Source: Candidatus Latescibacterota bacterium (GTDB lineage Bacteria > Latescibacterota > UBA2968 > UBA8231). From it: a DNA stretch of 64,000 nt. The notes under the pieces are model-generated. The model worked only from the letters and a program-made list of their open reading frames with translations, searched no databases and was not told the DNA's origin. The stretch spans positions 5,856,001 through 5,920,000 of the forward strand of contig OZ241867.1 of the NCBI GenBank assembly GCA_965203175.1, in the 5' to 3' direction. Below, in pieces: positions 1 to 64,000 of this stretch; within the stretch, counting starts at the first letter, position 1; every line of letters starts with the position of its first letter. The position numbers were made by a program, and so were the translations under genes.

Positions 1-1211
1 TAGGGATCCTCCTGTTCGTCGGCGATGTTGTAGTTGCCGTTGCCGGTCTGATCGTGAATCTCGTCGATGGCGTGGCAGCCCAGGCAGGTCAGCCCGGCTT
101 GGGCTTGGGGCGAGGCGCGGTCGATCTCTTCGGTCATTTTGCCCGCCAGCATCAACGCCGGATCGTGACAACCCGAGCACCACTTGGACTTGACTTTGGC
201 CTCCTCGCCCGCCAAGTCCTTGTAATAGGCGATGTGCGCGTCAACCTCTACATTGCTCTCGGTCGAGTTGCTGCGCATGTGGTTGATCGTCGCCTCGTAG
301 AAGGGGTTGTTGAACGAAGCAAAGCGGTGCGCTGACGTCGCCCACTGTTCGACGATTGCCGCGTGACAGCGGGCGCAAGTCTCCGAACCAATCGGCTCGT
401 TGACCACAAAGCCATACTCGTCCATGTCGCCAGCGAGTTTCTCCGGCTGCGAGAGATCGCCGCGCGTGATGATCCGCGAGGGCAGCACATCGCCAGTCGT
501 AGTCGTAGTAGCCGCTGGAAAAAAGGGGCTTTCAGCCGGCACAAAATTGGCGGGGACAAACTCGTCAGGCGCAAAGTCAGCGACCTCCCGCGCCTTGGAA
601 CCCGGCCCAGTGTGCTTGCCAGCGGCAAATGCCTCCTCGGCCGCCTGCGTGTACTGCTCGCCGCTATAACTCAACCCGTGTAGCACCACGGCTAGCGCCA
701 ACAGCCCGACCACTGCTACGGGCACAATGCGATAGCTCCGCGCAGAGGGCTTCCACAGTGAGAGGCGACGGTGAGCCAAGTAAAAGAGAGGAATCAAAAC
801 CGCCGCGGCCACGTGGCTCCAGTATGCCACCGGGTTGCCGCGATTGCTCGCCGCGCTGAGGATGAACAGCCCGCTGATGGCCAGTACAATGCCCAGCGTC
901 AGCGTGGCGATGCCGGTGAGGATGGCCCGCTTGCGGCTCTTGCGCCATACCGCCGGTAGGTGCCAAGCCACAAAGCCCATCGCCAGGACCACCAGCACCA
1001 GACCGACGCCCGTATGCGACAGCACCATGCCTTGGTAAAACTTGGGCAGGGAAATGTCGGTGACGGCGAAGTAGGCGAAATCGAGAGCGTCGGCCAGCCG
1101 ATTGGTCAGCAAATAGAGCGTGTCGGCGACCATGAAGACGCCCAAGGCCACCACAGCTAGCAAGGTCCGTTGCTGGCGAGTACTCAGGCGACTCGGGGTT
1201 TTCTTTTGCAT
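1..1211 (-). CDS. Membrane-anchored multiheme c-type cytochrome with His-containing TM N-terminus; runs off the window start
   Basis: Hand translation from ATG 1211 (MQKKTPSRLSTRQQRTLLAVV...) is open to position 1. About 5 TM segments, then CxxCH motifs CARCH (363-377), CSGCH (165-179) and CLGCH (72-86). Not in the ORF track because there is no stop in the window. Confidence 0.85.
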   Translation of the reverse strand, partial: MQKKTPSRLSTRQQRTLLAVVALGVFMVADTLYLLTNRLADALDFAYFAVTDISLPKFYQGMVLSHTGVGLVLVVLAMGFVAWHLPAVWRKSRKRAILTGIATLTLGIVLAISGLFILSAASNRGNPVAYWSHVAAAVLIPLFYLAHRRLSLWKPSARSYRIVPVAVVGLLALAVVLHGLSYSGEQYTQAAEEAFAAGKHTGPGSKAREVADFAPDEFVPANFVPAESPFFPAATTTTTGDVLPSRIITRGDLSQPEKLAGDMDEYGFVVNEPIGSETCARCHAAIVEQWATSAHRFASFNNPFYEATINHMRSNSTESNVEVDAHIAYYKDLAGEEAKVKSKWCSGCHDPALMLAGKMTEEIDRASPQAQAGLTCLGCHAIDEIHDQTGNGNYNIADEQEDP

Positions 1212-1316
1212 GGCTTAGCTGGGCAGAGCGCACATGGCCGGCGGGATTACCGGGTTTCCTCCCTTAAAGATAGGAGGTACGCGCGATCTCTGGTAGACTG
1301 CGACCGGCGGGGATGC

Positions 1317-2033
1317 TTATGCCCACTGCCCTTGTAGCCAGCCAACGACCTTTTCGACCATGACCTGCGCGTGCTCGCTAAAGACGTGATCGGCCCCGTC
1401 GATGACGACGAGTTCGCCGTTGTCCCTCGCTCGGGCGAGAATATCGTGCGAGTCATCAATCGGTACCACGTCGTCCTCGCTGCCGTGTACCAACAGCCAA
1501 GGCACTACAATCTCGGCCCCGCGTCGCACCACGGTGTCGATCTGGGCCATGTCGTCCATGTAGGCTTGCGAGAGCGGGCAGTCTGGCTCATCCCACATGC
1601 ATCCCTCGTCGGGCACCTCCTCGCCAAACTCGCGCTCGGCAAAGGCGTGCGTATGCACCATGCCCGCCAGGGAGACGAGCAGGCGAATGCGCTCGTCGCG
1701 GCTCAAGACGCCGACTGCTCCCCCCATGCTGTGGCCGACATAGCAGACCGAATAGCCGTCTAAAGCGTCGAGCACCGCGCCGAGATCTTCAACTTCTTTG
1801 GAGATCGTCGCGTCGGCAAAGCGGCCCTCGGACGCGCCATTGCCGGCAAAGGAAAAGCGCAACGCGTGGATGCCAGCGGCCGCTAATCTCTCGGCGAGCG
1901 CTACGACAAAGGGGCGGTCCTTGTTGCCGGTCACGCCGTGCCCCAAGACGGCGATGTGCCGCGATCCCTCCGTGCCGGCGTGAAACGTGTAGTCCAGCAT
2001 TTCGCCAGACGGGTTGCGAATGGTTCCGAACAT
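1317..2033 (-). CDS. Alpha/beta-hydrolase (esterase/peptidase-like)
   Basis: HG oxyanion motif, GHSMGG nucleophile elbow, HGSEDDVV and GADH. Start moved to MFGTIRN (AGAAGGA upstream); the track gives 2099. Confidence 0.85.
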   Translation of the reverse strand: MFGTIRNPSGEMLDYTFHAGTEGSRHIAVLGHGVTGNKDRPFVVALAERLAAAGIHALRFSFAGNGASEGRFADATISKEVEDLGAVLDALDGYSVCYVGHSMGGAVGVLSRDERIRLLVSLAGMVHTHAFAEREFGEEVPDEGCMWDEPDCPLSQAYMDDMAQIDTVVRRGAEIVVPWLLVHGSEDDVVPIDDSHDILARARDNGELVVIDGADHVFSEHAQVMVEKVVGWLQGQWA

Positions 2034-2176
2034 GGGGTTCATCCTTCTCATTTTGGTGTTCGATCTGTACGTCGTTAGGCTGTCTGCGCTTGAGAACATC
2101 CTCCGCCAGTGTTCTCCTTATCCACATGGCTAGCGAATCGCTGCTTGGATTACTGTTTGGGGCAATAGATTATAGT

Positions 2177-3268
2177 TTACTCGACTAAGTCGCCGAGACC
2201 ACAGGCCGAACCAAAGGTTTCTATCTTCCATCGCCCCTGCGAGCCGAGCGGGTGCCGCAGCCGAATCGCGCCTGGTGACATCGCTAGCTGTCGAAGTTCG
2301 ATGCCGGTACTGCGAATGGTTCGGTCAACCATACTATGCCTGCGCACTTGGGATGGTGCGGACAAACCGGTGCTCGCCGTTGCATAGGCGTTTGTTGTGT
2401 GTGCGAGAATACGCCGCACATCGCGTTGGCTCGGCAGTACATGGCCTCCCCTACACCATGGTGCCAGCACCGCGACGGGATTGGATTCCAGCATCCGGTT
2501 CCACACATCCGGTTCATCGGCGTTTTCCGATCCATGGTGCGGAACCTTGAATACTGACGCCTTGTCGGTTGGCCGCTCCTCACTCTGCAGAATTTCTACC
2601 CAACCGCGCTTTTCCAGATCCGAACCGAGTAGCACCGCAATATCATCAACGCCGATCCAGAGCACGACTGACATATCGTTGGGAGTAACATATGGAATCC
2701 GTGTCTTTGTCCGATTCTCTCTGGGGAACAGATTGCCAATAGATTGCAGGAAGTTCCAAAAAGCGACGTCACTAGGCGACAATGACCAGACCTCACAATT
2801 GCCCCAAGCATGGATACGTCGGTTGGCCGCAGCAAACGTGAGGCGCGACGCCTTGGACTCAAGCCAAGTGAATACGCGGTGTATCTCTCGAACTCCTGAA
2901 CCGGCCTCGGAGAGGTGGCGACTTTCCAAAGCACCAACGGCCGCGAGAAATTCATTGTTGAGGAGAGCATTGGCACAACAGAAATCGGCCTTGCTGCAGA
3001 CTTCCACTAGCCTCGTCATCCCGCATATGTGATCGTCGTGCCAGTGAGTCGCCACAACCAGATCGACCACTTGCGCCGGATCGACGCCGATGCTTTCGAG
3101 ATACTCTAAGGCACGTGGGTTTCCTTCGGCGTTGACACAGGAATCAACTATCACCCAACCACCGGAACCTATATGTAGGACGATGCTCTCGCCGTAGCCG
3201 GGGCCGAACAACACGACCTCAAACTCATCCTCGTCTGGCGGGATTCCCGCCTCCCCAGCTTCTGTCAC
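2177..3268 (-). CDS. Stand-alone ComEC/Rec2-type metallo-beta-lactamase-fold hydrolase (putative nuclease)
   Basis: GPGYGES, IVDSC, THWHDDH, NDMS, LGSD and KVPHHGS motifs; no TM segments; GTG start overlaps the upstream stop (GTGA). Confidence 0.85.
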   Translation of the reverse strand: MTEAGEAGIPPDEDEFEVVLFGPGYGESIVLHIGSGGWVIVDSCVNAEGNPRALEYLESIGVDPAQVVDLVVATHWHDDHICGMTRLVEVCSKADFCCANALLNNEFLAAVGALESRHLSEAGSGVREIHRVFTWLESKASRLTFAAANRRIHAWGNCEVWSLSPSDVAFWNFLQSIGNLFPRENRTKTRIPYVTPNDMSVVLWIGVDDIAVLLGSDLEKRGWVEILQSEERPTDKASVFKVPHHGSENADEPDVWNRMLESNPVAVLAPWCRGGHVLPSQRDVRRILAHTTNAYATASTGLSAPSQVRRHSMVDRTIRSTGIELRQLAMSPGAIRLRHPLGSQGRWKIETFGSACGLGDLVE

Positions 3269-3879
3269 TGCTCGAAAGCCGCCATGATTTTACGAGCCCA
3301 TTCCTCGCCATCCCGAAGGTCAGTCTTGGTAATCGCCGGAAGATCGCGAAACACGATATAGGAAACACTCTTTTTCGCTCCCGCCGTGCGCTCGTAGCCG
3401 ATCACCCAGCGGAAGATGCTTCCGACCTGCAATTTGGCAGCATCGTCTTCTAATATTTCATCTAGGGGGATATTCGCTTCTTCCCCCGCATAGGTCGCCT
3501 TTGCCGTCAGGTCGGTCAGTCTTGCAGTGAATTCCGTGTCGTTTATCTCAGTGACATATCCTTCCCACTCTTGTAGGGCATGGAGTGTCACAGACGGGGA
3601 TGGGCTTACTGGAAGCTCCGGTAGTTTCACAATCCAGGAGAAAACATCGCTGTCCTGTTCATGGTCGGCGAACGCTGGCAAGGTCTCCTCTTCCATATCT
3701 TGGTCCTGGTCGTGCACAATTGTTGTCGGAGAGTCCGTTCCCTGCTCTAACGCCAAGGTGATAGCTTGGTCCGCATTCTGAACGAGGGGCTCCTGCTGCA
3801 CAGCATTCTCACCGAAATCGCTGAGCTTTTCATGCGGATTGGCATGTTGTACCGCTGTGGATTGAACCGCCTGCAACAT
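3265..3879 (-). CDS. Hypothetical protein: acidic disordered N-terminus plus S1/OB-like C-terminal domain
   Basis: Coupled to both neighbours. WEGYVTEI...FTARL...IPLDEI...LQVGSIFRWVIG resembles the S1/OB strand pattern (by eye). Confidence 0.65.
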   Translation of the reverse strand: MLQAVQSTAVQHANPHEKLSDFGENAVQQEPLVQNADQAITLALEQGTDSPTTIVHDQDQDMEEETLPAFADHEQDSDVFSWIVKLPELPVSPSPSVTLHALQEWEGYVTEINDTEFTARLTDLTAKATYAGEEANIPLDEILEDDAAKLQVGSIFRWVIGYERTAGAKKSVSYIVFRDLPAITKTDLRDGEEWARKIMAAFEQ

Positions 3880-3882
3880 GAA

Positions 3883-4605
3883 CTAGTCCTCCTTTGTCTT
3901 TGCTAAGGACATAATGTGATCAATGATACCGTTGCTACGCTCAAGTGACGTATCGAAGTTGTCATCGAAAAGCTCCATCAAGCGCTCGGCAGTTTCCAAC
4001 TCGGCATTGTCGATGGCATAGTGATCGTTGACTCCTACATAAACTCCAGTTTGCCTATTTCTAATCCGGTAAGACGGTTCCACCGTAACGTTGATTTGAC
4101 CTCCCGTTGGCCTTCCATCGGGGGCGAGTTGCGACATCGTCAGCGACTTCATCCCGCCATGCCTGCCATCTAGATCGAGGTCACGCCCCCAAGTCCCCCA
4201 CGGTTCCACTGGTGCCAGCGTTCTGCCAATTCGATCCCGTTCGGCCAAACTTTCCACCCGAAAATGAACGTCGCGATTGATTCCGAACGCCCTGAGGGGC
4301 GTATGATGCAGGTACTCCTTGAATATCCGTACGACGAGGTCTCGCAGGCGAACGTGAGGTGCCTGCAATGTTTCGACGAAAAATTTATCAACCTGGACCT
4401 GCAGGCGAAGCCAGCCAGCGACAAAGTTAGTCACCTGCGGATTAGCAATATGTAATTCCGCGCTGTCTGCGACACTCTCCGGCAGAAGACCGTGCAGCGC
4501 AAACCAAGCCGGCGTGAAGATCGCCGGGTTGAAATCCCCGAGCAAGACGACACTCACGCCGCTGATCTCCGGCTCGATCCTCATGTTATCTATCCTCTTC
4601 GACAT
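3883..4605 (-). CDS. Hypothetical protein, TIGR04255-like
   Basis: SVVLLGDFNPAIFTPAWF...HTPLRAFGIN...VNDHY resembles my recollection of TIGR04255-like proteins (unverified). Alternative start 4584 has a GAGGA RBS. Confidence 0.6.
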   Translation of the reverse strand: MSKRIDNMRIEPEISGVSVVLLGDFNPAIFTPAWFALHGLLPESVADSAELHIANPQVTNFVAGWLRLQVQVDKFFVETLQAPHVRLRDLVVRIFKEYLHHTPLRAFGINRDVHFRVESLAERDRIGRTLAPVEPWGTWGRDLDLDGRHGGMKSLTMSQLAPDGRPTGGQINVTVEPSYRIRNRQTGVYVGVNDHYAIDNAELETAERLMELFDDNFDTSLERSNGIIDHIMSLAKTKED

Positions 4606-4649
4606 AGCTGGTGTCGTGCACGGTCATGTCACGAATCCAGCTTCACGAG

Positions 4650-4678
4650 ATAATCTGTCCTATCTGCGCCGCCGTCAA
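4650..4678 (-). promoter_or_regulatory. Putative sigma70 promoter of the three-gene module
   Basis: TTGACG-17 bp-GATTAT on the minus strand. Confidence 0.4.
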
Positions 4679-4765
4679 GAGTACGCGTAGCGTCATCAGC
4701 ATCCGGTGGGCATGTCTGCGATGTATCGCTAGTAGGCGGATAGACCTCGAATATCGTTGGTGTAT

Positions 4766-5944
4766 TCATGACCCCAAAAATTCACAAGTCTGCCGCGCCA
4801 CCACCAATTCCTCGTCAGTGCGCAGCACGTAAATGGGCACTCGGCTCGACTCAGCGTGCAAGCTGCCCTCGCCTTGCACAGCCTCGTTTTTAGCCGCATC
4901 CATCACCACTCCCAAAAATTCCAAGTCGCGCAGAATCTGGCCGCGTACGGCAGTCGAGTACTCGCCAATCCCGCCGGTAAAGCTAATCGCGTCTAGCCCA
5001 CCCATCTCCACCACAAAAGCCCCCAGCCAGTCGCGCGACGACGTCGCCAACACGGCTATGGCCAAGGCACAGCGCTCGTCCCCGCTTTCCGCACCCGCTT
5101 CAATGTCACGCATATCGCCGTACCCGCAAAGCCCTACGAGGCCGCCCTCGTTAGCGCACTGCGCCAACACCTCGTCCCACGGTCGCCCCTCGTTGCGCAT
5201 AACCAAGTCCAGCGCGTACGGATCCAAGTCGCCGATGCGGTTGTTCTGCGGCAGGCCACTCTGCGGGCTTAGTCCATGCGACGCCCCCTGCGAGACTCCG
5301 TCCTTTACCGCGCACAGCGACGAGGACCCACCTAAGTGCATGTTGACATGTTTGAGGTCAGCACGCCCCGCCAGTTCCACGACCTTCTCAGCGGCGTAGA
5401 GGTGGCTGGCTCCGTGGAAGCCGTAGCGCTGGATGCCGTACTGTTCGTACCAAGCGTAGGGCACTGCGTACATTTTGCGCCGCTGCGGCATCGCACCGTG
5501 GAACGCCGTCTCAAAGCATCCGACCCGCCGCGCCTTGGGGGCCACCCGCGCAAACTGCCGGATCGCCGCCACGTACGCGGGATTGTGCGCCGGAGCCAGC
5601 GGATAAAAGTCCTCCATCCGCCCGACGATGTCCTCGTCGAGTTCGACCACCCCGGAAATAGCGCGCGCGTGAACAGCCTTAAACCCCACGGCGTCCAACT
5701 CCTCCACAGAAGCCAACACCCCCCCCTCGGCCAAGCGCGCGAGGGCCTCGTCAATCGCGCTGGCGTGGTCGGGTAACTCCACGGCCTGCTCAACCTCGTC
5801 GGCCCTGCCAATCTCGAAGGTGTGCACCGAGCCTTGACCCCCGATCCGATCCATGCCGCCCCGCGCCAAAACCACCTCCTCGGGCATGGAAAAGACCTTG
5901 TACTTAAACGAGGTACTGCCGAGATTAGAAACTAGGATTTTCAT
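4766..5944 (-). CDS. ackA: Acetate/propionate kinase
   Basis: NLGSTSFKY, PLAPAHN, FETAFH, RYGFHGASH, HLGGSSS, FTGGIGE, TDEE. Confidence 0.9.
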   Translation of the reverse strand: MKILVSNLGSTSFKYKVFSMPEEVVLARGGMDRIGGQGSVHTFEIGRADEVEQAVELPDHASAIDEALARLAEGGVLASVEELDAVGFKAVHARAISGVVELDEDIVGRMEDFYPLAPAHNPAYVAAIRQFARVAPKARRVGCFETAFHGAMPQRRKMYAVPYAWYEQYGIQRYGFHGASHLYAAEKVVELAGRADLKHVNMHLGGSSSLCAVKDGVSQGASHGLSPQSGLPQNNRIGDLDPYALDLVMRNEGRPWDEVLAQCANEGGLVGLCGYGDMRDIEAGAESGDERCALAIAVLATSSRDWLGAFVVEMGGLDAISFTGGIGEYSTAVRGQILRDLEFLGVVMDAAKNEAVQGEGSLHAESSRVPIYVLRTDEELVVARQTCEFLGS

Positions 5945-5945
5945 C

Positions 5946-7145
5946 TCAGGGCCGCGCCGGGCTGCCGTCGGGCAAGCGCGTCTGCGTCCACCCTATGACC
6001 TCGTCTTTACAAGGATACTTAGCCGCCAAGTCCTCGTCGATGTCGATCCCCAACCCCGGGCCATCACTCGGATACATGTACCCGTTGCGCACCTCGGGCA
6101 GCCCCGGAAACATTTCGTATATGTGCTCTGCGAACCGGCACCACTCCTGTATCCCAAAGTTAGGTGCCCACAAGTCCAGATGCAGGTTGGCCGCATGCCC
6201 CACCGGCGAGGTGTCGCCCGGGCCGTGCCAAGCCGTGCGCACCCCGTACATCTGCCCAAAAGCCGCCACATTGCGCGCCGGAGTGATCCCCCCCATCTGG
6301 CTCACGTGCATGCGCATGAAGTCAATTAATCGTCCCTCGATGAGCGGCGTCCACTCGTGCGGGTGGTTGAACAACTCGCCCATGGCCTGCGGCGTCGCGC
6401 ACTGCTGGCGGATGTGGCGGAACCACTCAATGTCTTCGGGCGCGAGCGCGTCCTCCAAGAAGAATAGCTTGAACTCCTCCACATCCTTGGCAAAACCCAC
6501 CGCCTCAATCGGGTGCAGCCGCTCGTGGATGTCGTGCAGCAGTTCCACCTCAAAGCCCAGTTCGGCGCGGATGTGCGCAAACATCCGCAGGTGATTCATC
6601 ATGTACTCTTTGCGGTTGTAATACGCACCTTCGGGAGCGCCCTCGGGTTTGACCAAGGTCAATGCCTTGCCGCCGTAACCGCCCATCTGGCAGCGGATGT
6701 AGCGATAGCCTTGCTCTTGGAACTGGCGGATGCTATCGACGACGGCCTCGGGCGTGTCGCCGCCCGCGTGGCCGTACACCGCAGCCCCCTCGCGGCACTT
6801 ACCGCCCAGTAATTGGTACACCGGCATCCCCGCCCGCTTGCCCTTGATGTCCCACAGCGCCTGATCGACGCCAGAGATGGCGTTGTTGAGCACTGGGCCG
6901 TTGCGCCAATAGCCGTTGACCATCAACATCTGCCAAGTCTCCTCAATCCGGTCCACGTCGCGACCGATGAGGAAGGGCTTGAAATGCTGCTCGATGGCCG
7001 TATGCACGGCGTGGAAGCGCTGGGTGAAGGTCGCACAACCAAGTCCGTACAGGCCGTCGTCCGACGTGATAATCTTGACGATGACCAAGCGGGAGCCGCC
7101 CGGTTGGGTGAGAATGGTTTGAACGTCTTTAATGGTAACGGCCAT
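5946..7145 (-). CDS. RspA/ManD-like sugar-acid dehydratase (enolase superfamily)
   Basis: YWRNGPV, ALWDIKGK..GMPVYQLLGGK, LLHDIHERL, FLED, GELF and HG motifs. Confidence 0.88.
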   Translation of the reverse strand: MAVTIKDVQTILTQPGGSRLVIVKIITSDDGLYGLGCATFTQRFHAVHTAIEQHFKPFLIGRDVDRIEETWQMLMVNGYWRNGPVLNNAISGVDQALWDIKGKRAGMPVYQLLGGKCREGAAVYGHAGGDTPEAVVDSIRQFQEQGYRYIRCQMGGYGGKALTLVKPEGAPEGAYYNRKEYMMNHLRMFAHIRAELGFEVELLHDIHERLHPIEAVGFAKDVEEFKLFFLEDALAPEDIEWFRHIRQQCATPQAMGELFNHPHEWTPLIEGRLIDFMRMHVSQMGGITPARNVAAFGQMYGVRTAWHGPGDTSPVGHAANLHLDLWAPNFGIQEWCRFAEHIYEMFPGLPEVRNGYMYPSDGPGLGIDIDEDLAAKYPCKDEVIGWTQTRLPDGSPARP

Positions 7146-7222
7146 GAGATCTCCTTGTTAGGGTAAAAATCAGGGGGTATTCTGCACACCAGCCCGCGTT
7201 TTTGTCAAGGGACGCGCCGTCC

Positions 7223-7251
7223 TTGTCGGGGCGGGCGGCGACGGTTAGCTT
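7223..7251 (+). promoter_or_regulatory. Putative sigma70 promoter giving a near-leaderless uppP mRNA
   Basis: TTGTCG-17 bp-TAGCTT ending 9 nt before ATG 7261; no Shine-Dalgarno. Confidence 0.4.
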
Positions 7252-7260
7252 AAGCCCTCC

Positions 7261-8070
7261 ATGCACTGGCTACAAGCGCTCATCTTAGGCATAGTCCAAG
7301 GTCTGACCGAATTCCTGCCCATCAGCAGTACAGCTCACCTGCGAGTAGTACCTCACTTTCTCGGCTGGGACGATCCAGGCGCGGCGTTTTCCGCAGTGAT
7401 CCAACTGGGGACGCTCGCGGCTGTATTCGCGTACTTCACGGCCGATGTTAAAAAGCTAGTCGTCGCCGCGCTGCAAGGGGTGATGCACCGCAACTTCAAC
7501 CACAGCCCAGACTGCCGCATGGCGTGGTCCATTGCCGTGGGCACCGTGCCCATTGCCGTGCTCGGCCTCGGAGGACGCGACTTTATCGAGACCGAGGCCC
7601 GCCAACTCCCCCTCATCGCCACAAGCTTGATCGTCCTCGCGCTGTTCTTGATACTGGCCGAGCGCGTGGGGCGGCGCGAGCGCACCATGCAGGACCTCGG
7701 CTTCTGGTCGATCCAGTTCATCGGCTTGTGCCAAGCTCTTGCCCTGATTCCCGGTTGTTCGCGGTCTGGTTCAACCATCATGGGTGGGCTTTTCGTGGGT
7801 CTTCAGCGCGCAGATGCTGCTCGCTTCTCCTTTTTGCTCGGCCTGCCGGCCATTGGCGCCAGCGGCCTCCTGCAACTATTCGCCCTGCTCGAAGGAGGCC
7901 TAGGCGGCGCTGGGCTGCTGAGTTTGGGGCTGGGGATCTTCGCCGCCGCCGTCAGCGGCTACCTGTCCATCGGCTTCTTACTCCGCTTCCTTCAGCGCCA
8001 CGGCACCTACTCGTTTGCCGCCTATCGCATCCTGCTCGGCGGCCTCATCTTCTATTCACTGTACGGTTAA
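7261..8070 (+). CDS. uppP: Undecaprenyl-diphosphate phosphatase
   Basis: LGIVQGLTEFLPISSTAHL and ALIPGCSRSG motifs; polytopic membrane protein. Confidence 0.95.
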   Translation: MHWLQALILGIVQGLTEFLPISSTAHLRVVPHFLGWDDPGAAFSAVIQLGTLAAVFAYFTADVKKLVVAALQGVMHRNFNHSPDCRMAWSIAVGTVPIAVLGLGGRDFIETEARQLPLIATSLIVLALFLILAERVGRRERTMQDLGFWSIQFIGLCQALALIPGCSRSGSTIMGGLFVGLQRADAARFSFLLGLPAIGASGLLQLFALLEGGLGGAGLLSLGLGIFAAAVSGYLSIGFLLRFLQRHGTYSFAAYRILLGGLIFYSLYG

Positions 8071-8087
8071 ATCCAACGGAGCTATCC

Positions 8088-8864
8088 ATGTATCCCAACA
8101 ACCTAAAAGCGCGTTTGCGCAGCGGCGAGATCCTCTTTGGCACCAGCCTGTCGGCTCCCACCCCACACGTGGCCGGGTTGATCATTTCCACCGGCCCCGA
8201 TTTTATCTGGGCCGACACCGAGCACATGCCCTTCGCCACCGAAGCACTCGACTCGATCTTGGTGCTGGCCCGGATGCGCGGCGTCGCGCCCATGGTGCGC
8301 GTCGCGTGGAACGACCCCGCGCTGATCAAGAAGGCGTATGACGCGGGCGCAGTGGCCGTAATGGTGCCCCAAGTCGATACGGCTGAAGAAGCCGCCGCCG
8401 CCGTCGATGCCGCCCGCTACGCTCCCGAAGGCCGGCGCGGACTCTCGCCCATGTGGACCCAAATCGCGGGTGCGGACTGGAACGAGGTCATCAAAACCGC
8501 CAACGAAGAGACGCTCGTCGTCCTCCAAATCGAAAGCCAGCGAGCCTACGACAACTTGGACGAAATCAAGCGCGTGCCCGGCATTGACGTGCTTTTCGTC
8601 GGGCCGTTGGACCTGTCGGCGACCGTGGGGACGATCACCAATACCGAGTCGCGGCAAGTGCGGGAAATCATGCGCGATGTGCCGCAACAGCTAGCGGACA
8701 CGGGAATCGCCGCAGGCACTACGCTGGCGGAAGTAGACCAGATTCAAGAGAAAATTCGCTGGGGATATCGCTACCTCAACGTCGGCAATGCCCTCCGCTA
8801 CGGCGTGCAAGTCCTCGACGGCCATCTCAAGACTCTGCGCGCTAATCCGCGCGGCGACAAGTAG
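8088..8864 (+). CDS. HpcH/HpaI-family 2-keto-3-deoxy sugar-acid aldolase
   Basis: DTEH, MVRV, QIES, FVGPLDLS. Real start is MYPNNLK at 8088; the track ORF from 7524 overlaps uppP. Confidence 0.9.
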   Translation: MYPNNLKARLRSGEILFGTSLSAPTPHVAGLIISTGPDFIWADTEHMPFATEALDSILVLARMRGVAPMVRVAWNDPALIKKAYDAGAVAVMVPQVDTAEEAAAAVDAARYAPEGRRGLSPMWTQIAGADWNEVIKTANEETLVVLQIESQRAYDNLDEIKRVPGIDVLFVGPLDLSATVGTITNTESRQVREIMRDVPQQLADTGIAAGTTLAEVDQIQEKIRWGYRYLNVGNALRYGVQVLDGHLKTLRANPRGDK

Positions 8865-8884
8865 GGGACGTGGAGATAAAAAAT

Positions 8885-8913
8885 TTGGAATCTGCCGGAA
8901 ATGATGGTATTTT
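8885..8913 (+). promoter_or_regulatory. Putative sigma70 promoter with extended -10
   Basis: TTGGAA-17 bp-TATTTT preceded by TGn; strong RBS TAAGGAGGT before ATG 8950. Confidence 0.5.
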
Positions 8914-8949
8914 AACTAGCAGTATCTACTCTTTCTAAGGAGGTGCCTT

Positions 8950-9447
8950 ATGAAAAAGCAGATGCTGATGGCCGGTGTTGCTCTCGCGTTCGCGAGCGCG
9001 GCTTGGGCGCAATGTCCTCACGGTGCTCAGATTCTGGCACCGGAGCAAGTAAGGGCCAGCCTTTCTAGCCCTCAGTCCCAGTTCGTGCTGGTCGAGTGGG
9101 AAGGGGTCGAAGACGCGACCCGCTACGCGATCTATTTACAGGTTTTCGACCCCGACGAGATCGAAGTCGAAGCTGGTGGAGAGATCGTTGAGCCCACCGA
9201 AACACAGCCGACCTTCGTGCCGTGGGGCCACGTGGAAGCCGTACCCGATCGGGATCGGTACAGTATGGAATTTCTTGCAGACCTGCCGAATCCCGAGTCC
9301 GCGGTTTATGGCGTGTCTGCGGAGACCCAGATGCACGGCCGCTGGGTCTCGTCGCCGATCGTGCCCGCGAGTTGGACTGCCCCCCAAATAAGCACGGCTG
9401 TCGAGGCCGTGAGCTGGGGTCAAGTCAAGGCAACAGCCGACGAATAG
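8950..9447 (+). CDS. Secreted hypothetical beta-rich protein with C-terminal SWGQVK tag
   Basis: Signal peptide (MKKQ...SAAWA|Q), strong RBS, own terminator. Confidence 0.8.
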   Translation: MKKQMLMAGVALAFASAAWAQCPHGAQILAPEQVRASLSSPQSQFVLVEWEGVEDATRYAIYLQVFDPDEIEVEAGGEIVEPTETQPTFVPWGHVEAVPDRDRYSMEFLADLPNPESAVYGVSAETQMHGRWVSSPIVPASWTAPQISTAVEAVSWGQVKATADE

Positions 9448-9472
9448 GACGCTTGCCTCATCAGACGTCCTG

Positions 9473-9508
9473 ACCCCGCCGAGCGCACTGTTCGGCGGGG
9501 TTTTTTAT
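9473..9508 (+). terminator. Rho-independent terminator
   Basis: ACCCCGCCGA...TCGGCGGGGT stem followed by a T-run. Confidence 0.85.
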
Positions 9509-9557
9509 TGGCGAGAAGCTCATCGAATCCCATCCACCCCTAATACCGGAGCATGCT

Positions 9558-10418
9558 GTGGAATCATTGCTAGCCAATCCTCGGTTGAGCCGCTTTGACC
9601 CCCTCGAGCGCATTCTGTGCTACGACGATTTCGACGCGGGGTTGAACGGCTGGACCGGACTGATCGGCAATTACGAAGATTCGCTCGATGCCATGCTGCC
9701 CGACTACCGTGACCTGCGGCCCCCCATGTTGAGCAACCTGACGATGTGGGACACTGGCACGGCCGGCTCCATGGAGGGCACTTACGCCCTTAAGCTGGCC
9801 ACTCGCCCGCAGGCCGGCGGCCTGTCCGTAGGCATCAAGCGGCACACCTTTCGGGCACTGGGCCAAGTGCAGTTAGAGTGCTATTTCGCGTTCAAGCCCG
9901 AAGCGTCCAAACTCAAGCTCGGCGAGATGGATGTCCGCGCTTGGGGTGTGCTCTTCGACGTGCAAGACGGCAATCCCCAAGGGCGGCGCTGGATGCCCCA
10001 CTTGCGCTACCTCAACGCCGAGGATGGCCAGCGCCGAGGACGCTGGCAGACTAAGCCTGCCACCCGGTCGGTACAGCCCATTGGCCACAGCGGCAAGACC
10101 GTGTCGCATTTCCACTTGGGGCCAGAGGGCTGGGAGGATGTGCCAGCCGAGCCGCAGCTTTTGTGCTACAACGAAATCGCCACCAAAATGAACTGGCACT
10201 ATCTGCGCATCGGCTTGGATCTCAAAAGGCGGGCCTTCACCGGATTCCAGTGCAACGATCACACCTTTGGGCCGGAGGGGATGCACTGCATTGAACTGCC
10301 GGCCATGGCCAACCTGTGGTGCATGCTCAACGCAGCCTTTTGGGTCGAAGCTGACGTGGATACGCGGGCCTTTCTCTATATCGACTCCGTGTTATTATCC
10401 GGGGAGTTTGCCCAATGA
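9558..10418 (+). CDS. Hypothetical protein (DUF6772-like by recollection, unverified)
   Basis: 286-aa Trp-rich ORF with host-like codon usage; ATGA overlap with the next gene. Confidence 0.65.
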   Translation: MESLLANPRLSRFDPLERILCYDDFDAGLNGWTGLIGNYEDSLDAMLPDYRDLRPPMLSNLTMWDTGTAGSMEGTYALKLATRPQAGGLSVGIKRHTFRALGQVQLECYFAFKPEASKLKLGEMDVRAWGVLFDVQDGNPQGRRWMPHLRYLNAEDGQRRGRWQTKPATRSVQPIGHSGKTVSHFHLGPEGWEDVPAEPQLLCYNEIATKMNWHYLRIGLDLKRRAFTGFQCNDHTFGPEGMHCIELPAMANLWCMLNAAFWVEADVDTRAFLYIDSVLLSGEFAQ

Positions 10419-10777
10419 GTATGCGACAGAGCCACACCGCCGTCGTGGAGCGCAATCAGGTCTGGGAAAGCGATTTTGTCACCGAGCCGCACGAGGTCGG
10501 CTGGAGCCAAGAGGCCATTTTCTTCGTGCAGATACTCCGCTTTGAAGAAGAGGACTCGCAGCCCAACCCTTTGATTGACGCCGAGGTGCGGGTGCAGATA
10601 TCGCCCGACGGCATTCACTGGTGCGACGAAGGATCGCGTCTGAACTTCTTCGTCCAGCATACGCTCGATACGCCCTCCTTTGTGCGCGTGTCGCACTACG
10701 GCGGCTGGCTGCGTCTAGCCGGGAGGATTGCCAAAGGCCGCGCTTGGACACTCGTCCATCTAGCACTCAAGGCATGA
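10415..10777 (+). CDS. Small beta-rich hypothetical protein
   Basis: Coupled to the upstream gene; VQISPDGIHWCDEG motif. Confidence 0.7.
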   Translation: MSMRQSHTAVVERNQVWESDFVTEPHEVGWSQEAIFFVQILRFEEEDSQPNPLIDAEVRVQISPDGIHWCDEGSRLNFFVQHTLDTPSFVRVSHYGGWLRLAGRIAKGRAWTLVHLALKA

Positions 10778-10892
10778 GGTAGGATCGTGGAACGAGTGCA
10801 CAAATCGCCTTTCAATCTGCAGACGATACTACGGGAACTATTTCGCTCTTGGGGCGTCTTATGCCGTTAAACATCCGGGAGGAGATCGTACC

Positions 10893-11444
10893 ATGCGTTA
10901 TCTTGCCTCGCATTTCTGTTGGACCGCAGGCGTCTTAGTTGGCGTCCTAGCCCTGTTGCCCGTCCGCGCCGAACTAGGCGTGCCCAACCGCGTCCTGATC
11001 ACCGACGATGGTAGAGGTCCAATCTGGTCGCCCGACGGAACCAAAATCGCCTTTCAATCCGACCGGGACCTCGTCGGTGGACGATGGGATATATGGATCG
11101 TGAATGCCGACGGAACCAACCCACAAAACCTAACCCAAAATCCCGGCGTCGACGACATGCGTCCCGTCTGGTCGCCCGACGGCACTAGGATCGCCTTTCA
11201 ATCCTCTCGCGAGGGCTTAAGCATCCGCGATTCGGATATATGGATCATGGACGCCGACGGAACCAACCCACAAAACCTGACCCAGACTTCCGGCATCGGC
11301 GACACGCGTCCCGTCTGGTCACCTGACGGCACTAGGATCGCCTTTCAATCTGATGACGCTATCTGGGTATTGGAATTGGAAGCAGTACCCACTGGTGTGG
11401 CCCCAGCGACTTGGGGCACGGTGAAAAGAACTGTGTTCGAGTAA
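10893..11444 (+). CDS. Secreted PD40/TolB-like repeat protein with C-terminal TWGTVK tag
   Basis: Signal peptide, GGAGGAG RBS, three PxWSPDGTxIAFQS motifs. Confidence 0.85.
   Translation: MRYLASHFCWTAGVLVGVLALLPVRAELGVPNRVLITDDGRGPIWSPDGTKIAFQSDRDLVGGRWDIWIVNADGTNPQNLTQNPGVDDMRPVWSPDGTRIAFQSSREGLSIRDSDIWIMDADGTNPQNLTQTSGIGDTRPVWSPDGTRIAFQSDDAIWVLELEAVPTGVAPATWGTVKRTVFE
11087..11350 (+). repeat. Intragenic tandem duplication, 147-bp period
   Basis: 11087-11203 and 11234-11350 are closely similar at the DNA level (GGATATATGGATC...GACGGCACTAGGATCGCCTTTCAATC). Confidence 0.85.
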
Positions 11445-11698
11445 ATGCCTTCAGATGGCTCCGTTCGCGTTTGTAGCCGAAGCCGTCGTCCCAGTTGAGT
11501 CCCCCTCTGCACCTACAGTCGCCGCGAAACGTTAAAGGTTGGGGTCGGGCCGTCTGTCTCTTGTGGAAGCTCTGTCCATCTGCTGTATTATAATCCCTCC
11601 AAGAAAAAAGAACCTCAACGGACGAGACTTCGGCGATGCCCTAGACATTCCGGTATTGCGCTGATATCTCCGAGCCCAAACTGAATGGAGGTGCAACG

Positions 11699-12547
11699 AT
11701 GATCGACAAGGTGGCTAAATCCCTGCTGACCAATCGACACAGGCCATTGACCTCTGTCGCGGTGGCAATGCTCCTAGCTATACCGCCCGTGTTAGCCCAG
11801 ATCGACGCGGCGTTTGCCGAAGACCAGCGCTTCTATGTCGGCATAGCAGTCCCCGTGGAACAGCTCAATGCTTCCTTTGATAAAACCGTTGACAATACCG
11901 CCGAGAACACGCTGGTGCCCGAGCCACGCAAGGGCATGGTGTTTCAGGATGGGGATTCCGCCAATACATCGGCGTATGGGATCGGCTTCCTCGCCGGCTA
12001 TCGCGCCTCCCTCGCTGAGAGCAGTTTTTACCTGAGCGGCGAGGTCGATATTGCATTGCACGGCGGCGAAGTGGAGGGCCAACTTGCAGGGATTGGGGAG
12101 TCCCCGGGGCGCAATCAACTCGGGGAAAGCTGGCCCGATCACTGGTCTCTCGCCAAAGACAGAAGCTACGGCTTCACGCTCAAGTTGGGCGGAGGCTCTG
12201 GCGCGTTGCGGAATCTTTACGCGCTCGCAGGCATTCGCCGCGTTGAAGCCCAGTTTACGACCCGCTATTACGGCTGCTTAGATGCCAGTCCGTGTTCATC
12301 GGCTGAGGATACTCCCAACTTTGTTTCCGGAACAGACAGCCGCGACCTGGATTTGCAGGGGTGGACGGTCGGTCTCGGTTTAGAAAAGGCGCTCGGGCAA
12401 CAACTCGCGCTTCGCGCTGAAACGCGTTACACCCAGTATGCCAGTGAAGATTGGGTCACTCCATTTGACGACGTGGGCGTCACAGTCCCAGCAGTTCTGG
12501 AAGCCAACGAGACCAGCTTGTCGTTGAGATTGGCGCGGTATTTCTGA
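11699..12547 (+). CDS. Outer-membrane beta-barrel protein (8-stranded OmpA/opacity-like)
   Basis: Signal-like N-terminus, FYVGI strand, GWTVGLGLE...LRAETRYTQY, terminal aromatic YF; GGAGG RBS. Confidence 0.75.
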   Translation: MIDKVAKSLLTNRHRPLTSVAVAMLLAIPPVLAQIDAAFAEDQRFYVGIAVPVEQLNASFDKTVDNTAENTLVPEPRKGMVFQDGDSANTSAYGIGFLAGYRASLAESSFYLSGEVDIALHGGEVEGQLAGIGESPGRNQLGESWPDHWSLAKDRSYGFTLKLGGGSGALRNLYALAGIRRVEAQFTTRYYGCLDASPCSSAEDTPNFVSGTDSRDLDLQGWTVGLGLEKALGQQLALRAETRYTQYASEDWVTPFDDVGVTVPAVLEANETSLSLRLARYF

Positions 12548-12675
12548 GGTGGGTCAGGAGGCCGACTAACCCGTCCATCGCCACATCGCCAGCAGCCTCT
12601 AGAAACCTGATCGACATTTCGACGTTCAATAACTCACAGGCGTTAAGTCCGTCTTTTTCACGGAGAGATTCCTCT

Positions 12676-13554
12676 ATGCGATTTTCGTTTGTCACGCTGT
12701 GCGCCCTCATCTGCTCCAGTGCGGCGATTAATGCTGCCAGCGCGGAAGCGGGACGATCCGGTTGGTACTTCAGCATCGGGACCGGTCTTGCACTAAATTC
12801 GGGCATGGACCAAGAGGGTTGGAATAGGGATACCGTGTGCTATCCAACAGATCCCTGTTTCGTTGCCGATCCCGTCCCAGAGCTTTCGGGCTACCGCTGG
12901 CGCTACGCCATCGATGCGGATGCCGGCAGTGGGTTCGAAATCACCTTCGGCCGTGCGCTCGGCCCCCTGCGCCTAGAGGTCTCGGCGTCGCAGAGCAAAA
13001 ATAACATTGAGCAGGAGTTTGCCTCGCTCGAATATCTCGACGGCAGTCCCTGGACGGGCCGCGAAGATGGAACGGTGGTTTCCAATGACGTGGCTTCGAT
13101 CGGCGACCTCACCACGCGGGTCGCAGCACTGAACGTCTATCGCGATTTCTCGGCGGCACACCGCGCCCTGACCCCGTACATTGGCATCGGGCTAGGCGCG
13201 GCCTTCGTCAAGATCAGCGACGTGCAGTACTCTAACAATTACCAGGATACGGCAGAGTCACCGCCTGTCTACGACCCGCCGCTGTCGTTCTACAACAGCG
13301 TCACGGATGTGGATTATTCCGATACGGTAGCCGCCGGTCGGTTACACGCTGGTGCCGATTACGCAGTGCATGACCGGATGCTTCTTGGAGTGAAGCTGAC
13401 CTATACACTAGTAGACGACATTGCGGACACCGGCGTCTATGACAGCCACCCAATGCAACAAGCGGGCGATCTCCCCTTCACCAACCAGACTACCTTCGAT
13501 GCCTCACATAGTTGGTCGCTAGCTATCGCGCTCAAGCATCAACTCGGCCGTTGA
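12676..13554 (+). CDS. Outer-membrane beta-barrel protein (opacity/Msp4-like)
   Basis: Signal peptide, GWYFSIGTG, LRLEVS, LNVYRDF, TPYIGIGLG, AGADY. Confidence 0.78.
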   Translation: MRFSFVTLCALICSSAAINAASAEAGRSGWYFSIGTGLALNSGMDQEGWNRDTVCYPTDPCFVADPVPELSGYRWRYAIDADAGSGFEITFGRALGPLRLEVSASQSKNNIEQEFASLEYLDGSPWTGREDGTVVSNDVASIGDLTTRVAALNVYRDFSAAHRALTPYIGIGLGAAFVKISDVQYSNNYQDTAESPPVYDPPLSFYNSVTDVDYSDTVAAGRLHAGADYAVHDRMLLGVKLTYTLVDDIADTGVYDSHPMQQAGDLPFTNQTTFDASHSWSLAIALKHQLGR

Positions 13555-13576
13555 GCCTTCGTTCCTGTCGGTATCA

Positions 13577-15031
13577 TCAGCGCGTACTCTTGCCCGTCAG
13601 CACGAACCACACCGTTTGCAGCATGATCTTGAAGTCCAGCTTGAGCGACATGTTCTCGATGTAGTAGAAATCGTACTCCAGCCGCTCGCGGGCAATGCCC
13701 ACCACGTCCTTGGAATCGAGGTCGAACTCGTGCTTGGACTGCGCCCAGCCCAACAGGCCGGGCTTGACGTTGAAACGCCGCATGTACAAGGGAATCTGCG
13801 TCTTGAATTGCTCGACGAAAAACGGGCGTTCGGGCCGTGGACCGACCAAGCTCATGTCGCCGCGCAGGAAGTTGATGCACTGGGGAATCTCATCTAAGTG
13901 CAGGGCGCGCAGCACCCGGCCAATTGGGGTCACCCGGGGGTCTGCTCCCTTGGCCCACACCGGGCCAGTCTTCTCCTCGGCATCCACGTACATCGAGCGA
14001 AATTTGAGCATCGCAAAAGTCCGCCCCCCCTCGCCGACGCGCTCTTGGCGAAAGAACACCGGCCCTTTGGAGGTCAGCTTGATCGCCGCGGCCACCAACA
14101 GCCACAACGGAGCCAAACCCGCGAGCACGACGACAGCTACCACCACGTCGATGAGCCGCTTGACCGTCCGCTGCCAAGCCGGCATCAACTCGGGCATGAG
14201 TTCCATCAGCGGCACGCCGTAAATCTGCGTCGTGCGCACGTGGCCGGTCACAATGTCGTACAGGTCGGGCGTGATGCCGAAGGAGACCGGCAGCCCTTCG
14301 GCCTTCTCGACGATCTGCATGATCTCTTCGTGCGAATTGGCTTGCAAGGCGATGAGCACGGCCTCAATGCTCTCGGCCGCAAGGATGGTTCGCAACTCAC
14401 TTACTTCGCCGAGTATGGGCAGGCCGTCAATGGCCGCGTGATCGTTCTCGCCGCGCGCCCGCACAAGACCCACAATCTCATATCCCTGCGCCGGCGCCGA
14501 GCGCAATGCACGCAGCAACCGGATACCGCGCGCATTCACGCCCACAATGGCCGTGCGCCGGAGGCCAATGCCGCGCAACAACAGTTGCCGCTCAAAACTG
14601 CGCAGCAGCACCCGGCCGCCCGCCACCAGTGCGACCATGCCCAGCCAGTAGAACAGGACCAGCAGCCGAGTAAGGCGGATGTCGCGGTCAAAGGTAGCTA
14701 CCATGGCCAGCAAGATGCCCAAAGTGACGACCTTGACGACCTCGTATATTTCGTCGAAGCGCGAGCTAGACAGGGAGGATTGGTAGAAGCCAAAAAACAG
14801 GAACAGCAGCAGCCAGCAGCCACTTATTAGCGGCAACACGTCTGAGTAATAGCCCAACGCATACCAGAAGCTCGGTCCGTCCACAGCATCTGGATAGAGC
14901 CGCTCGTAGTTGTGGCGGACGATTTCTAGCCCGCCGCTGGCCAACTTCATCCACAAAAAGAACACCGACGCCAAACTGACGGCGACTGTGTCGCTCAGCA
15001 ACAGCAGGACAACGCGTTTCAGACGCGACAT
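13577..15031 (-). CDS. Polyprenyl-phosphate hexose phosphotransferase (WcaJ/WbaP type)
   Basis: N-terminal TMs, Rossmann-like domain, KFRSM, DPRVT, LDEIPQ, MSLVGPRPE. Confidence 0.93.
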   Translation of the reverse strand: MSRLKRVVLLLLSDTVAVSLASVFFLWMKLASGGLEIVRHNYERLYPDAVDGPSFWYALGYYSDVLPLISGCWLLLFLFFGFYQSSLSSSRFDEIYEVVKVVTLGILLAMVATFDRDIRLTRLLVLFYWLGMVALVAGGRVLLRSFERQLLLRGIGLRRTAIVGVNARGIRLLRALRSAPAQGYEIVGLVRARGENDHAAIDGLPILGEVSELRTILAAESIEAVLIALQANSHEEIMQIVEKAEGLPVSFGITPDLYDIVTGHVRTTQIYGVPLMELMPELMPAWQRTVKRLIDVVVAVVVLAGLAPLWLLVAAAIKLTSKGPVFFRQERVGEGGRTFAMLKFRSMYVDAEEKTGPVWAKGADPRVTPIGRVLRALHLDEIPQCINFLRGDMSLVGPRPERPFFVEQFKTQIPLYMRRFNVKPGLLGWAQSKHEFDLDSKDVVGIARERLEYDFYYIENMSLKLDFKIMLQTVWFVLTGKSTR

Positions 15032-15038
15032 ATACGCT

Positions 15039-16178
15039 CTACCTCGCAGGCTGCCAGACCCGGCGGCGGCGACCCATTAGGAAGCTCAGCAGCCCCAGCA
15101 AGGTGCCCCAATTGGTGGCGGTGAAATAGGCTGGCACGTAGAAGAGCCAACAGCGCCCGAGCCGCTCCGGCAGCAAGAGGCCCAAAGCGGCTAAGCCGTA
15201 GAAAGCCACTTGCAGCGCGAGCAAGATACCGTAGTACTCGCTCACGGCCAATGGAATATTGACCGCGAGCACTACCAACAGCCACACCGGCACGAGCCAG
15301 CGGAGCAGCTTGTGGGAGAACATCTGAAACGCAAAAAAAAAGTGTGCGAATGGGTTGAGCACGCTGGCCTCGGTCCATAGCCCGTAGAGCGAGCGCGAGA
15401 CAATGCGGCGGCGGCGGCGGAACTCATCGCCAAAGCGAACGCTGCTGTATTCGGTGGCAACGGCCTTTGGCTCGTACGCGATGCGAAAGCCGCGCTGCCA
15501 TGCACTCAGAGGCGCGACAAAGTCGCTGATAATATCGCCGCGCAGTTCGACGAACAGCTCGCGCCGGAGCGCGTAGATCGCCCCATTAGCGCCCAACGTG
15601 GAGCTGAGCAAGCTCTCTCGGCGCTTGAGAAATTGCTCGTAGCGCCAGTACAGGCCTTCGCCCTTGCCAGCACCTTGCTCATCTGGATTGGCGTATTGCA
15701 ACTCGCCGCAAACGCAGCCGATCCGCTCGTCGGCAAAGGGTGCCAACAGCCGCTTGAGCGCACTGGACGCGTACATGCTGTTGGCATCTGAGAACGCGAG
15801 GAACTGCCCGCGCGCCAAGCGCACACCCGCGTTTTGCGCCTCGGTTTTGCCGCCGCGGACCTCCTGTCGGTGTAGCCGCACCCCCCGCGCGGCAAATTCG
15901 GTGGCAATGCGGTCGGTGCCATCGGTCGAGGCGTCTGAGACGACGAGGATGTCGAGCCGCTCGGCTGGGTAGTCCATGGCCAGCGCGTTTTCTAGCTTGG
16001 CGCGCAATACGACTTCTTCATTGTGCGCGGCAATGATCAGCGACACTGTGGGCCATTCGCTCAGCGACGCGTACTCGGGCATCTTGCGACCGGCCGCTAA
16101 GAGCCAGAGCAAAACTGGGTAGATTAGGTAGGTATAGACGACGAGGAATAAAGCAGCCCAAAAAACGGCAATGAGCAT
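15039..16178 (-). CDS. GT2 glycosyltransferase
   Basis: AAHNEE, DASTDGT, FSDAN, RRRRRI; terminal TM helices. Confidence 0.9.
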   Translation of the reverse strand: MLIAVFWAALFLVVYTYLIYPVLLWLLAAGRKMPEYASLSEWPTVSLIIAAHNEEVVLRAKLENALAMDYPAERLDILVVSDASTDGTDRIATEFAARGVRLHRQEVRGGKTEAQNAGVRLARGQFLAFSDANSMYASSALKRLLAPFADERIGCVCGELQYANPDEQGAGKGEGLYWRYEQFLKRRESLLSSTLGANGAIYALRRELFVELRGDIISDFVAPLSAWQRGFRIAYEPKAVATEYSSVRFGDEFRRRRRIVSRSLYGLWTEASVLNPFAHFFFAFQMFSHKLLRWLVPVWLLVVLAVNIPLAVSEYYGILLALQVAFYGLAALGLLLPERLGRCWLFYVPAYFTATNWGTLLGLLSFLMGRRRRVWQPAR

Positions 16179-16309
16179 GGGATTCTAACGGTAGAAAACA
16201 GTGTTACGACGTATCTTATCTCATTATATTTTCGTCATTTGTAGTCATTTATGCAACCGTGCAACGCGCGTTGCATGGGATTGGTGCCAGCGGTGGGAAT
16301 TTGCGGGCA

Positions 16310-17470
16310 TTATCTGGCTAGCACCTCTTCGTAGAGCGCGTAAATGCGCGCTGCCACCCGGCGGTAGTCGTAGCGTTCCTCAGCCTGTCGGCGGATCACC
16401 TCGCGGTCGTAGCAATCGTATTCGTCTAGCACCGCGAGGATGCCCGCCGCCAAGTCCTCCGCGTCGCCGACCGCCACTAGCCTCCCGATCTCCTCATTGA
16501 CGACCTCCTCTGGCCCACCACAGCGCGTGGCGACCACGGGCAGGCCACAGGCCATGGCTTCGATCAGGGACGTGGTCAGTCCCTCGCTGAAACTGGGCAG
16601 CACGAACAGATCCGCGGCGGCCATATAGGAAGGTAGCTCCTCCCAAGGGATCGCGTCCTCAAACGACACATGCTCGGACAGGTTCAAGGCCTTGACTTGA
16701 GGTAGGAAAGGATCGGCGGTCCCGGTCGCAGGATGGCCACCGATCAAAGTCAACGAGACATCGCGGCCCTGACTGCGCACTTTAGCCAATGCCGGCAGCA
16801 AGACGCGCAATCCCTTTGCCTCGACAAATCGGCCCACATAAAGTAGGTGCCACTTTTCTTTATCGGGCTGGTGCGACCCGGCCACCGAAAAGAGCCGGCA
16901 GTCAACGCCGTTGGGAATGCAGTGAACCTTGTCGGCCGGAACGCCCAATTGCATCACCTGGCGACGCAGCTCTTGGCTGACGACAATAACGGCCGCGGCT
17001 TGCGTTAGGGTCTCAACGATCAATTGCCGCCATTGGGACTTGAGCTTGGGCAGGATCTTAACGTCGGAACCGTGGACTGTGATGACTACGGGCCGACCGG
17101 TTTGTGAACCGTACTCAACAGCGGCCCGACCGTCGGGATAGGCGCAGTGTGCGTGGATGATATCCGGCACACCCGCAACAGCGTTGCGCAAAGCCTTGAG
17201 GTGAAAACGCCACTGCTGGGTAAAGAAAATCCGCCGCGGTACGGCGAAGCGGCGGGGATGCCGCACCTCGATTTCGTCCAGCACTTCGCGGCTTGGGACG
17301 TGGCGGTAGGCACTCCACAACCCAAATCCCGGCAGGGGAAACCAAGGCACGGGTGCCACTACCTCTAGTTGACAATGATCTTGGAGGAAACGCGCCTGAT
17401 TGTGGACAAAACTTCCGGACAGCTTAGATATGGCGTTGGGGTAGAGGTGCGATAGCAGCAAAACTTTCAC
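16310..17470 (-). CDS. GT4 glycosyltransferase
   Basis: TVHGSD, IPNGVD, YVGRF, EGL...EAMACGLPVV. Confidence 0.92.
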   Translation of the reverse strand: MKVLLLSHLYPNAISKLSGSFVHNQARFLQDHCQLEVVAPVPWFPLPGFGLWSAYRHVPSREVLDEIEVRHPRRFAVPRRIFFTQQWRFHLKALRNAVAGVPDIIHAHCAYPDGRAAVEYGSQTGRPVVITVHGSDVKILPKLKSQWRQLIVETLTQAAAVIVVSQELRRQVMQLGVPADKVHCIPNGVDCRLFSVAGSHQPDKEKWHLLYVGRFVEAKGLRVLLPALAKVRSQGRDVSLTLIGGHPATGTADPFLPQVKALNLSEHVSFEDAIPWEELPSYMAAADLFVLPSFSEGLTTSLIEAMACGLPVVATRCGGPEEVVNEEIGRLVAVGDAEDLAAGILAVLDEYDCYDREVIRRQAEERYDYRRVAARIYALYEEVLAR

Positions 17471-17524
17471 GATTGATCCTCGCGTTCTTCAAGCGCCGGC
17501 ACGGCAAACAGGGGACTAAGACCT

Positions 17525-18973
17525 TCACGGCGCACGTGCGTCCGCGTCGAGCCGTTGCACGGCGAAGAGCATGCCGATGTAGAACCAAAACATGTTGCTG
17601 GGCAGGTCACCATTGAACGTCTGATTGACCTGGAAGGCGACAAACGTGGCGATCAAGCCGATGGCTATGGCGCGCAAATAGGAATCCTGCATCTGCTGCA
17701 AGCGCCCCAAGCTCAAAAAGAACGTCTTCCCGACAAACCAGACAAAAGCTGCGAAACCAACGATGCCTAGTTCGCCCAAGATCGCAGTCACTATAGTGTG
17801 CGGCTCTTTCACTAGGGTCCAGTGGGGATATCCGGGCGGCGCGTATTGGGAGAATATTACCGGAAAGGATCGCCAACCAGTGCCCAAGAACGGATGGTCC
17901 GCAAACATGTCGAGCGAGGCCATGACGAGATAAATGCGCGCCGTACTCGAAGCGCGGCCGGTCGAGCCGAACTCATCAAACAAGGTGAAGATGGAGGCTA
18001 AGCGCTCGAAGATGTACTCGGCATAAGGTACGAATTCTTTGAGGCCGAACACCAGCAGGATAAAGGCAAAAACTCCAATAAAAAAATAGCGCAGCTTACC
18101 GCTCAACCAGAGGATGACGAGCACGCCGACCAGCGTTGACACCCAGCTAGAGCGGCTAAACGAGGCCAACAGCCCGCCAATGCCGATGACGACCGACAAG
18201 GCGAAGAGCATGCGCTGGCCCCTAGGCAGCCGATAATTGAGCAAGACGGCCAACAGCGGCAGGACGCCGCTCATTACAAACGAAGCGAAGATGTTGGGGT
18301 TGTGAAAGGCCCCCGTCGCCCGCGGCACGTTGCCGCCCAAGGCGGTGATGACCTTGGCCGGCAGGTGGAATTGGCCGGTGATGACCTGATAGGCCCCCAT
18401 CACTGAGCCCGCTATCGTCAAGACCACTAGGGACCATAAGACCGCGGACACGGCCCGCCTAGAGTCGAGCGTGATTTGCACCATGTAGGTGAAGAGCACG
18501 AGGGCGCAAATCCGCAAGAAGCTGACGGTTGCATCTAGCTGATTGGGCGTGTACGTCAGCGACACCGCAATAGACGCGAGGAACAAAAAGAGCGGCACCT
18601 TAATCTCGAAGTCGGGAAAGTGCACGCGCTGCCGCAGACAGATGTTGGCGGCCAAGCCGAGGACCATCAGCCCGAAGGCCAAGTGAAACCCCGTCAGCAA
18701 GAAGATCTCTTTTGAAGGGCCGGACTCGCCGAACAGCCGACCCGTGCTGTCGAGGCCCGTCGTCAGCAGCAAAATTGGGACGATAAGCCACGGCTTCAGC
18801 AGCAGGCCCGCGACAAAAAACGCGACGCAGAGCGCGCCGATGATGAGGGCCGGGAGGAATTCGAAAACGAAGATGCTGCCAGCAACCATCGCGCCTTGGA
18901 AAACCAAAAACGCCGCAAAGTAGCGGCGGTCGAGGGCGAAAGTCCGCGGGATCTTAGGGGCGGGGGCCGTCAT
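17525..18973 (-). CDS. O-antigen ligase/polymerase (Wzy_C family)
   Basis: Polytopic; RATGAFHNPN, SFSRSSW, HPFLGTG, EPH...ELGIVG. Confidence 0.85.
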   Translation of the reverse strand: MTAPAPKIPRTFALDRRYFAAFLVFQGAMVAGSIFVFEFLPALIIGALCVAFFVAGLLLKPWLIVPILLLTTGLDSTGRLFGESGPSKEIFLLTGFHLAFGLMVLGLAANICLRQRVHFPDFEIKVPLFLFLASIAVSLTYTPNQLDATVSFLRICALVLFTYMVQITLDSRRAVSAVLWSLVVLTIAGSVMGAYQVITGQFHLPAKVITALGGNVPRATGAFHNPNIFASFVMSGVLPLLAVLLNYRLPRGQRMLFALSVVIGIGGLLASFSRSSWVSTLVGVLVILWLSGKLRYFFIGVFAFILLVFGLKEFVPYAEYIFERLASIFTLFDEFGSTGRASSTARIYLVMASLDMFADHPFLGTGWRSFPVIFSQYAPPGYPHWTLVKEPHTIVTAILGELGIVGFAAFVWFVGKTFFLSLGRLQQMQDSYLRAIAIGLIATFVAFQVNQTFNGDLPSNMFWFYIGMLFAVQRLDADARAP

Positions 18974-18976
18974 AAT

Positions 18977-20317
18977 TTACGCGCGAATAAAGGCGAGTAC
19001 TTCATCCCGCTTCTCGGCCATGCGCTCTGCGGATAGGGCCTCTAGGTTGAGTCGCAACAGCGGCTCGGTATTGGAGGGCCGCACGTTGAAGTGCCAGTCG
19101 TCGTAACTGACCGAAATCCCGTCGAGGCGCTGGATGTGGCCGTCTTGGTAGTGGTCGGCTATCGCCGCGATTTTGGCGGTGGGATCCGCGACCTCGGAGT
19201 TGATTTCAGACGACGTGAAGTACTGATGCTCTAGCGGAGCAAGCAACTCAGAGAGCTTAACCCCGCGCTGCGACAGCAATTCCAGCATCACTAGCGACGG
19301 CACGATGCCGGAATCTGCGCCAAAAAAGTCGCGGAAGTAGTAATGGCCGCTCAACTCGCCCGCGAAAACAGCTTCTTCCTCAAACATCCGCGGCTTGAGG
19401 AACGAATGACCAACGCGCTCAATCAGTGGGGTACCGCCGGCTGCTTTTACGAGGTCGGGCACGGCCCACGAGCAGCGCACGTCGTACACGATCTTGGCAC
19501 GGGGATGGCGCTCTAGCATGTAGCAGGCCATCAGCGCAGTCGCAAAATCGCCGGGCACAAAACGGCCCCGGTCATCAATGATGAAGAAGCGGTCGCCGTC
19601 GCCGTCAAAGGCAAAGCCGACGTCTGCGCCTTCGGCTAGGACGCGACGCTCCAAGTCGGCGCGGTTTTCCGGCTGCATGGGATCGAGGCCGTGGTTGGGC
19701 AGGTGACCATCTGGCTCTAAGTACATGCCGATAAACTCGATGGGCAACTGCTCGTACACGTCTTGTAGAATCGGCCCGACCATGCCGTTGCCCGTATCGG
19801 CCACTACCTTGAGCGGCTTGATCCGGGCCAGATCCACGAGACTCAACACCTTGTCGATAAAGCCCGGCGTCACGTCCTCGGCCCGAACCGCGCCCCGCCT
19901 CTGACCCGCACCCCAGCTTTCTTCCACCACGAGGCGGCGCAGATCTTGGATCCCGGATTCGCCGCTGAGCAGATAGGGCATTCGGCGCACCATCTTGAAG
20001 CCGCAGTATTCGGGCGGGTTGTGCGAAGCCGTCACCATCGCGCCCGGGCGGTCCAAGGTGGCGCAGGCGTAGTAGTATTGATCGGTACCGACTATGCCGA
20101 TGTCGATGACGTCCGCGCCTTGATCGACCAGGCCGCGCAAGAGGTGCTCCTTTATGGCCGGACTCGAAAGGCGCATGTCGCGTCCCACGACGACCTCCTC
20201 GCACTTCAGCAGGGCCACAAAGGCGCGGCCTATGGCGTAGGCTACTTCTTCGCTCAGGGGGTCGGGATAGATGCCGCGGATATCGTACGCTTTGAAGATG
20301 GAGGGATCGACCTGCAT
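18977..20317 (-). CDS. manB: Phosphomannomutase/phosphoglucomutase
   Basis: FKAYDIRG, TASHNP, FDGDGDR, GELSGH, RPSNTEP. Confidence 0.92.
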   Translation of the reverse strand: MQVDPSIFKAYDIRGIYPDPLSEEVAYAIGRAFVALLKCEEVVVGRDMRLSSPAIKEHLLRGLVDQGADVIDIGIVGTDQYYYACATLDRPGAMVTASHNPPEYCGFKMVRRMPYLLSGESGIQDLRRLVVEESWGAGQRRGAVRAEDVTPGFIDKVLSLVDLARIKPLKVVADTGNGMVGPILQDVYEQLPIEFIGMYLEPDGHLPNHGLDPMQPENRADLERRVLAEGADVGFAFDGDGDRFFIIDDRGRFVPGDFATALMACYMLERHPRAKIVYDVRCSWAVPDLVKAAGGTPLIERVGHSFLKPRMFEEEAVFAGELSGHYYFRDFFGADSGIVPSLVMLELLSQRGVKLSELLAPLEHQYFTSSEINSEVADPTAKIAAIADHYQDGHIQRLDGISVSYDDWHFNVRPSNTEPLLRLNLEALSAERMAEKRDEVLAFIRA

Positions 20318-20319
20318 GC

Positions 20320-21390
20320 TCAGACGAAGCGGCGCAGGGTGACGTCGAGCGCGCGCACGCCGCCCGCAGCCGGTTGGTGCTGCACCAGAATTGGGCTTTG
20401 GTAGGTACCCTGCAAGATGCGGTCCGCGCCGGCTCCCGCGCTGTCTGAGACCAGCAGCCGGATGTGGCGCTTCAGGCGCAAGATGCGCTGGGCCGGCGTC
20501 GATAACACCGAAAAGATACGGTCAATGACCGACCGTCCCACTGGAACTTGGTCGAGCAATTCGTTGTAGAAGTGGAGGGAATCGTAGGCCGCGTACGCGT
20601 GCATCTTGCCGGGGATGGAAGCGGGGTGCCGCAGGAGCCGCTTGCCGCGCTGGAACACGTAGCGCAGCGGATCGCTGAGGGCCTGGGGCAAGTCGTTGCG
20701 CATCAACAAGGTCTCGTACTCGTTGACGGTCATGCCGACGTGCCTTTCCTCTGGAGCGAGGCGAATGTCAATGCAGCCTTTGTCTATGCCGTATTGCCGC
20801 AGCTGGTCGGCGAGCGTTTCAAAAAGGCCGTAGCGCGGATCTTTGAGGTTGAAAGCGTCGATAGCATGGCTGCCGCCCACCGGGATCTCCACCCGACCGC
20901 GATGCACAATCTCGGCGTGGTTGTAGGCCATGACCGCAGTGCGCCGGCTGCGCACGTAGTGCTTGTAGATGCCGTCTAGTTCAATGAAGTACACCGGCTC
21001 CTCGGGACGGTGGATATAGGTCACGCAGTTTTTGAGACCCGCGGCGATAAAAGTCAGGTGCGAGTCGGCGTTGACCGGCTCTCTTTCCTTTTCCCTCTCG
21101 CTGAGCTCGTCGCGCAGCTGCATGCGGTCGTGGAAATAGCCAGCGTTGTAGGGAAATATTTTTTTGATGGCGCGGATGAACGGATCGATCTGCTTGCGGC
21201 TGTGGCCCAAGCGCCTACACGTGCCCTGCTCCATATAGCCAGCCGTGGTGTGAAACGAACAGTACGCGGCTTTGCGAAAGGGACGCAACTCGTCGCCGAC
21301 TTGCTGGCGAATCAGCTCTGCGATGTCGATGATTGCAAAGCGGTGCTGGGGGCGGATGGTTAGGTTGAGCTCTACGGGTTGTGGAGCCAT
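20320..21390 (-). CDS. Hypothetical protein with two YjbQ (UPF0047)-like halves
   Basis: HTTAG, YFHD, NADSHL and FIELDG in the N-half; TVNE and LQGTYQS in the C-half. Start MAPQPVE at 21390 avoids overlap with sixA. Confidence 0.65.
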   Translation of the reverse strand: MAPQPVELNLTIRPQHRFAIIDIAELIRQQVGDELRPFRKAAYCSFHTTAGYMEQGTCRRLGHSRKQIDPFIRAIKKIFPYNAGYFHDRMQLRDELSEREKEREPVNADSHLTFIAAGLKNCVTYIHRPEEPVYFIELDGIYKHYVRSRRTAVMAYNHAEIVHRGRVEIPVGGSHAIDAFNLKDPRYGLFETLADQLRQYGIDKGCIDIRLAPEERHVGMTVNEYETLLMRNDLPQALSDPLRYVFQRGKRLLRHPASIPGKMHAYAAYDSLHFYNELLDQVPVGRSVIDRIFSVLSTPAQRILRLKRHIRLLVSDSAGAGADRILQGTYQSPILVQHQPAAGGVRALDVTLRRFV

Positions 21391-21511
21391 ATTATAAATC
21401 CTGAGTCGCGTTTGTATCGAGCACCAATACACACTATCTTGCTGCTGATAAAAATACCCTCTGGTAAATGCCCACGCAACCAAAGACGTTCCCCATTCCC
21501 AACGCCCCACC

Positions 21512-22009
21512 ATGAAGACCTTGCTAATCATGCGCCACGCCAAGTCGGCTTATCCCCCCGAGATAAGCGACGATTTCGACCGTCCGCTCAACAAGCGCGG
21601 CCGCGCAGATTTGCCGCGCATCGCTCGCCTGCTCGCAGCGTACGGCCCGCGCCCCGAGGTCGTGCTGTCCTCGGCTGCACGCCGGGCGCACCAAACGGCC
21701 ACCGGCCTAGCCGAATCCCTCGGCCTACCGGCGAGCATCCTGCACTTGGACGACGCGCTCTACCTCTCGTCCCCCCATACCTTGGCTCAAGCGGCGACCG
21801 GCTTGCCAGACAGCGCGCAGACCGGCCTCATCATCGCCCATAACCCAGGGATGGAGGAGTGGATCAGCGAGCTAACGGGTGCGCACGTCTCCCTGCCGAC
21901 TGCGGGCCTAGCCGCGGTCGAATTGGGCATCTACTCTTGGGAAGAAATCAGTCGCGGTCGCTTGCTCTACTTCGTGGTGCCGAGGCTCGTAAAAGCCATA
22001 ACTCAATAA
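21512..22009 (+). CDS. sixA: Phosphohistidine phosphatase SixA
   Basis: MRHAKS, DFDRPLNKRG, SSAARRA.QT, IAHNPG. Confidence 0.88.
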   Translation: MKTLLIMRHAKSAYPPEISDDFDRPLNKRGRADLPRIARLLAAYGPRPEVVLSSAARRAHQTATGLAESLGLPASILHLDDALYLSSPHTLAQAATGLPDSAQTGLIIAHNPGMEEWISELTGAHVSLPTAGLAAVELGIYSWEEISRGRLLYFVVPRLVKAITQ

Positions 22010-22076
22010 TAACGAGTGGTTGACGAATGTCGCAGAGAAGGCTTATTTTTCAACAAATCACCCGGAGATAACGCGC

Positions 22077-22550
22077 ATGAACCTGCTGGACATCCTGTCG
22101 CCCGAATCCACCATAGTTGACCTCAAAGGAGAATCCAAAGAGGACATCATCGCCGAGCTGGTCAACTCGCTCCCAGTCGGCGACGCGATCACCGACCGCG
22201 ATCAAGTATTGCAAGCCGTACTCGACCGCGAAAAGATCATGAGCACGGGCATCGGCGACGGTATTGCCATCCCCCACGGCAAGTCGGCCGCGGTGACCGA
22301 ACTGGTCGCGGCCATGGGCACTCAGCGGCGGGGAGTCGATTTCGACGCCCTCGACGGCGAGCCAGCCTTCGTATTCTTCCTGCTGGTCTCCCCGGCCAAT
22401 GTCTCAGGCCCCCACATCAAGGCACTGGCGCGGATTTCGCGCTTGCTCAAGAACGACGAGTTCAAAAAGAAGCTCATCGAAGCAGATTCAGCCGAGGAAA
22501 TCATCGCCACTATCGAAGCCGCCGAGCGCGATATTCCTTCAGCCAACTAG
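22077..22550 (+). CDS. PTS EIIA (nitrogen-regulatory/fructose type)
   Basis: REKIMSTGIGDGIAIPHG, DFDALDG, HIKALARISR; GGAG RBS before ATG 22077. Confidence 0.9.
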   Translation: MNLLDILSPESTIVDLKGESKEDIIAELVNSLPVGDAITDRDQVLQAVLDREKIMSTGIGDGIAIPHGKSAAVTELVAAMGTQRRGVDFDALDGEPAFVFFLLVSPANVSGPHIKALARISRLLKNDEFKKKLIEADSAEEIIATIEAAERDIPSAN

Positions 22551-22568
22551 CGCAGCCCCTTCCCCGTC

Positions 22569-24638
22569 TTGCAGTTTCTCAATCCCGCGGTCCTCCTCGG
22601 ACTAGTCGCGGCGACCCTTCCCCTAGCCATCCACCTGCTGCATCGAGGGCGTGCCCAGCCCCAGCCTTTCAGCGACTTTGCCTTTCTGCGCCAGCTACAG
22701 CAAAACCGCATGCGGCGGCTCCAACTGCGCCAGTGGCTGGTCCTCTTGCTGCGCACGCTCATCATCGCGCTCATCGTCTGCGCCTTTGCCCGCCCGACGT
22801 ATCAGGCCGGCGGCGGATGGGGAGGCGGAGATCGCCCGGTGGCCGTTCACGCGCTCTTGGACCTGTCGTACAGCACCCGCTACCAACGGCCCTCTGGCTC
22901 CCTCTTCGACCAACTCCAACGCCAGCTCGGCGACCTGCTGGCCGTTTTGCCCTCGCGCGATCAAGTGGCAGTGCAGCCTTTTGCCCAACGGCCTCGCGCC
23001 CCTTTTGCGGGCGACTACGACTACTTGGCCGAGCGCATTGCCGAACTCGCGCCGACGCAAGAGGCAACGGATTTGCGCGCGGCCTTGCACGCGGCAGCCC
23101 AACGATTCGACCAAGAATCCGCCCTAGCCGCGCACGAGCTTTTTCTTTTTACCGATTTGGCCCAATACAACTGGGATCAACTCGAGGATTCAGTCCCGTC
23201 CTTTGCTGGCACGCACGTCTATATCGCCGGCCCGCTCGCCCAGACCCGGCCAAATGCTTACGTCGAGCGGGTCACGGCCCCGAGCTGGATGCTCGCGGCC
23301 GACGCCAAAGTCACCCTGCAAACCGAAATCGCGCACAGCGGCGCGGGCACGGCGCTCGACCTGTTTGTCGATGGCCAGCGCGTGCGCCGCCAGAGCATAG
23401 ATCCCGGAGCGCCGGGCACGACCCAAGTAGCACTCAGCTTTTCGCCGCGCCGGCCCGGGCGGTTGAGTGGGCACGTCGCGCTCGCAGACGACGCCCTCGC
23501 GCTCGACAACCGCCGCTACTTCACGCTCGACCTACCCACCGCCATCACCGTGCTGGTGGTGGGCGAGCAACCCGAGGACGCGTACTATGCGCGCCGGGCA
23601 CTCGGGGCGGCAGCCCTCTCCGATCCGGTCGTAAAAATCCGCACTGGTCTCTTTGCCAATCTCGACGTCAGCACCCTCGCCGGAGTAGATGTGCTCGTGC
23701 TCTGCAACCTCGCGCGGCTGAGCGCAGCGCAAAAGGCAGTTTTAGACGAATTCGTCGCCAGCGGCGGCGGCGTGGTCCTCTTTCCCGCACCGCAGAGCGA
23801 CCTCGGTTACTACAACCGCGACCTCTTGCCCGGCCTGACTCCGGGGCGCTTCAAAAACCGGATCGGCACACCCGGCAACACAGCCAACTATCAAGTCTTA
23901 GATTCGGACGAGCCTCACCACCCGCTTTTCAACGACCTCCTCGCCAGCGATGGCGATCAACCGCGCTTCTACGCCCATTTCACCATGACCCCCGCGCCCG
24001 ACCTCCTGCCCTTGGCCCGTTTCAATGACGGACAACTCGCCATGGCACTGGCTTGGAAGGAGCAGGGACGCGTCGCACTCGCGGCGTTCCCCATCGACCC
24101 GCAGTGGAACGACCTGCACCAACGCGGGCTGTTCGCCCCCCTCCTGCACCGCTTGGTTCGCGAGTTGAGCCTGCCACCCGACCGCCATGCCGCTTACCTA
24201 GTGGGAGAAACGGTCTATCGCCGCTTGGCCGATGTGCCAATGGAAACTGTAGTAGAGGCCGCGACGCCGTCGGGCGAGCGCCTGCGTTTGGAGCCGGAGC
24301 CCGTCGGCGGCCAATACTTGTGGAAAATTCCCCAAGTCGGCGAGGCTGGCATCTGGCGATTGCGGGCTGCGGGCGCAGAGGTCGATGCGTTTGCCGTCAA
24401 CTTCGACGCCCGCGAATCCGCTCTCGGACCCGTAGTGCCCGAGTACGTACGGAGCGTTTTCGCGGACGCGGAAGTCCATTTCCTCAACCCGGGTGACGAC
24501 CTGCGCCTCGCGGTCTTAGGCAATCGCCACGGCCGCGAACTGTGGCGCGAATTCCTGCTTTTAGCCCTCGGCCTCCTCCTCGCCGAACAGTGGATCGCCC
24601 GCGCACCCCGCGACGTTCCGGTTCGTCAGGCGGCGTAA
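22569..24638 (+). CDS. BatA-domain/vWA membrane-anchored protein
   Basis: FLNP..LLGL...LPLAIHL BatA N-terminus, DLSYS vWA-like motif, LDNRRY, C-terminal ELW...LLAEQW. Confidence 0.82.
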   Translation: MQFLNPAVLLGLVAATLPLAIHLLHRGRAQPQPFSDFAFLRQLQQNRMRRLQLRQWLVLLLRTLIIALIVCAFARPTYQAGGGWGGGDRPVAVHALLDLSYSTRYQRPSGSLFDQLQRQLGDLLAVLPSRDQVAVQPFAQRPRAPFAGDYDYLAERIAELAPTQEATDLRAALHAAAQRFDQESALAAHELFLFTDLAQYNWDQLEDSVPSFAGTHVYIAGPLAQTRPNAYVERVTAPSWMLAADAKVTLQTEIAHSGAGTALDLFVDGQRVRRQSIDPGAPGTTQVALSFSPRRPGRLSGHVALADDALALDNRRYFTLDLPTAITVLVVGEQPEDAYYARRALGAAALSDPVVKIRTGLFANLDVSTLAGVDVLVLCNLARLSAAQKAVLDEFVASGGGVVLFPAPQSDLGYYNRDLLPGLTPGRFKNRIGTPGNTANYQVLDSDEPHHPLFNDLLASDGDQPRFYAHFTMTPAPDLLPLARFNDGQLAMALAWKEQGRVALAAFPIDPQWNDLHQRGLFAPLLHRLVRELSLPPDRHAAYLVGETVYRRLADVPMETVVEAATPSGERLRLEPEPVGGQYLWKIPQVGEAGIWRLRAAGAEVDAFAVNFDARESALGPVVPEYVRSVFADAEVHFLNPGDDLRLAVLGNRHGRELWREFLLLALGLLLAEQWIARAPRDVPVRQAA

Positions 24639-24751
24639 AGAGGGAATTATATACGTGAGTGTCGATAACCAAGCCACAACCATTCGATTCAACGAGAAGT
24701 TCATGACCCCACGCTGAGAAAGTTCGCCGTGGGCAATCTGCAAGGAGACCT

Positions 24752-25180
24752 ATGGAAAAAGTAAAAAGCTATTTTGATCAAGAACTAGTAGATGTCGTAG
24801 GGGCATTTCTGTCTTTTTCGTGTGCGATCCACTGCGTGGCAATGCCGCTTTTAGTAACAATTCTGCCGTTACTGGGGCTCGGGTTCCTCGCAAGTGAACG
24901 CGCGGAATTAATCATTATTGGAGCCGTTGCGCTCGCATTAGGTAGCGTCGTTTGGGGGATTAGGAATCACAAAAGTTGGAGAGCATTTCTCATCCTCGTA
25001 GTGGCAGTAGCGTTCATCGCCACCGCCCCCGTTGCTACTGAAGGAATCTTTGAAGTAGTCCTCCATGCAACGGGAGGCATCCTACTGGCAGCAGCACATC
25101 TCCTAAATCGGCACCTATGCAAGATATGTCCTGCCTGTGAACGCGAACATACGGGTGATTCTCATTCGCTGCAGCATTGA
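24752..25180 (+). CDS. MerC-domain membrane protein
   Basis: S..CAIHC.AMP motif, 4 TMs, AHLLN; C-terminal CxxCxxC and His tail; AAGGAG RBS. Confidence 0.8.
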   Translation: MEKVKSYFDQELVDVVGAFLSFSCAIHCVAMPLLVTILPLLGLGFLASERAELIIIGAVALALGSVVWGIRNHKSWRAFLILVVAVAFIATAPVATEGIFEVVLHATGGILLAAAHLLNRHLCKICPACEREHTGDSHSLQH

Positions 25181-25200
25181 CAGAGTATACGACCTTTGCC

Positions 25201-25518
25201 TCATCCGCCGGCATCTAGCGCACGAAAAAACTCAAACGTATAAATGCCGTGATCGTGCCCGTCGGCCCATTCAATGCGAATGCCGTAGCGCCCGACGTAG
25301 CTAACCCCCCGCACCTCGGCCGTGGCCGACACTGCCTCCGGCTGCAAAAGCGTCAACCCGCTTTCGCTCGTATCGCGCAATTCCCGGCAGTGAGCACAAG
25401 GGCACTCGCGCCGCAACCCCTCCAAGTCGTAGCGGCTCTCGCGGCCATCGTTCCACCCGATGACCAACTCACCGGCCCGGCCATCCACGGCAATGTCGCG
25501 CGGCTTCGCCTTGTTCAA
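25201..25518 (-). CDS. DUF971/GBBH-N-like protein
   Basis: LRRECPCAHC, VGRYG, WADGHDHGIY. Confidence 0.88.
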   Translation of the reverse strand: MNKAKPRDIAVDGRAGELVIGWNDGRESRYDLEGLRRECPCAHCRELRDTSESGLTLLQPEAVSATAEVRGVSYVGRYGIRIEWADGHDHGIYTFEFFRALDAGG

Positions 25519-26834
25519 CGCGGCGCTCCCACCACCCGAGCACTCAGTTCGTAGGGCGCAGCGTCAGTGATCTCCACTTCGACGAAAGACCCCACCGGAG
25601 GCGTGCCCTCGGCGATTACTACTTGGCCGTCGATTTCCGGAGCGTCGCGCTCCATCCGCCCATAGCACATCTCCCCCACGCGCGCATCGACCAAGACCAC
25701 CTGCCGCGAGCCGACAAGTTCGTCGTTTTTCTCCGTGCCCACGCGCTCCTGTAGTTGCGTCAAGCGGCTGTAGCGCTCCTGCTTGACCTCCTCGCTGACC
25801 GGATCGCCAAGCTCATACGCCGAAGTCCCATCTTCCGGCGAGTAGAGAAAGCCAGTCGCGTAGTCAAAGCGCGTCTCAGCTACGAACTCCAGCAAGGCGG
25901 CAAAATCGTCCTCGGTCTCGCCGGGAAAGCCGACGATGAACGTCGAGCGCAGTCCGGCCCCCGGCAACCGCTCCTGCAGTCGCGCCAACAAATCGAGCGT
26001 CTTTTGGCGCGTTGTCGCCCGCTTCATGCGCTTGAGCACCGGGTCGGAGATGTGTTGCAGCGGCATGTCGATGTACCGGCACATCTTGTCACACGTAGCG
26101 TAGAAGTCGATCAATTCCTCGGTCCAAAACGCCGGATAGGTGTACATCAAGCGCATCCACTCAATGCCCTCCACCTCGGCGAGCGCTTGTAAGAGGCGCA
26201 CGAGCTGCGGCCGGCCGTAGAGGTCGGCCCCATAGCGCACCGAGTCCTGCGAAACCAAGACCAGCTCCCGCACCCCCTCCGCGGCCAGCCGCTCGGCCTC
26301 GGCCACGAGCTGTTCGACCGGCTCGCTCACGTGCCGCCCGCGAATGGCGGGAATGGCGCAAAAGGCGCATTGGTGATCGCAGCCGTCCGATATGCGCAGG
26401 TACGCCCAGTGCTTGGGCGTCAGCGAAGTCCGCGGCAAGCTGGCCAAGTACCTGGGCCGCTGGACGCCCAACACATCGTCAACGTGGTGGACGATGTCGG
26501 CCTCGTCGGCGATCGTCAACAGCTTGTCGGCCTCTACCAACTCCTGCGCTAGCTCCTCGTAGTAGCGCGTCGATAGACACCCCGTGACGATCACCCCCTC
26601 GCACTGCCCCTCTTGCTTGAGCCGATGCGCGTCCATAATCGCGGCGAGGGATTCTTCTTTGGCTGGCTCGATAAAGCCGCAGGTATTGACCACCACCACG
26701 TCCGCTTCTTCCGGCGCGTCCGTCATCTGATAGGCATGGCCCTGCAAAAGCCCCAGCATCCGCTCGGAATCAACCGTGTTTTTCGGGCACCCCAAGCTGA
26801 CTAGGTGCACTTTGTGGGGCTGGTTCTCATTCAT
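25515..26834 (-). CDS. rimO: Ribosomal protein S12 methylthiotransferase
   Basis: SLGCPKNTVDSE, NTCGFI, GCDHQCAFC radical SAM motif, DAPEIDG TRAM domain; start MNENQPH at 26834. Confidence 0.95.
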   Translation of the reverse strand: MNENQPHKVHLVSLGCPKNTVDSERMLGLLQGHAYQMTDAPEEADVVVVNTCGFIEPAKEESLAAIMDAHRLKQEGQCEGVIVTGCLSTRYYEELAQELVEADKLLTIADEADIVHHVDDVLGVQRPRYLASLPRTSLTPKHWAYLRISDGCDHQCAFCAIPAIRGRHVSEPVEQLVAEAERLAAEGVRELVLVSQDSVRYGADLYGRPQLVRLLQALAEVEGIEWMRLMYTYPAFWTEELIDFYATCDKMCRYIDMPLQHISDPVLKRMKRATTRQKTLDLLARLQERLPGAGLRSTFIVGFPGETEDDFAALLEFVAETRFDYATGFLYSPEDGTSAYELGDPVSEEVKQERYSRLTQLQERVGTEKNDELVGSRQVVLVDARVGEMCYGRMERDAPEIDGQVVIAEGTPPVGSFVEVEITDAAPYELSARVVGAPR

Positions 26835-26835
26835 C

Positions 26836-27939
26836 TCATCCCTCGCAAAACCGCTGCGCGTATGCAATGGCCACGCGCACCGTGTCATCGGTTATTCCCT
26901 CCACGACCTCCACTTCCCCAATCCGCCGACCCAACACGAACCGCAACTGCCCATCCACTCGCTTCTTGTCGGCCTTGGCACAGGTCAAAATCCGCTCCGC
27001 CTCCACCTCGGCCAATCCCCCGGGCACCCCCAACCGCTCCAGCAACGCGTCCTGCCGCTGCCTTTCTGCTTCGGGCCACAACCCCTCGCGGCAGGCGATT
27101 TCTCCCGCGGCGATCAAACCCAAAATTATCGCCTCTCCGTGCCGATAGCGGCTGTAATCCGTGGCGGCCTCAATCGCGTGCCCAATGGTGTGCCCGTAAT
27201 TGAGAATGGCCCGCAAGCCCTGCTCCTTCTCGTCGGCGGCCACCACCTCGGCTTTGATCTCGACATTGCGGCCGATGAGCCAGTCCAAGGTCTCCGGCAC
27301 CAGTGCCATATCCACGACCTCCTCCAAGTGCTCCTCCAAAAAGGCGAAGAGCTCAGCGTCGCGGATCAGCCCGTGTTTGACCACCTCGGCCATGCCCGCG
27401 ACCCGCTCCCGCCTCGGCAGCGAGTGCAGCGCATTGGTGTCGGCCAAGACCAAGCGCGGCTGGTGAAAGGTGCCGATCAGATTTTTGCCCAGCGCGTGGT
27501 TGACCCCCGTCTTGCCGCCAATGCTCGAATCCACCTGCGCGACGATGGTCGTCGGCACCTGCACATAGGGCACGCCGCGCAAATAGGTGGAGGCCACAAA
27601 GCCCGCCATGTCGCCGACTACGCCCCCGCCGAGGGCCACGACCCAATCGCCGCGGTCGAACCCGGCCGCGATCATCTGCGTGAAAATGCCCTCAGCCCCG
27701 TGCAGGTTCTTAGCCTCCTCGCCCCCAGTATAAACAATCTCCAACACCTCGAATCCAGCGGCGCGCAAGCTCGCGGCCGCAGGTTGCAGGTAGTGCGCAG
27801 CCACAACCTCGTCGCTCACCAGTGCTACCTGCCGCCCCAAAGCCAAGTCGCGGCAGCGCGGCCCTAGTTCCCCTAAGATATCGTGGCCGACGAAAATGGG
27901 GTATGCAGCCCCTGGGATGTCTAAGTCAATTCTTTGCAT
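26836..27939 (-). CDS. aroB: 3-dehydroquinate synthase
   Basis: GGGVVGD, VPTT...DSSIGGKTG, LNYGHTIGHA. Confidence 0.96.
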   Translation of the reverse strand: MQRIDLDIPGAAYPIFVGHDILGELGPRCRDLALGRQVALVSDEVVAAHYLQPAAASLRAAGFEVLEIVYTGGEEAKNLHGAEGIFTQMIAAGFDRGDWVVALGGGVVGDMAGFVASTYLRGVPYVQVPTTIVAQVDSSIGGKTGVNHALGKNLIGTFHQPRLVLADTNALHSLPRRERVAGMAEVVKHGLIRDAELFAFLEEHLEEVVDMALVPETLDWLIGRNVEIKAEVVAADEKEQGLRAILNYGHTIGHAIEAATDYSRYRHGEAIILGLIAAGEIACREGLWPEAERQRQDALLERLGVPGGLAEVEAERILTCAKADKKRVDGQLRFVLGRRIGEVEVVEGITDDTVRVAIAYAQRFCEG

Positions 27940-28459
27940 AGCTCTCCAGTAAGTCGCGGAGTTTCCCGGCCGTGTCCTCAGGCGTCTGCACCTGCGTGGT
28001 GTACAGCTCGATGTGGGCTTGGTCGTAAAAAGGAGCGCGCTCGCGGAGCAGGGATTCTATTTTAGCGCGCTGCGCCTGCGGGTCCAACCCGGCGAGCAGG
28101 GGCCGGTTAGAGCGGCGCCTGACGCGGGCAAAAATCGTCTCCACGTCGGCCTTGAGGCACACCAACACACCTGCGCGGCGCACGGCCTCGACGTTGTCGG
28201 CGCGGGTGATCGCCCCACCGCCCAAGGCCACCACGGCATCCGGGCGCTGACAGGTCTCGAGAACGCAGTCGCGCTCTAGCTGGCGGAAGTGAGCCTCGCC
28301 TTCGTCGGCGAAGATCTCCGCAATGGTCTTGCCAGCGCGCTGTTCGATCATCCGGTCGGTGTCCAGAAAGCAGCGCCCTAGCTCCCGCGCCAGAATGCGC
28401 CCGACCCGGGTCTTGCCCACGCCCATAAAACCAGCTAAAAATACCGGTCTCTTCGTCAT
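27926..28459 (-). CDS. aroK: Shikimate kinase
   Basis: GFMGVGKT, GEAHFR, ALGGG, RPLL. Confidence 0.95.
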   Translation of the reverse strand: MTKRPVFLAGFMGVGKTRVGRILARELGRCFLDTDRMIEQRAGKTIAEIFADEGEAHFRQLERDCVLETCQRPDAVVALGGGAITRADNVEAVRRAGVLVCLKADVETIFARVRRRSNRPLLAGLDPQAQRAKIESLLRERAPFYDQAHIELYTTQVQTPEDTAGKLRDLLESYAKN

Positions 28460-28469
28460 GCCCCACGCC

Positions 28470-30185
28470 TCACATTCGCTCGAGCGTCTCGATGCCGAGC
28501 AGATCGAGCCCCTGGCGCACTATGCGCGCAGTCAACAGCGCCAGCAGCAATCGGCTCGTCCGCACCGGCTCGTCCGCGCGGAGAACCGGACACTGCTCGT
28601 AGAACTTCATAAAGGCGTCGGCCAGCTCGTAGAGATAATTGCAGAGTACGTGCGGATAGCACTGATGGACCACCGCCGCGACCACCTCGGGAAACTGCAA
28701 CAGCTTGATGGCGAGCGCCTTCTCGGCCCTTTCGCCAATGATTATCGCGCCGTCGAGCGCATCTCCATCCACACCAGCGCGGCGGAACATGCTCTTGATG
28801 CGGGCGTACGAATACAGCATGTACGGAGCGGTGTTGCCGTCGAGAGCCAGCATCTTGTCCCAGTCGAACACGTAGTCTGAGGTGCGATTGAACGACAGCT
28901 CCATGTACTTGATGCTGCCAATGCCAATCACGCGGGCGATCTTTCGCCGCTCGGCCTCGTCCATGTCGGGATTCTTCTCGCTCACTTGGGCAAAGGCCCG
29001 GGCTACGCCCTCCTCCAACACGTCCATCAGCTTGACCACGCCGCCAGTTCGCGTCTTGAATGGCCGGTTGTCCGCGCCGAGAATCGCGCCAAACTCGTGA
29101 TGCTCCAAAGCGGTCGCCTCGGGCGCGTACCCAGCCGCCCGCGCCACCGCGAAGACCTGCTGCAAGTGAAGCGACTGGCGTGCATCCACGATGTAGAGAA
29201 TGCGATCGGCAGCGAGCGCGCCAGCTCGATAGCGCACGGCCGCGAGGTCGCTCGTCGCATAGAGGTAGCCGCCGTCCGACTTCTGCACGATCACCGGCGT
29301 GATCTGGCCGTCCTTGTTTTTGAATTCCTCCAGAAAGACGCACTGCGCGCCGTTGGATTCCACCAGCAAGTCCTTGGCCCGCAAATCCTCGACCACGCGG
29401 GGCAAGTCGTCGTTGTACGCGCTCTCACCTTGCACGTCTTCGGGCTTGAGACCGACTCCTAGCGCGTCGTATATGCGCTGGCCGTGGGCGAGCGACTCGT
29501 CGATGAACTGCTGCCACATCCGCTGCACGTGCGGGTCGCCGCTTTGCAGCTTGACCACGTATTCCCGCGACAGATCGGCGAACGCCTCGTCTTGGTCAAA
29601 GCGCTGCCGCGCCGATTGGTAGAATACTTCTAGATCGGCCAATTCCGTAGCCGGGTCCGCAATCTCGTCCAAGTGGGCGATGAGCATCCCAAACTGCGTC
29701 CCCCAGTCGCCCACGTGATTGTGGCGCACGACCTCGTGGCCCGCAAATTCGAGGACGCGGGCGATGGCGTCGCCGATGACCGTGCTGCGCAAATGGCCGA
29801 TGTGCATTTCCTTGGCCAAGTTGGGATGCGAGTAGTCGAGTACGACCTTTTGCGGCGCGTCCTTGGACACGCCGAGCCGCGGATCGGCCAGCACGTTCCC
29901 TAACTGCGCGGCCAGCCACTCGCCCTTGAGTTGGATATTGATAAAGCCCGGACCAGCGATATCTACGGACGCAGCCATGTCCTCCAGATCCAGTTCCTCC
30001 ACGACTTGGGCGGCGAGTGCACGGGGATTGGTCTTCAGCTTCTTGGCCGCAGCCATCACGCCGTTGGCTTGATAGTCGCCAAACTCTGGGCGAGTGGCCG
30101 GACCAACGAGGGCCGGAGAATCGGCAGGCGCACCCGCTCGGGCCAGTGCCGCGCTAATGCGCGTTTCTAATGATTCGGTTATCAT
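28470..30185 (-). CDS. argS: Arginine--tRNA ligase
   Basis: FGDYQAN, PNLAKEMHIGHLRST, GDWGTQFG, PFKTR, C-terminal LERM. Confidence 0.96.
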   Translation of the reverse strand: MITESLETRISAALARAGAPADSPALVGPATRPEFGDYQANGVMAAAKKLKTNPRALAAQVVEELDLEDMAASVDIAGPGFINIQLKGEWLAAQLGNVLADPRLGVSKDAPQKVVLDYSHPNLAKEMHIGHLRSTVIGDAIARVLEFAGHEVVRHNHVGDWGTQFGMLIAHLDEIADPATELADLEVFYQSARQRFDQDEAFADLSREYVVKLQSGDPHVQRMWQQFIDESLAHGQRIYDALGVGLKPEDVQGESAYNDDLPRVVEDLRAKDLLVESNGAQCVFLEEFKNKDGQITPVIVQKSDGGYLYATSDLAAVRYRAGALAADRILYIVDARQSLHLQQVFAVARAAGYAPEATALEHHEFGAILGADNRPFKTRTGGVVKLMDVLEEGVARAFAQVSEKNPDMDEAERRKIARVIGIGSIKYMELSFNRTSDYVFDWDKMLALDGNTAPYMLYSYARIKSMFRRAGVDGDALDGAIIIGERAEKALAIKLLQFPEVVAAVVHQCYPHVLCNYLYELADAFMKFYEQCPVLRADEPVRTSRLLLALLTARIVRQGLDLLGIETLERM

Positions 30186-30221
30186 GCGTTATTTATGTTG
30201 TTTGTCTTTATTGCCAGCAGT

Positions 30222-31070
30222 CTAAGCGGGAAAATGCTCCAGTGCGGCCGCAATCATCGCCTCGACTGGCGGCTTGACACCCGTCCATATCTCAAACGAA
30301 CGCGCGCCCTGCCAAGCAAGCATGCCCAAGCCGTTGATCGCGGATGCACCAGCGGCTGCGGCCTGCCGCATGAGTACGGTCTCCAAGGGATTGTACACAA
30401 TGTCGGCAACCAGCATGCGCTCGTGCAGGCACGACGGATCCGCCAGCGGCGAAACGTCGTCGCGGGGGTGCATCCCCAGCGCCGTGGCGTTGATGAGCAA
30501 ACCAGCGTCCCCAATCGGCCCGGTCTCTGCCAGCGATCCGACCCGCACCTTGCTCTTGCTGTCGAGGTCGCCGGCGAGGACTGCGGCCTTTTCCACCGTG
30601 CGGTTGAGCAGCAGCACTTCCTCCACCTCGTCCCGCGCCAGCAGCGCGTAGAGCACGGCCCGCGCCGCGCCACCCGCGCCGAGGAGCGCGACCTTGGGCG
30701 GCAGCGGGTCCAAGCCGCCATCGGCCTTGAGACTCTGCACGATCCCAAAGGCGTCGGTGTTGTACCCCAAAAGCCGGCCATCGCGGTTGGCAATGGTATT
30801 GACCGCGCCAATGCTCTGAGCCTCTGCGGAAATCTCGTCGAGATGCTCCATGACGGCCTGCTTGTGCGGCACAGTTACATTCAGCCCAACCATACCAAAA
30901 GCGCGCATTCCGGCGAGCGCTTGGGGCAAGGCTGCGGGAGCGACGCGGAACGCCGCGTACACATAATTGAGATTCAGCGCCCTGAGCGCGGCATTGTGCA
31001 TAGCCGGCGACGCCGTGTGTGCGACCGGGTCGCCAATGACGCCGAGTACCCGCGTCGTCCCGGAAATCAC
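30222..31070 (-). CDS. aroE: Shikimate dehydrogenase
   Basis: SPAMHN, NVTVPHK, GAVNT, NTD, GAGGAA, NRT. Confidence 0.95.
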   Translation of the reverse strand: MISGTTRVLGVIGDPVAHTASPAMHNAALRALNLNYVYAAFRVAPAALPQALAGMRAFGMVGLNVTVPHKQAVMEHLDEISAEAQSIGAVNTIANRDGRLLGYNTDAFGIVQSLKADGGLDPLPPKVALLGAGGAARAVLYALLARDEVEEVLLLNRTVEKAAVLAGDLDSKSKVRVGSLAETGPIGDAGLLINATALGMHPRDDVSPLADPSCLHERMLVADIVYNPLETVLMRQAAAAGASAINGLGMLAWQGARSFEIWTGVKPPVEAMIAAALEHFPA

Positions 31071-31207
31071 CCCAACAAATCCTCAACGAAGCAGTTGGCA
31101 ATTTCGAAGGATTCGCGCCACGATACGTTGTAGAGCAAGCGAATGGCGAGTAGGCCGCCACCCAACATCACGGCCGCGCACACAAAGAGCCGAAAGAGTC
31201 CTCTCAT
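31067..31207 (-). CDS. Small single-TM protein, 46 aa (MRGLFRLFVCAAVMLGGGLLAIRLLYNVSWRESFEIANCFVEDLLG)
   Basis: Fills the aroA-like/aroE gap exactly. GGAGGAG RBS in the upstream gene tail; TGA overlaps the aroE GTG. Below the ORF-track cutoff. Confidence 0.75.
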   Translation of the reverse strand: MRGLFRLFVCAAVMLGGGLLAIRLLYNVSWRESFEIANCFVEDLLG

Positions 31208-31209
31208 AT

Positions 31210-32433
31210 TTAATCTCCTCCAATAGATTGTACGGTCTTAAAAAAATCGGGCCAGATGGGTGCCAAGCACTCGCTACCTTGGATGGTCAACTCCCCTTCG
31301 GCCAACAGCCCGGCCACGGCAAAAGCCATGGTTAAATTAGGATTGCCCTTGCCGTCGAGTTGGCCACCCTGGAGCGGGAAGCCGCCTTTGATGACGAGCC
31401 CCTCCGGAAACTGGCCAATCCGCGCATCGAGCGAGCGCAGCGCAGCGCACAAATGCTCCACGTGCGGCATATCTTCGATGTCGCGGATAACCGTCGTCCC
31501 CTGCGCCTGAGTCGCCAAGACTGCTAGCAACGCGATCTGGTCGGCGACCTTATCGGTTCGCGACCCCGCCACGCGCGTGGCCTTTAACTGGCTGGCGCTC
31601 ACGTACAAATCGCACGCGCTTTCCCCTATGTCTTCCGCGACAATCTCCGCCCCAATCTGCCGCAGCAAATCCAAAAAGGCCCGCTGCCCAGGGCGAATGA
31701 CCACGCGCTTGACGGTTAGCTCCGACCCCTTGCGGCACAGCGCAGCCCCTATGAGCGGATAGGTCAACGCAAGTTGCCCGGGGATCTCTACGTCAACGTC
31801 CTGGAGCGCCTGCCCACCTTCTATCGACAGCAGTTTGCGCCGCTCAACGGAGATCCCGCGCCCGCGCAACAAGCGCTCCACGTGGGTGCCGACTTTCAGC
31901 GCGCTCGTCCCCTCGGCAAAGAGTGCGGCCACCATCGCGCCCAGCGCTAGGGCATCGGTCGGCGGTGCCTCGGAGAGGACGAACCCTTTGGCCTGCTGAC
32001 CCCCAGTTACAAAGGTGTCCGCGCGCTCCTGTTCTACGGCGAACCCGAGTTGGGCCAACAGGGCGAGCAAGGGCCGACACCGCTCGGCTTCCGCGCCCAA
32101 CTTCACCTGCGAGCGAAACGTTTGCCCGGCGAGTAAGGGAAGCAACAACAGCGCGGTATCGCCCAACCCCTCTAGATCGAGCGGTCCCGCTGCCTCCTGA
32201 AACCCCCGCAGCCCAACGCCGCGCACCACATGGACCCCTGCGCGCTTGGTAATGTCAACGTCCAACTCGCGCAACAGAGAGACCACCCGGTCAGCGTCAA
32301 CGGGCACGTGGCGGACAGTGCTCTTCCCCTCGCTCAATGCGGCCAATACGAGCGCGCGCGCGGCTGGCTCCCGCTCTCCGGGCATCGACACTTGCCCCGC
32401 AATTCTCTTGACTGGGCTTACGATTGTTTCCAT
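31210..32433 (-). CDS. EPSP synthase (AroA)-like protein with degenerate active site
   Basis: AroA-length and fold-like (RALVLAAL.EG, AVLATQAQG, MAFAVAGL, WPDFF), but the KS, NxGT, SxQ, KExDR and DHR motifs are absent. Confidence 0.8.
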   Translation of the reverse strand: METIVSPVKRIAGQVSMPGEREPAARALVLAALSEGKSTVRHVPVDADRVVSLLRELDVDITKRAGVHVVRGVGLRGFQEAAGPLDLEGLGDTALLLLPLLAGQTFRSQVKLGAEAERCRPLLALLAQLGFAVEQERADTFVTGGQQAKGFVLSEAPPTDALALGAMVAALFAEGTSALKVGTHVERLLRGRGISVERRKLLSIEGGQALQDVDVEIPGQLALTYPLIGAALCRKGSELTVKRVVIRPGQRAFLDLLRQIGAEIVAEDIGESACDLYVSASQLKATRVAGSRTDKVADQIALLAVLATQAQGTTVIRDIEDMPHVEHLCAALRSLDARIGQFPEGLVIKGGFPLQGGQLDGKGNPNLTMAFAVAGLLAEGELTIQGSECLAPIWPDFFKTVQSIGGD

Positions 32434-32436
32434 GGC

Positions 32437-33549
32437 CTAGGGTCTCCGCGCCACATACCCGAGCCTAGTCAAAATTCCCAGCGCGTTTTCCGCGCTCTCT
32501 GCGCTGTCAAATCCCAACCGCAACGTCCCCCCCTCGCCCTCGCGTACCTTCATCACCTCAATATCGTTGATGTTTACCCCTTGCGCCCCCAGCGCCTGCC
32601 CGATCTCGGCGATGACGCCCGGCCGATCCTCGGCTAGCACCAAGATCTCGTGCAGCACATGGATAAACCCCTTTGAATCCCTCGGAATGGACCCCCGAAT
32701 TTCGTTGGCAAAATCGAAATCCGCCTTTAGCTCCTCGGCCTCCAGCCGCTCCCTCACTTCCGCGAGCGCGGCGATGTAGCGGTCGATCATCGCGCGGATT
32801 TCGTCGGCATTGGTCGCGCAGATGTCCTCCCAGACCGGCGCGAACGGGCTGGAAGCAATCCGCGTCAAGTCGCGGAAACCGCCAGCGGCCAGCGGCAGGA
32901 AGTGATCGCGCTCGGCATTCAGCCGCCCGACCATACTCACCAGCGAGGTCGCCATCATCTGCGGCAAGTGGCTGATCGCGGCGACCGCCCGGTCGTGTGC
33001 CCCAGCGTCCAGTTCCATAACCCGTGCCCCAACCTGCCGCAAGAGAGCGGTCAATGCTTGGTAGCGATCAGCCGGCACCTTCTGATCGGGGACCAAAATA
33101 TAGATTGCATTCTGGAAGAGGAACGGATCGGCCGCGGCCACGCCCGCCTTTTCAGAGCCAGCCATCGGATGGCCGCCGACAAAGTACACCTCGTCGCTGA
33201 AATGGGCTTGGGCCGCCGCGGCGATGCGCCGCTTGGTGCTCCCCACATCGGTGACCAGCGTCCCCGGCTCGGCGAGCTGACCTACCTCCGCAATCAGCGT
33301 GAGAATCCGCTTGATCGGCGTGCAGATAAAGACTAGGTCGGCTCCTTTGAGCGCCTGCCCCAACTCGTCGTAGCCCCAACCCTCGTCGATCACGCCCAGC
33401 TCCAGCGCGCGGGCGATGGTTGGGGGACGGCTGACGCCCACAAGCCGCCCGCCAAAGCCGGTGCGCTTGAGCGCCAAGCCTATTGAGCCGCCAATCAGGC
33501 CCACGCCGACGATGACTGCCCGCCGGAAGAAGGCTAGCTCTCCTCGCAT
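32437..33549 (-). CDS. tyrA: Prephenate dehydrogenase with C-terminal ACT domain
   Basis: GVGLIGGS, DVGSTK, GGHPMAGSE, SHLPQ, DLTRIA, DRPG ACT motif. Confidence 0.93.
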   Translation of the reverse strand: MRGELAFFRRAVIVGVGLIGGSIGLALKRTGFGGRLVGVSRPPTIARALELGVIDEGWGYDELGQALKGADLVFICTPIKRILTLIAEVGQLAEPGTLVTDVGSTKRRIAAAAQAHFSDEVYFVGGHPMAGSEKAGVAAADPFLFQNAIYILVPDQKVPADRYQALTALLRQVGARVMELDAGAHDRAVAAISHLPQMMATSLVSMVGRLNAERDHFLPLAAGGFRDLTRIASSPFAPVWEDICATNADEIRAMIDRYIAALAEVRERLEAEELKADFDFANEIRGSIPRDSKGFIHVLHEILVLAEDRPGVIAEIGQALGAQGVNINDIEVMKVREGEGGTLRLGFDSAESAENALGILTRLGYVARRP

Positions 33550-33806
33550 TCGAAGTAGGTGGTTAGTTCGATGAGCAGCCGGTAGATCTCCTCTAGGGCC
33601 TCGTCCTTCATCAGCCCTTGGAGCTGTTGGTTGTAGGCTTTGGTCTTGGCGAACACAATGCGCTCGCGGTCGGGATCGCGTATTGGTTTTCCCGCGGCCT
33701 TTTTAATCCGCCCGACTTCTTGCGCGCACTGCATGCGCTCGTTGAGCAGATCAATCATTTGCCGGTCGATACCATCTATGCGTTCGCGCCAGTCACTCAG
33801 GTCCAT
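33534..33806 (-). CDS. Chorismate mutase (AroQ type)
   Basis: RERIDGIDR...LLNER...VGRIK...RDPDRE; start MDLSDW at 33806 with AAGGGAG RBS. Confidence 0.92.
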   Translation of the reverse strand: MDLSDWRERIDGIDRQMIDLLNERMQCAQEVGRIKKAAGKPIRDPDRERIVFAKTKAYNQQLQGLMKDEALEEIYRLLIELTTYFECEES

Positions 33807-33816
33807 ATCTACTCCC

Positions 33817-34800
33817 TTACCGATGTCCCATGGCCCGACGGACCGCGTCCATGGTTGCGTCAACGATCGGACGCAGTTTCTCGACACTCTCGGCCAACAC
33901 CTTGTCTATGTACGCGGGATCCGCCGTCAGTTCCCGATAGCGCGCCTGAATCGGCTCAATCTCGGCGATGACCACTTCGACCAATTCCTTTTTCAAGTCG
34001 CCGTAGCCCTTGCCAGCAAAATGCGCCTCAATCTCATCGTTCCCTAGGCCAGTCAACGCCTGATAGATTGTCAGAAGGTTGTACAACCCAGGGCGCTGCG
34101 GATCGAAAACAATGCCCTGCTGTGAATCGGTCACCGCCCGCATGATCGTCTTGCGCACCTTATCTGGATCATCGAGCAGGCCGACGCTGTGGTACTGGCC
34201 CTCGGCGGACTTAGACATTTTCGCGGTCGGATCGTCGAGCCCCATGATCCGCGCACCGACTTGCGGAATGACCGGTTTGGGCACGGTGAATACCTCGCCG
34301 AACTGGCGATTGAAGCGCTCGGCAATGTCGCGCGTTAGTTCCACGTGCTGTTTTTGGTCGTCGCCGACAGGCACCTCGTGCGCCTGGTAGAGCAGGATAT
34401 CGGCGGCCATCAACGTCGGGTAAACGAACAGCCCCGTGCCAACGCGCTCGCGCCGCGCACCCACTCGATCCTTAAACTGAGTCATCCGCTCCAGCCACCC
34501 CATCGGCGTGATACAAGTAAAAAGCCAAGCCAACTCAGTGTGTTCGGGAATGTGCGACTGCACAAAGAGACGGCACTTTTGCGGATCGAGGCCACAGGCA
34601 ATGTACAAAGCCACGGCCTCGCGCGTACCGCTATGCAAAGCCTCCGGGTCGTACGGCACGGTGATCGCGTGCTGATCGACCACGCAGAAGATGTTGTCGC
34701 GGTCCTCTAAGTTGACCAGCCAATTGCGGACGGCTCCGATGTAGTTGCCGATGTGGATGTGTCCCGAGGGCTGAATGCCCGAAAATACTCGTTTTTTCAC
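33817..34800 (-). CDS. trpS: Tryptophan--tRNA ligase
   Basis: SGIQPSG, HIGN, YPTLMAADIL, VGDDQ, KMSKS. Confidence 0.96.
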   Translation of the reverse strand: MKKRVFSGIQPSGHIHIGNYIGAVRNWLVNLEDRDNIFCVVDQHAITVPYDPEALHSGTREAVALYIACGLDPQKCRLFVQSHIPEHTELAWLFTCITPMGWLERMTQFKDRVGARRERVGTGLFVYPTLMAADILLYQAHEVPVGDDQKQHVELTRDIAERFNRQFGEVFTVPKPVIPQVGARIMGLDDPTAKMSKSAEGQYHSVGLLDDPDKVRKTIMRAVTDSQQGIVFDPQRPGLYNLLTIYQALTGLGNDEIEAHFAGKGYGDLKKELVEVVIAEIEPIQARYRELTADPAYIDKVLAESVEKLRPIVDATMDAVRRAMGHR

Positions 34801-35576
34801 TCGCCCAATAGCTCCCTTACTTTGGTCCCAATATCGGCTTCGCGCATCAGGGATTCGCCGACCAAGATCGCATCGACGCCAGCGGCAGCGAGCCGCTCAA
34901 CATCGCTGCGATCCCCAATTCCGCTCTCGCTGACGACGACAGCTCCCTCCGGCATCTGATCCACAAGCGCGAAGGTCGTCTCCAAGGTGGTCTCAAAGGT
35001 CCGCAGATCGCGGTTGTTGACGCCGATGAGCTGAGCACCAGCCGCTTTGGCGCGCGCCAATTCCTCACCATCGTGGACTTCGACTAGTGCGTCTAATTCC
35101 AACTCGGTGGCTAAGCCGAGGTAGTCGTCGAGTTGGCTAGAATCCATCAGCGCCACGATCAGCAAAACGGCATCGGCACCGATGACGCGGGCTTCGTAGA
35201 GTTGGTATTCGTCGATGGTGAAATCCTTGCGCAACACCGGCAAGCCCGCAACCGCTTTCGCCATCTGCACATAAGCGTCGCACCCCTGAAAATACGCCTC
35301 GTCCGTCAATACCGAAAGACAGCGCGCGCCATGGGCGGCATACGCATCGGCGATCCACTCTGGGTCGAAGTCGGCGCGGATGACGCCCTTGGACGGCGAG
35401 GCTTTTTTTATTTCGGCGATCAGCGCGATCCCATCCGCAGTTAGCGCACCTTGAAAATCGGCCGGCACCGGCGTATCGCGAGCCTGCGACCGCACATCAG
35501 CCAAACTGCGCTGGCGCTGGCGGTCGGCGACGAACTCGCGCTTGTACGCGGCTATTTCGCTTAGGATATCCGCCAT
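34797..35576 (-). CDS. trpC: Indole-3-glycerol phosphate synthase
   Basis: AEIKKASPSKG, SVLTD, LRKDF, GVNNRDL, SESGI. Confidence 0.96.
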   Translation of the reverse strand: MADILSEIAAYKREFVADRQRQRSLADVRSQARDTPVPADFQGALTADGIALIAEIKKASPSKGVIRADFDPEWIADAYAAHGARCLSVLTDEAYFQGCDAYVQMAKAVAGLPVLRKDFTIDEYQLYEARVIGADAVLLIVALMDSSQLDDYLGLATELELDALVEVHDGEELARAKAAGAQLIGVNNRDLRTFETTLETTFALVDQMPEGAVVVSESGIGDRSDVERLAAAGVDAILVGESLMREADIGTKVRELLGE

Positions 35577-35578
35577 TG

Positions 35579-36589
35579 TCAGGAGTTGCTTACCTCGACC
35601 AGCCGATCCAGAGCTTGACGCGCCTTGCCCGAGTCGATGGACTCCCGGGCCACTTCGAGACCAGCAGTTATATCTTCGGCCAGCCCGCCAACGACCATTG
35701 CCGCCGCCGCGTTGAGCAACACCACGTCGCGCTGCGGCCCTTCCTCACCGTCGAGTAGCCCGCGCAGGATGCGTGCATTGTAGTCCGCATCGCCGCCTTT
35801 GAGCGCCTCGGCTGAGGCTGTCTGTAAACCAAAATCCCCCGGGTGAATCTGGCGCGTACTGACCTGCCCGTCTCTAAGCTCGCTGACCTGCGTCGGCCCC
35901 GTCAGCGTGATCTCGTCCAGTCCGTCCGAGCCGTGTACCACCAGGGCCTGATCCGATCCCAACTCGCGCAGCACGCCGGCGAGCGCCTCGGTCAGCGCGC
36001 CGTCAAACACGCCGAGCAATTGCCTCTTGGCCCCAGCCGGATTGGTCAGCGGTCCTAAGATGTTAAAAACCGTGCGGGTAGCTAACTCCCTGCGCGGGCC
36101 GATGGCGTGTTTCATCGCCCCGTGTAACGCTATCGCAAATAGAAAACCAATGCCGACTTCGTCGATGCACTCGCCGACTTTTTCCGGCGCAGCTTCGACA
36201 TTGACCCCTAACGCGGTCAGCACGTCCGACGAGCCGCACTGGCTCGATATTGAGCGGGTGCCGTGCTTGGCCACTGCCAAACCGGCACCGCAAGCGACGA
36301 AGGCTACCGTCGTGGAGATATTAAAGGTCCCCGAATCATCGCCGCCAGTGCCGCAGGTGTCGATGAGATCGGGGCGCACTGTCACTATCGGCGTAGCCTT
36401 CTCGCGCATGACTTCGGCACCGCCAGCGATCTCGTCGATAGTCTCGCCCTTGATCCGCAGAGCGACGAGAAAAGCGCCGATCTGAGCATCTGTAGCTTGG
36501 CCGCTCATAATCTGCTCCATCACCGCCCGCATCTTAGCGCGGTCCAAGTCTGCTCCGGCGATTAGATCTCTTATAGCTTCTTGTATCAT
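35579..36589 (-). CDS. trpD: Anthranilate phosphoribosyltransferase
   Basis: DTCGTGGD, FNIST, KHG, GPLTNP, DGLDE. Confidence 0.96.
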   Translation of the reverse strand: MIQEAIRDLIAGADLDRAKMRAVMEQIMSGQATDAQIGAFLVALRIKGETIDEIAGGAEVMREKATPIVTVRPDLIDTCGTGGDDSGTFNISTTVAFVACGAGLAVAKHGTRSISSQCGSSDVLTALGVNVEAAPEKVGECIDEVGIGFLFAIALHGAMKHAIGPRRELATRTVFNILGPLTNPAGAKRQLLGVFDGALTEALAGVLRELGSDQALVVHGSDGLDEITLTGPTQVSELRDGQVSTRQIHPGDFGLQTASAEALKGGDADYNARILRGLLDGEEGPQRDVVLLNAAAAMVVGGLAEDITAGLEVARESIDSGKARQALDRLVEVSNS

Positions 36590-36599
36590 GTTGCGCTCC

Positions 36600-37163
36600 T
36601 CATAAGCGAAGAAAATTATTCAGTAGTTGTTTGCCTTCTATGGTCAGAATCGACTCGGGATGGAACTGCACCCCTTCGAGGGGCCATCGCCGGTGCCGAA
36701 TCCCCATAACCATCCCGTCCTCGCTCGTAGCCGATACTTGCAGGCATTCGGGCAAACTCTCCCGCTCGACAGCCAGCGAGTGATAGCGAGTAGCGACGAA
36801 GGGATTTTGCAGGCCGGCGAATAGCGTGCGGCCGTCGTGTTGCACTGGTGTCGCGCGGCCGTGGACGATCTCGTCGGCCCGCACGACGCGCCCGCCGCAA
36901 ACTTGGGCGATGACTTGGTGCCCCAAGCACACGCCCAAAATGGGGATCACACCGGCCAACCGCTCGACGAGCGCACACGAAATTCCAGCTTGATCTGGGC
37001 CACCAGGACCAGGCGAGATAACGACGCGCTCGGGCGCGAGCGAAACCGCTGCGGCGACCGTCAATTCGTCGTTGCGCAAGACCTTGGTTGCCGCCCCTAA
37101 TTCCTCTAAATAATGCACCAAATTGTAGGTAAAGGAGTCGTAGTTATCAAGTATCAGCAGCAT
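36600..37163 (-). CDS. trpG: Glutamine amidotransferase, TrpG/PabA
   Basis: DNYDSFT, SPGPG, GVCLGHQ, RYHSL, QFHPES. Confidence 0.88.
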   Translation of the reverse strand: MLLILDNYDSFTYNLVHYLEELGAATKVLRNDELTVAAAVSLAPERVVISPGPGGPDQAGISCALVERLAGVIPILGVCLGHQVIAQVCGGRVVRADEIVHGRATPVQHDGRTLFAGLQNPFVATRYHSLAVERESLPECLQVSATSEDGMVMGIRHRRWPLEGVQFHPESILTIEGKQLLNNFLRL

Positions 37164-37167
37164 GGCT

Positions 37168-39345
37168 TCAGCGCGCTAGTTTCCCTATCACTTGGGCGAT
37201 CAGCCGCAAGCCTAAATCGTCCTTGAGCGTCAAAATCGACTCCGGGTGAAACTGCACCGCTGCCACCGGCAACTCGCGGTGCTCCACTGCCATGATGACC
37301 CCATCGTCGGTCTGCGCTAACACCCGCAAACACTCGGGCAGCTTCTTCGGCACGGCGTAAAGCGAATGATAGCGCCCGGCGACAAACTCCGTGGGGAATC
37401 CGTCGAAAATCCCTTCGGGCGTGCAGCGGATCGTCGATTCCTTGCCGTGCATCGGATAGGAAAGCACCCCCAGCTCGCCACCGAGACCCTCGACGATGCC
37501 CTGCAATCCGAGACACACGCCAAAAACCGGCAGCGCACGTCTCACGCACTCGTTGACCAGTTCCGGCACGCCGAATTCCTCGGGCGTACCTGGCCCCGGC
37601 GAGATGAAGACCAGATCGGGATCAAAATCGGCGAAGACGCGCTGGGGGTCCCGCAGACCCCGCGCACCGCTGCCGTCGCGCGATCTAGCAGCGCGCACGG
37701 TCACCACCTCCGCTCCCGTCTGCCGCACGTAATCGCCGAGCGTATGCACGAAAGAGTCGCGGTTATCGACGAAGAGCACCCGCTTGCCCTGCCCCGAAGT
37801 CGCGATTTGAGTGACCTTATCCTTGGCGTCGTCAGCGCCGATCACCGCGTTGATAAAGGTCTCGGCCTTGGCTCGCGTCTCGCGCTCCTCAGCGTCGGGG
37901 TCCGAGTCGCACAGCAGAGTCGCCCCCGCCCGTACTTTGGCGATGCCGTCCTCCAAGTGTACAGTGCGGATGGTGATTCCGGTGTTGATCTCGCCGCTGA
38001 AAAGCAACATGCCAACGCAGCCGCCGTACCAGCGCCGCGCCGAGTTTTCCAATTCCTCGATCTTCTGCATGGCCGCTGGTTTGGGCGCGCCAGTAAGCGT
38101 CACCGCCCACATATGCGACAGCAGGGCGTCGAACCCATCGCAGTCGTCCTTCAGCTCTCCGACGACTTGGTCCACCGTGTGAAAAACCTTTGAGTACCTT
38201 TCGATCATCCGCCGCCCGACCACCCGCACCGAGCCTTCCTTGCAAATCCGCGCTTTGTCGTTGCGATCGACATCCGTACACATGTTCAACTCGGCCTCGT
38301 CCTTTTTTGAGTTGAGCAAGTCGCGGATCTGTTCGGCGTCCTCCATCACGGTTTTACCTCGGCCGATGGTCCCGGCAATCGGACAAGTCTCGATGAACGA
38401 CCCATTGACCCGCACGAACATCTCGGGCGAAGCGCCGATCAGATACTCGTCGCCGAGGTTGATGAAGAACTCATAGGGGCTAGGGCTAGTGCGGCGGATA
38501 TTCTCAAAGAGGGTGTGCGGGTCGCCCGCATAGCCAGCGCTGAGTACTTGGCTCGGCGTCACCTCAAAGAAGTCGCCGCGCTCGGTACCGGCGATGACCT
38601 CGCGCACCTTGTCGGCGTATTCCCCAGGGGCGTGGTCGCACGTAATCTCGGACGCTGCGCCGCGCACATAGGGCACGGCGTCCGTGCCGCGCTCCATGCC
38701 CTCGGTTGACAACCCATCGGCGGCAAACTCATAGCAATAACGCCGCGCCTGCTCCTTGCGGTGATCTACTACGACTAGTTCGTCAGGCAAAAAGAGGTGC
38801 AGATCGGGCCGGTCCTCGCGGCGCGGGTGGCGCAGTTGGAGCGGCTCAAACTGGAGTACCAAGTCGTAGCCCAGCGCCCCGTAAAATCCCAAGTGATTTT
38901 CGCCCTCGGCTCGCATCAGCGCCACCAAGGCGCGCAGGACGCTGAAGATCGTCGGCTGCTTGGACCGCTCCTCTTCGGCGAAATACTCGGGCATCTGCGC
39001 CACCGCGCCTTTGAGCTGGCCATCTGCTAGCTCCAACTCCGTCACATGCTCGTGCTCGGCGAGGCTGCCGCGAAAAATCTCCAGCAACATCTCGCCGCGC
39101 GCGTTGAGCGCCCGAAAGGCAAAGGAGCGCTGACGCGCCACCAACTCCAGCGGCGGATCGACGAAACCAATGTCCCAGCGGCTATAGCGCCCTGGATACT
39201 CGTAGCCGCTGGCGAAGACAGCGCCTCGGTGGGTATTGAGCCGTTCTAGCAATGTCTCTAGCGGCCTTTCTATGGGCAATTCCTCGGTCTGGCGCTTGAC
39301 TTCGACGCCGCCAGCCGTGCGAAAAGTTTCCGTGTGAATCGTCAT
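37168..39345 (-). CDS. trpE: Fused anthranilate synthase TrpE(G)
   Basis: YEYPGRYSRWD, PSPY, ASPE, TGAPK, then a GATase domain (DSFVHTL, GVCLG, QFHPES). Start MTIHTE at 39345 with GGAG RBS, downstream of the attenuator. Confidence 0.93.
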   Translation of the reverse strand: MTIHTETFRTAGGVEVKRQTEELPIERPLETLLERLNTHRGAVFASGYEYPGRYSRWDIGFVDPPLELVARQRSFAFRALNARGEMLLEIFRGSLAEHEHVTELELADGQLKGAVAQMPEYFAEEERSKQPTIFSVLRALVALMRAEGENHLGFYGALGYDLVLQFEPLQLRHPRREDRPDLHLFLPDELVVVDHRKEQARRYCYEFAADGLSTEGMERGTDAVPYVRGAASEITCDHAPGEYADKVREVIAGTERGDFFEVTPSQVLSAGYAGDPHTLFENIRRTSPSPYEFFINLGDEYLIGASPEMFVRVNGSFIETCPIAGTIGRGKTVMEDAEQIRDLLNSKKDEAELNMCTDVDRNDKARICKEGSVRVVGRRMIERYSKVFHTVDQVVGELKDDCDGFDALLSHMWAVTLTGAPKPAAMQKIEELENSARRWYGGCVGMLLFSGEINTGITIRTVHLEDGIAKVRAGATLLCDSDPDAEERETRAKAETFINAVIGADDAKDKVTQIATSGQGKRVLFVDNRDSFVHTLGDYVRQTGAEVVTVRAARSRDGSGARGLRDPQRVFADFDPDLVFISPGPGTPEEFGVPELVNECVRRALPVFGVCLGLQGIVEGLGGELGVLSYPMHGKESTIRCTPEGIFDGFPTEFVAGRYHSLYAVPKKLPECLRVLAQTDDGVIMAVEHRELPVAAVQFHPESILTLKDDLGLRLIAQVIGKLAR

Positions 39346-39361
39346 GTTGTTCTCCAAGTAC

Positions 39362-39395
39362 AAAAAAAACGCGGACACCCGAGGGCGTCCGCGTT
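39362..39395 (-). terminator. trp attenuator terminator hairpin
   Basis: AACGCGGACGCCC-TC-GGGTGTCCGCGTT running into a T-tract, just before the trpE RBS. Confidence 0.92.
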
Positions 39396-39421
39396 GGATT
39401 GAAAATTCATCTCGTCGCAAT

Positions 39422-39502
39422 CTAGCAGATGGACGCACCTCTCTCCCTGCTCGGGGAATACCAAGCGCGCCACCAGCGACGAATGTGAGGCGAAGATTTC
39501 AT
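39422..39502 (-). CDS. trpL: trp operon leader peptide, 26 aa (MKSSPHIRRWWRAWYSPSRERGASIC)
   Basis: Tandem TGG TGG plus a third Trp; GCGTCC near its 3' end can pair with GGACGC in the terminator 5' arm. Confidence 0.9.
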   Translation of the reverse strand: MKSSPHIRRWWRAWYSPSRERGASIC

Positions 39503-39511
39503 AACGCGCAG

Positions 39512-39540
39512 AAAGTAAAGGGGAGTTTTTGTACTGTCAA
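39512..39540 (-). promoter_or_regulatory. Sigma70 promoter of the trp/aro operon
   Basis: TTGACA-17 bp-TACTTT, ending 9 nt before the trpL ATG. Confidence 0.8.
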
Positions 39541-39554
39541 GGGCCTAGCCTTGC

Positions 39555-42542
39555 TCAGCGAATCAACGCCAATTTGGCCGTTTGGACGGCACCTCCAGCT
39601 TGCAACACGGCCCAATAGACCCCGGAAGCCGCCTCTACACCCGCATCCGTGCGGCCATCCCAACGCACGCGGTGCGCACCAGCTTCCACCCAGCCATCCG
39701 CCAACATGCGAATCTGCTGTCCCATTAAATTATAGACGGAAATCCGCACGGGACCAGCGTCAGCGACGGTGAAAGGAATAGTAACTTCCGCGTTAAACGG
39801 CGTAGGGAAAGGATCGCCCAAACCATCCAGCAGCTTGGACAAAAGCCGCGTCCCCGCGGCGAGCTTGGCACTAAACGGCCTCCACAACGCCACATCCTTC
39901 AACTGCCAACGGACGAAGGCTGACGCGCGGTCTTGGTTGATGATATTGCGGAACTCGATGACGTTTTGCTCGGACTGAAGGTATGTCCCATCGAGGACGA
40001 GATACCAAGTCCGCCAATCCTCCTCCGCTATGAGCACTTCATACCTTTGTTCGTTGAGGAAAATGACGACCTCGTCGCCGCTTATTTCCTTAGTCGAAAA
40101 CTGACACAGGACATCGCGATTGATTCCCTCAAAACCGAATTTGACGCTTTTGGGATTTTTGCTAACCGCAGGCGGACTGTAACCGAAAATTCCACTGCTC
40201 GGCAGTGGCTCTATCCATTCACTGCCAATCTCCACTTGCGCAGACCCGGTGGCCCCATCGGCGGTAAAAACCCGCACCCCACCACTGCGGGCCAGAGACG
40301 GAACCCGGACGACGATGATGCCACTAGACCAGACCGCATAATCGTCAGCCGCCGCTTGCACATTAGGGTTAAACAACACGTACCCCGTGCCGCGCTCGTG
40401 GCCAAAGTTGCCGCCGATCAGCGTTAGGTTCTCTCCAACTTGTACTTGCGATGGCGAAAGTTGCGCCAGATACGGACTGGCGATTTCCATGCGGACGGCA
40501 TTGCTGGTCCCTTCAGCCGTCACAACGGTTACATCGCCCGAAGGCGCATTGCGCGGAACGCGAAACCGTATCGTCTGATCTGACCAAGTCTCAAATGAAG
40601 ACACGGCGACCGAATCAATCCACGCGGAACCGCTGTCCCGCGCTAGGCCGAAATTGTCTCCGTTAATTTGGATGAGGTCGTCGGTCTTGGCCCCCGCATC
40701 CATGCGCGTGTGATTGGTGATCGCCTCAATGTAAGGCGACGTGACGACCACCTGTGCGCTGTCGCTGCCGCCGCCAGTTATCACCCGCACCGCGCCGGTG
40801 CGAGCGCCGGTTGGTACGCGCACTTGAATCTGCGCGTCACTCCAAGCGAGATAGTCGGAATCACTCGGCTCCTTCCCCGCAAAAAAGACCACTTTACCCG
40901 TCCCTTTGTCAGTGCCAAAACCCTGGCCGACAATGGTAGTTGTTTGGCCGTATTGAACGCGACGCGGCGAGACATCCGCAATTTGCGGCGCTGAAACCGA
41001 CAGCACGAGTTTGCCGTATCCCGTGCTGTCGTCCTTGCCCGGCACCCCCACATCAACGGTGGCCTCGACGAGAGCCTTCCACAGATCGTCTCGCGAGAGC
41101 GAAGGATTGGCCGATTTGAGCAGGGCGGCTGCACCAGCCACGTGGGGAGCCGCAGCCGAGGTCCCCCCAAACAACTTATCTGCACCATAAGAAGCCGTTG
41201 TCACGCCCGAAGGCGCGACGAGGTCGGGCTTGATGCGGCCATCGGCAGTGGGGCCGCGCGAACTATAGCTTGCCACTATGCCCAAGTCCCATTGATCGCG
41301 ATGGATCGCCCCAACGCTCAACGCACCGCGAGCGTCCGACGGAATCCCCAAGCTGCTAGCCGGAATCGGATATTCGATGTCGTGGTGCCAAGACCACACT
41401 CGCAGCTTCTTGGGCTCGGCCTCGCCGACGCGGACGATGGAAATGCCATACGTGCCCGCTCTCCCAACGAAGTATTCTATAAACTCCACAGGAGCGCCGC
41501 CTTCGCCCTGAACATCAGTGCTTTTGCTAACTTCTTCGATATTGCCGAACGCGTCTTGATAGTAGAGATACAGGTCGTAGTCCGCAGCAGTGATGGGCCA
41601 ATCGTCCCAAGTCAGCGTCACGTTTATGACGTCGGCGATTCCGATTTCGTCGACAAAATTCACCATCTCGTCGCCAGCGGCAAAATCGTGCCGATTGTCG
41701 GCATCGCTATCGTGCCAAAAACCCATGTAGTGCTTTCGGGCGTAATTGCCGACGGCGTTGACCCAGAGAATGCCGTTGTCAGCCGCGTCATTTACGATGT
41801 CGCAGATGATCCCGCGCCCGTCCCCAAAGCCCTCGTTCACCCAAGTCGCCGAGTAGTTTACGATGGCAACTCCGTTTTGTATGCAGCGGTCTTTGGCATT
41901 CTCCAAATCCACTTCATCCGCAACCTTGTACAGATAGAGTTCAGCTTCTGGAGCCACGTCGTGGATGATCTCGGCACATGCCGTGCCGTGGGCGTCCACG
42001 CCGGCGTATATCCCCTCACCCGTATAATCGCGGTACCACCGACGCACCGGCATATCTTCGGGCAATTTATCGGCTCCCTTAAATCCGCCGTCGATAACCG
42101 CCACCTTGGCCCCTTGGCCTTTCGCGCCAGCGGCGTGGTTTTCGCGAGCGTGGATGAGCGCTAAACCCTCGCTATAGGTCTGTTGCGCGTGCGGACGGCG
42201 TGGCCTGCGGACAAAGGCCACACTAGGCAACTCAGACACCGCCCGCAGCGATGCAGCCGGTACGGACACGCGCATCAGGCTTTTGGACCGGGCCAAGATC
42301 TCGACGCCAAGGGTGGCTAACGCCGTAGTGTCAATGGTGACCGCCGTGCCCGCTGCGGGCACCAAAATGACGACCACATCTGAGCCAGCTCTGGCGCGAG
42401 TCGGCTTGGCCGCCGAGGGCGCAGCCAAGTCCCACAGCGCGCTTTCTATATTGGGAGGGCCGACGGGTTTAGCCGGCGCAACGTCGAGATCTTGTCCCCA
42501 CAGGGGTACCGCAAAAAGGAGGAAAAGTAAGGTATGGCGCAC
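39555..42542 (-). CDS. Secreted S8 subtilase with IPT/TIG repeats and a FlgD-Ig/T9SS-CTD-like C-terminal domain
   Basis: Signal peptide; triad VIDGG, HGTAC, GTSAAAPH; three IPT-like units; PFPTPFN...YNLMGQ...WDG...SGVY tail. Confidence 0.9.
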   Translation of the reverse strand: MRHTLLFLLFAVPLWGQDLDVAPAKPVGPPNIESALWDLAAPSAAKPTRARAGSDVVVILVPAAGTAVTIDTTALATLGVEILARSKSLMRVSVPAASLRAVSELPSVAFVRRPRRPHAQQTYSEGLALIHARENHAAGAKGQGAKVAVIDGGFKGADKLPEDMPVRRWYRDYTGEGIYAGVDAHGTACAEIIHDVAPEAELYLYKVADEVDLENAKDRCIQNGVAIVNYSATWVNEGFGDGRGIICDIVNDAADNGILWVNAVGNYARKHYMGFWHDSDADNRHDFAAGDEMVNFVDEIGIADVINVTLTWDDWPITAADYDLYLYYQDAFGNIEEVSKSTDVQGEGGAPVEFIEYFVGRAGTYGISIVRVGEAEPKKLRVWSWHHDIEYPIPASSLGIPSDARGALSVGAIHRDQWDLGIVASYSSRGPTADGRIKPDLVAPSGVTTASYGADKLFGGTSAAAPHVAGAAALLKSANPSLSRDDLWKALVEATVDVGVPGKDDSTGYGKLVLSVSAPQIADVSPRRVQYGQTTTIVGQGFGTDKGTGKVVFFAGKEPSDSDYLAWSDAQIQVRVPTGARTGAVRVITGGGSDSAQVVVTSPYIEAITNHTRMDAGAKTDDLIQINGDNFGLARDSGSAWIDSVAVSSFETWSDQTIRFRVPRNAPSGDVTVVTAEGTSNAVRMEIASPYLAQLSPSQVQVGENLTLIGGNFGHERGTGYVLFNPNVQAAADDYAVWSSGIIVVRVPSLARSGGVRVFTADGATGSAQVEIGSEWIEPLPSSGIFGYSPPAVSKNPKSVKFGFEGINRDVLCQFSTKEISGDEVVIFLNEQRYEVLIAEEDWRTWYLVLDGTYLQSEQNVIEFRNIINQDRASAFVRWQLKDVALWRPFSAKLAAGTRLLSKLLDGLGDPFPTPFNAEVTIPFTVADAGPVRISVYNLMGQQIRMLADGWVEAGAHRVRWDGRTDAGVEAASGVYWAVLQAGGAVQTAKLALIR

Positions 42543-42552
42543 GGCGTCAGGG

Positions 42553-43500
42553 TCAGCGAGCTTTGTACGATTCGCGTGTGCCCTGCATTCCTAGCTCTTT
42601 GGTGCGCGACAAAAGTGCGAGTTGCTCGTCGGCGGCCAAGGGCGCGAACTGGCGGGCGATGTCCGCATTCTGCCGCAACTTTTCCAGCGAATCCATCCCG
42701 GAACACACGGTAGCTACCGGCAGGCTCATGGCGTAGCGCAGGCACTCTGTCACCGTCGCCACACCTGTTGCGAGGATCGCTTCGGGCCTACCCCCCAAGG
42801 TCTTCATGGCGATGACCCCGATATTTTTTTCCACTGCGAGCGGCAGCACCTGCTCGACAAAACTGAGGTAGTGCGGGTCGAACACATTGATCGGCATTTG
42901 CGTGGCGTCCCAAGCAAAGCCGCGCTCGATCATCTCCACGTGCAGAGAGGGCAAGGTATGGCCAGTGAAGCCAATGTAGCGGATCTTGCCCTCCTCTTTG
43001 GCTTTGAGTACAGCCTCTAGCAGGCCCTGTTCATAAATCCGCTCTGGGTCGTCGGATAATTTGATATTGTGAAACTGCCACAAATCGATCACGTCGGTTT
43101 GCAGTCGGCGCAAGCTCTCTTCGAGGTGGGCAATCGCCCGCTTGGGGTGGCGGCTCGCGTCCTTAGTCATTAGAAATACTCGATCGCGATAACCACCGCT
43201 CAACACCTTGCCCATGCGTATCTCGCTCGCGCCGTTGGAATAGCCCCAAGCATTGTCGAAAAAGTTAATTCCCTCGTCGATGGCCGCGTGCATCAAGGCG
43301 ATGGCCGTTTTCTCCTCCATGTTGCCGTGGTAGGCCATGTGCGCACCGCCCAAGCCGAGTAGAGAAACGGATTCGCCAGTGCGACCCAAGATCCGGTGGG
43401 GCAGGTCGCGGTGGTTCGGAGCGGCACTTATGGAAAGGCCGGCGGCGGCCGCGGTCGAGAGCCTGAGAAAGGTGCGGCGGGAGTAAGGTCTATCGTCCAT
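42553..43500 (-). CDS. Aldo/keto reductase with Tat signal
   Basis: SRRTFL twin-arginine motif; FFDNAWGY, FLMTK, SLRRLQTD.IDL, IGFTGH, IAMK. Confidence 0.88.
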   Translation of the reverse strand: MDDRPYSRRTFLRLSTAAAAGLSISAAPNHRDLPHRILGRTGESVSLLGLGGAHMAYHGNMEEKTAIALMHAAIDEGINFFDNAWGYSNGASEIRMGKVLSGGYRDRVFLMTKDASRHPKRAIAHLEESLRRLQTDVIDLWQFHNIKLSDDPERIYEQGLLEAVLKAKEEGKIRYIGFTGHTLPSLHVEMIERGFAWDATQMPINVFDPHYLSFVEQVLPLAVEKNIGVIAMKTLGGRPEAILATGVATVTECLRYAMSLPVATVCSGMDSLEKLRQNADIARQFAPLAADEQLALLSRTKELGMQGTRESYKAR

Positions 43501-44278
43501 TGAACATAGTCTCCAGTAGATTGTCTCCAGTAATCAACTGCAGCGCCGTCGCCAGCAACATCCCATACACTACCCGATTAAACCACACGTCGCTAAATCG
43601 CTGGAGCAAAAACACACCCAACTTTACCCCGGCGTACGCCAGCGGCGCCAATAGCAAAGTCGTCTTAAAAATGTCGGCGTGAAAAAGCCCCAAGCCCCAA
43701 TAGGGCGGCAGTTTGAGCAAGTTGAGCATGGCAAAGAAGATGACCGTGGTGCCGACGAACACGTGGCGCGGTAGCTGCTGTGGCAGTAGATAGATGACCA
43801 CCGGCGGTGCTCCGGCGTGGGCAATCGTCGAGGTAAAGCCCGAGGTCGCGCCCATCAGCACGCCGGCGAGCGTTCCCGGACGCTGCTTCCGCACGGCCCC
43901 GACAATCGCCGCCCGCCCGAACTGGAAAGCGACAAACAGCAAGGCCAAACAGCCCAAGCCCATCTCTAGAACGCGCTCGTGCTGACTGAAGTACCCGAAA
44001 AAAAAGGCTCCCACGCCGATCCCCAAGGCGGAACCGGGCAGGAGCCGTTTGACACTCGTTTTGTCGAAGGTGCGGCGGTAGTGCCGGACGGCGAATACGT
44101 CGCAGGCGATCAACAGCGGCAACAACAGGGCCACCGCGTCCGCCACCGAAACCGTCAATGCCAAAAGCGGGGTGGCCAAAATGCCGATCCCACCGCCAAA
44201 ACCAGCCTTGGCCACCCCCATCAATAACACTGCACCCACCGCACAGACCCAGAAGGCGGCCGGGTAGGTCGGCAGCAC
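43490..44278 (-). CDS. TauE/SafE-family (sulfite exporter) permease
   Basis: GVAKAGFGGG, SGFTSTIAHAGAPP, multiple TMs; GTG 44278 abuts the upstream TAG. Confidence 0.88.
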   Translation of the reverse strand: MLPTYPAAFWVCAVGAVLLMGVAKAGFGGGIGILATPLLALTVSVADAVALLLPLLIACDVFAVRHYRRTFDKTSVKRLLPGSALGIGVGAFFFGYFSQHERVLEMGLGCLALLFVAFQFGRAAIVGAVRKQRPGTLAGVLMGATSGFTSTIAHAGAPPVVIYLLPQQLPRHVFVGTTVIFFAMLNLLKLPPYWGLGLFHADIFKTTLLLAPLAYAGVKLGVFLLQRFSDVWFNRVVYGMLLATALQLITGDNLLETMFNGR

Positions 44279-45054
44279 TACTCGCCTTCTACGTGGGTTA
44301 CTTCGATATCTAGGTCTTCGCGATTGCGCACGTGATCGACTTGGCCGTCCTTGACCCACACCACGCGGTCGGAGACGCTGAGCATCTTGTGGTCATGGGT
44401 CGCCGAGATGACGGTCACACCGGAATTCTCGTTCATCTCTTTGAGCAATTCGATGATTTCAGTGCCAGTGCGCAGGTCCAGATTCCCCGTCGGCTCATCG
44501 GCGAGGACGACGGCCGGGTCGTTGGCCAAGGCGCGGGCGACGGCCACGCGCTGCTGCTGGCCACCCGAAAGCTCGTTGGGCTTGTGCGAGTGCCGCTCGC
44601 CAAGGCCCACCTTGCCCAAAAGCTCCATCCCCTTGTCGCGGGCCTCGTCGCTGGTCAAGCCGGCGAAGACCATCGGCAAGGTGACGTTTTCGAGCGCGGT
44701 CATTACCGGGATCAAGTTGAACGACTGGAAGATGTAGCCGATCTTGCGGCAGCGCAGCCAAGCCAACTCATACGCGTCGAGCTGGGCGACGTCCACCTCG
44801 TCGATGTACACCTTGCCCTCCGAGGGCTTGTCGAGGCCGCCGACCATGTTGAAGAAGGTGCTCTTGCCCGAGCCCGAAGGCCCCATGATCGACAGGTACT
44901 CGCCGGTGTAGATCTCCATGTCCACTCCGCGTAGGGCGTGAACTTCAATCTCGCCCATCAAGTAAATTTTCTTTACCTGCTGGGTCCGTACTACAGTGCG
45001 TTTTTCCGCTTCTTCTTCTTGGACAGCGACCTCGCCCGGAGCGGTTTCGGTCAT
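44278..45054 (-). CDS. ABC ATP-binding protein (LolD/MacB type)
   Basis: GPSGSGKST, LSGGQQQR, ADEPTGNLD, ATHD. Confidence 0.93.
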   Translation of the reverse strand: MTETAPGEVAVQEEEAEKRTVVRTQQVKKIYLMGEIEVHALRGVDMEIYTGEYLSIMGPSGSGKSTFFNMVGGLDKPSEGKVYIDEVDVAQLDAYELAWLRCRKIGYIFQSFNLIPVMTALENVTLPMVFAGLTSDEARDKGMELLGKVGLGERHSHKPNELSGGQQQRVAVARALANDPAVVLADEPTGNLDLRTGTEIIELLKEMNENSGVTVISATHDHKMLSVSDRVVWVKDGQVDHVRNREDLDIEVTHVEGE

Positions 45055-45074
45055 TTCAGATCTCCTCTAAGGAA

Positions 45075-45776
45075 TCAAGTGTCGGAACGCATGGCCTCGA
45101 CCGGCTCCATCTTGGCCGCGCGGTACGCCGGCAACATAGCACCGACCAGCGAAAGCAGGGTCCCCACCACCAAGGCGTAGCCAGCCGATTCGGCGATGCC
45201 GACCAGTGGGAAATAGGTGAATGTGTAGCCGCCGTAATCGAGCAGAGCCAACCCCAGCGTCAGCGCGAAGCCAATGAGGATTCCCGCCGAAGTCCCCGCC
45301 AACCCCTGAAAAGTCGATTCGAGCAGGAAGAGCTTGACGATAAAGGTGTCCAAGGCCCCGAGGCACTTCATGGTGCCGATTTCGCGGAATCGCTCGGTCA
45401 CCGACATCAACATGGCGTTGGCAATGCCGACGACGCAGACTAAGAGCGAGAGACTGATGAGCCAAGTCTGCTTGGATCGCTCTTCCTGTAGGCGACCTGC
45501 AGCCTCCGCTGAAGCATCGCCGTCCTCGGTGATGCCGGTCTCAATGCCGTTTTTTTGCAACAGCAAGTTGATCTCGCTTTTGTCCGCGTTCCGCAGGCTG
45601 CTGACAATTTCGTTGTTGCTCCACACCGACATTAAAAAGGCGATGGCCAGAATCACACCGCTGGTGGTGATCAGCGAGCGGCCAAAGCGAATTTTCAGGC
45701 TGCGAAAACTAATTTCCACTGCTTTGCTCATCGGCAGCACGATCTCCCGACCGCCTGCCAAACGCCTTTCAGACAT
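45075..45776 (-). CDS. Short FtsX/MacB-type ABC permease
   Basis: GIANAMLMSVTERFREIGTMKCLGA, PAYRAAKMEPVEAMR. Confidence 0.88.
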   Translation of the reverse strand: MSERRLAGGREIVLPMSKAVEISFRSLKIRFGRSLITTSGVILAIAFLMSVWSNNEIVSSLRNADKSEINLLLQKNGIETGITEDGDASAEAAGRLQEERSKQTWLISLSLLVCVVGIANAMLMSVTERFREIGTMKCLGALDTFIVKLFLLESTFQGLAGTSAGILIGFALTLGLALLDYGGYTFTYFPLVGIAESAGYALVVGTLLSLVGAMLPAYRAAKMEPVEAMRSDT

Positions 45777-45805
45777 AGTTATTCTCCCAGCATATGCTCG
45801 CGTTC

Positions 45806-45834
45806 ACAATACGTAAATAAAGGCAAAAAATCAA
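45806..45834 (-). promoter_or_regulatory. Putative sigma70 promoter
   Basis: TTGATT-17 bp-TATTGT upstream of a GGGAG RBS. Confidence 0.45.
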
Positions 45835-45845
45835 CACCTCTCGAC

Positions 45846-47519
45846 TCAACCGCCCGCTCTAATTTCCACAAGGGGCAGGGGCGCAGAGTCGTGTGTGCCG
45901 CGATCGGCAACCATCTCGGCAAACGCGATCGGCACCATGCTAACGCGCAAATCCCGCGACTGCACCGGCCGCTCCAAGAACGACGCCATAGCGCTCGGAG
46001 TGAACACGAGGTGATCGATGGCAAAGTCGCGCACCAACTCTTCCAGCTCGCCGACGTGGCCGACCAGCGGACGACCGGCCAGCGGACGACCGCGCTGCTG
46101 GAGAGCCTCTCCCACCACGCCGATCAGATTGCAGTGGGCCATACCTGCCCGCTCTAGCTGTTCGATAAAATCCACTGCAACCGCATCGGTTCCCACTAGC
46201 AAGGTGCGCAACCGGCCCTCGCGGCCGCGCTGGTGCAAAAACCAACGCGCGACGAAGCGCCAACCGGCAATTAACACCGCGTTGCAAAACCACGCCGCGA
46301 CCGCGGCCAGCCGCGAGAAGTTGTATGCCTTAAAGAAGAAAACCAGCATCACGATGAAGGCAAATCCCAGCGTCACCCCCACTACCGACCACGCCACTGA
46401 ATAGCGGCGGCGGTCGTACAGACCCGACATGTAAAACGCCAACAGCCAGACCAAAGTCGAAGCGCCGTACACAGCAGCCCATTGCAAATCCGAGTACGGA
46501 GGCGGCACCAGCCAGCGCGTTGGCTGAGCGGCGAGGCCGAGGAGACTGCCAGCCTGCTCAATGCGGTAGATGAAGGGCACCAGTTCTTGGTGGTAGCGCA
46601 CCGCTAAACCCAGCTTTAGGCCGCAGAGTACCAAACCAGCGTCGATCAGAGGCATGGCCAAGGCGCGGCCCGCCCGGGCGAGGAAGCGGAACATCCCGTG
46701 CAGGGCAATGCCCACTTGCAAGAGCCACAGCGGGAAGAAGCGGTAGCGCCGCGCCATGTGCTTGTTGACAAAAATCGACATGGCCTGGCTCTTGCGGTAG
46801 AGAATTTTCAGGGGCGTCCCCCGGCCGCTCTCGCCGCGAAAGTGAATGATCGCGGTCGTCGGCACGTAGTAGATCTTCCAGCCGGCTTGGTGGAAGCGAT
46901 AGCACCAGTCGATGTCCTCGCCGTACATGAAGTAGTCCTCGTCGAGTAGGCCGACTTGGTCCATAGCCGCCTTTCTCACCATCATGCAGGAACCGGACAG
47001 CACCTCGACCTCGGCCGTCTGTTCGGAGTCGAGATACGTCATATGGTAGTGGGCAATGAGCGGGTGTTTGGGAAAGAGGCGGCTCAGGCCCGACATTTTG
47101 CAGAAGGCAGCCAACGGCGTGGGAAAGCCGCGGCGGCTGTCGAGTTGCAAGGTGCCGTCCGGGTCGAGGATTTTGCACCCGCAGGCTCCGGCTTCAGGGT
47201 GCGCGTCTAAGAACTCTACCATTGTGCGCAGCGCATCTCGGCGCACAATGGTATCGGTGTTGATCAGCAGCGCATATTCTCCAGTCACCTGCCGCAGGGC
47301 CACGTTATTGCCGGCCGCAAAACCCACATTGGCCGCGTTGCAGATCAGCTTCACTTGCGGAAACTCCTCGGCTATCATGTCGGCGCTGCCGTCTGCCGAG
47401 GCATTGTCAACGACGAATATCTCCACCTCTAGTCCCTCGACTGCTGCGAGCACAGAACTCAGGGCTTGGCGAGTCAGATCGCGGGTATTGTAGCTGAGGA
47501 AGACGACGCTCAGTCGCAC
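45846..47519 (-). CDS. GT2 (rhamnosyltransferase-like) fused to TM + Rossmann-like module
   Basis: VDNASADGS, NVGFAAGNN, INTD, FMYGEDIDW; the C-half resembles the non-catalytic part of WcaJ. Confidence 0.85.
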   Translation of the reverse strand: MRLSVVFLSYNTRDLTRQALSSVLAAVEGLEVEIFVVDNASADGSADMIAEEFPQVKLICNAANVGFAAGNNVALRQVTGEYALLINTDTIVRRDALRTMVEFLDAHPEAGACGCKILDPDGTLQLDSRRGFPTPLAAFCKMSGLSRLFPKHPLIAHYHMTYLDSEQTAEVEVLSGSCMMVRKAAMDQVGLLDEDYFMYGEDIDWCYRFHQAGWKIYYVPTTAIIHFRGESGRGTPLKILYRKSQAMSIFVNKHMARRYRFFPLWLLQVGIALHGMFRFLARAGRALAMPLIDAGLVLCGLKLGLAVRYHQELVPFIYRIEQAGSLLGLAAQPTRWLVPPPYSDLQWAAVYGASTLVWLLAFYMSGLYDRRRYSVAWSVVGVTLGFAFIVMLVFFFKAYNFSRLAAVAAWFCNAVLIAGWRFVARWFLHQRGREGRLRTLLVGTDAVAVDFIEQLERAGMAHCNLIGVVGEALQQRGRPLAGRPLVGHVGELEELVRDFAIDHLVFTPSAMASFLERPVQSRDLRVSMVPIAFAEMVADRGTHDSAPLPLVEIRAGG

Positions 47520-48235
47520 GATCTAGCCCCTCGGTGGCGGCCCATGAGCTTGTAGCCGCTGAAGTAGAGTATCTGTTTGGCAAAGAGCAGATGCTCGCGC
47601 AGGTCCAGCTTGCTGGCGCTGAACTGGCGGTTGCGGAAGACAAAAGGCACCGAGCGATGCTGCCGATAGCGGCCCTTGACCAAAATTTCGAGCAAAATTT
47701 TGTAGCCCGAAGACGTGAGTACTAGATCCTGTATCACTTGGCGGCGCAGACAGAAGTAACCCGATAGCGGGTCCTCGGCTCCGGTCAATAGGCGGGCCGC
47801 GCCCACGCCTATTCGCGAAATCAGCTTGCGGTGCCACGCCCACCGTTCGACTCGGCTAGTTTCCCCGAAGCGGCTGCCCATGGCAATATCGCATTCGCGC
47901 AGGCTGTGGACGAGCTCGGGCAGGATCGCCGGGTCGTGGCTCAAGTCGGCGTCTATCACTCCGAGGTATGGCCGCGCCGACTGCGCGAAACCAGCCATCA
48001 CTGCCGACCCCAAACCGAGCTTGCCCGGCCGATGTATTACCTGCACGGGATAGCGGGCCTTCAGCGACTCGGCCACTTCGCCGGTGCCGTCGGGCGAGTT
48101 GTCATCTACCACGATGAGCTCCAAGTCGATATCTGGCTCTCGGCCGACGATCGCGAAGATTTCTTCCGCCAAAAGCGGCAGATTTTCCCGCTCGTTGTAC
48201 GTGGGCGTCACCAGCGAGATCTGCACGGGTTCCAT
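47510..48235 (-). CDS. Polyprenol monophosphomannose synthase (Dpm1-like GT2)
   Basis: PTYNEREN, DDNSPDGT, DADLSH, GSR; start MEPVQI at 48235. Confidence 0.88.
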   Translation of the reverse strand: MEPVQISLVTPTYNERENLPLLAEEIFAIVGREPDIDLELIVVDDNSPDGTGEVAESLKARYPVQVIHRPGKLGLGSAVMAGFAQSARPYLGVIDADLSHDPAILPELVHSLRECDIAMGSRFGETSRVERWAWHRKLISRIGVGAARLLTGAEDPLSGYFCLRRQVIQDLVLTSSGYKILLEILVKGRYRQHRSVPFVFRNRQFSASKLDLREHLLFAKQILYFSGYKLMGRHRGARSCD

Positions 48236-48245
48236 GAGGAGTACG

Positions 48246-49145
48246 CTAGCGGGCAAATTGGGGAAAGTCTCGGCGAAAATGCGGGTCCGCAGCGAGGCAT
48301 TGAAGCCCCTCGGCAAAGCTCAGGGGCCGGCGGCCGAGCGCGGCTTCCAGCGCATCGGTGCGCAAACCGGAGCGCAGGGGACGCGCGGCTGGCAGCCCGG
48401 CTGCGCGGGTCGGCACGGGTTCGATCAACGCGCCGTCAATGCCGAAAAAACAAGCCAGTTCCCGCGCCATCTCCCAGCGCGTCATAAAGGTCGCACCGCC
48501 TACGTGCAACAAGCCTCGCGCCTCTTGGCCGCACAGGGCCACCAAGGCTCGGGCCAAATCGCGGATATAGGTTGGGTTGCCCCGCTGATCGGCAAAGACC
48601 CGCAGGGGCTGGCCACTAGACAGCGACTGCAGCACCCAAGTGAGGAAGTTGGACCCGGCCTGTGGGACATAGCCGTACAGCCACAGGGTCCGCACGACTA
48701 GCACGCGCTCCATTTTCTTTAATATGCCCTCGCTTTCGAGCTTGAGTTGGCCGTAGCAAGACAGCGGATGGGTCGCATCCCCTTCGCCGTAAGGACCGCG
48801 CTTGCCGTCGAAGACGTAATCTGTGGAAATATGGACCAAGCCAGCGCCGGTTGCGCCGCAGACCGCAGCCAAGTTCTCGGGAATATCGACATTGGCTTGC
48901 CGAGCGGGACGCGCGGCCTTTTCGCAGCCATCGACATCGGTCATAGCCGCGGCGTTGATCACCCAATCTGGAGCCAGTTCGGCGACGAGTGCAGTCACGG
49001 CCTTGCGGTCGGCTAGATCGACCTGGCGGTAGGGAATGCCCTCGGCGGAGGACCGACGGCCGCAGCCCATCCACTCGGCTTCCCCTTCCAAGGAAAGCAG
49101 AGTACGGCCCAAAAAGCCGGTGGCACCTGTCACCAAAATTCTCAT
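48246..49145 (-). CDS. rfbD: dTDP-4-dehydrorhamnose reductase
   Basis: GATGFLG, TDVDGCE, ISTDYVFDG, YGQLK, DQ.GNPT; start MRILVT at 49145. Confidence 0.88.
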   Translation of the reverse strand: MRILVTGATGFLGRTLLSLEGEAEWMGCGRRSSAEGIPYRQVDLADRKAVTALVAELAPDWVINAAAMTDVDGCEKAARPARQANVDIPENLAAVCGATGAGLVHISTDYVFDGKRGPYGEGDATHPLSCYGQLKLESEGILKKMERVLVVRTLWLYGYVPQAGSNFLTWVLQSLSSGQPLRVFADQRGNPTYIRDLARALVALCGQEARGLLHVGGATFMTRWEMARELACFFGIDGALIEPVPTRAAGLPAARPLRSGLRTDALEAALGRRPLSFAEGLQCLAADPHFRRDFPQFAR

Positions 49146-50575
49146 AGCGGCGGGCCGTAGAGCAGCAAGGCCCGCGCCCACGAGCTGTGCGCTCGACCGA
49201 GCGACTGTGACAGATGCGGCTCACCGGCCCAGGCGGCCACCCGCTCGGCACGGCCCTGTCGCCCGTAGAACTGAAGAGCGATGGTCTTGCCGCGGTGCGT
49301 CAGGGGGCCAAGGTCAGTGAGGCGATCGTACGATTGTTCCATAAATCGCGCAACCTGCCCGGCGGCTGCGGCAAATCGCGCCTCCCCACTCCACTCGCCC
49401 AACTCCCACAGAGCCAATGCCGCCAAGGCTTGATCGACGAGCAGGCCGACACTGCCCTCGGTTTCTGAGTCGCAGACGTGCCGCACCCGACCACGATCGT
49501 CAATACAGCGGCTGACGAGCGCGTCGCCAGCTTGCAGGGCCACCTGAGCGGCGCGGTCGTCGCCTAGGGCGGTGGCAGCAGCTAGATAGGCTCGTATCAG
49601 GGCCGCTTGGCGGTCGGCGTAGAGCGTGGGGTCAGTCCACCAAGTGTCAGCCATGACTTGGCGGCCGCGAAACGCGCCCTCGGCTGCATCAAAGAGCGAG
49701 TCCTCGACAAAGCTAAGTATCGCCCTAGCCGACTCGGCGTAGCGGGGCTGGTCGGCCTCCAGTAACAGATGCAGCATGGCCGCCTGATCGAGGGCATCCC
49801 GCTCACTCGCAGGCGCACTCCAATCCGGCGCGTACGAATACGCCCGAAAACCACCACTGTCGCCGAGCGGCGAGGCAAGTACTGCGTCCAAGCTAGCCAA
49901 AGCCATCTGTCGAGCGGATGCTGTGCCCCGCGCCTCGGCATAGACGAGCAGGAAACGCAATACCGAAGTCTCGAGAAATTTAGTCGGGCCGCCGAAGCCG
50001 CCGTGGGCCGAGTCAAAGGCGGCCGTGCACGCGCGATAAACACCATCTATTGCAAAGGGTCTCTCAACCTTGGAACGAGTGGCCGCGCGCTGCACCTTGG
50101 CGACGATCACTGCGCGCTTTTCCTCGTAGGCCGTGCGCAACCGGCGCAAATAAGACTCGACGTTGGCTGGCGGAATATCCACGGCCCGCGCGAAAACCCG
50201 CCCGTTCGGCAGGGCCACTACTAGGGCCGGCCAACCACCACTGTCGTAGTGCTGTGCAATGTCCGGCCGCTTGAATGGATCGACCTGCACGCTGACGAAT
50301 TTCTCGGCGACCAGTTGACGCAACGCCGGCGTTGGCGCGGGAAACAGGCCTTCGCATCCCGGGGCGGCCAAATACACCAATATGGGATTATTTTCGCTTT
50401 GAGCGCGCGCGAACAAAGATTCATCCCAAGTGCCCCAAGGCATCTCGCCATCAGTCCACTGCCACTCGGCCAAAGTCGGCTGCTCGCTGCGGGCCACCTC
50501 TTGCGGCGGCTCTTCGGTGGCGGCACACCCAGCCAACACTAGCAGCGCCAGCAGCTTGGCCTTAGATTGACACAT
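49142..50575 (-). CDS. YyaL/DUF255-like (thioredoxin + alpha/alpha barrel) lipoprotein
   Basis: LVLAGC lipobox; W....F.RA..EN.PI, GGWP, HGGFGG.TKF, GGF..YS....W motifs. Confidence 0.75.
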   Translation of the reverse strand: MCQSKAKLLALLVLAGCAATEEPPQEVARSEQPTLAEWQWTDGEMPWGTWDESLFARAQSENNPILVYLAAPGCEGLFPAPTPALRQLVAEKFVSVQVDPFKRPDIAQHYDSGGWPALVVALPNGRVFARAVDIPPANVESYLRRLRTAYEEKRAVIVAKVQRAATRSKVERPFAIDGVYRACTAAFDSAHGGFGGPTKFLETSVLRFLLVYAEARGTASARQMALASLDAVLASPLGDSGGFRAYSYAPDWSAPASERDALDQAAMLHLLLEADQPRYAESARAILSFVEDSLFDAAEGAFRGRQVMADTWWTDPTLYADRQAALIRAYLAAATALGDDRAAQVALQAGDALVSRCIDDRGRVRHVCDSETEGSVGLLVDQALAALALWELGEWSGEARFAAAAGQVARFMEQSYDRLTDLGPLTHRGKTIALQFYGRQGRAERVAAWAGEPHLSQSLGRAHSSWARALLLYGPPL

Positions 50576-50734
50576 CTCTTTTATATTCAATGAGTTCGGG
50601 GTTATTTACAAAGGCCGCTTAATGTACGGCATGCCTCTGTGAGCGTCAAGCAGGTCCCAAGGAGCGGGCTTTTTGTCTCGGGTAGTTTGGCCTATGTTTT
50701 GCTTTTTACATCTATAAAATATGAGGAGTACGCT

Positions 50735-51718
50735 ATGAATCCACTCGAAAAAGCCACCCTCGGCAGCAGCGGCCTGCGCGTCACGCGCCTCGGCTTGGGT
50801 TGCGCCTCCATCGGCGGCCTATACGGCGACATACCAGACGACCAAGCCGTCTCCGTCGTGCACTGCGCCTTGTCTCTGGGGCTGAACCTCTTAGACACTG
50901 CACCACTGTACGGGGCGGGCAAAAGCGAAATCCGCCTCGGGCAAGCCCTCGTGGGCGTGCCACGCGACAGCTATGTGCTCGCGTCCAAAGTAGGGCGCGT
51001 CTTGGTCCCCACCCAACAAGATCAACAGATCGGCGCGTTTGAGGACTCGGCCCCGTACCAACCCGTGTTCGACTTCAGTTACGACGGCGTCATGCGCTCC
51101 TTTGCAGACAGCCTCAAACGCCTAGGCGTAGATCGCATCGACATTCTCCACATCCACGACCCGGACAACCACTGGCAGGAAGCCATCGACGGAGCTTATC
51201 CCGCGCTCGATAAGCTGCGCGGCGAAGGCGTCATCCGCGCCGTCAGTGCGGGCATGAACCAATGGGAAATGCTGGCCCGCTTTGCCCGCGAGGGCGATTT
51301 CGACTGCTTCCTCCTCGCCGGACGCTACAGCTTGCTCGACCAAGGTGCACTCGACGAACTCTTGCCGCTGTGCGTGGAAAAAAACATCGGCATCATGGCC
51401 GGCGGCACGTACAACAGCGGCATCTTGGCCAAAGGCGCGCGCCCGGGCGCGACGTACAACTACCGAGAAGCGCCGCCCGAAATCGCGGCTAGGGCCAAGT
51501 CCCTAGAGGCCGTGGCCGCTCGCCACCAAGTCGATCTGCGGGCCGCGGCCTCGCAATTCGTCTTCGCCCATCCGGCCATCACCTGCATCATCCCCGGGAC
51601 GCGGCAACCCGAGCGAGTGCAAGAGAATTTCGACTTGCTCACGCAGGAGATTCCCGCCTCGTTTTGGGCCGAACTCCGCGACGAAGGCCTAGTCCGCGAC
51701 GACGCCCCGCTGCCGTGA
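50735..51718 (+). CDS. Aldo/keto reductase (D-threo-aldose/L-fucose dehydrogenase-like)
   Basis: DTAPLYG, SKVGR, FDFSYDG, IHDPD, AGRYSLL; GAGGAG RBS before ATG 50735. Confidence 0.88.
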   Translation: MNPLEKATLGSSGLRVTRLGLGCASIGGLYGDIPDDQAVSVVHCALSLGLNLLDTAPLYGAGKSEIRLGQALVGVPRDSYVLASKVGRVLVPTQQDQQIGAFEDSAPYQPVFDFSYDGVMRSFADSLKRLGVDRIDILHIHDPDNHWQEAIDGAYPALDKLRGEGVIRAVSAGMNQWEMLARFAREGDFDCFLLAGRYSLLDQGALDELLPLCVEKNIGIMAGGTYNSGILAKGARPGATYNYREAPPEIAARAKSLEAVAARHQVDLRAAASQFVFAHPAITCIIPGTRQPERVQENFDLLTQEIPASFWAELRDEGLVRDDAPLP

Positions 51719-51742
51719 GCTACTTGAGCAAGGGCAAAGGAC

Positions 51743-53368
51743 CTATTGCTTGAGAAAACGCAGCACATACGTCGGCACCACCGGGTCGTGCCACACCACC
51801 TGGAAGCGGCTTTCGTATTCCTTAATGGCCGGATACAGGTATTGTCCCGTCTGCGGAAAACCAAGACTTTCCAGCACGACGTAATCTACCTTTTCGCGCT
51901 CCATATGGGCCAGCACTTTTGCCGGTTCGTCAAAGGGGAAGCCGACGCAGCGCCGGCCCGAGACGATGTACATCCAGTAGCCCTTGCGGCACAGTACGAT
52001 GGCGTCTTCCGAGGCGTTGGCTTTGAGCCATTGACCAGCCTGATAGTAGCGGAGCCAAGGCGGGGGATAGTCAGCGGCAGCGTAATCGGCTAGGCGCTTG
52101 ATGCCGCCAATTTGACCGCTGACGCATACCAGAAAGCAGCCCCACACCACGAGCCTGCCGACATGACCTCCGGCCAGTCTGTCGCGAATTTGCAAAACGG
52201 CCCAGACTCCCAACAAGACGAGCATCGGCACAATAGGCACTAGAAAGCGATCCCCGGGCCAGGGCCACAGCAACACGATCCCTATGAAGAAGGCCGCGTA
52301 GAGTAGGAGCAGTAGGTGTTCGCCGCGCTTGATACAAAACACCGTCGCAGCGACAGCAAGCGCGATTAGCAACAAGGGCGCGGGATGGAAAATCGTCTCA
52401 GTGCCGTCAAAAAAAGGCACTAGCGTATTGGGCAATTCCCCCGTCAGATAGCGATATGCATGGCCGATAAAGCGCTCGACAAAGCCACCCACGTCGAGCA
52501 GGCCTCGCTCTGGGTGGTAGGGATTGACCATGAAAAACTGCTTGATATAGACGCTGCCGCCGCCTACCGCCTGGTTGCGCAATGTCCACGGCAGCCAGCA
52601 GACAAACGCCGCGCCGCTAAAGAGCAAACACCGCCGAAAATCGCGCCGAAGCAACAGATAGACCACCACAGCCGCCACCAGCGCGATCCCAACCGTGCGG
52701 ATGTAGTACGCCCAAATGGTGCAGGCGAATCCGCCGATGAGCCACCAGTTTCCCTTGAGACCCTCGCGCCCAACGCCCCGTTCGACAAGCCACAGTGCCA
52801 AAAGCGAAAAGGTCAGATAGGGCACTTCGGACATGACTTGGTGTGCGTAGTGCAGCAGCAGCGGGCCGTAGACTGCGCCGGTCGGCCCGTGCGTCAAATA
52901 GCTCTTGCCGAGCACAACGCTCAACGCTACCACTGCTAGGCCGGGCAAGACACCCACTCGCTCCTTGGCCAATTGGTAGAGCACCCCCATCCCCAATGCA
53001 AAGAGCACCAGCATCCAAACCTTCATCGGCACCCACTCGCCGGGAAAAGCCCACGCCAAAGGAGCCAGCAAAAGGGGAAAGCCAAAAGGGTACTTGGTCG
53101 CTGGCTTGGGGTCGGGCGCGTTGATGTGCAAAAGCCCCTCGCCTTGGGCCAGACTGCGCGCCAGGGTGATGAATTCGGCGTTGTCGCCGCTGAGGGAAAG
53201 TTTGGCGTCGAAGGTCCAGATCCCTAGGAGGAATGTCGCCGCGATGATAAAAAAGGGAACCCGAGGCGTTTCCAATAACCCGACTATGCGCGTGCCGATA
53301 TCCGCTTTGAGATCCTGCTGCTCAGATTTTTTAGGCACTGCTTTCTTTTTTCGGGAGGATGCCTTCAT
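51743..53368 (-). CDS. GT-C (ArnT/PMT-like) membrane glycosyltransferase
   Basis: GDNAEF...ARSL, YPFGFPLLL, SEVPY, RFLVP; more than 10 TMs. Confidence 0.8.
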   Translation of the reverse strand: MKASSRKKKAVPKKSEQQDLKADIGTRIVGLLETPRVPFFIIAATFLLGIWTFDAKLSLSGDNAEFITLARSLAQGEGLLHINAPDPKPATKYPFGFPLLLAPLAWAFPGEWVPMKVWMLVLFALGMGVLYQLAKERVGVLPGLAVVALSVVLGKSYLTHGPTGAVYGPLLLHYAHQVMSEVPYLTFSLLALWLVERGVGREGLKGNWWLIGGFACTIWAYYIRTVGIALVAAVVVYLLLRRDFRRCLLFSGAAFVCWLPWTLRNQAVGGGSVYIKQFFMVNPYHPERGLLDVGGFVERFIGHAYRYLTGELPNTLVPFFDGTETIFHPAPLLLIALAVAATVFCIKRGEHLLLLLYAAFFIGIVLLWPWPGDRFLVPIVPMLVLLGVWAVLQIRDRLAGGHVGRLVVWGCFLVCVSGQIGGIKRLADYAAADYPPPWLRYYQAGQWLKANASEDAIVLCRKGYWMYIVSGRRCVGFPFDEPAKVLAHMEREKVDYVVLESLGFPQTGQYLYPAIKEYESRFQVVWHDPVVPTYVLRFLKQ

Positions 53369-53378
53369 GGATAAACAC

Positions 53379-54080
53379 TCACGAACTATCTACCCTGCGT
53401 CCGATTTTAAAGGGTATGAATAGTACGTAAAATAAAACGAGTGCCACGCCGTCGAGGATTGGGATATACCACGGCCACGGGGCAAAGAAAAACGGCGACT
53501 GGGTAACGGGCGGGCGGCTGAGGAACATATAGTTGCTCCCCAGCGCCCAATTGACGCCGAACGCGACAATAGCCAAAAGATTGAGCAGCGCGAAGGCGCG
53601 AAGTACGGACCTGGCCGTCGGTCGCATGCCGAGGCCCCAAGTTGCGAATAGCGCGCCGGCGACGATGCCGCCGTGCGCGATGAAATATTGAAAGAAGCGA
53701 TACGCTGGATAGTCAGCCACGAGCGGCGGCGTGACGACGGCATTGGTCGCGCCGGCAAGTCCCCAAAAGTAAGCGATTTCATACGCCGTCTGGCAGCGGA
53801 ATATGAGCGCGGCAGCGACGGCGAACACGGTAATGCTACAAACGTGCAACGGCAGGTACCACCGTGCGAACTCGTGCGGGCCGACCATCGCCAAGCGCTG
53901 TCCCCAGGGCAGGAGCTCGTTGAGTAGGAGCACGCCCGCGAATGCGCCGCAAACGGCTTGAGTCGCCTTTGCCGAATTGAGCCGCTTGACGACGATGGTC
54001 AAGAGGATCGGCAAGGCCAGCGTCACACCCATCGCGGTGATGTGGGGAAAGCCGAGAAACTCGAACTGGCTTGCAGACAT
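53379..54080 (-). CDS. YwaF/TIGR02206-family membrane protein
   Basis: LPLHVCS, YFWG, TP, YFIAH, GSNYMFL..PP, PWPWY. Confidence 0.82.
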   Translation of the reverse strand: MSASQFEFLGFPHITAMGVTLALPILLTIVVKRLNSAKATQAVCGAFAGVLLLNELLPWGQRLAMVGPHEFARWYLPLHVCSITVFAVAAALIFRCQTAYEIAYFWGLAGATNAVVTPPLVADYPAYRFFQYFIAHGGIVAGALFATWGLGMRPTARSVLRAFALLNLLAIVAFGVNWALGSNYMFLSRPPVTQSPFFFAPWPWYIPILDGVALVLFYVLFIPFKIGRRVDSS

Positions 54081-54123
54081 CGCATCTCATCGCTTGCACT
54101 CGGGCAGATTGCAAAACCACTTT

Positions 54124-54933
54124 TCAGTACTTCTCATCGACAAAGTTCAACTTGCTGTGAGGCGGGCGCTGGTACTCGCCGTGGGATGGGCGCGGCGGCA
54201 GCTTGATCTTTTTCGGCATCACGTCCTCGTAGGACAGTTGCCTGAGAATGTGCGCAATGCAGTTGAGACGCGCCCGGCGCTTGTCGTCGGCCTCGACCGT
54301 GTACCAAGGCGCTTCGGGAATGTCCGTGTAGAAAAACGCCTCGTCTTTGGCCTTGGAGTACTCGACCCACATGTTCCGCGACTTGAGGTCTATGTCGCTG
54401 AGCTTCCAGTGCTTGAGCGGATTCCGGGCGCGCTCTTGAAAGCGGCTCTCTTGCTCTTCCTCGCTCACCGAGAGCCAATACTTGAGCAAGATGATCCCCG
54501 AGCGCACCAGCATGCGCTCGAACTCCGGGCACGAATGGAGGAATTCCCAATACTCCTCCTCGGTGCAAAAGCCCATCACCCGCTCGACGCCGCTGCGGTT
54601 GTACCAACTGCGGTCGAAAACCACAATCTCGCCCGCAGCCGGCAGGTGGGCTACGTAACGCTGGAAGTACCACTGGGTGCGCTCGCGGTCTGAGGGAGTA
54701 CCCAAGGCCACCACGCGCGCGCCACGCGGATTGAGCGGCTCGGTGATGCGCTTAATAGTCCCGCCTTTGCCGGCCGTGTCGCGTCCCTCAAAGACGATCA
54801 CAACCCGCAAACCCTGGTCCTTGATCCAGTGCTGCAACTTGACCAATTCGTGGTGCAGCTTGGCCAACTCGCGCTCGTAGTCTTTCCTCTTCATCTTCGC
54901 CGACTTGGAGGCTTTTTTAGTTTTCATCCCCAA
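54124..54933 (-). CDS. ppk2: Polyphosphate kinase 2
   Basis: FEGRDTAGKGG, WYFQRY, FDRSWYNR, WKLS, DDKRRAR. Confidence 0.95.
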   Translation of the reverse strand: MGMKTKKASKSAKMKRKDYERELAKLHHELVKLQHWIKDQGLRVVIVFEGRDTAGKGGTIKRITEPLNPRGARVVALGTPSDRERTQWYFQRYVAHLPAAGEIVVFDRSWYNRSGVERVMGFCTEEEYWEFLHSCPEFERMLVRSGIILLKYWLSVSEEEQESRFQERARNPLKHWKLSDIDLKSRNMWVEYSKAKDEAFFYTDIPEAPWYTVEADDKRRARLNCIAHILRQLSYEDVMPKKIKLPPRPSHGEYQRPPHSKLNFVDEKY

Positions 54934-55072
54934 TCTCCATCGCTTGCAGTTCGCCGTTCAAAAAAACGTACACAAGGCCGCAGCGCGAGAAAAACCTGCC
55001 CCGCCTCATCTTGCTCGGCCCCAACCGGCCCTGTATCTTGTCGCGCACACTGCTTAACCAACAAGGACCATT

Positions 55073-56605
55073 ATGAGCCAAGCACCCCGCCCCAATCTAC
55101 TCTATATCCACTCCGACCAACACAGTCCCTACGTCTCCGGCTGTTATGGCGATCCATTAGTCGAGACCCCCCACCTCGACGCCCTCGCCGCGCGCGGCGT
55201 AGTGTTCGACAACACCTATTGCCCCTCGCCGATTTGTGTACCCTCGCGAATGTCCATGCTCTCGGGCCGCTACCCCTGCGACAACCAAGTCTGGACCAAC
55301 TCCCATATCCTCGACTCCAGCATCCCCACCTTCGCCCACGCCATGGGCGCGGGCGGCTACCGCCCTGTTCTCATCGGCCGCATGCACTCGGTTGGGCCAG
55401 ACCAACTGCACGGGTACGCGGAGCGGCTCGTCGGCGACCACGGCCCCAATCAACCTGGAGGCAAGGGCGTCGATCACGGCCAACTCGCAGGCACGGCCGG
55501 GCCGGGCCGCGTCAGCCTGCGCCTGTCTGGCCACGGCCAGAGCGCCTACCAAGTCCACGACGAAGACGTCACCGCCGCGACCGTTGACTACCTCAACCGC
55601 CTCGGCGTCGCCAAGCGCGCTGGCCAAGCAGCTGAGCCGTTTTCGCTCTCGGTCGGTTTCATGCTGCCGCACCAGCCTTTTGTCGCCCGCTTGCAAGATT
55701 ATCGCTACTACTACGAAAATATCACTCCCCCACAAACCCCCGAACCCTTCGGCGACCACCTCCATCCCCACATCAAGCGCTGGCGCCAAGCCTGCGAGAT
55801 CGAAGAAGTCGGCGAGGAAGAGACACGCCGCGCCCGCGCCGCCTATTGGGCGCTAGTCCACCGCATGGATGCGCTAATCGGCCAAATCGTCGCCGCGCTG
55901 CGGGAAAACGACTTGGAGGAAAATACCCTCATCCTCTATACATCGGACCACGGCGAGCAGGTCGGCGAGCATGGGCTGTGGTGGAAACAGACCTTTTACG
56001 AGGACTCGGTTAAAGTGCCGACCATACTCGCTTGGCCTGGGCGCTTGCCCACAGGCACCCGTTGCGACCGGGTGATTTCTTCGCTCGACCTCAACGCGAC
56101 CATGCTCGACGCCTTGGGCTGCCCAGCCCTGCCCAACTCGCGGGGCCGCAGCCTACTGCCCTTGCTCGCGGATCCCCAAAACACCGAGTGGGACGACATC
56201 GCCTTCTCCGAGTTTTGCCAAGACGCGGCCGGGGCCGGCGGGCCCTTCCCTGAAGTGGGCATTTTTCAGCGCATGATTCGGTGCGGGCCGTGGAAGCTCA
56301 ACTACTACCACGGCCAGCCCTGCCAGCTTTTTAACCTCCAAACCGATCCGCGCGAGTGCTGCGACCTAGCGGCCGACCCGGCGCACCAAGAAACATTGGC
56401 CGCGCTTAAAGCCGAAGTCCTAGACGGGTGGGACCCAGATTGGATCGCCGCACGTATGGCTGCACTTCGCACCGACCGGTCCATACTGGCCGCGTGGGGC
56501 CGCACCGTACAGCCCCCCGACCAGTGCCGCTGGAAACTCGATCCGGCCATGGATTACCTCGACCCAGAGCAACTCGACAACAGCCAGCGCAATACCAACA
56601 AATGA
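55073..56605 (+). CDS. Formylglycine-dependent sulfatase
   Basis: RPNLL..SDQH, CVPSR (CxPxR), GRMH, PHQP, SDHGE, K..FYE. Confidence 0.92.
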   Translation: MSQAPRPNLLYIHSDQHSPYVSGCYGDPLVETPHLDALAARGVVFDNTYCPSPICVPSRMSMLSGRYPCDNQVWTNSHILDSSIPTFAHAMGAGGYRPVLIGRMHSVGPDQLHGYAERLVGDHGPNQPGGKGVDHGQLAGTAGPGRVSLRLSGHGQSAYQVHDEDVTAATVDYLNRLGVAKRAGQAAEPFSLSVGFMLPHQPFVARLQDYRYYYENITPPQTPEPFGDHLHPHIKRWRQACEIEEVGEEETRRARAAYWALVHRMDALIGQIVAALRENDLEENTLILYTSDHGEQVGEHGLWWKQTFYEDSVKVPTILAWPGRLPTGTRCDRVISSLDLNATMLDALGCPALPNSRGRSLLPLLADPQNTEWDDIAFSEFCQDAAGAGGPFPEVGIFQRMIRCGPWKLNYYHGQPCQLFNLQTDPRECCDLAADPAHQETLAALKAEVLDGWDPDWIAARMAALRTDRSILAAWGRTVQPPDQCRWKLDPAMDYLDPEQLDNSQRNTNK

Positions 56606-57267
56606 CTCAATAGGGCGGCTGGTGCTAAGACTGTCGGCAGCCAAACGTAGGGCGCGTACGTCGCAAACGTGCTAGCCGGCTCGTTGGTGAAGACGCGGAA
56701 TTCCGTCGGCATGGAGAGAACCGCGATGACGATCGCCTCGGCCAGTAGAACCAGCCCAACCGCATTCCAAGCCCATATCGCGTAAGATCCCATCTTGCCA
56801 CGCCAGACCAGCCAAGCCATGGCCGGTGCAGTCAAGCCGACGAAGATGTCGAAGTTGAGCCCTTCGTAGGTCATCTGCACCGGCGCTTGCCCGGCCTGGT
56901 ACATACCTCGTAAGACCATGGCGACCGGCACGCGGAAAAACTGGAAGCCAATTAGCCCGACCGGGCCGACCGCAACCATCAGCGCGGCCCCCATCCGCGA
57001 AAAGGCCAACCCACCCGTTAAAATCATCAAGCCCGTGAAGAAGGGTAGCGAGAAGCTCTGCAACACGTCCGAGAGCGAGGCCAGTCCGGTCGCCACCAAC
57101 CAGAGCACCGCGCCAGTAGCCGCCCGCATCGTCCACAGGTCGTCGGCCTGTCCTGCCCGCTGGACCGCGGCGCGCACGGCCATCACCAAGAGCGCCAAAA
57201 CGCCCAAGACCGTGGTGACAAACAGCACGTCAACGCGGAGGGGAACCTTGTCGAGTGCCAGTTCCAT
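56554..57267 (-). CDS. Hypothetical integral membrane protein
   Basis: About 7 hydrophobic segments, AAGGAGG RBS, Q.FR and NFDI..G motifs. Confidence 0.75.
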   Translation of the reverse strand: MELALDKVPLRVDVLFVTTVLGVLALLVMAVRAAVQRAGQADDLWTMRAATGAVLWLVATGLASLSDVLQSFSLPFFTGLMILTGGLAFSRMGAALMVAVGPVGLIGFQFFRVPVAMVLRGMYQAGQAPVQMTYEGLNFDIFVGLTAPAMAWLVWRGKMGSYAIWAWNAVGLVLLAEAIVIAVLSMPTEFRVFTNEPASTFATYAPYVWLPTVLAPAALLSHLLVLRWLLSSCSGSR

Positions 57268-57276
57268 GTCGCCTCC

Positions 57277-58077
57277 TTATTTTTCGGCCTTTTCGCGCGC
57301 CTTCACCTCGTCCCATATCTCGTCCAGGGCCGCCAGTGAGAGCGCGGCTACTTCCTCGCCCCGTGCATGCACGGTTTCCTCTAGGGCGCGGAAGCGGCGC
57401 TCGAACTTGGCGATTGCCCGTCTGAGGGCCTGCTCGGGGTCTACTTTGAGGAATCGACTGGCGTTGACCAACGAGAAGAGCAAGTCGCCAAACTCCTCCT
57501 CGACTGCTGCGGCCTCACCCGCCTTCCAAGCCTTGCGCACTTCGGCGAATTCCTCTTCGACCTTGTCGAGGGTGCCATCAATGTCGTCCCAATCAAACCC
57601 CTGCTGTGAGACTCGAGCTTGGATCCGATGAGCGCGCATTAGGGCGGGAAGGTGCTTGGGGATGCCCTCCAACAACGAAGGCGCGGCTTCCCCTTGCTCC
57701 CGGCGCTCCTGCTTTTTGATCTGCTCCCAGCGAAGCAAAACCTCGTCGGCCCCATCCGCACTCGCATCGTCAAAGACGTGGGGATGGCGGCGAATCAGCT
57801 TATCGACGATGGCTTGGCCAACCGCCTCAATGTCGAAGCGGCCCTCTTCGGCCGCGATCTGGGCGTGGAACACCACTTGCAGCAACACATCGCCTAGCTC
57901 TTTGCATAGCTCGGCGTCGTCTTCCGCGTCAATGGCTTCGAGGGCCTCGTACGTCTCCTCCAACAAATAGGGCTTAAGCGTGGCGTGCGTCTGCTTGCGG
58001 TCCCAAGGGCAACCGCCGGGGCCGCGCAGACGCGCCATGATGGCAATTAATTCTGAGAACGTGGAATCGTTTTGCAT
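57277..58077 (-). CDS. mazG: Nucleoside triphosphate pyrophosphohydrolase
   Basis: GCPWDRKQT, EETYE, ELGDVLLQ, RRHPHVF, EEFGDLLF. Confidence 0.95.
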   Translation of the reverse strand: MQNDSTFSELIAIMARLRGPGGCPWDRKQTHATLKPYLLEETYEALEAIDAEDDAELCKELGDVLLQVVFHAQIAAEEGRFDIEAVGQAIVDKLIRRHPHVFDDASADGADEVLLRWEQIKKQERREQGEAAPSLLEGIPKHLPALMRAHRIQARVSQQGFDWDDIDGTLDKVEEEFAEVRKAWKAGEAAAVEEEFGDLLFSLVNASRFLKVDPEQALRRAIAKFERRFRALEETVHARGEEVAALSLAALDEIWDEVKAREKAEK

Positions 58078-58153
58078 CACTTTTCGTTTCTAGATTTTGT
58101 ATGGAGAGAAACAATAATAAGGAACCGTGCCCCCCGCAGGTCTAAAAACCTTG

Positions 58154-58169
58154 TGGCGCAGAGTTTGCA
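58154..58169 (+). promoter_or_regulatory. Putative sigma54 -24/-12 promoter facing parA
   Basis: TGGCGC-AGAGT-TTGCA; GG and GC exactly 12 bp apart. Confidence 0.5.
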
Positions 58170-58253
58170 ACCGATTGTTAAAACATGCAACATATTTATT
58201 TTATACGACCTTATGTGTTTTTTGCACGGCTGTAACCAAATTGACACAAACCC

Positions 58254-58281
58254 TTGACAAGCCATTGCGCCGATTTATATT
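58254..58281 (+). promoter_or_regulatory. Putative sigma70 promoter of parA
   Basis: TTGACA-16 bp-TATATT. Confidence 0.55.
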
Positions 58282-58475
58282 GAATGCAGGCGGTGATTAG
58301 GGCCTTCTGTACAGCTCCCCTGAAGTACAGTTTTGGCGGCTCCTTCTATTTTGGGAGTGGTCAGTTGGCCCGCTTGATTTGTTGCTCATTAAATAGCCCG
58401 AAGTTGCTATTGGGGCATGGTCCAATTCTAGCTGGTTGAGCCTTTTTGCAGGCTTTCACGGGGCAAAATATCGGT

Positions 58476-59252
58476 ATGGGCAAAATCATCGCTATTGCCA
58501 ATCAAAAAGGTGGAGTGGGCAAGACCACTACAGCCGTCAACCTCGCCGCCTGTCTAGCCCTTTCCGGGCACCGAACCTTACTCATCGACTTAGATTCGCA
58601 GGCCAACGCCACTAGTGGCTGCAACGCCGAACTCGGCAGCGACTACGCCTCTACCTACGAGGTTTTGCTAGGCCAGCTTAGCACCTCTTCGGCAACCTTT
58701 CCCACTTATGTAAAGGATCTCTTCGTAGTGCCCGGGCACATCCGTCTTGCGGGTGCCGAAGTGGAGATGGCCGCCATGGTCGGGCGCGAGAAGCGGCTGG
58801 CCGAGGCCCTGCGCCCGGTAAAGGAGCAGTACGAATTTATACTCATCGATTGCCCGCCGTCTTTGGGCTTGCTGACGATCAACGCGCTGAGCGCAGCCGA
58901 TTCCGTACTCATCCCGGTGCAGTGCGAATATTATGCCTTAGAAGGCGTGAGCAATCTCAGCAAATCCATTCACGTGGTGCGGCGCTATCTCAACCCCACC
59001 CTCGAAATCGAGGGCGTTTTGCTCACCCTGTACGACGATCGCTTGCAGCTTTGCCGCCGCGTGGCCCAAGAAGTACGCAACCACTTCGGCGACAAGGTGT
59101 ATCAGACGATCATCAGCCGCAATATCAGCTTGGCCGAGGCCCCGGGCTTTAGCCAGCCCATCGTACTCTACGACGCGGAATCGAGAGGCTCCAACAACTA
59201 CAACAGTTTGGTTTCCGAAATCTGCGCTGATAGGCCCTCTGTCGTGGCCTGA
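58476..59252 (+). CDS. parA: ParA/Soj-family ATPase (no adjacent parB)
   Basis: NQKGGVGKTT, IDCPPSLG, VQCEYYALEG, LAEAP; start MGKIIA at 58476. Confidence 0.9.
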   Translation: MGKIIAIANQKGGVGKTTTAVNLAACLALSGHRTLLIDLDSQANATSGCNAELGSDYASTYEVLLGQLSTSSATFPTYVKDLFVVPGHIRLAGAEVEMAAMVGREKRLAEALRPVKEQYEFILIDCPPSLGLLTINALSAADSVLIPVQCEYYALEGVSNLSKSIHVVRRYLNPTLEIEGVLLTLYDDRLQLCRRVAQEVRNHFGDKVYQTIISRNISLAEAPGFSQPIVLYDAESRGSNNYNSLVSEICADRPSVVA

Positions 59253-59278
59253 TCCTTCCTTCTGTTCCCCTTCTGTAT

Positions 59279-59315
59279 TGATTGTCCTTGACAATCATTT
59301 GTATTCGCATATTAT
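59279..59315 (+). promoter_or_regulatory. Sigma70 promoter with an overlapping perfect inverted repeat
   Basis: TTGACA (59288-93)-16 bp-TATTAT; TGATTGTC-CTT-GACAATCA (59279-97) covers the -35. Confidence 0.6.
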
Positions 59316-59354
59316 ATCCACTTCTGCATTTAATATCCAAACAAAGAAGGGAGG

Positions 59355-60389
59355 TTGTCTGTGTATTCTTGTACGTCTGCGAACTCGGACGCGGCTACGC
59401 GAGTGGACGCGTCCTCCCCTCGCTGTGCTGATCATCCAGAATTTATCACTCAAAACGCCCAAGTCCGCCGTCTGCTAGCCCAAGCTGACCGGGTCGCTGA
59501 GTCCCCGGCGACCGTGCTCCTCACCGGAGAAAGCGGCACGGGCAAAGAAGTGCTAGCGAGACGCTTGCACAAGCGTAGCCCAAGACGCAGGGCCTCATTT
59601 GTGCGGCTTAACTGCGCCTCGCTACCTGAAGGCGTATTGGAAAGCGAACTGTTCGGACACGAGAAAGGGGCCTTTACTGGCGCGGTTCGCCAGCGCTTAG
59701 GCCGTTTTGAGCTAGCCAATCGCGGCACTTTGTTTCTCGACGAGATTGGCGCGGCAGACCTGCGCGTGCAGCTACGCCTGCTGCGCGTCTTACAAGAACG
59801 CGAATTCGAGCGAGTTGGGAGCGCGGAGACCTTGCGGGTGGATGTGCGGGTCATTGCCGCCACCAACGTCGATTTGCAGAAAGAGGTCCGCAAGGGGGCC
59901 TTCCGCGAAGATCTCTTCTACCGGCTCAACGTCGTGCCGCTGAAGCTGCCACCGCTGCGCCAGCGCAAAGGAGACATTCCGCTGTTGATCGAACACTTTA
60001 TCTGCCGATTGGCGGCTCAAAACAGGTGCAAAGTTCGCGGCCTCGACACCGCGGCCTTAAACCACCTCTTGGACTATCCATGGCCGGGCAATGTGCGACA
60101 ATTGGAAAACGCGCTCGAGCGCATGATCCTCCTGGCGAGTGGCAGCGTATTGCGGGAAGAGGACGTGCCCGAAGAGATCGTCCACTGGAAGGACGAAGAA
60201 GAGTCCGACCTAGGCCAACGCGGATTCAGGGAAGCGCGGAATTCGTTTGAGCGGCACTTCCTCTGCGAGGCCCTGCACCGGCATCGAGGAGTGATTTCGC
60301 AAGTGGCCGAAGACGTGGGACTATCGCGCAAGAGCCTGTATGCAAAGCTAGAAAATCTCGATATCAACTACCAACACTACCGAACTTAA
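59355..60389 (+). CDS. Sigma54-dependent activator (AAA+ and Fis HTH) with no sensory domain
   Basis: GESGTGKE, GAFTGA, FLDEI, FREDLFYRL, WPGNVR, C-terminal HTH; only about 30 aa precede the AAA+ domain. Confidence 0.92.
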   Translation: MSVYSCTSANSDAATRVDASSPRCADHPEFITQNAQVRRLLAQADRVAESPATVLLTGESGTGKEVLARRLHKRSPRRRASFVRLNCASLPEGVLESELFGHEKGAFTGAVRQRLGRFELANRGTLFLDEIGAADLRVQLRLLRVLQEREFERVGSAETLRVDVRVIAATNVDLQKEVRKGAFREDLFYRLNVVPLKLPPLRQRKGDIPLLIEHFICRLAAQNRCKVRGLDTAALNHLLDYPWPGNVRQLENALERMILLASGSVLREEDVPEEIVHWKDEEESDLGQRGFREARNSFERHFLCEALHRHRGVISQVAEDVGLSRKSLYAKLENLDINYQHYRT

Positions 60390-60390
60390 C

Positions 60391-61449
60391 TCACAGGCGT
60401 GCGGCGAGCGCACGGCGAAATTTCGTCATCTGGCCCTCGAGGTAGGCCCGGTGCTCGCCATCGGTCGGCTCGAGCGCGAGAGCTTGGCGCATAATGGCTA
60501 CTGCGTGGGCATGCCGCCCCAACAGATGCAGCAATTCCGCATAGGTGTCCAAATAGACCGGGCTTTCCGCATTGAGCTTGACCGCACGCATCGACAGATT
60601 CAGCGCATAGCGGAGGCGCAAGCCTTCTTCTGCATAGGTCCAAGCTAGGTTGTTGAGGATCAGAGGATCATCTGGGGTACCGGCCAAGGCGCGCTCGTAG
60701 TATTCAATGGCACGGTCGGGCCGCTTGTGCTCGTAGTAGGTGAGGGCGATGTCAACCGCACTGATGACTCCGGCTTTCAGCGCTTGATCAAAAGTGCGAG
60801 CGGCTCGTTCAGCACGGCCCTGTTGGAGCTGACAATCTCCTAGGGTGCGGATGAGCTGCGGGTCATCAGGTTGAATGCGCACGGCCTCGGTGAGCGCGAT
60901 TTCGGCTTCGGCGAGACGCCCCTCGGCGATCAAGAGGCGGCTGAGTTCAATGTGGGCGAAAAGGTGGTGCTCGTCGAGTTGGATGGCGTGGCGCAGCGCT
61001 TCTATGGCTGCCTCGAATCGCTCCTGACGGGCATAGAGCCAGCCCTCGGTCGCCCACAGCGACGCACTCTGCTCATGGTCTGCGTGCAATTGCGCGAGGA
61101 GTTCTTCAGTTTGGGCAAAGCGCTCTTCTTCTTGGCAAATGTCACGCAGGGCTCTGTACAGGTCGTCGTTGTCTGGCGTCAAGGCAATGGCTTGGCCGAT
61201 CAACTCCAGCGCGGCATCTACTTCGCCTAGTCCCAGCCGGGCGAGGGCGGCGATGCGGAGCGAGCGGTCGTCCGGCCCGTCTTGGCGGATGGCTCGACGG
61301 ATTTCAATCAAGGCGTGGCCGTAGAGGCCATCGCGCAAATAGGCATGCGCTAGCTGGGCGTGCTCGGCTCGATAGGCACCACATTGGGGGTTGCTAATGA
61401 CGAACGTGCCAAGCAGAGCGCAGCAAACGGCCTGTCTAGCGACGTGCAT
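60391..61449 (-). CDS. TPR-repeat protein, probably exported
   Basis: Repeated A..L.P helical pairs; LNNLAW, YLDT motifs. Confidence 0.85.
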   Translation of the reverse strand: MHVARQAVCCALLGTFVISNPQCGAYRAEHAQLAHAYLRDGLYGHALIEIRRAIRQDGPDDRSLRIAALARLGLGEVDAALELIGQAIALTPDNDDLYRALRDICQEEERFAQTEELLAQLHADHEQSASLWATEGWLYARQERFEAAIEALRHAIQLDEHHLFAHIELSRLLIAEGRLAEAEIALTEAVRIQPDDPQLIRTLGDCQLQQGRAERAARTFDQALKAGVISAVDIALTYYEHKRPDRAIEYYERALAGTPDDPLILNNLAWTYAEEGLRLRYALNLSMRAVKLNAESPVYLDTYAELLHLLGRHAHAVAIMRQALALEPTDGEHRAYLEGQMTKFRRALAARL

Positions 61450-62688
61450 TCAGAACTCGTGGCGGTAAGTGCCGATGTGAAGTAGTAAGCCGATGGCGAT
61501 GAGGTTGGATAGCAGCGAGGAGCCTCCCGAACTTAGAAAGGGAAGTGGCAGGCCGGTGATGGGCATGACGCCGATAGTCATGCCGATATTGATAAACACG
61601 TGGAAGGTCAGCATCGCGGCCAAGCCGACAGCTGTCAGGCTGTAAAAGACGTTGTTGGCCGTGGAGGCGATGTGCAGCGCCCGATAGATGAGAAAAAAGA
61701 ACAAGCCCAGTACTATCAGGGCCACAACAAATCCCCCCTCCTCCCCGATGACCGAGAAGATGAAATCAGTGTGAGCCGCCGGCAGGAATTCGTGCTTGGT
61801 CTGCGTACCTTCTAGCAGGCCCTTACCTGTCAGCCCTCCGGAACCAATGGCGATCTTGGACTGGATGATGTTCCACCCGTCTCCAAGGGGATCGCTCTCC
61901 GGATTAAAGAAGGTCATAATGCGGGCTTTCTGGTATGGATGCAGGAAGTGCTCCAAAAAATATACTGTGAGCAAACCCGCCGAGGAGTTGATGACGGCCA
62001 TGGAAATGGTCAGCCAGAGTTGGCGTAGAAAATGGTGGATCAAGAAGGTGCTGCCGACGACGAAGGTGGCGAAGACGTAAGGGGTGGCCCCTTGCCACAG
62101 AGGATCTAAAGAGCAGAAGACGCTGATGAGCGGTGAGATGACGAGAAAGATGGAAAACTTGCGCATTCCCGCCCAATAGAGCATGGGAAAGAGCGGAGCA
62201 CCAAAGGAAACCGCAGTCCCCAAGTCGGGCTGACGCACAATCAGGGCGATCGGCACCAATATGAGCAACAAGGCTCCAAAAAAGCCGCGGAAGGAATTGA
62301 TGTGTTCGATATTGCGGTCGCTTAGGTAGCGCGCTAAGGCGATGATGGTCGCGATTTTGGCCAACTCCGAAGGCTGCACCATCAACGGCCCTAAGCGCAA
62401 CCAGCGGGTGGCATCGCCCGTGCCCCAAGCCAACACCGCGACTAGGCTCACAATGCCGAACAGGTATAGCAGGTAAGCAACGCTGTAAATGACCTTTTCC
62501 GGAACATAGACGATAGCTATGGCCACGGCGAAGGCCAAGATCGCAAATTGGACCTGCTTGCTCCAAGCGTTCTGCACCGAGGTGGAGTCGTTGTGATACG
62601 TAGCGCTATAGATCGCGATGATACCGAGCATCACGATCGTCAAAGTCCCAATAAGAAGCGGTAAGTCGAGTTGGCGGAGCAGGCGCAT
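61450..62688 (-). CDS. rodA: Rod shape-determining protein RodA
   Basis: RW, QPSELAK, QPDLGT, QSKIAIGSGG, HTDFIF, PITGLPLPFLS; next to PBP2. Confidence 0.94.
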   Translation of the reverse strand: MRLLRQLDLPLLIGTLTIVMLGIIAIYSATYHNDSTSVQNAWSKQVQFAILAFAVAIAIVYVPEKVIYSVAYLLYLFGIVSLVAVLAWGTGDATRWLRLGPLMVQPSELAKIATIIALARYLSDRNIEHINSFRGFFGALLLILVPIALIVRQPDLGTAVSFGAPLFPMLYWAGMRKFSIFLVISPLISVFCSLDPLWQGATPYVFATFVVGSTFLIHHFLRQLWLTISMAVINSSAGLLTVYFLEHFLHPYQKARIMTFFNPESDPLGDGWNIIQSKIAIGSGGLTGKGLLEGTQTKHEFLPAAHTDFIFSVIGEEGGFVVALIVLGLFFFLIYRALHIASTANNVFYSLTAVGLAAMLTFHVFINIGMTIGVMPITGLPLPFLSSGGSSLLSNLIAIGLLLHIGTYRHEF

Positions 62689-62691
62689 GAG

Positions 62692-64000
62692 CTAGAGCAT
62701 TCCGTTGTTGGCTAAGAGCGTGTCAGCCTCGGTTACCTCTGGCTCAATGATGCCCTCTTGGATACAGAAGGCTTTGACGACCTCGCGCACGACTGGGCCG
62801 ACTCGCGCCCCACCGCTGCCGCCTCCTTCGACCACGGCCGCTATGACAATGGCTGGCTTCTCGTACGGAGCAAAAGCTACCATCCAAGCGTCGTCGTCGC
62901 GACTGGGCACTTGAGCGGTACCGGTCTTGGCCGCGATTGTGACGCCGTCCACCCGCGCTCGGCGGCCGGTACCGGTGTCGCTAGTCACTACTCGGCGCAT
63001 GGCCTTTCTCACGATGGCGAAGGTCCTTGACGAAATGCCGTCAATGCGTTGGCGGGGGGGGGGATCGCCGCTGATGTATGGCGTGACCAAGTAGCCGCCA
63101 TTGGCAATAGCAGCCACGTAGCGGGCCATCTGAATGGGCGTGACTAGCATGGCACCTTGGCCAATGGAGAGGTTGAGCTGGTGGCCGAAAGACCAGCCGC
63201 CGCGTTCTTTGTAGTACTGGCGCGAGGGCAGGAGGCCGGCGGCTTCTCCGGGATGGACGATCCCCGTCGGCTGGCCGAAGCCGAATTTAGCCGCGTACTT
63301 GTGCCACGTCTCAATACTCATCAGTCGGGCCAAATGGTAGAAGTAGACGTTGCAGGAGACCTCGATCGCCCCGGGGAGGGTCAGACCGCCGTGGCCTGTC
63401 CGCTTGTGGCAGCGAAACGTGCTCCTACCCACCCGCAGTGCACCATAACAGGGCTCAAACAGGCTCAGCGTATCGGTGACACCCGTTTCGAGCGCGGCGA
63501 TGGCACTAACCATCTTGAGTGTCGAGCCAGGTGGATAACGCCCATGCAAAGCGCGGTTGAGTAGCACAGTCGCGCTCTGCAACACCCGCCGCCGCTCCTT
63601 TTGGGCCTGGAAAGACACGAATACGTTGGGGTCAAAGGTCGGCTTGTTCGCCAGAGCCAGCACGGCCCCGGTGCGTGGGTCGAGCGCGACCAGCGCACCG
63701 GCTAGGCTATCGGGCAGGGCACGCTCAGCCGCGAGTTGTACCTCCAAGTCAATAGTCAGGTGCAGGGACTCGCCGGGCACGGGAAGCTGGTCGCGCTCTG
63801 GAAACTCCCGACCCGTGCGCCCGGCCGCGTCAATCTCGACGTACAACATTCCGTCGCGGCCGCGCAGGCTGTTTTCGTACACTTTCTCGATCCCGGTCTT
63901 GCCGATAAAGTCGCCGAGTACATAGGCGTTATCGTTTTTACCCTGTAGATCTTGGTCGCGGATGATGCCAATATAGCCGAGCAGGTGGGCGGCCGCCGTG
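62692..64000 (-). CDS. mrdA: Penicillin-binding protein 2 (5' part outside the window)
   Basis: Frame is open to the window end (AHLLGYIG...IGKTGIEKVYE); STLK, SCN and KTG motifs. Confidence 0.93.
   Translation of the reverse strand, partial: TAAAHLLGYIGIIRDQDLQGKNDNAYVLGDFIGKTGIEKVYENSLRGRDGMLYVEIDAAGRTGREFPERDQLPVPGESLHLTIDLEVQLAAERALPDSLAGALVALDPRTGAVLALANKPTFDPNVFVSFQAQKERRRVLQSATVLLNRALHGRYPPGSTLKMVSAIAALETGVTDTLSLFEPCYGALRVGRSTFRCHKRTGHGGLTLPGAIEVSCNVYFYHLARLMSIETWHKYAAKFGFGQPTGIVHPGEAAGLLPSRQYYKERGGWSFGHQLNLSIGQGAMLVTPIQMARYVAAIANGGYLVTPYISGDPPPRQRIDGISSRTFAIVRKAMRRVVTSDTGTGRRARVDGVTIAAKTGTAQVPSRDDDAWMVAFAPYEKPAIVIAAVVEGGGSGGARVGPVVREVVKAFCIQEGIIEPEVTEADTLLANNGML

Follow-up and report, generated by a model that had tools for sequence, protein, structure and literature searches.

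Work from 2025 established that nucleases of the metallo-beta-lactamase (MBL) fold are common death effectors in bacterial immunity and are activated by partner proteases (PMC12799240; 10.1101/2025.11.14.688446). Such MBLs serve the Hachiman, Avs, Lamassu and DRT systems as DNase effectors, and the protease-gated pro-nucleases among them include HamM of Hachiman HamMAB, CanC of caspase-nuclease loci and the MBLs encoded next to Avs1/2/4, Lamassu and DRT (PMC12799240; 10.1101/2025.11.14.688446). In known defence MBLs, disordered linkers that lie over the active site act as gates (PMC12799240). An OB domain together with an MBL also makes up the soluble domains of ComEC (PMC5031224). Auxiliary nucleases have been described as embedded in BREX-related loci (PMC12839542), and embedding in Hma loci has served to find active defence systems (preprint 10.1101/2024.01.29.577857).

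Here, we describe a locus of three genes, A, B and C, in a 64,000-nucleotide stretch of the Candidatus Latescibacterota bacterium contig OZ241867.1 (assembly GCA_965203175.1), referred to as the window. We think it fairly probable that positions 2034-4775 form a self-contained, horizontally mobile three-gene anti-phage cassette in a variable defence slot, in which an A-B module would release or activate the putative MBL DNase C. The triad, which is probably a new anti-phage system, relies on an effector of a known kind (MBL DNase) and lacks a protease partner. Its genes and their neighbours are arranged as follows:

1317-2033, minus strand: alpha/beta hydrolase (Pfam Hydrolase_4 and Abhydrolase families), a core gene outside the system
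2177-3268, minus strand: gene C, ORF of 363 aa, soluble ComEC-like MBL-fold hydrolase, proposed DNase effector
3265-3879, minus strand: gene B, ORF of 204 aa, stop codon at 3265-3267
3883-4605, minus strand: gene A, ORF of 240 aa
4650-4678, minus strand: promoter-like site upstream of A (TTGACG-17-GATTAT, 9/12 in a consensus scan)
4766-5944, minus strand: ackA (Pfam Acetate_kinase E 2e-89, TIGR00016), a core gene outside the system

The triad matches no named system, as the first-pass annotation had supposed: neither A nor B has a match in PADLOC-DB v2.0.0, NCBIfam r20 or Pfam (each at E≤0.1) or in PHROGs, and the PADLOC matches of C are partial. A and B represent two protein families that are unnamed in any library and are paired with a known effector type. 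Likewise, a full-text literature search, covering main texts, found no description of the triad.

Like the protease-gated MBLs, C is a soluble ComEC-related MBL encoded by a separate gene inside defence loci, and its PADLOC matches LmuA (E 2e-12, 44.6 bits, residues 16-109), RTasMBL (E 5e-12, 43.7 bits, residues 24-168) and, more weakly, Avs1a (E 3e-4, 18 bits) each cover part of it. The protease-gated MBLs, however, have a trypsin-, caspase- or subtilisin-like protease, whereas the insert holding the triad is without any (A and B lack a Pfam match at E≤0.1); C is instead partnered by an OB-like protein and by a member of a new alpha/beta family. Moreover, the additional segments of C show conservation and, in the prediction, bind B instead of forming disordered gates.

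The nearest curated or solved relatives of C are those of the ComEC MBL domain, in agreement with its initial annotation, namely the NCBIfam models PRK11539 and TIGR00361 (E 3e-6 and 6e-5) and the PDB entries 9ic4 (E 9.5e-4) and 30bt (E 3e-3). Broader matches are to Pfam Lactamase_B (E 7e-8) and phrog_28593 (E 2e-37). The triad shares with ComEC the HxHxDH ... D ... HHGS set and the pairing of a (here predicted) OB-type domain with an MBL, and the motifs said to be intact at first inspection are, together with D217, invariant among the homologues aligned:

3029-3046, minus strand: HxHxDH metal-binding motif of C (HWHDDH, residues 75-80), invariant in 25/25 homologues
2618-2620, minus strand: D217 of C, invariant in 25/25 homologues
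2528-2539, minus strand: HHGS motif of C (residues 244-247), invariant in 25/25 homologues and aligned to the HHGS of ComEC MBL structures

Unlike ComEC, C has no membrane domain, OB and MBL are found on separate proteins, and the triad is mobile and patchy while the genome has a separate full-length ComEC of 818 aa. The predicted lack of transmembrane helices was upheld by a maximum Kyte-Doolittle 19-residue mean of 1.53, the threshold for a membrane span being 1.6. The scores of C also lie far under the ComEC cut-offs (25.8 bits vs 969 for PRK11539 and 21.4 vs 190 for TIGR00361), and its region from HxHxDH to NxxS, as read from the alignment, is about 117 aa long vs about 75 aa in the solved structure aligned to it, followed by a longer C-terminus. 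This extra sequence relative to the ComEC MBL domain is a point of likeness to the protease-gated MBLs. Judged by its sequence, C is related to the ComEC MBL domain, yet it is no ComEC, and we infer that it would act as a DNase effector.

Three further systems deserve comparison. The 6A-MBL system (NF058524) likewise employs an MBL-fold protein against phages, but C matches this model over 26 residues (66-91) around HxHxDH (E 6.6e-6) and, because the match is limited to the motif and scores 25.5 bits vs a cut-off of 220, C is not a member. As regards PDC-M48 (PADLOC-DB v2.0.0), C partly matches PDC-M48B (E 1.4e-7, residues 196-261), whereas nothing in the triad matches PDC-M48A. Finally, the Hma-embedded candidates HEC-01 to -09 resemble the triad in their position between hma genes (10.1101/2024.01.29.577857). 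The words 'MBL' and 'lactamase' are absent from the main text of that preprint; its unnamed embedded families may nonetheless include the triad. Hma genes flank the triad in other genomes, but HmaA, HmaB and HmaC are all missing from the insert and its immediate flanks in the window; the triad is Hma cargo rather than an Hma component.

The insertion between ackA and the hydrolase gene that had been read from the sequence is borne out by comparison with relatives. Homology to the congeners G014 and G010, in which the junction is empty, ends at 2033 and restarts at 4775/4776 (blastn), and metagenome contigs of DNA runs part from the window at 4775 (X2) and 2039 (X3). The inserted cargo of this hotspot accordingly spans 2034..4775 (2742 bp, 2.74 kb) and consists of the triad with 143 bp of DNA beyond its downstream end and about 170 bp before its upstream end, A, B and C being its only genes. 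It is richer in A/T than its surroundings, as was noted at the outset (GC 0.51-0.57 over 2400-4800 vs 0.60-0.66 in the flanks). On its two sides, ackA is present in all 31 genomes of the genus searched, and the start of the hydrolase gene abuts the ackA stop at the empty sites L117 and L118; this start is most likely 2033, not 2099.

Within the insert, the three genes are co-oriented and tightly packed, as first described: 3 bp separate the A stop from the B start, in frame and with AGGAGG just upstream, and the GTG start of C overlaps the B stop as GTGA. Most A homologues begin at M8 (4584), which is probably the true start of A. By contrast, the 'own putative promoter' of the first-pass annotation did not stand out, since the region contains two promoter-like sites vs 1.7 ± 1.3 in shuffled sequences, and neither the promoter nor the terminator scan of the region exceeds shuffles. 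RNA library X1 yielded contigs at 3292-3483, 3739-4101 (spanning the A/B junction) and 4567-4801, with 90-99% identity; these are no more than a hint of expression because DNA may occur in such libraries and the contigs are strandless. X1 gives no cover over most of C, an absence that carries no weight.

The ackA-hydrolase junction is a clean natural chromosomal defence hotspot with several states in one genus: empty, Septu, STAND-like, Hma/Nsn and triad. It is empty in G014 and G010, and holds Septu PtuA/PtuB in G002 (E 3e-113 and 4e-56); G013 and G019 have ORFs of equal size there. ATPase and AAA_16-TPR STAND-like pairs occupy the site in G011, G021, G022, G023 and G042, and HmaC, DUF7680, NsnABC, HmaB and a PLD-SNF2 helicase do so in G001. 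The triad stands alone at the same site in G006, G041 and G012 (84-92% DNA identity), follows HmaC in G008 (HmaC ... A-B-C) and is preceded by an HmaC remnant and DUF7680 in G046, while G005 retains an HmaB remnant.

Elsewhere, the triad is again met among defence genes. Locus L022 has the order HmaC (2e-98), DUF7680, A, B, C, HmaB (4e-66) and PLD-SNF2 helicase, so that the triad fills the slot that NsnABC takes in G001, and L061 reads type III Mod (2e-183), Fic, A, B, C, a small ORF and type III Res (2e-146). Hma parts or DUF7680 lie beside or around the triad in 17/78 loci and type III R-M genes in 8/78, and in at least 31 of the 78 PADLOC recognises a defence gene no more than two genes away on either side, a raw count not set against random genes; many of the loci come from related MAGs, so that none of these counts are independent. 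About 47/78 loci lack a recognised defence neighbour, in part because just 122 of the 155 neighbour representatives were scanned. The defence context proposed initially is supported by the variable slot within the genus and by the Hma and type III R-M genes around the triad elsewhere. Recurrent placement in defence loci and variable presence at a conserved site, the general marks of a defence system, were both observed, the former as a raw count.

Such neighbourhoods could also mean that the triad is not autonomous but serves as an accessory or reserve nuclease dependent on a host system (Hma/BREX-related or type III R-M), the copy in the window being the leftover of a decayed Hma locus. Besides the 17 loci in or beside Hma parts and the eight beside type III R-M genes, the apparent decay series at the very same site (G008, G046, G005) speaks for this explanation, as do the auxiliary nucleases that BREX-related loci are reported to embed (PMC12839542). 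We nevertheless consider it unlikely: the insert in the window is the triad alone with tight boundaries, the stand-alone form has been kept in G006, G041 and G012, the neighbours are unrelated in the roughly 47 loci mentioned above and fall into 203 different clusters overall, and the triads on a plasmid and a viral contig are without Hma. In addition, Septu and Nsn, which are Hma-embedded too, have separate PADLOC models of their own.

The cassette itself is discrete, moves horizontally and is distributed patchily. Of the 80 best A loci (A identity 56-85%), 78 retain A-B-C in the same order and strand, as the conserved neighbourhood anticipated for the triad demands, and the records of related loci name at least 11 higher taxa, although the phylum labels of MAGs are inconsistent (the same-genus G012 and G006 go under Latescibacterota and Gemmatimonadota, respectively). 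Within the genus, A was detected in 9 of the 24 congeners searched and not found in the other 15, and all 11 genomes with a strong C match have A too; together with the plasmid copy and the many higher taxa, this supports the patchy distribution and horizontal movement that had been suspected. One IMG/VR viral contig holds A-B-C between terminase and portal genes, whereas a search of 50,697 phage records found no A homologue. Effector swapping, which had also been envisaged, was not seen, the MBL following B in those 78 of the 80 best A loci; of the more distant A relatives, the survey took in one plasmid.

Not all copies are intact. Among the 80 loci, C has eight internal disruptions, A is non-intact in two (frameshifted in L059, no intact ORF found in L086) and B shows no clear breakage. 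The excess in C, which is partly due to C being the longest gene of the three, fits a costly effector. It is also what a selfish addiction cassette of the toxin-antitoxin type might display, with C as toxin and A and/or B as antidote stabilising the carrier DNA without a role against phages. The tight, translationally coupled operon, the occurrence on a plasmid and a prophage-like contig, the preferential loss of C while A and B stay intact and the predicted binding of B near the active site of C would all suit such a cassette. Yet, to lie in R-M-like defence loci and in a slot shared with Septu, STAND NTPases and Nsn is typical of defence genes and not of simple addiction modules, and we regard a purely selfish role as unlikely. 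The two roles are compatible in any case, as many abortive-infection systems are toxin-antitoxin-like.

How the proposed anti-phage cassette might control its nuclease is suggested by the middle protein, which consists of a disordered half and an OB-like barrel, as the first-pass annotation had it:

3589-3879, minus strand: N-terminal half of B (residues 1-97), poorly conserved and predicted to be disordered, with one short helix (33-47)
3268-3588, minus strand: C-terminal domain of B (residues 98-204), five-stranded OB-like barrel plus C-terminal helix, predicted docking partner of C

Residues 1-90 have a pLDDT <60, whereas the five-stranded C-terminal domain exceeds 90. The top VIA-align rows for this domain are all OB folds, with middling Z scores of 5.1-7.2 that fall in the range the tool terms common (eIF5A 7.2, EF-P 7.1, Unr cold-shock 6.9, PAN-N 6.3); Foldseek returned nothing for it at E≤1e-3 (best E 0.02). 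Relatives of B form 2866 clusters that align mainly over residues 85-203. One single-cluster protein, P0153 (569 aa), has FtsZ domains ahead of a B-type OB domain, possibly as a gene-calling artefact.

Structure prediction places B on C, a binding that is predicted only. The B-C complex reaches an ipSAE of 0.70 (runs 0.68, 0.70 and 0.76) vs 0.00 for the best control, a mark that 116/157 solved complexes but just 2/215 mismatched pairs meet, these benchmark counts being only roughly valid since own alignments were used here. The runs have at least 49% of contacts in common, and partner pLDDT is at least 58. The confident interface takes in residues 102-203 of B only, with the arm lying outside, and the conserved extra segments of C are predicted to contribute contacts.

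The acidic N-terminal arm had been cast as an element that could restrain the nuclease, which it might do as an antitoxin or as a DNA mimic. In the window, residues 1-95 of B are indeed predicted to be disordered and contain 18 D/E and 2 K/R (net charge -16), and disordered linkers over the active site gate known defence MBLs (PMC12799240). However, no part of B is less conserved than the arm (30-sequence alignment), the net charge of the arm runs from -10 to +4 across 29 homologues and is zero or positive in 12 of them, and the arm does not take part in the confident interface. Furthermore, four divergent A-B fusion proteins occur naturally, in four lineages, and keep a comparable linker, the arm being the stretch that joins A to the OB domain. 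We give the acidic-arm explanation little credence, and the N-terminal half is probably a flexible tether to A.

Gene A represents a new, highly conserved alpha/beta family. Its homologues number 826 at E≤1e-3, the best 120 of which are 64-90% identical and carry no Pfam domain, and the AF2 model has a pLDDT of 81 and a pTM of 0.80. Fold matches by VIA-align are middling (McsB kinase domain Z 8.6, AdoMetDC 6.6, TBP 6.3), the best Z of 8.6 again being within the range termed common. A recognisable sensor or enzyme signature is absent from A. No function was drawn from the best VIA-align matches, McsB and phosphagen kinases (Z 7.4-8.6), nor from the Foldseek matches to TBP, RepDE and AdoMetDC, which reach E 6e-5 to 1e-3 with TM scores of just 0.26-0.33. 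The initial description of A as TIGR04255-like was not sustained: A has no NCBIfam match at E≤0.1, and the TIGR04255 HMM (cut-off 30 bits) misses it. Run across the genome (E≤10), this HMM hits a single gene, which is not A (G000, 4681824-4682570, 119 bits); hhalign of the A alignment gave a probability of 0.07 against the genome's own TIGR04255 protein and of 0.3 (E 0.18) against a 21-sequence TIGR04255 alignment, with an A profile that is shallow (Neff 1.8).

Taken as an anti-phage cassette, the triad might work as follows. C would be the toxic effector, a ComEC-type MBL DNase. B would serve as an adaptor whose OB-like domain and last helix dock on C beside the metal site, using an insertion (residues ~103-143 and 182-192) and a C-terminal extension (~306-330) of C as docking surfaces, and which would be tied to A through its disordered N-terminal half. 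A, in turn, may sense infection or otherwise license the nuclease, such that upon infection the A-B module would free or activate C and DNA would be degraded. The roles of sensor, antitoxin or chaperone, and effector, like protection against phages itself, are those we infer; which partner senses, what it senses and whether B acts as a gate on C or supplies C with substrate are parts of the same conjecture. More tentatively still, C may be the first ComEC-type MBL defence nuclease to be licensed without proteolysis, gated or loaded in trans by a separate OB-fold protein that is tethered or fused to a new, extremely conserved sensor, the whole forming an autonomous anti-phage system that circulates among plasmids, prophages and bacteria of at least 11 higher taxa and is able to slot into Hma and type III R-M loci.

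A housekeeping or DNA-processing role for the triad, as a soluble, split version of the ComEC-type OB+MBL nuclease in DNA uptake or repair or in nucleotide salvage, is a very remote prospect, since, for all the agreement with the soluble domains of ComEC (PMC5031224) and with ComEC MBL domains as the nearest solved relatives of C, the genome already has its 818-aa ComEC elsewhere, the triad was not found in 15/24 congeners, two genomes have nothing at its site, and the triad has spread across phyla at 56-85% identity into unrelated neighbourhoods and defence loci.

If the triad proves protective against phages, it will add a new system to the defence catalogue, reveal a second, non-proteolytic way to silence a ComEC-like DNase and give a function to a family whose A homologues exceed 800 and whose B homologues form over 2800 clusters. 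The cultured carrier Adhaeribacter swui KCTC 52873 makes this directly testable: its plasmid NZ_CP055155.1 keeps A-B-C, with A 32%, the OB domain of B 43% and C 30% identical to their counterparts in the window.

Our analysis best supports reading the triad as a mobile cassette against phages, with a ComEC-like metallo-β-lactamase (MBL) DNase for its effector; both the DNase activity and the protection are predicted. It comprises three ORFs:

3883-4605, minus strand: gene A, ORF of 240 aa
3265-3879, minus strand: gene B, ORF of 204 aa
2177-3268, minus strand: gene C, ORF of 363 aa

As the first-pass annotation had described, these genes are co-oriented and tightly packed, with 3 bp separating the stop of A from the start of B and with C starting on a GTG that overlaps B's TGA stop. 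The A-B junction is in frame and has AGGAGG immediately upstream. The block is indeed flanked by ackA and an alpha/beta hydrolase and is more A/T-rich than its surroundings (GC 0.51-0.57 within vs 0.60-0.66 outside). Its proposed own promoter stands only in part, since a promoter-like site is present at 4678-4650 but such sites are no commoner here than in shuffled sequence. Near the window start, a minus-strand ORF (3-1211, running off the edge) encodes, judging from its translation only, a membrane-anchored multihaem cytochrome with several CxxCH haem-binding motifs.

Both ackA and the hydrolase occur in 31/31 genomes of the genus searched. In genomes G014 and G010 the two genes abut, and homology to the window ends at 2033 and restarts at 4775/4776, which defines 2034-4775 as cargo. 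Contigs of two public DNA runs leave the window at 4775 and 2039, i.e. at the same borders as the insert. The triad occupies this junction alone, as in the window, in G006, G041 and G012, and in a broken form in G003; further genomes carry the cargo listed below.

Cargo at the ackA-hydrolase junction in further genomes (Septu, Nsn and the helicase-methylase-ATPase system Hma are known defence systems)
G002: Septu PtuA/PtuB (E 3e-113 and 4e-56)
G013, G019: ORFs equal in size and position to those of G002
G011, G021, G022, G023, G042: 440-450-aa ATPase and 790-1100-aa AAA_16/TPR STAND-like protein (no PADLOC match at 1e-5)
G001: HmaC, DUF7680, NsnA, NsnB, NsnC, HmaB, PLD-SNF2 helicase
G008: HmaC, DUF4325 protein, PIN protein, then A-B-C
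G046: HmaC fragment, DUF7680, then A-B-C
G005: HmaB fragment
G009: triad remnants

It is at this junction that a first rival to the cassette reading, dependence of the triad on a host system, can be weighed: A-B-C follows Hma parts in G008 and G046 and stands by itself in the three genomes that resemble the window.

Several minor features of the hotspot deserve mention. The STAND-like loci (L109 1469-6151 in G011, L110 1443-5980 in G022, L112 1393-5415 in G021, L113 1413-5292 in G023 and L114 1444-5078 in G042) encode an ATPase, assigned to ATPase_2/AAA_22 in the single locus scanned, and after it an AAA_16, TrmB-like wHTH and TPR protein, possibly a further unnamed defence pair. Between HmaC and the triad of G008 (L123 5437-6849) lie three small ORFs of 167 aa (no match), 121 aa (DUF4325, STAS-like) and 183 aa (PIN domain), which may be a second module embedded in this Hma locus. 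About 100 bp across the ackA 3′ end (window 4746-4847) are repeated within the hotspot (G001:C1:3087629-3087730, G046:C13:5395800-5395898), with the first two-gene module on one side of the copy and the Hma module on the other, judging by its coordinates, and this repeat may be a trace of cargo addition. In the public run X2, summed contig depth is 17 over the triad vs 50-140 over its flanks (window 1300-6000), and in X2 and X3 alternative contigs depart from the window at the insert borders, suggesting that strains with other cargo co-exist in the same samples.

A search with A gave 826 homologues at E≤1e-3; among the best 120 listed, identity is 64-90% and no Pfam domain is present. A one-genome-per-species scan confirmed 140 loci, and the best 80 form the set used here. 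The taxa named in their records, whose MAG labels are not always dependable (the phylum label differs between two genomes of the genus to which the window belongs), are Latescibacterota, Gemmatimonadota, Alpha- and Gammaproteobacteria, Acidobacteriota, Binatia, Rhodothermales, Spirochaetia, Entotheonella, Thermodesulfobacteriota and Syntrophobacterales, Nitrospirales, and Dehalococcoidia and SAR202. The conserved gene order anticipated from the sequence was borne out: the genes always share a strand, B follows A in 79/80 loci and C follows B in 78/80, the exceptions being L086, which stops at a contig end, and L067, without C. Under our own criteria, A is intact in 78/80 loci (defects in the frameshifted L059 and in L086), B in 76/80, with full-length ORFs retained in the flagged cases, and C in 68/80, its 12 defects being eight internal disruptions and four contig ends. 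In L030 (8758-9783), foreign DNA of ~1 kb, which may be an insertion element, interrupts C. An A homologue (32% identity) lies on plasmid NZ_CP055155.1 of Adhaeribacter swui KCTC 52873 and is followed by B-like and C-like genes (locus tags HUW51_RS00705 to RS00695); the annotations of the three are ‘hypothetical’, ‘hypothetical’ and ‘MBL fold metallo-hydrolase’. The GenBank phage collection yielded no A homologue, and one IMG/VR contig holds the triad between terminase and portal genes, close to an S24 repressor-like gene. A plain addiction module is the second rival to be considered for a triad with this plasmid and viral distribution.

For the neighbourhoods of the triad, genes were called in 78/80 loci (L076 and L083, where the triad was lost in the greedy ORF step, were left out), and the two nearest genes per side were clustered into 203 clusters. 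PADLOC was applied at E≤1e-15 to 122/155 cluster representatives of at least 160 aa; labels were passed from representative to whole cluster, and DUF7680 was treated as linked to Hma on the basis of Pfam and its position. A defence gene is among the nearest neighbours in at least 31/78 loci, which include related genomes and are not independent. Hma parts or DUF7680 lie beside the triad in 17 of the 78 and type III R-M parts in eight, with PtuA, NsnB, PDC-S01, PDC-M38A/B, PDC-S11, PDC-S28, a type II REase and an E1-E2/JAB protein as further neighbours; it is with these neighbourhoods that a housekeeping role, a further rival, has to be compared. Two loci illustrate the arrangement, L022 with the order HmaC, DUF7680, A, B, C, HmaB, PLD-SNF2 helicase, and L061 with Mod, Fic, A, B, C, a small ORF and Res. 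Embedded genes occur in 62.7% of Hma systems and have been used for finding active systems, according to Payne et al. (10.1101/2024.01.29.577857); such loci have been renamed BREX-related DUF499 systems (PMC12839542), and an MBL is mentioned in neither main text. A DUF7680 protein (158-200 aa), for which PADLOC holds no model, directly follows HmaC with either cargo, triad or NsnABC (L022 6361-6963, L111 6492-6968, L120 3938-4432), and looks like an unlisted fourth Hma component.

The putative effector, C, matches Pfam Lactamase_B (7e-8), the solved ComEC MBL domains 9ic4 (9.5e-4) and 30bt (3e-3), phrog_28593 (2e-37) and, weakly, ComEC models, with partial matches to the PADLOC models LmuA, RTasMBL, PDC-M48B and Avs1a. 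In agreement with the first-pass annotation, its MBL motifs HWHDDH and HHGS are intact and no membrane span was found; both motifs and D217 are invariant in 25 homologues.

A and B are labelled hypothetical in RefSeq and are without a match in Pfam (2025), NCBIfam r20 (June 2026), PADLOC-DB v2.0.0 and PHROGs v4, in keeping with an unnamed system. No description of the triad was found in the literature searched; an unnamed listing is possible in the supplements of 10.1101/2024.01.29.577857. The model of A (pLDDT 81, pTM 0.80) shows an antiparallel sheet backed by helices and a long C-terminal helix; its best fold matches, McsB/phosphagen-kinase catalytic domains (Z 8.6-7.4), AdoMetDC and TBP, are too weak for any of these functions to be assigned. 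Nor is the proposed TIGR04255-like label for A supported. The true TIGR04255 member of this genome (257 aa, 119 bits) is encoded elsewhere, within L097 496-2262 (G000:C1:4680819-4682585); after it, on its own strand, come two small ORFs (126 and 207 aa) that overlap and lack a Pfam match. This family occurs in 29/121 genomes of the phylum searched. Residues 1-95 of B are, as expected, predicted to be disordered and are poorly conserved, and residues 98-204 fold, in the predicted structure, into five strands plus a helix (pLDDT >90). All top VIA-align rows for this domain are OB domains (Z 5-7), with no Foldseek match at E≤1e-3; the B family comprises 2866 clusters at E≤1e-3, aligned mostly over residues 85-203. 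P0153 (569 aa) joins FtsZ GTPase and FtsZ_C domains to a B-type OB domain (residues 434-568), which may be a genuine fusion or may stem from faulty gene calling.

How might the three proteins work together? Fusions of the form A-linker-OB occur as four proteins (425-438 aa) in divergent lineages, and a fifth protein (452 aa) contains A with no detectable OB domain. Since A and B share a frame and are separated by 3 bp, losing a single stop codon would yield such a fusion, whose recurrence suggests that A and B act together. The predicted B-C complex scores 0.70 (runs 0.68, 0.70, 0.76) vs 0.00 for the best of three controls and passes the tool's mark, which 116/157 solved complexes and 2/215 mismatched pairs meet, rates that are only rough, the alignments being our own; at least 49% of contacts are common to the runs, with partner pLDDT of at least 58. 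The confident interface pairs B 102-203 with C 103-143, 182-192, 273-275 and 306-330, takes in C 25, 45, 49, 79 and 82 beside the HxHxDH motif, and includes predicted strand pairing between C 323-325 and the conserved EEAxIP motif of B (133-138). That an acidic arm of B restrains the nuclease, another rival reading, is unlikely: the acidity is not conserved and the N-terminal arm lies outside this interface.

The OB domain of ComEC is thought to deliver nucleic acid to the nuclease active site. Known defence MBLs are zymogens that a protease encoded alongside them opens (PMC12799240; 10.1101/2025.11.14.688446; 10.1101/2025.09.03.673762). The triad, in contrast, encodes no protease, and C has extra segments that are conserved and on which B is predicted to dock, which is why we propose control of C in trans: within the putative anti-phage cassette, an A-B module would govern C, with B either blocking its active site or delivering nucleic acid to it.
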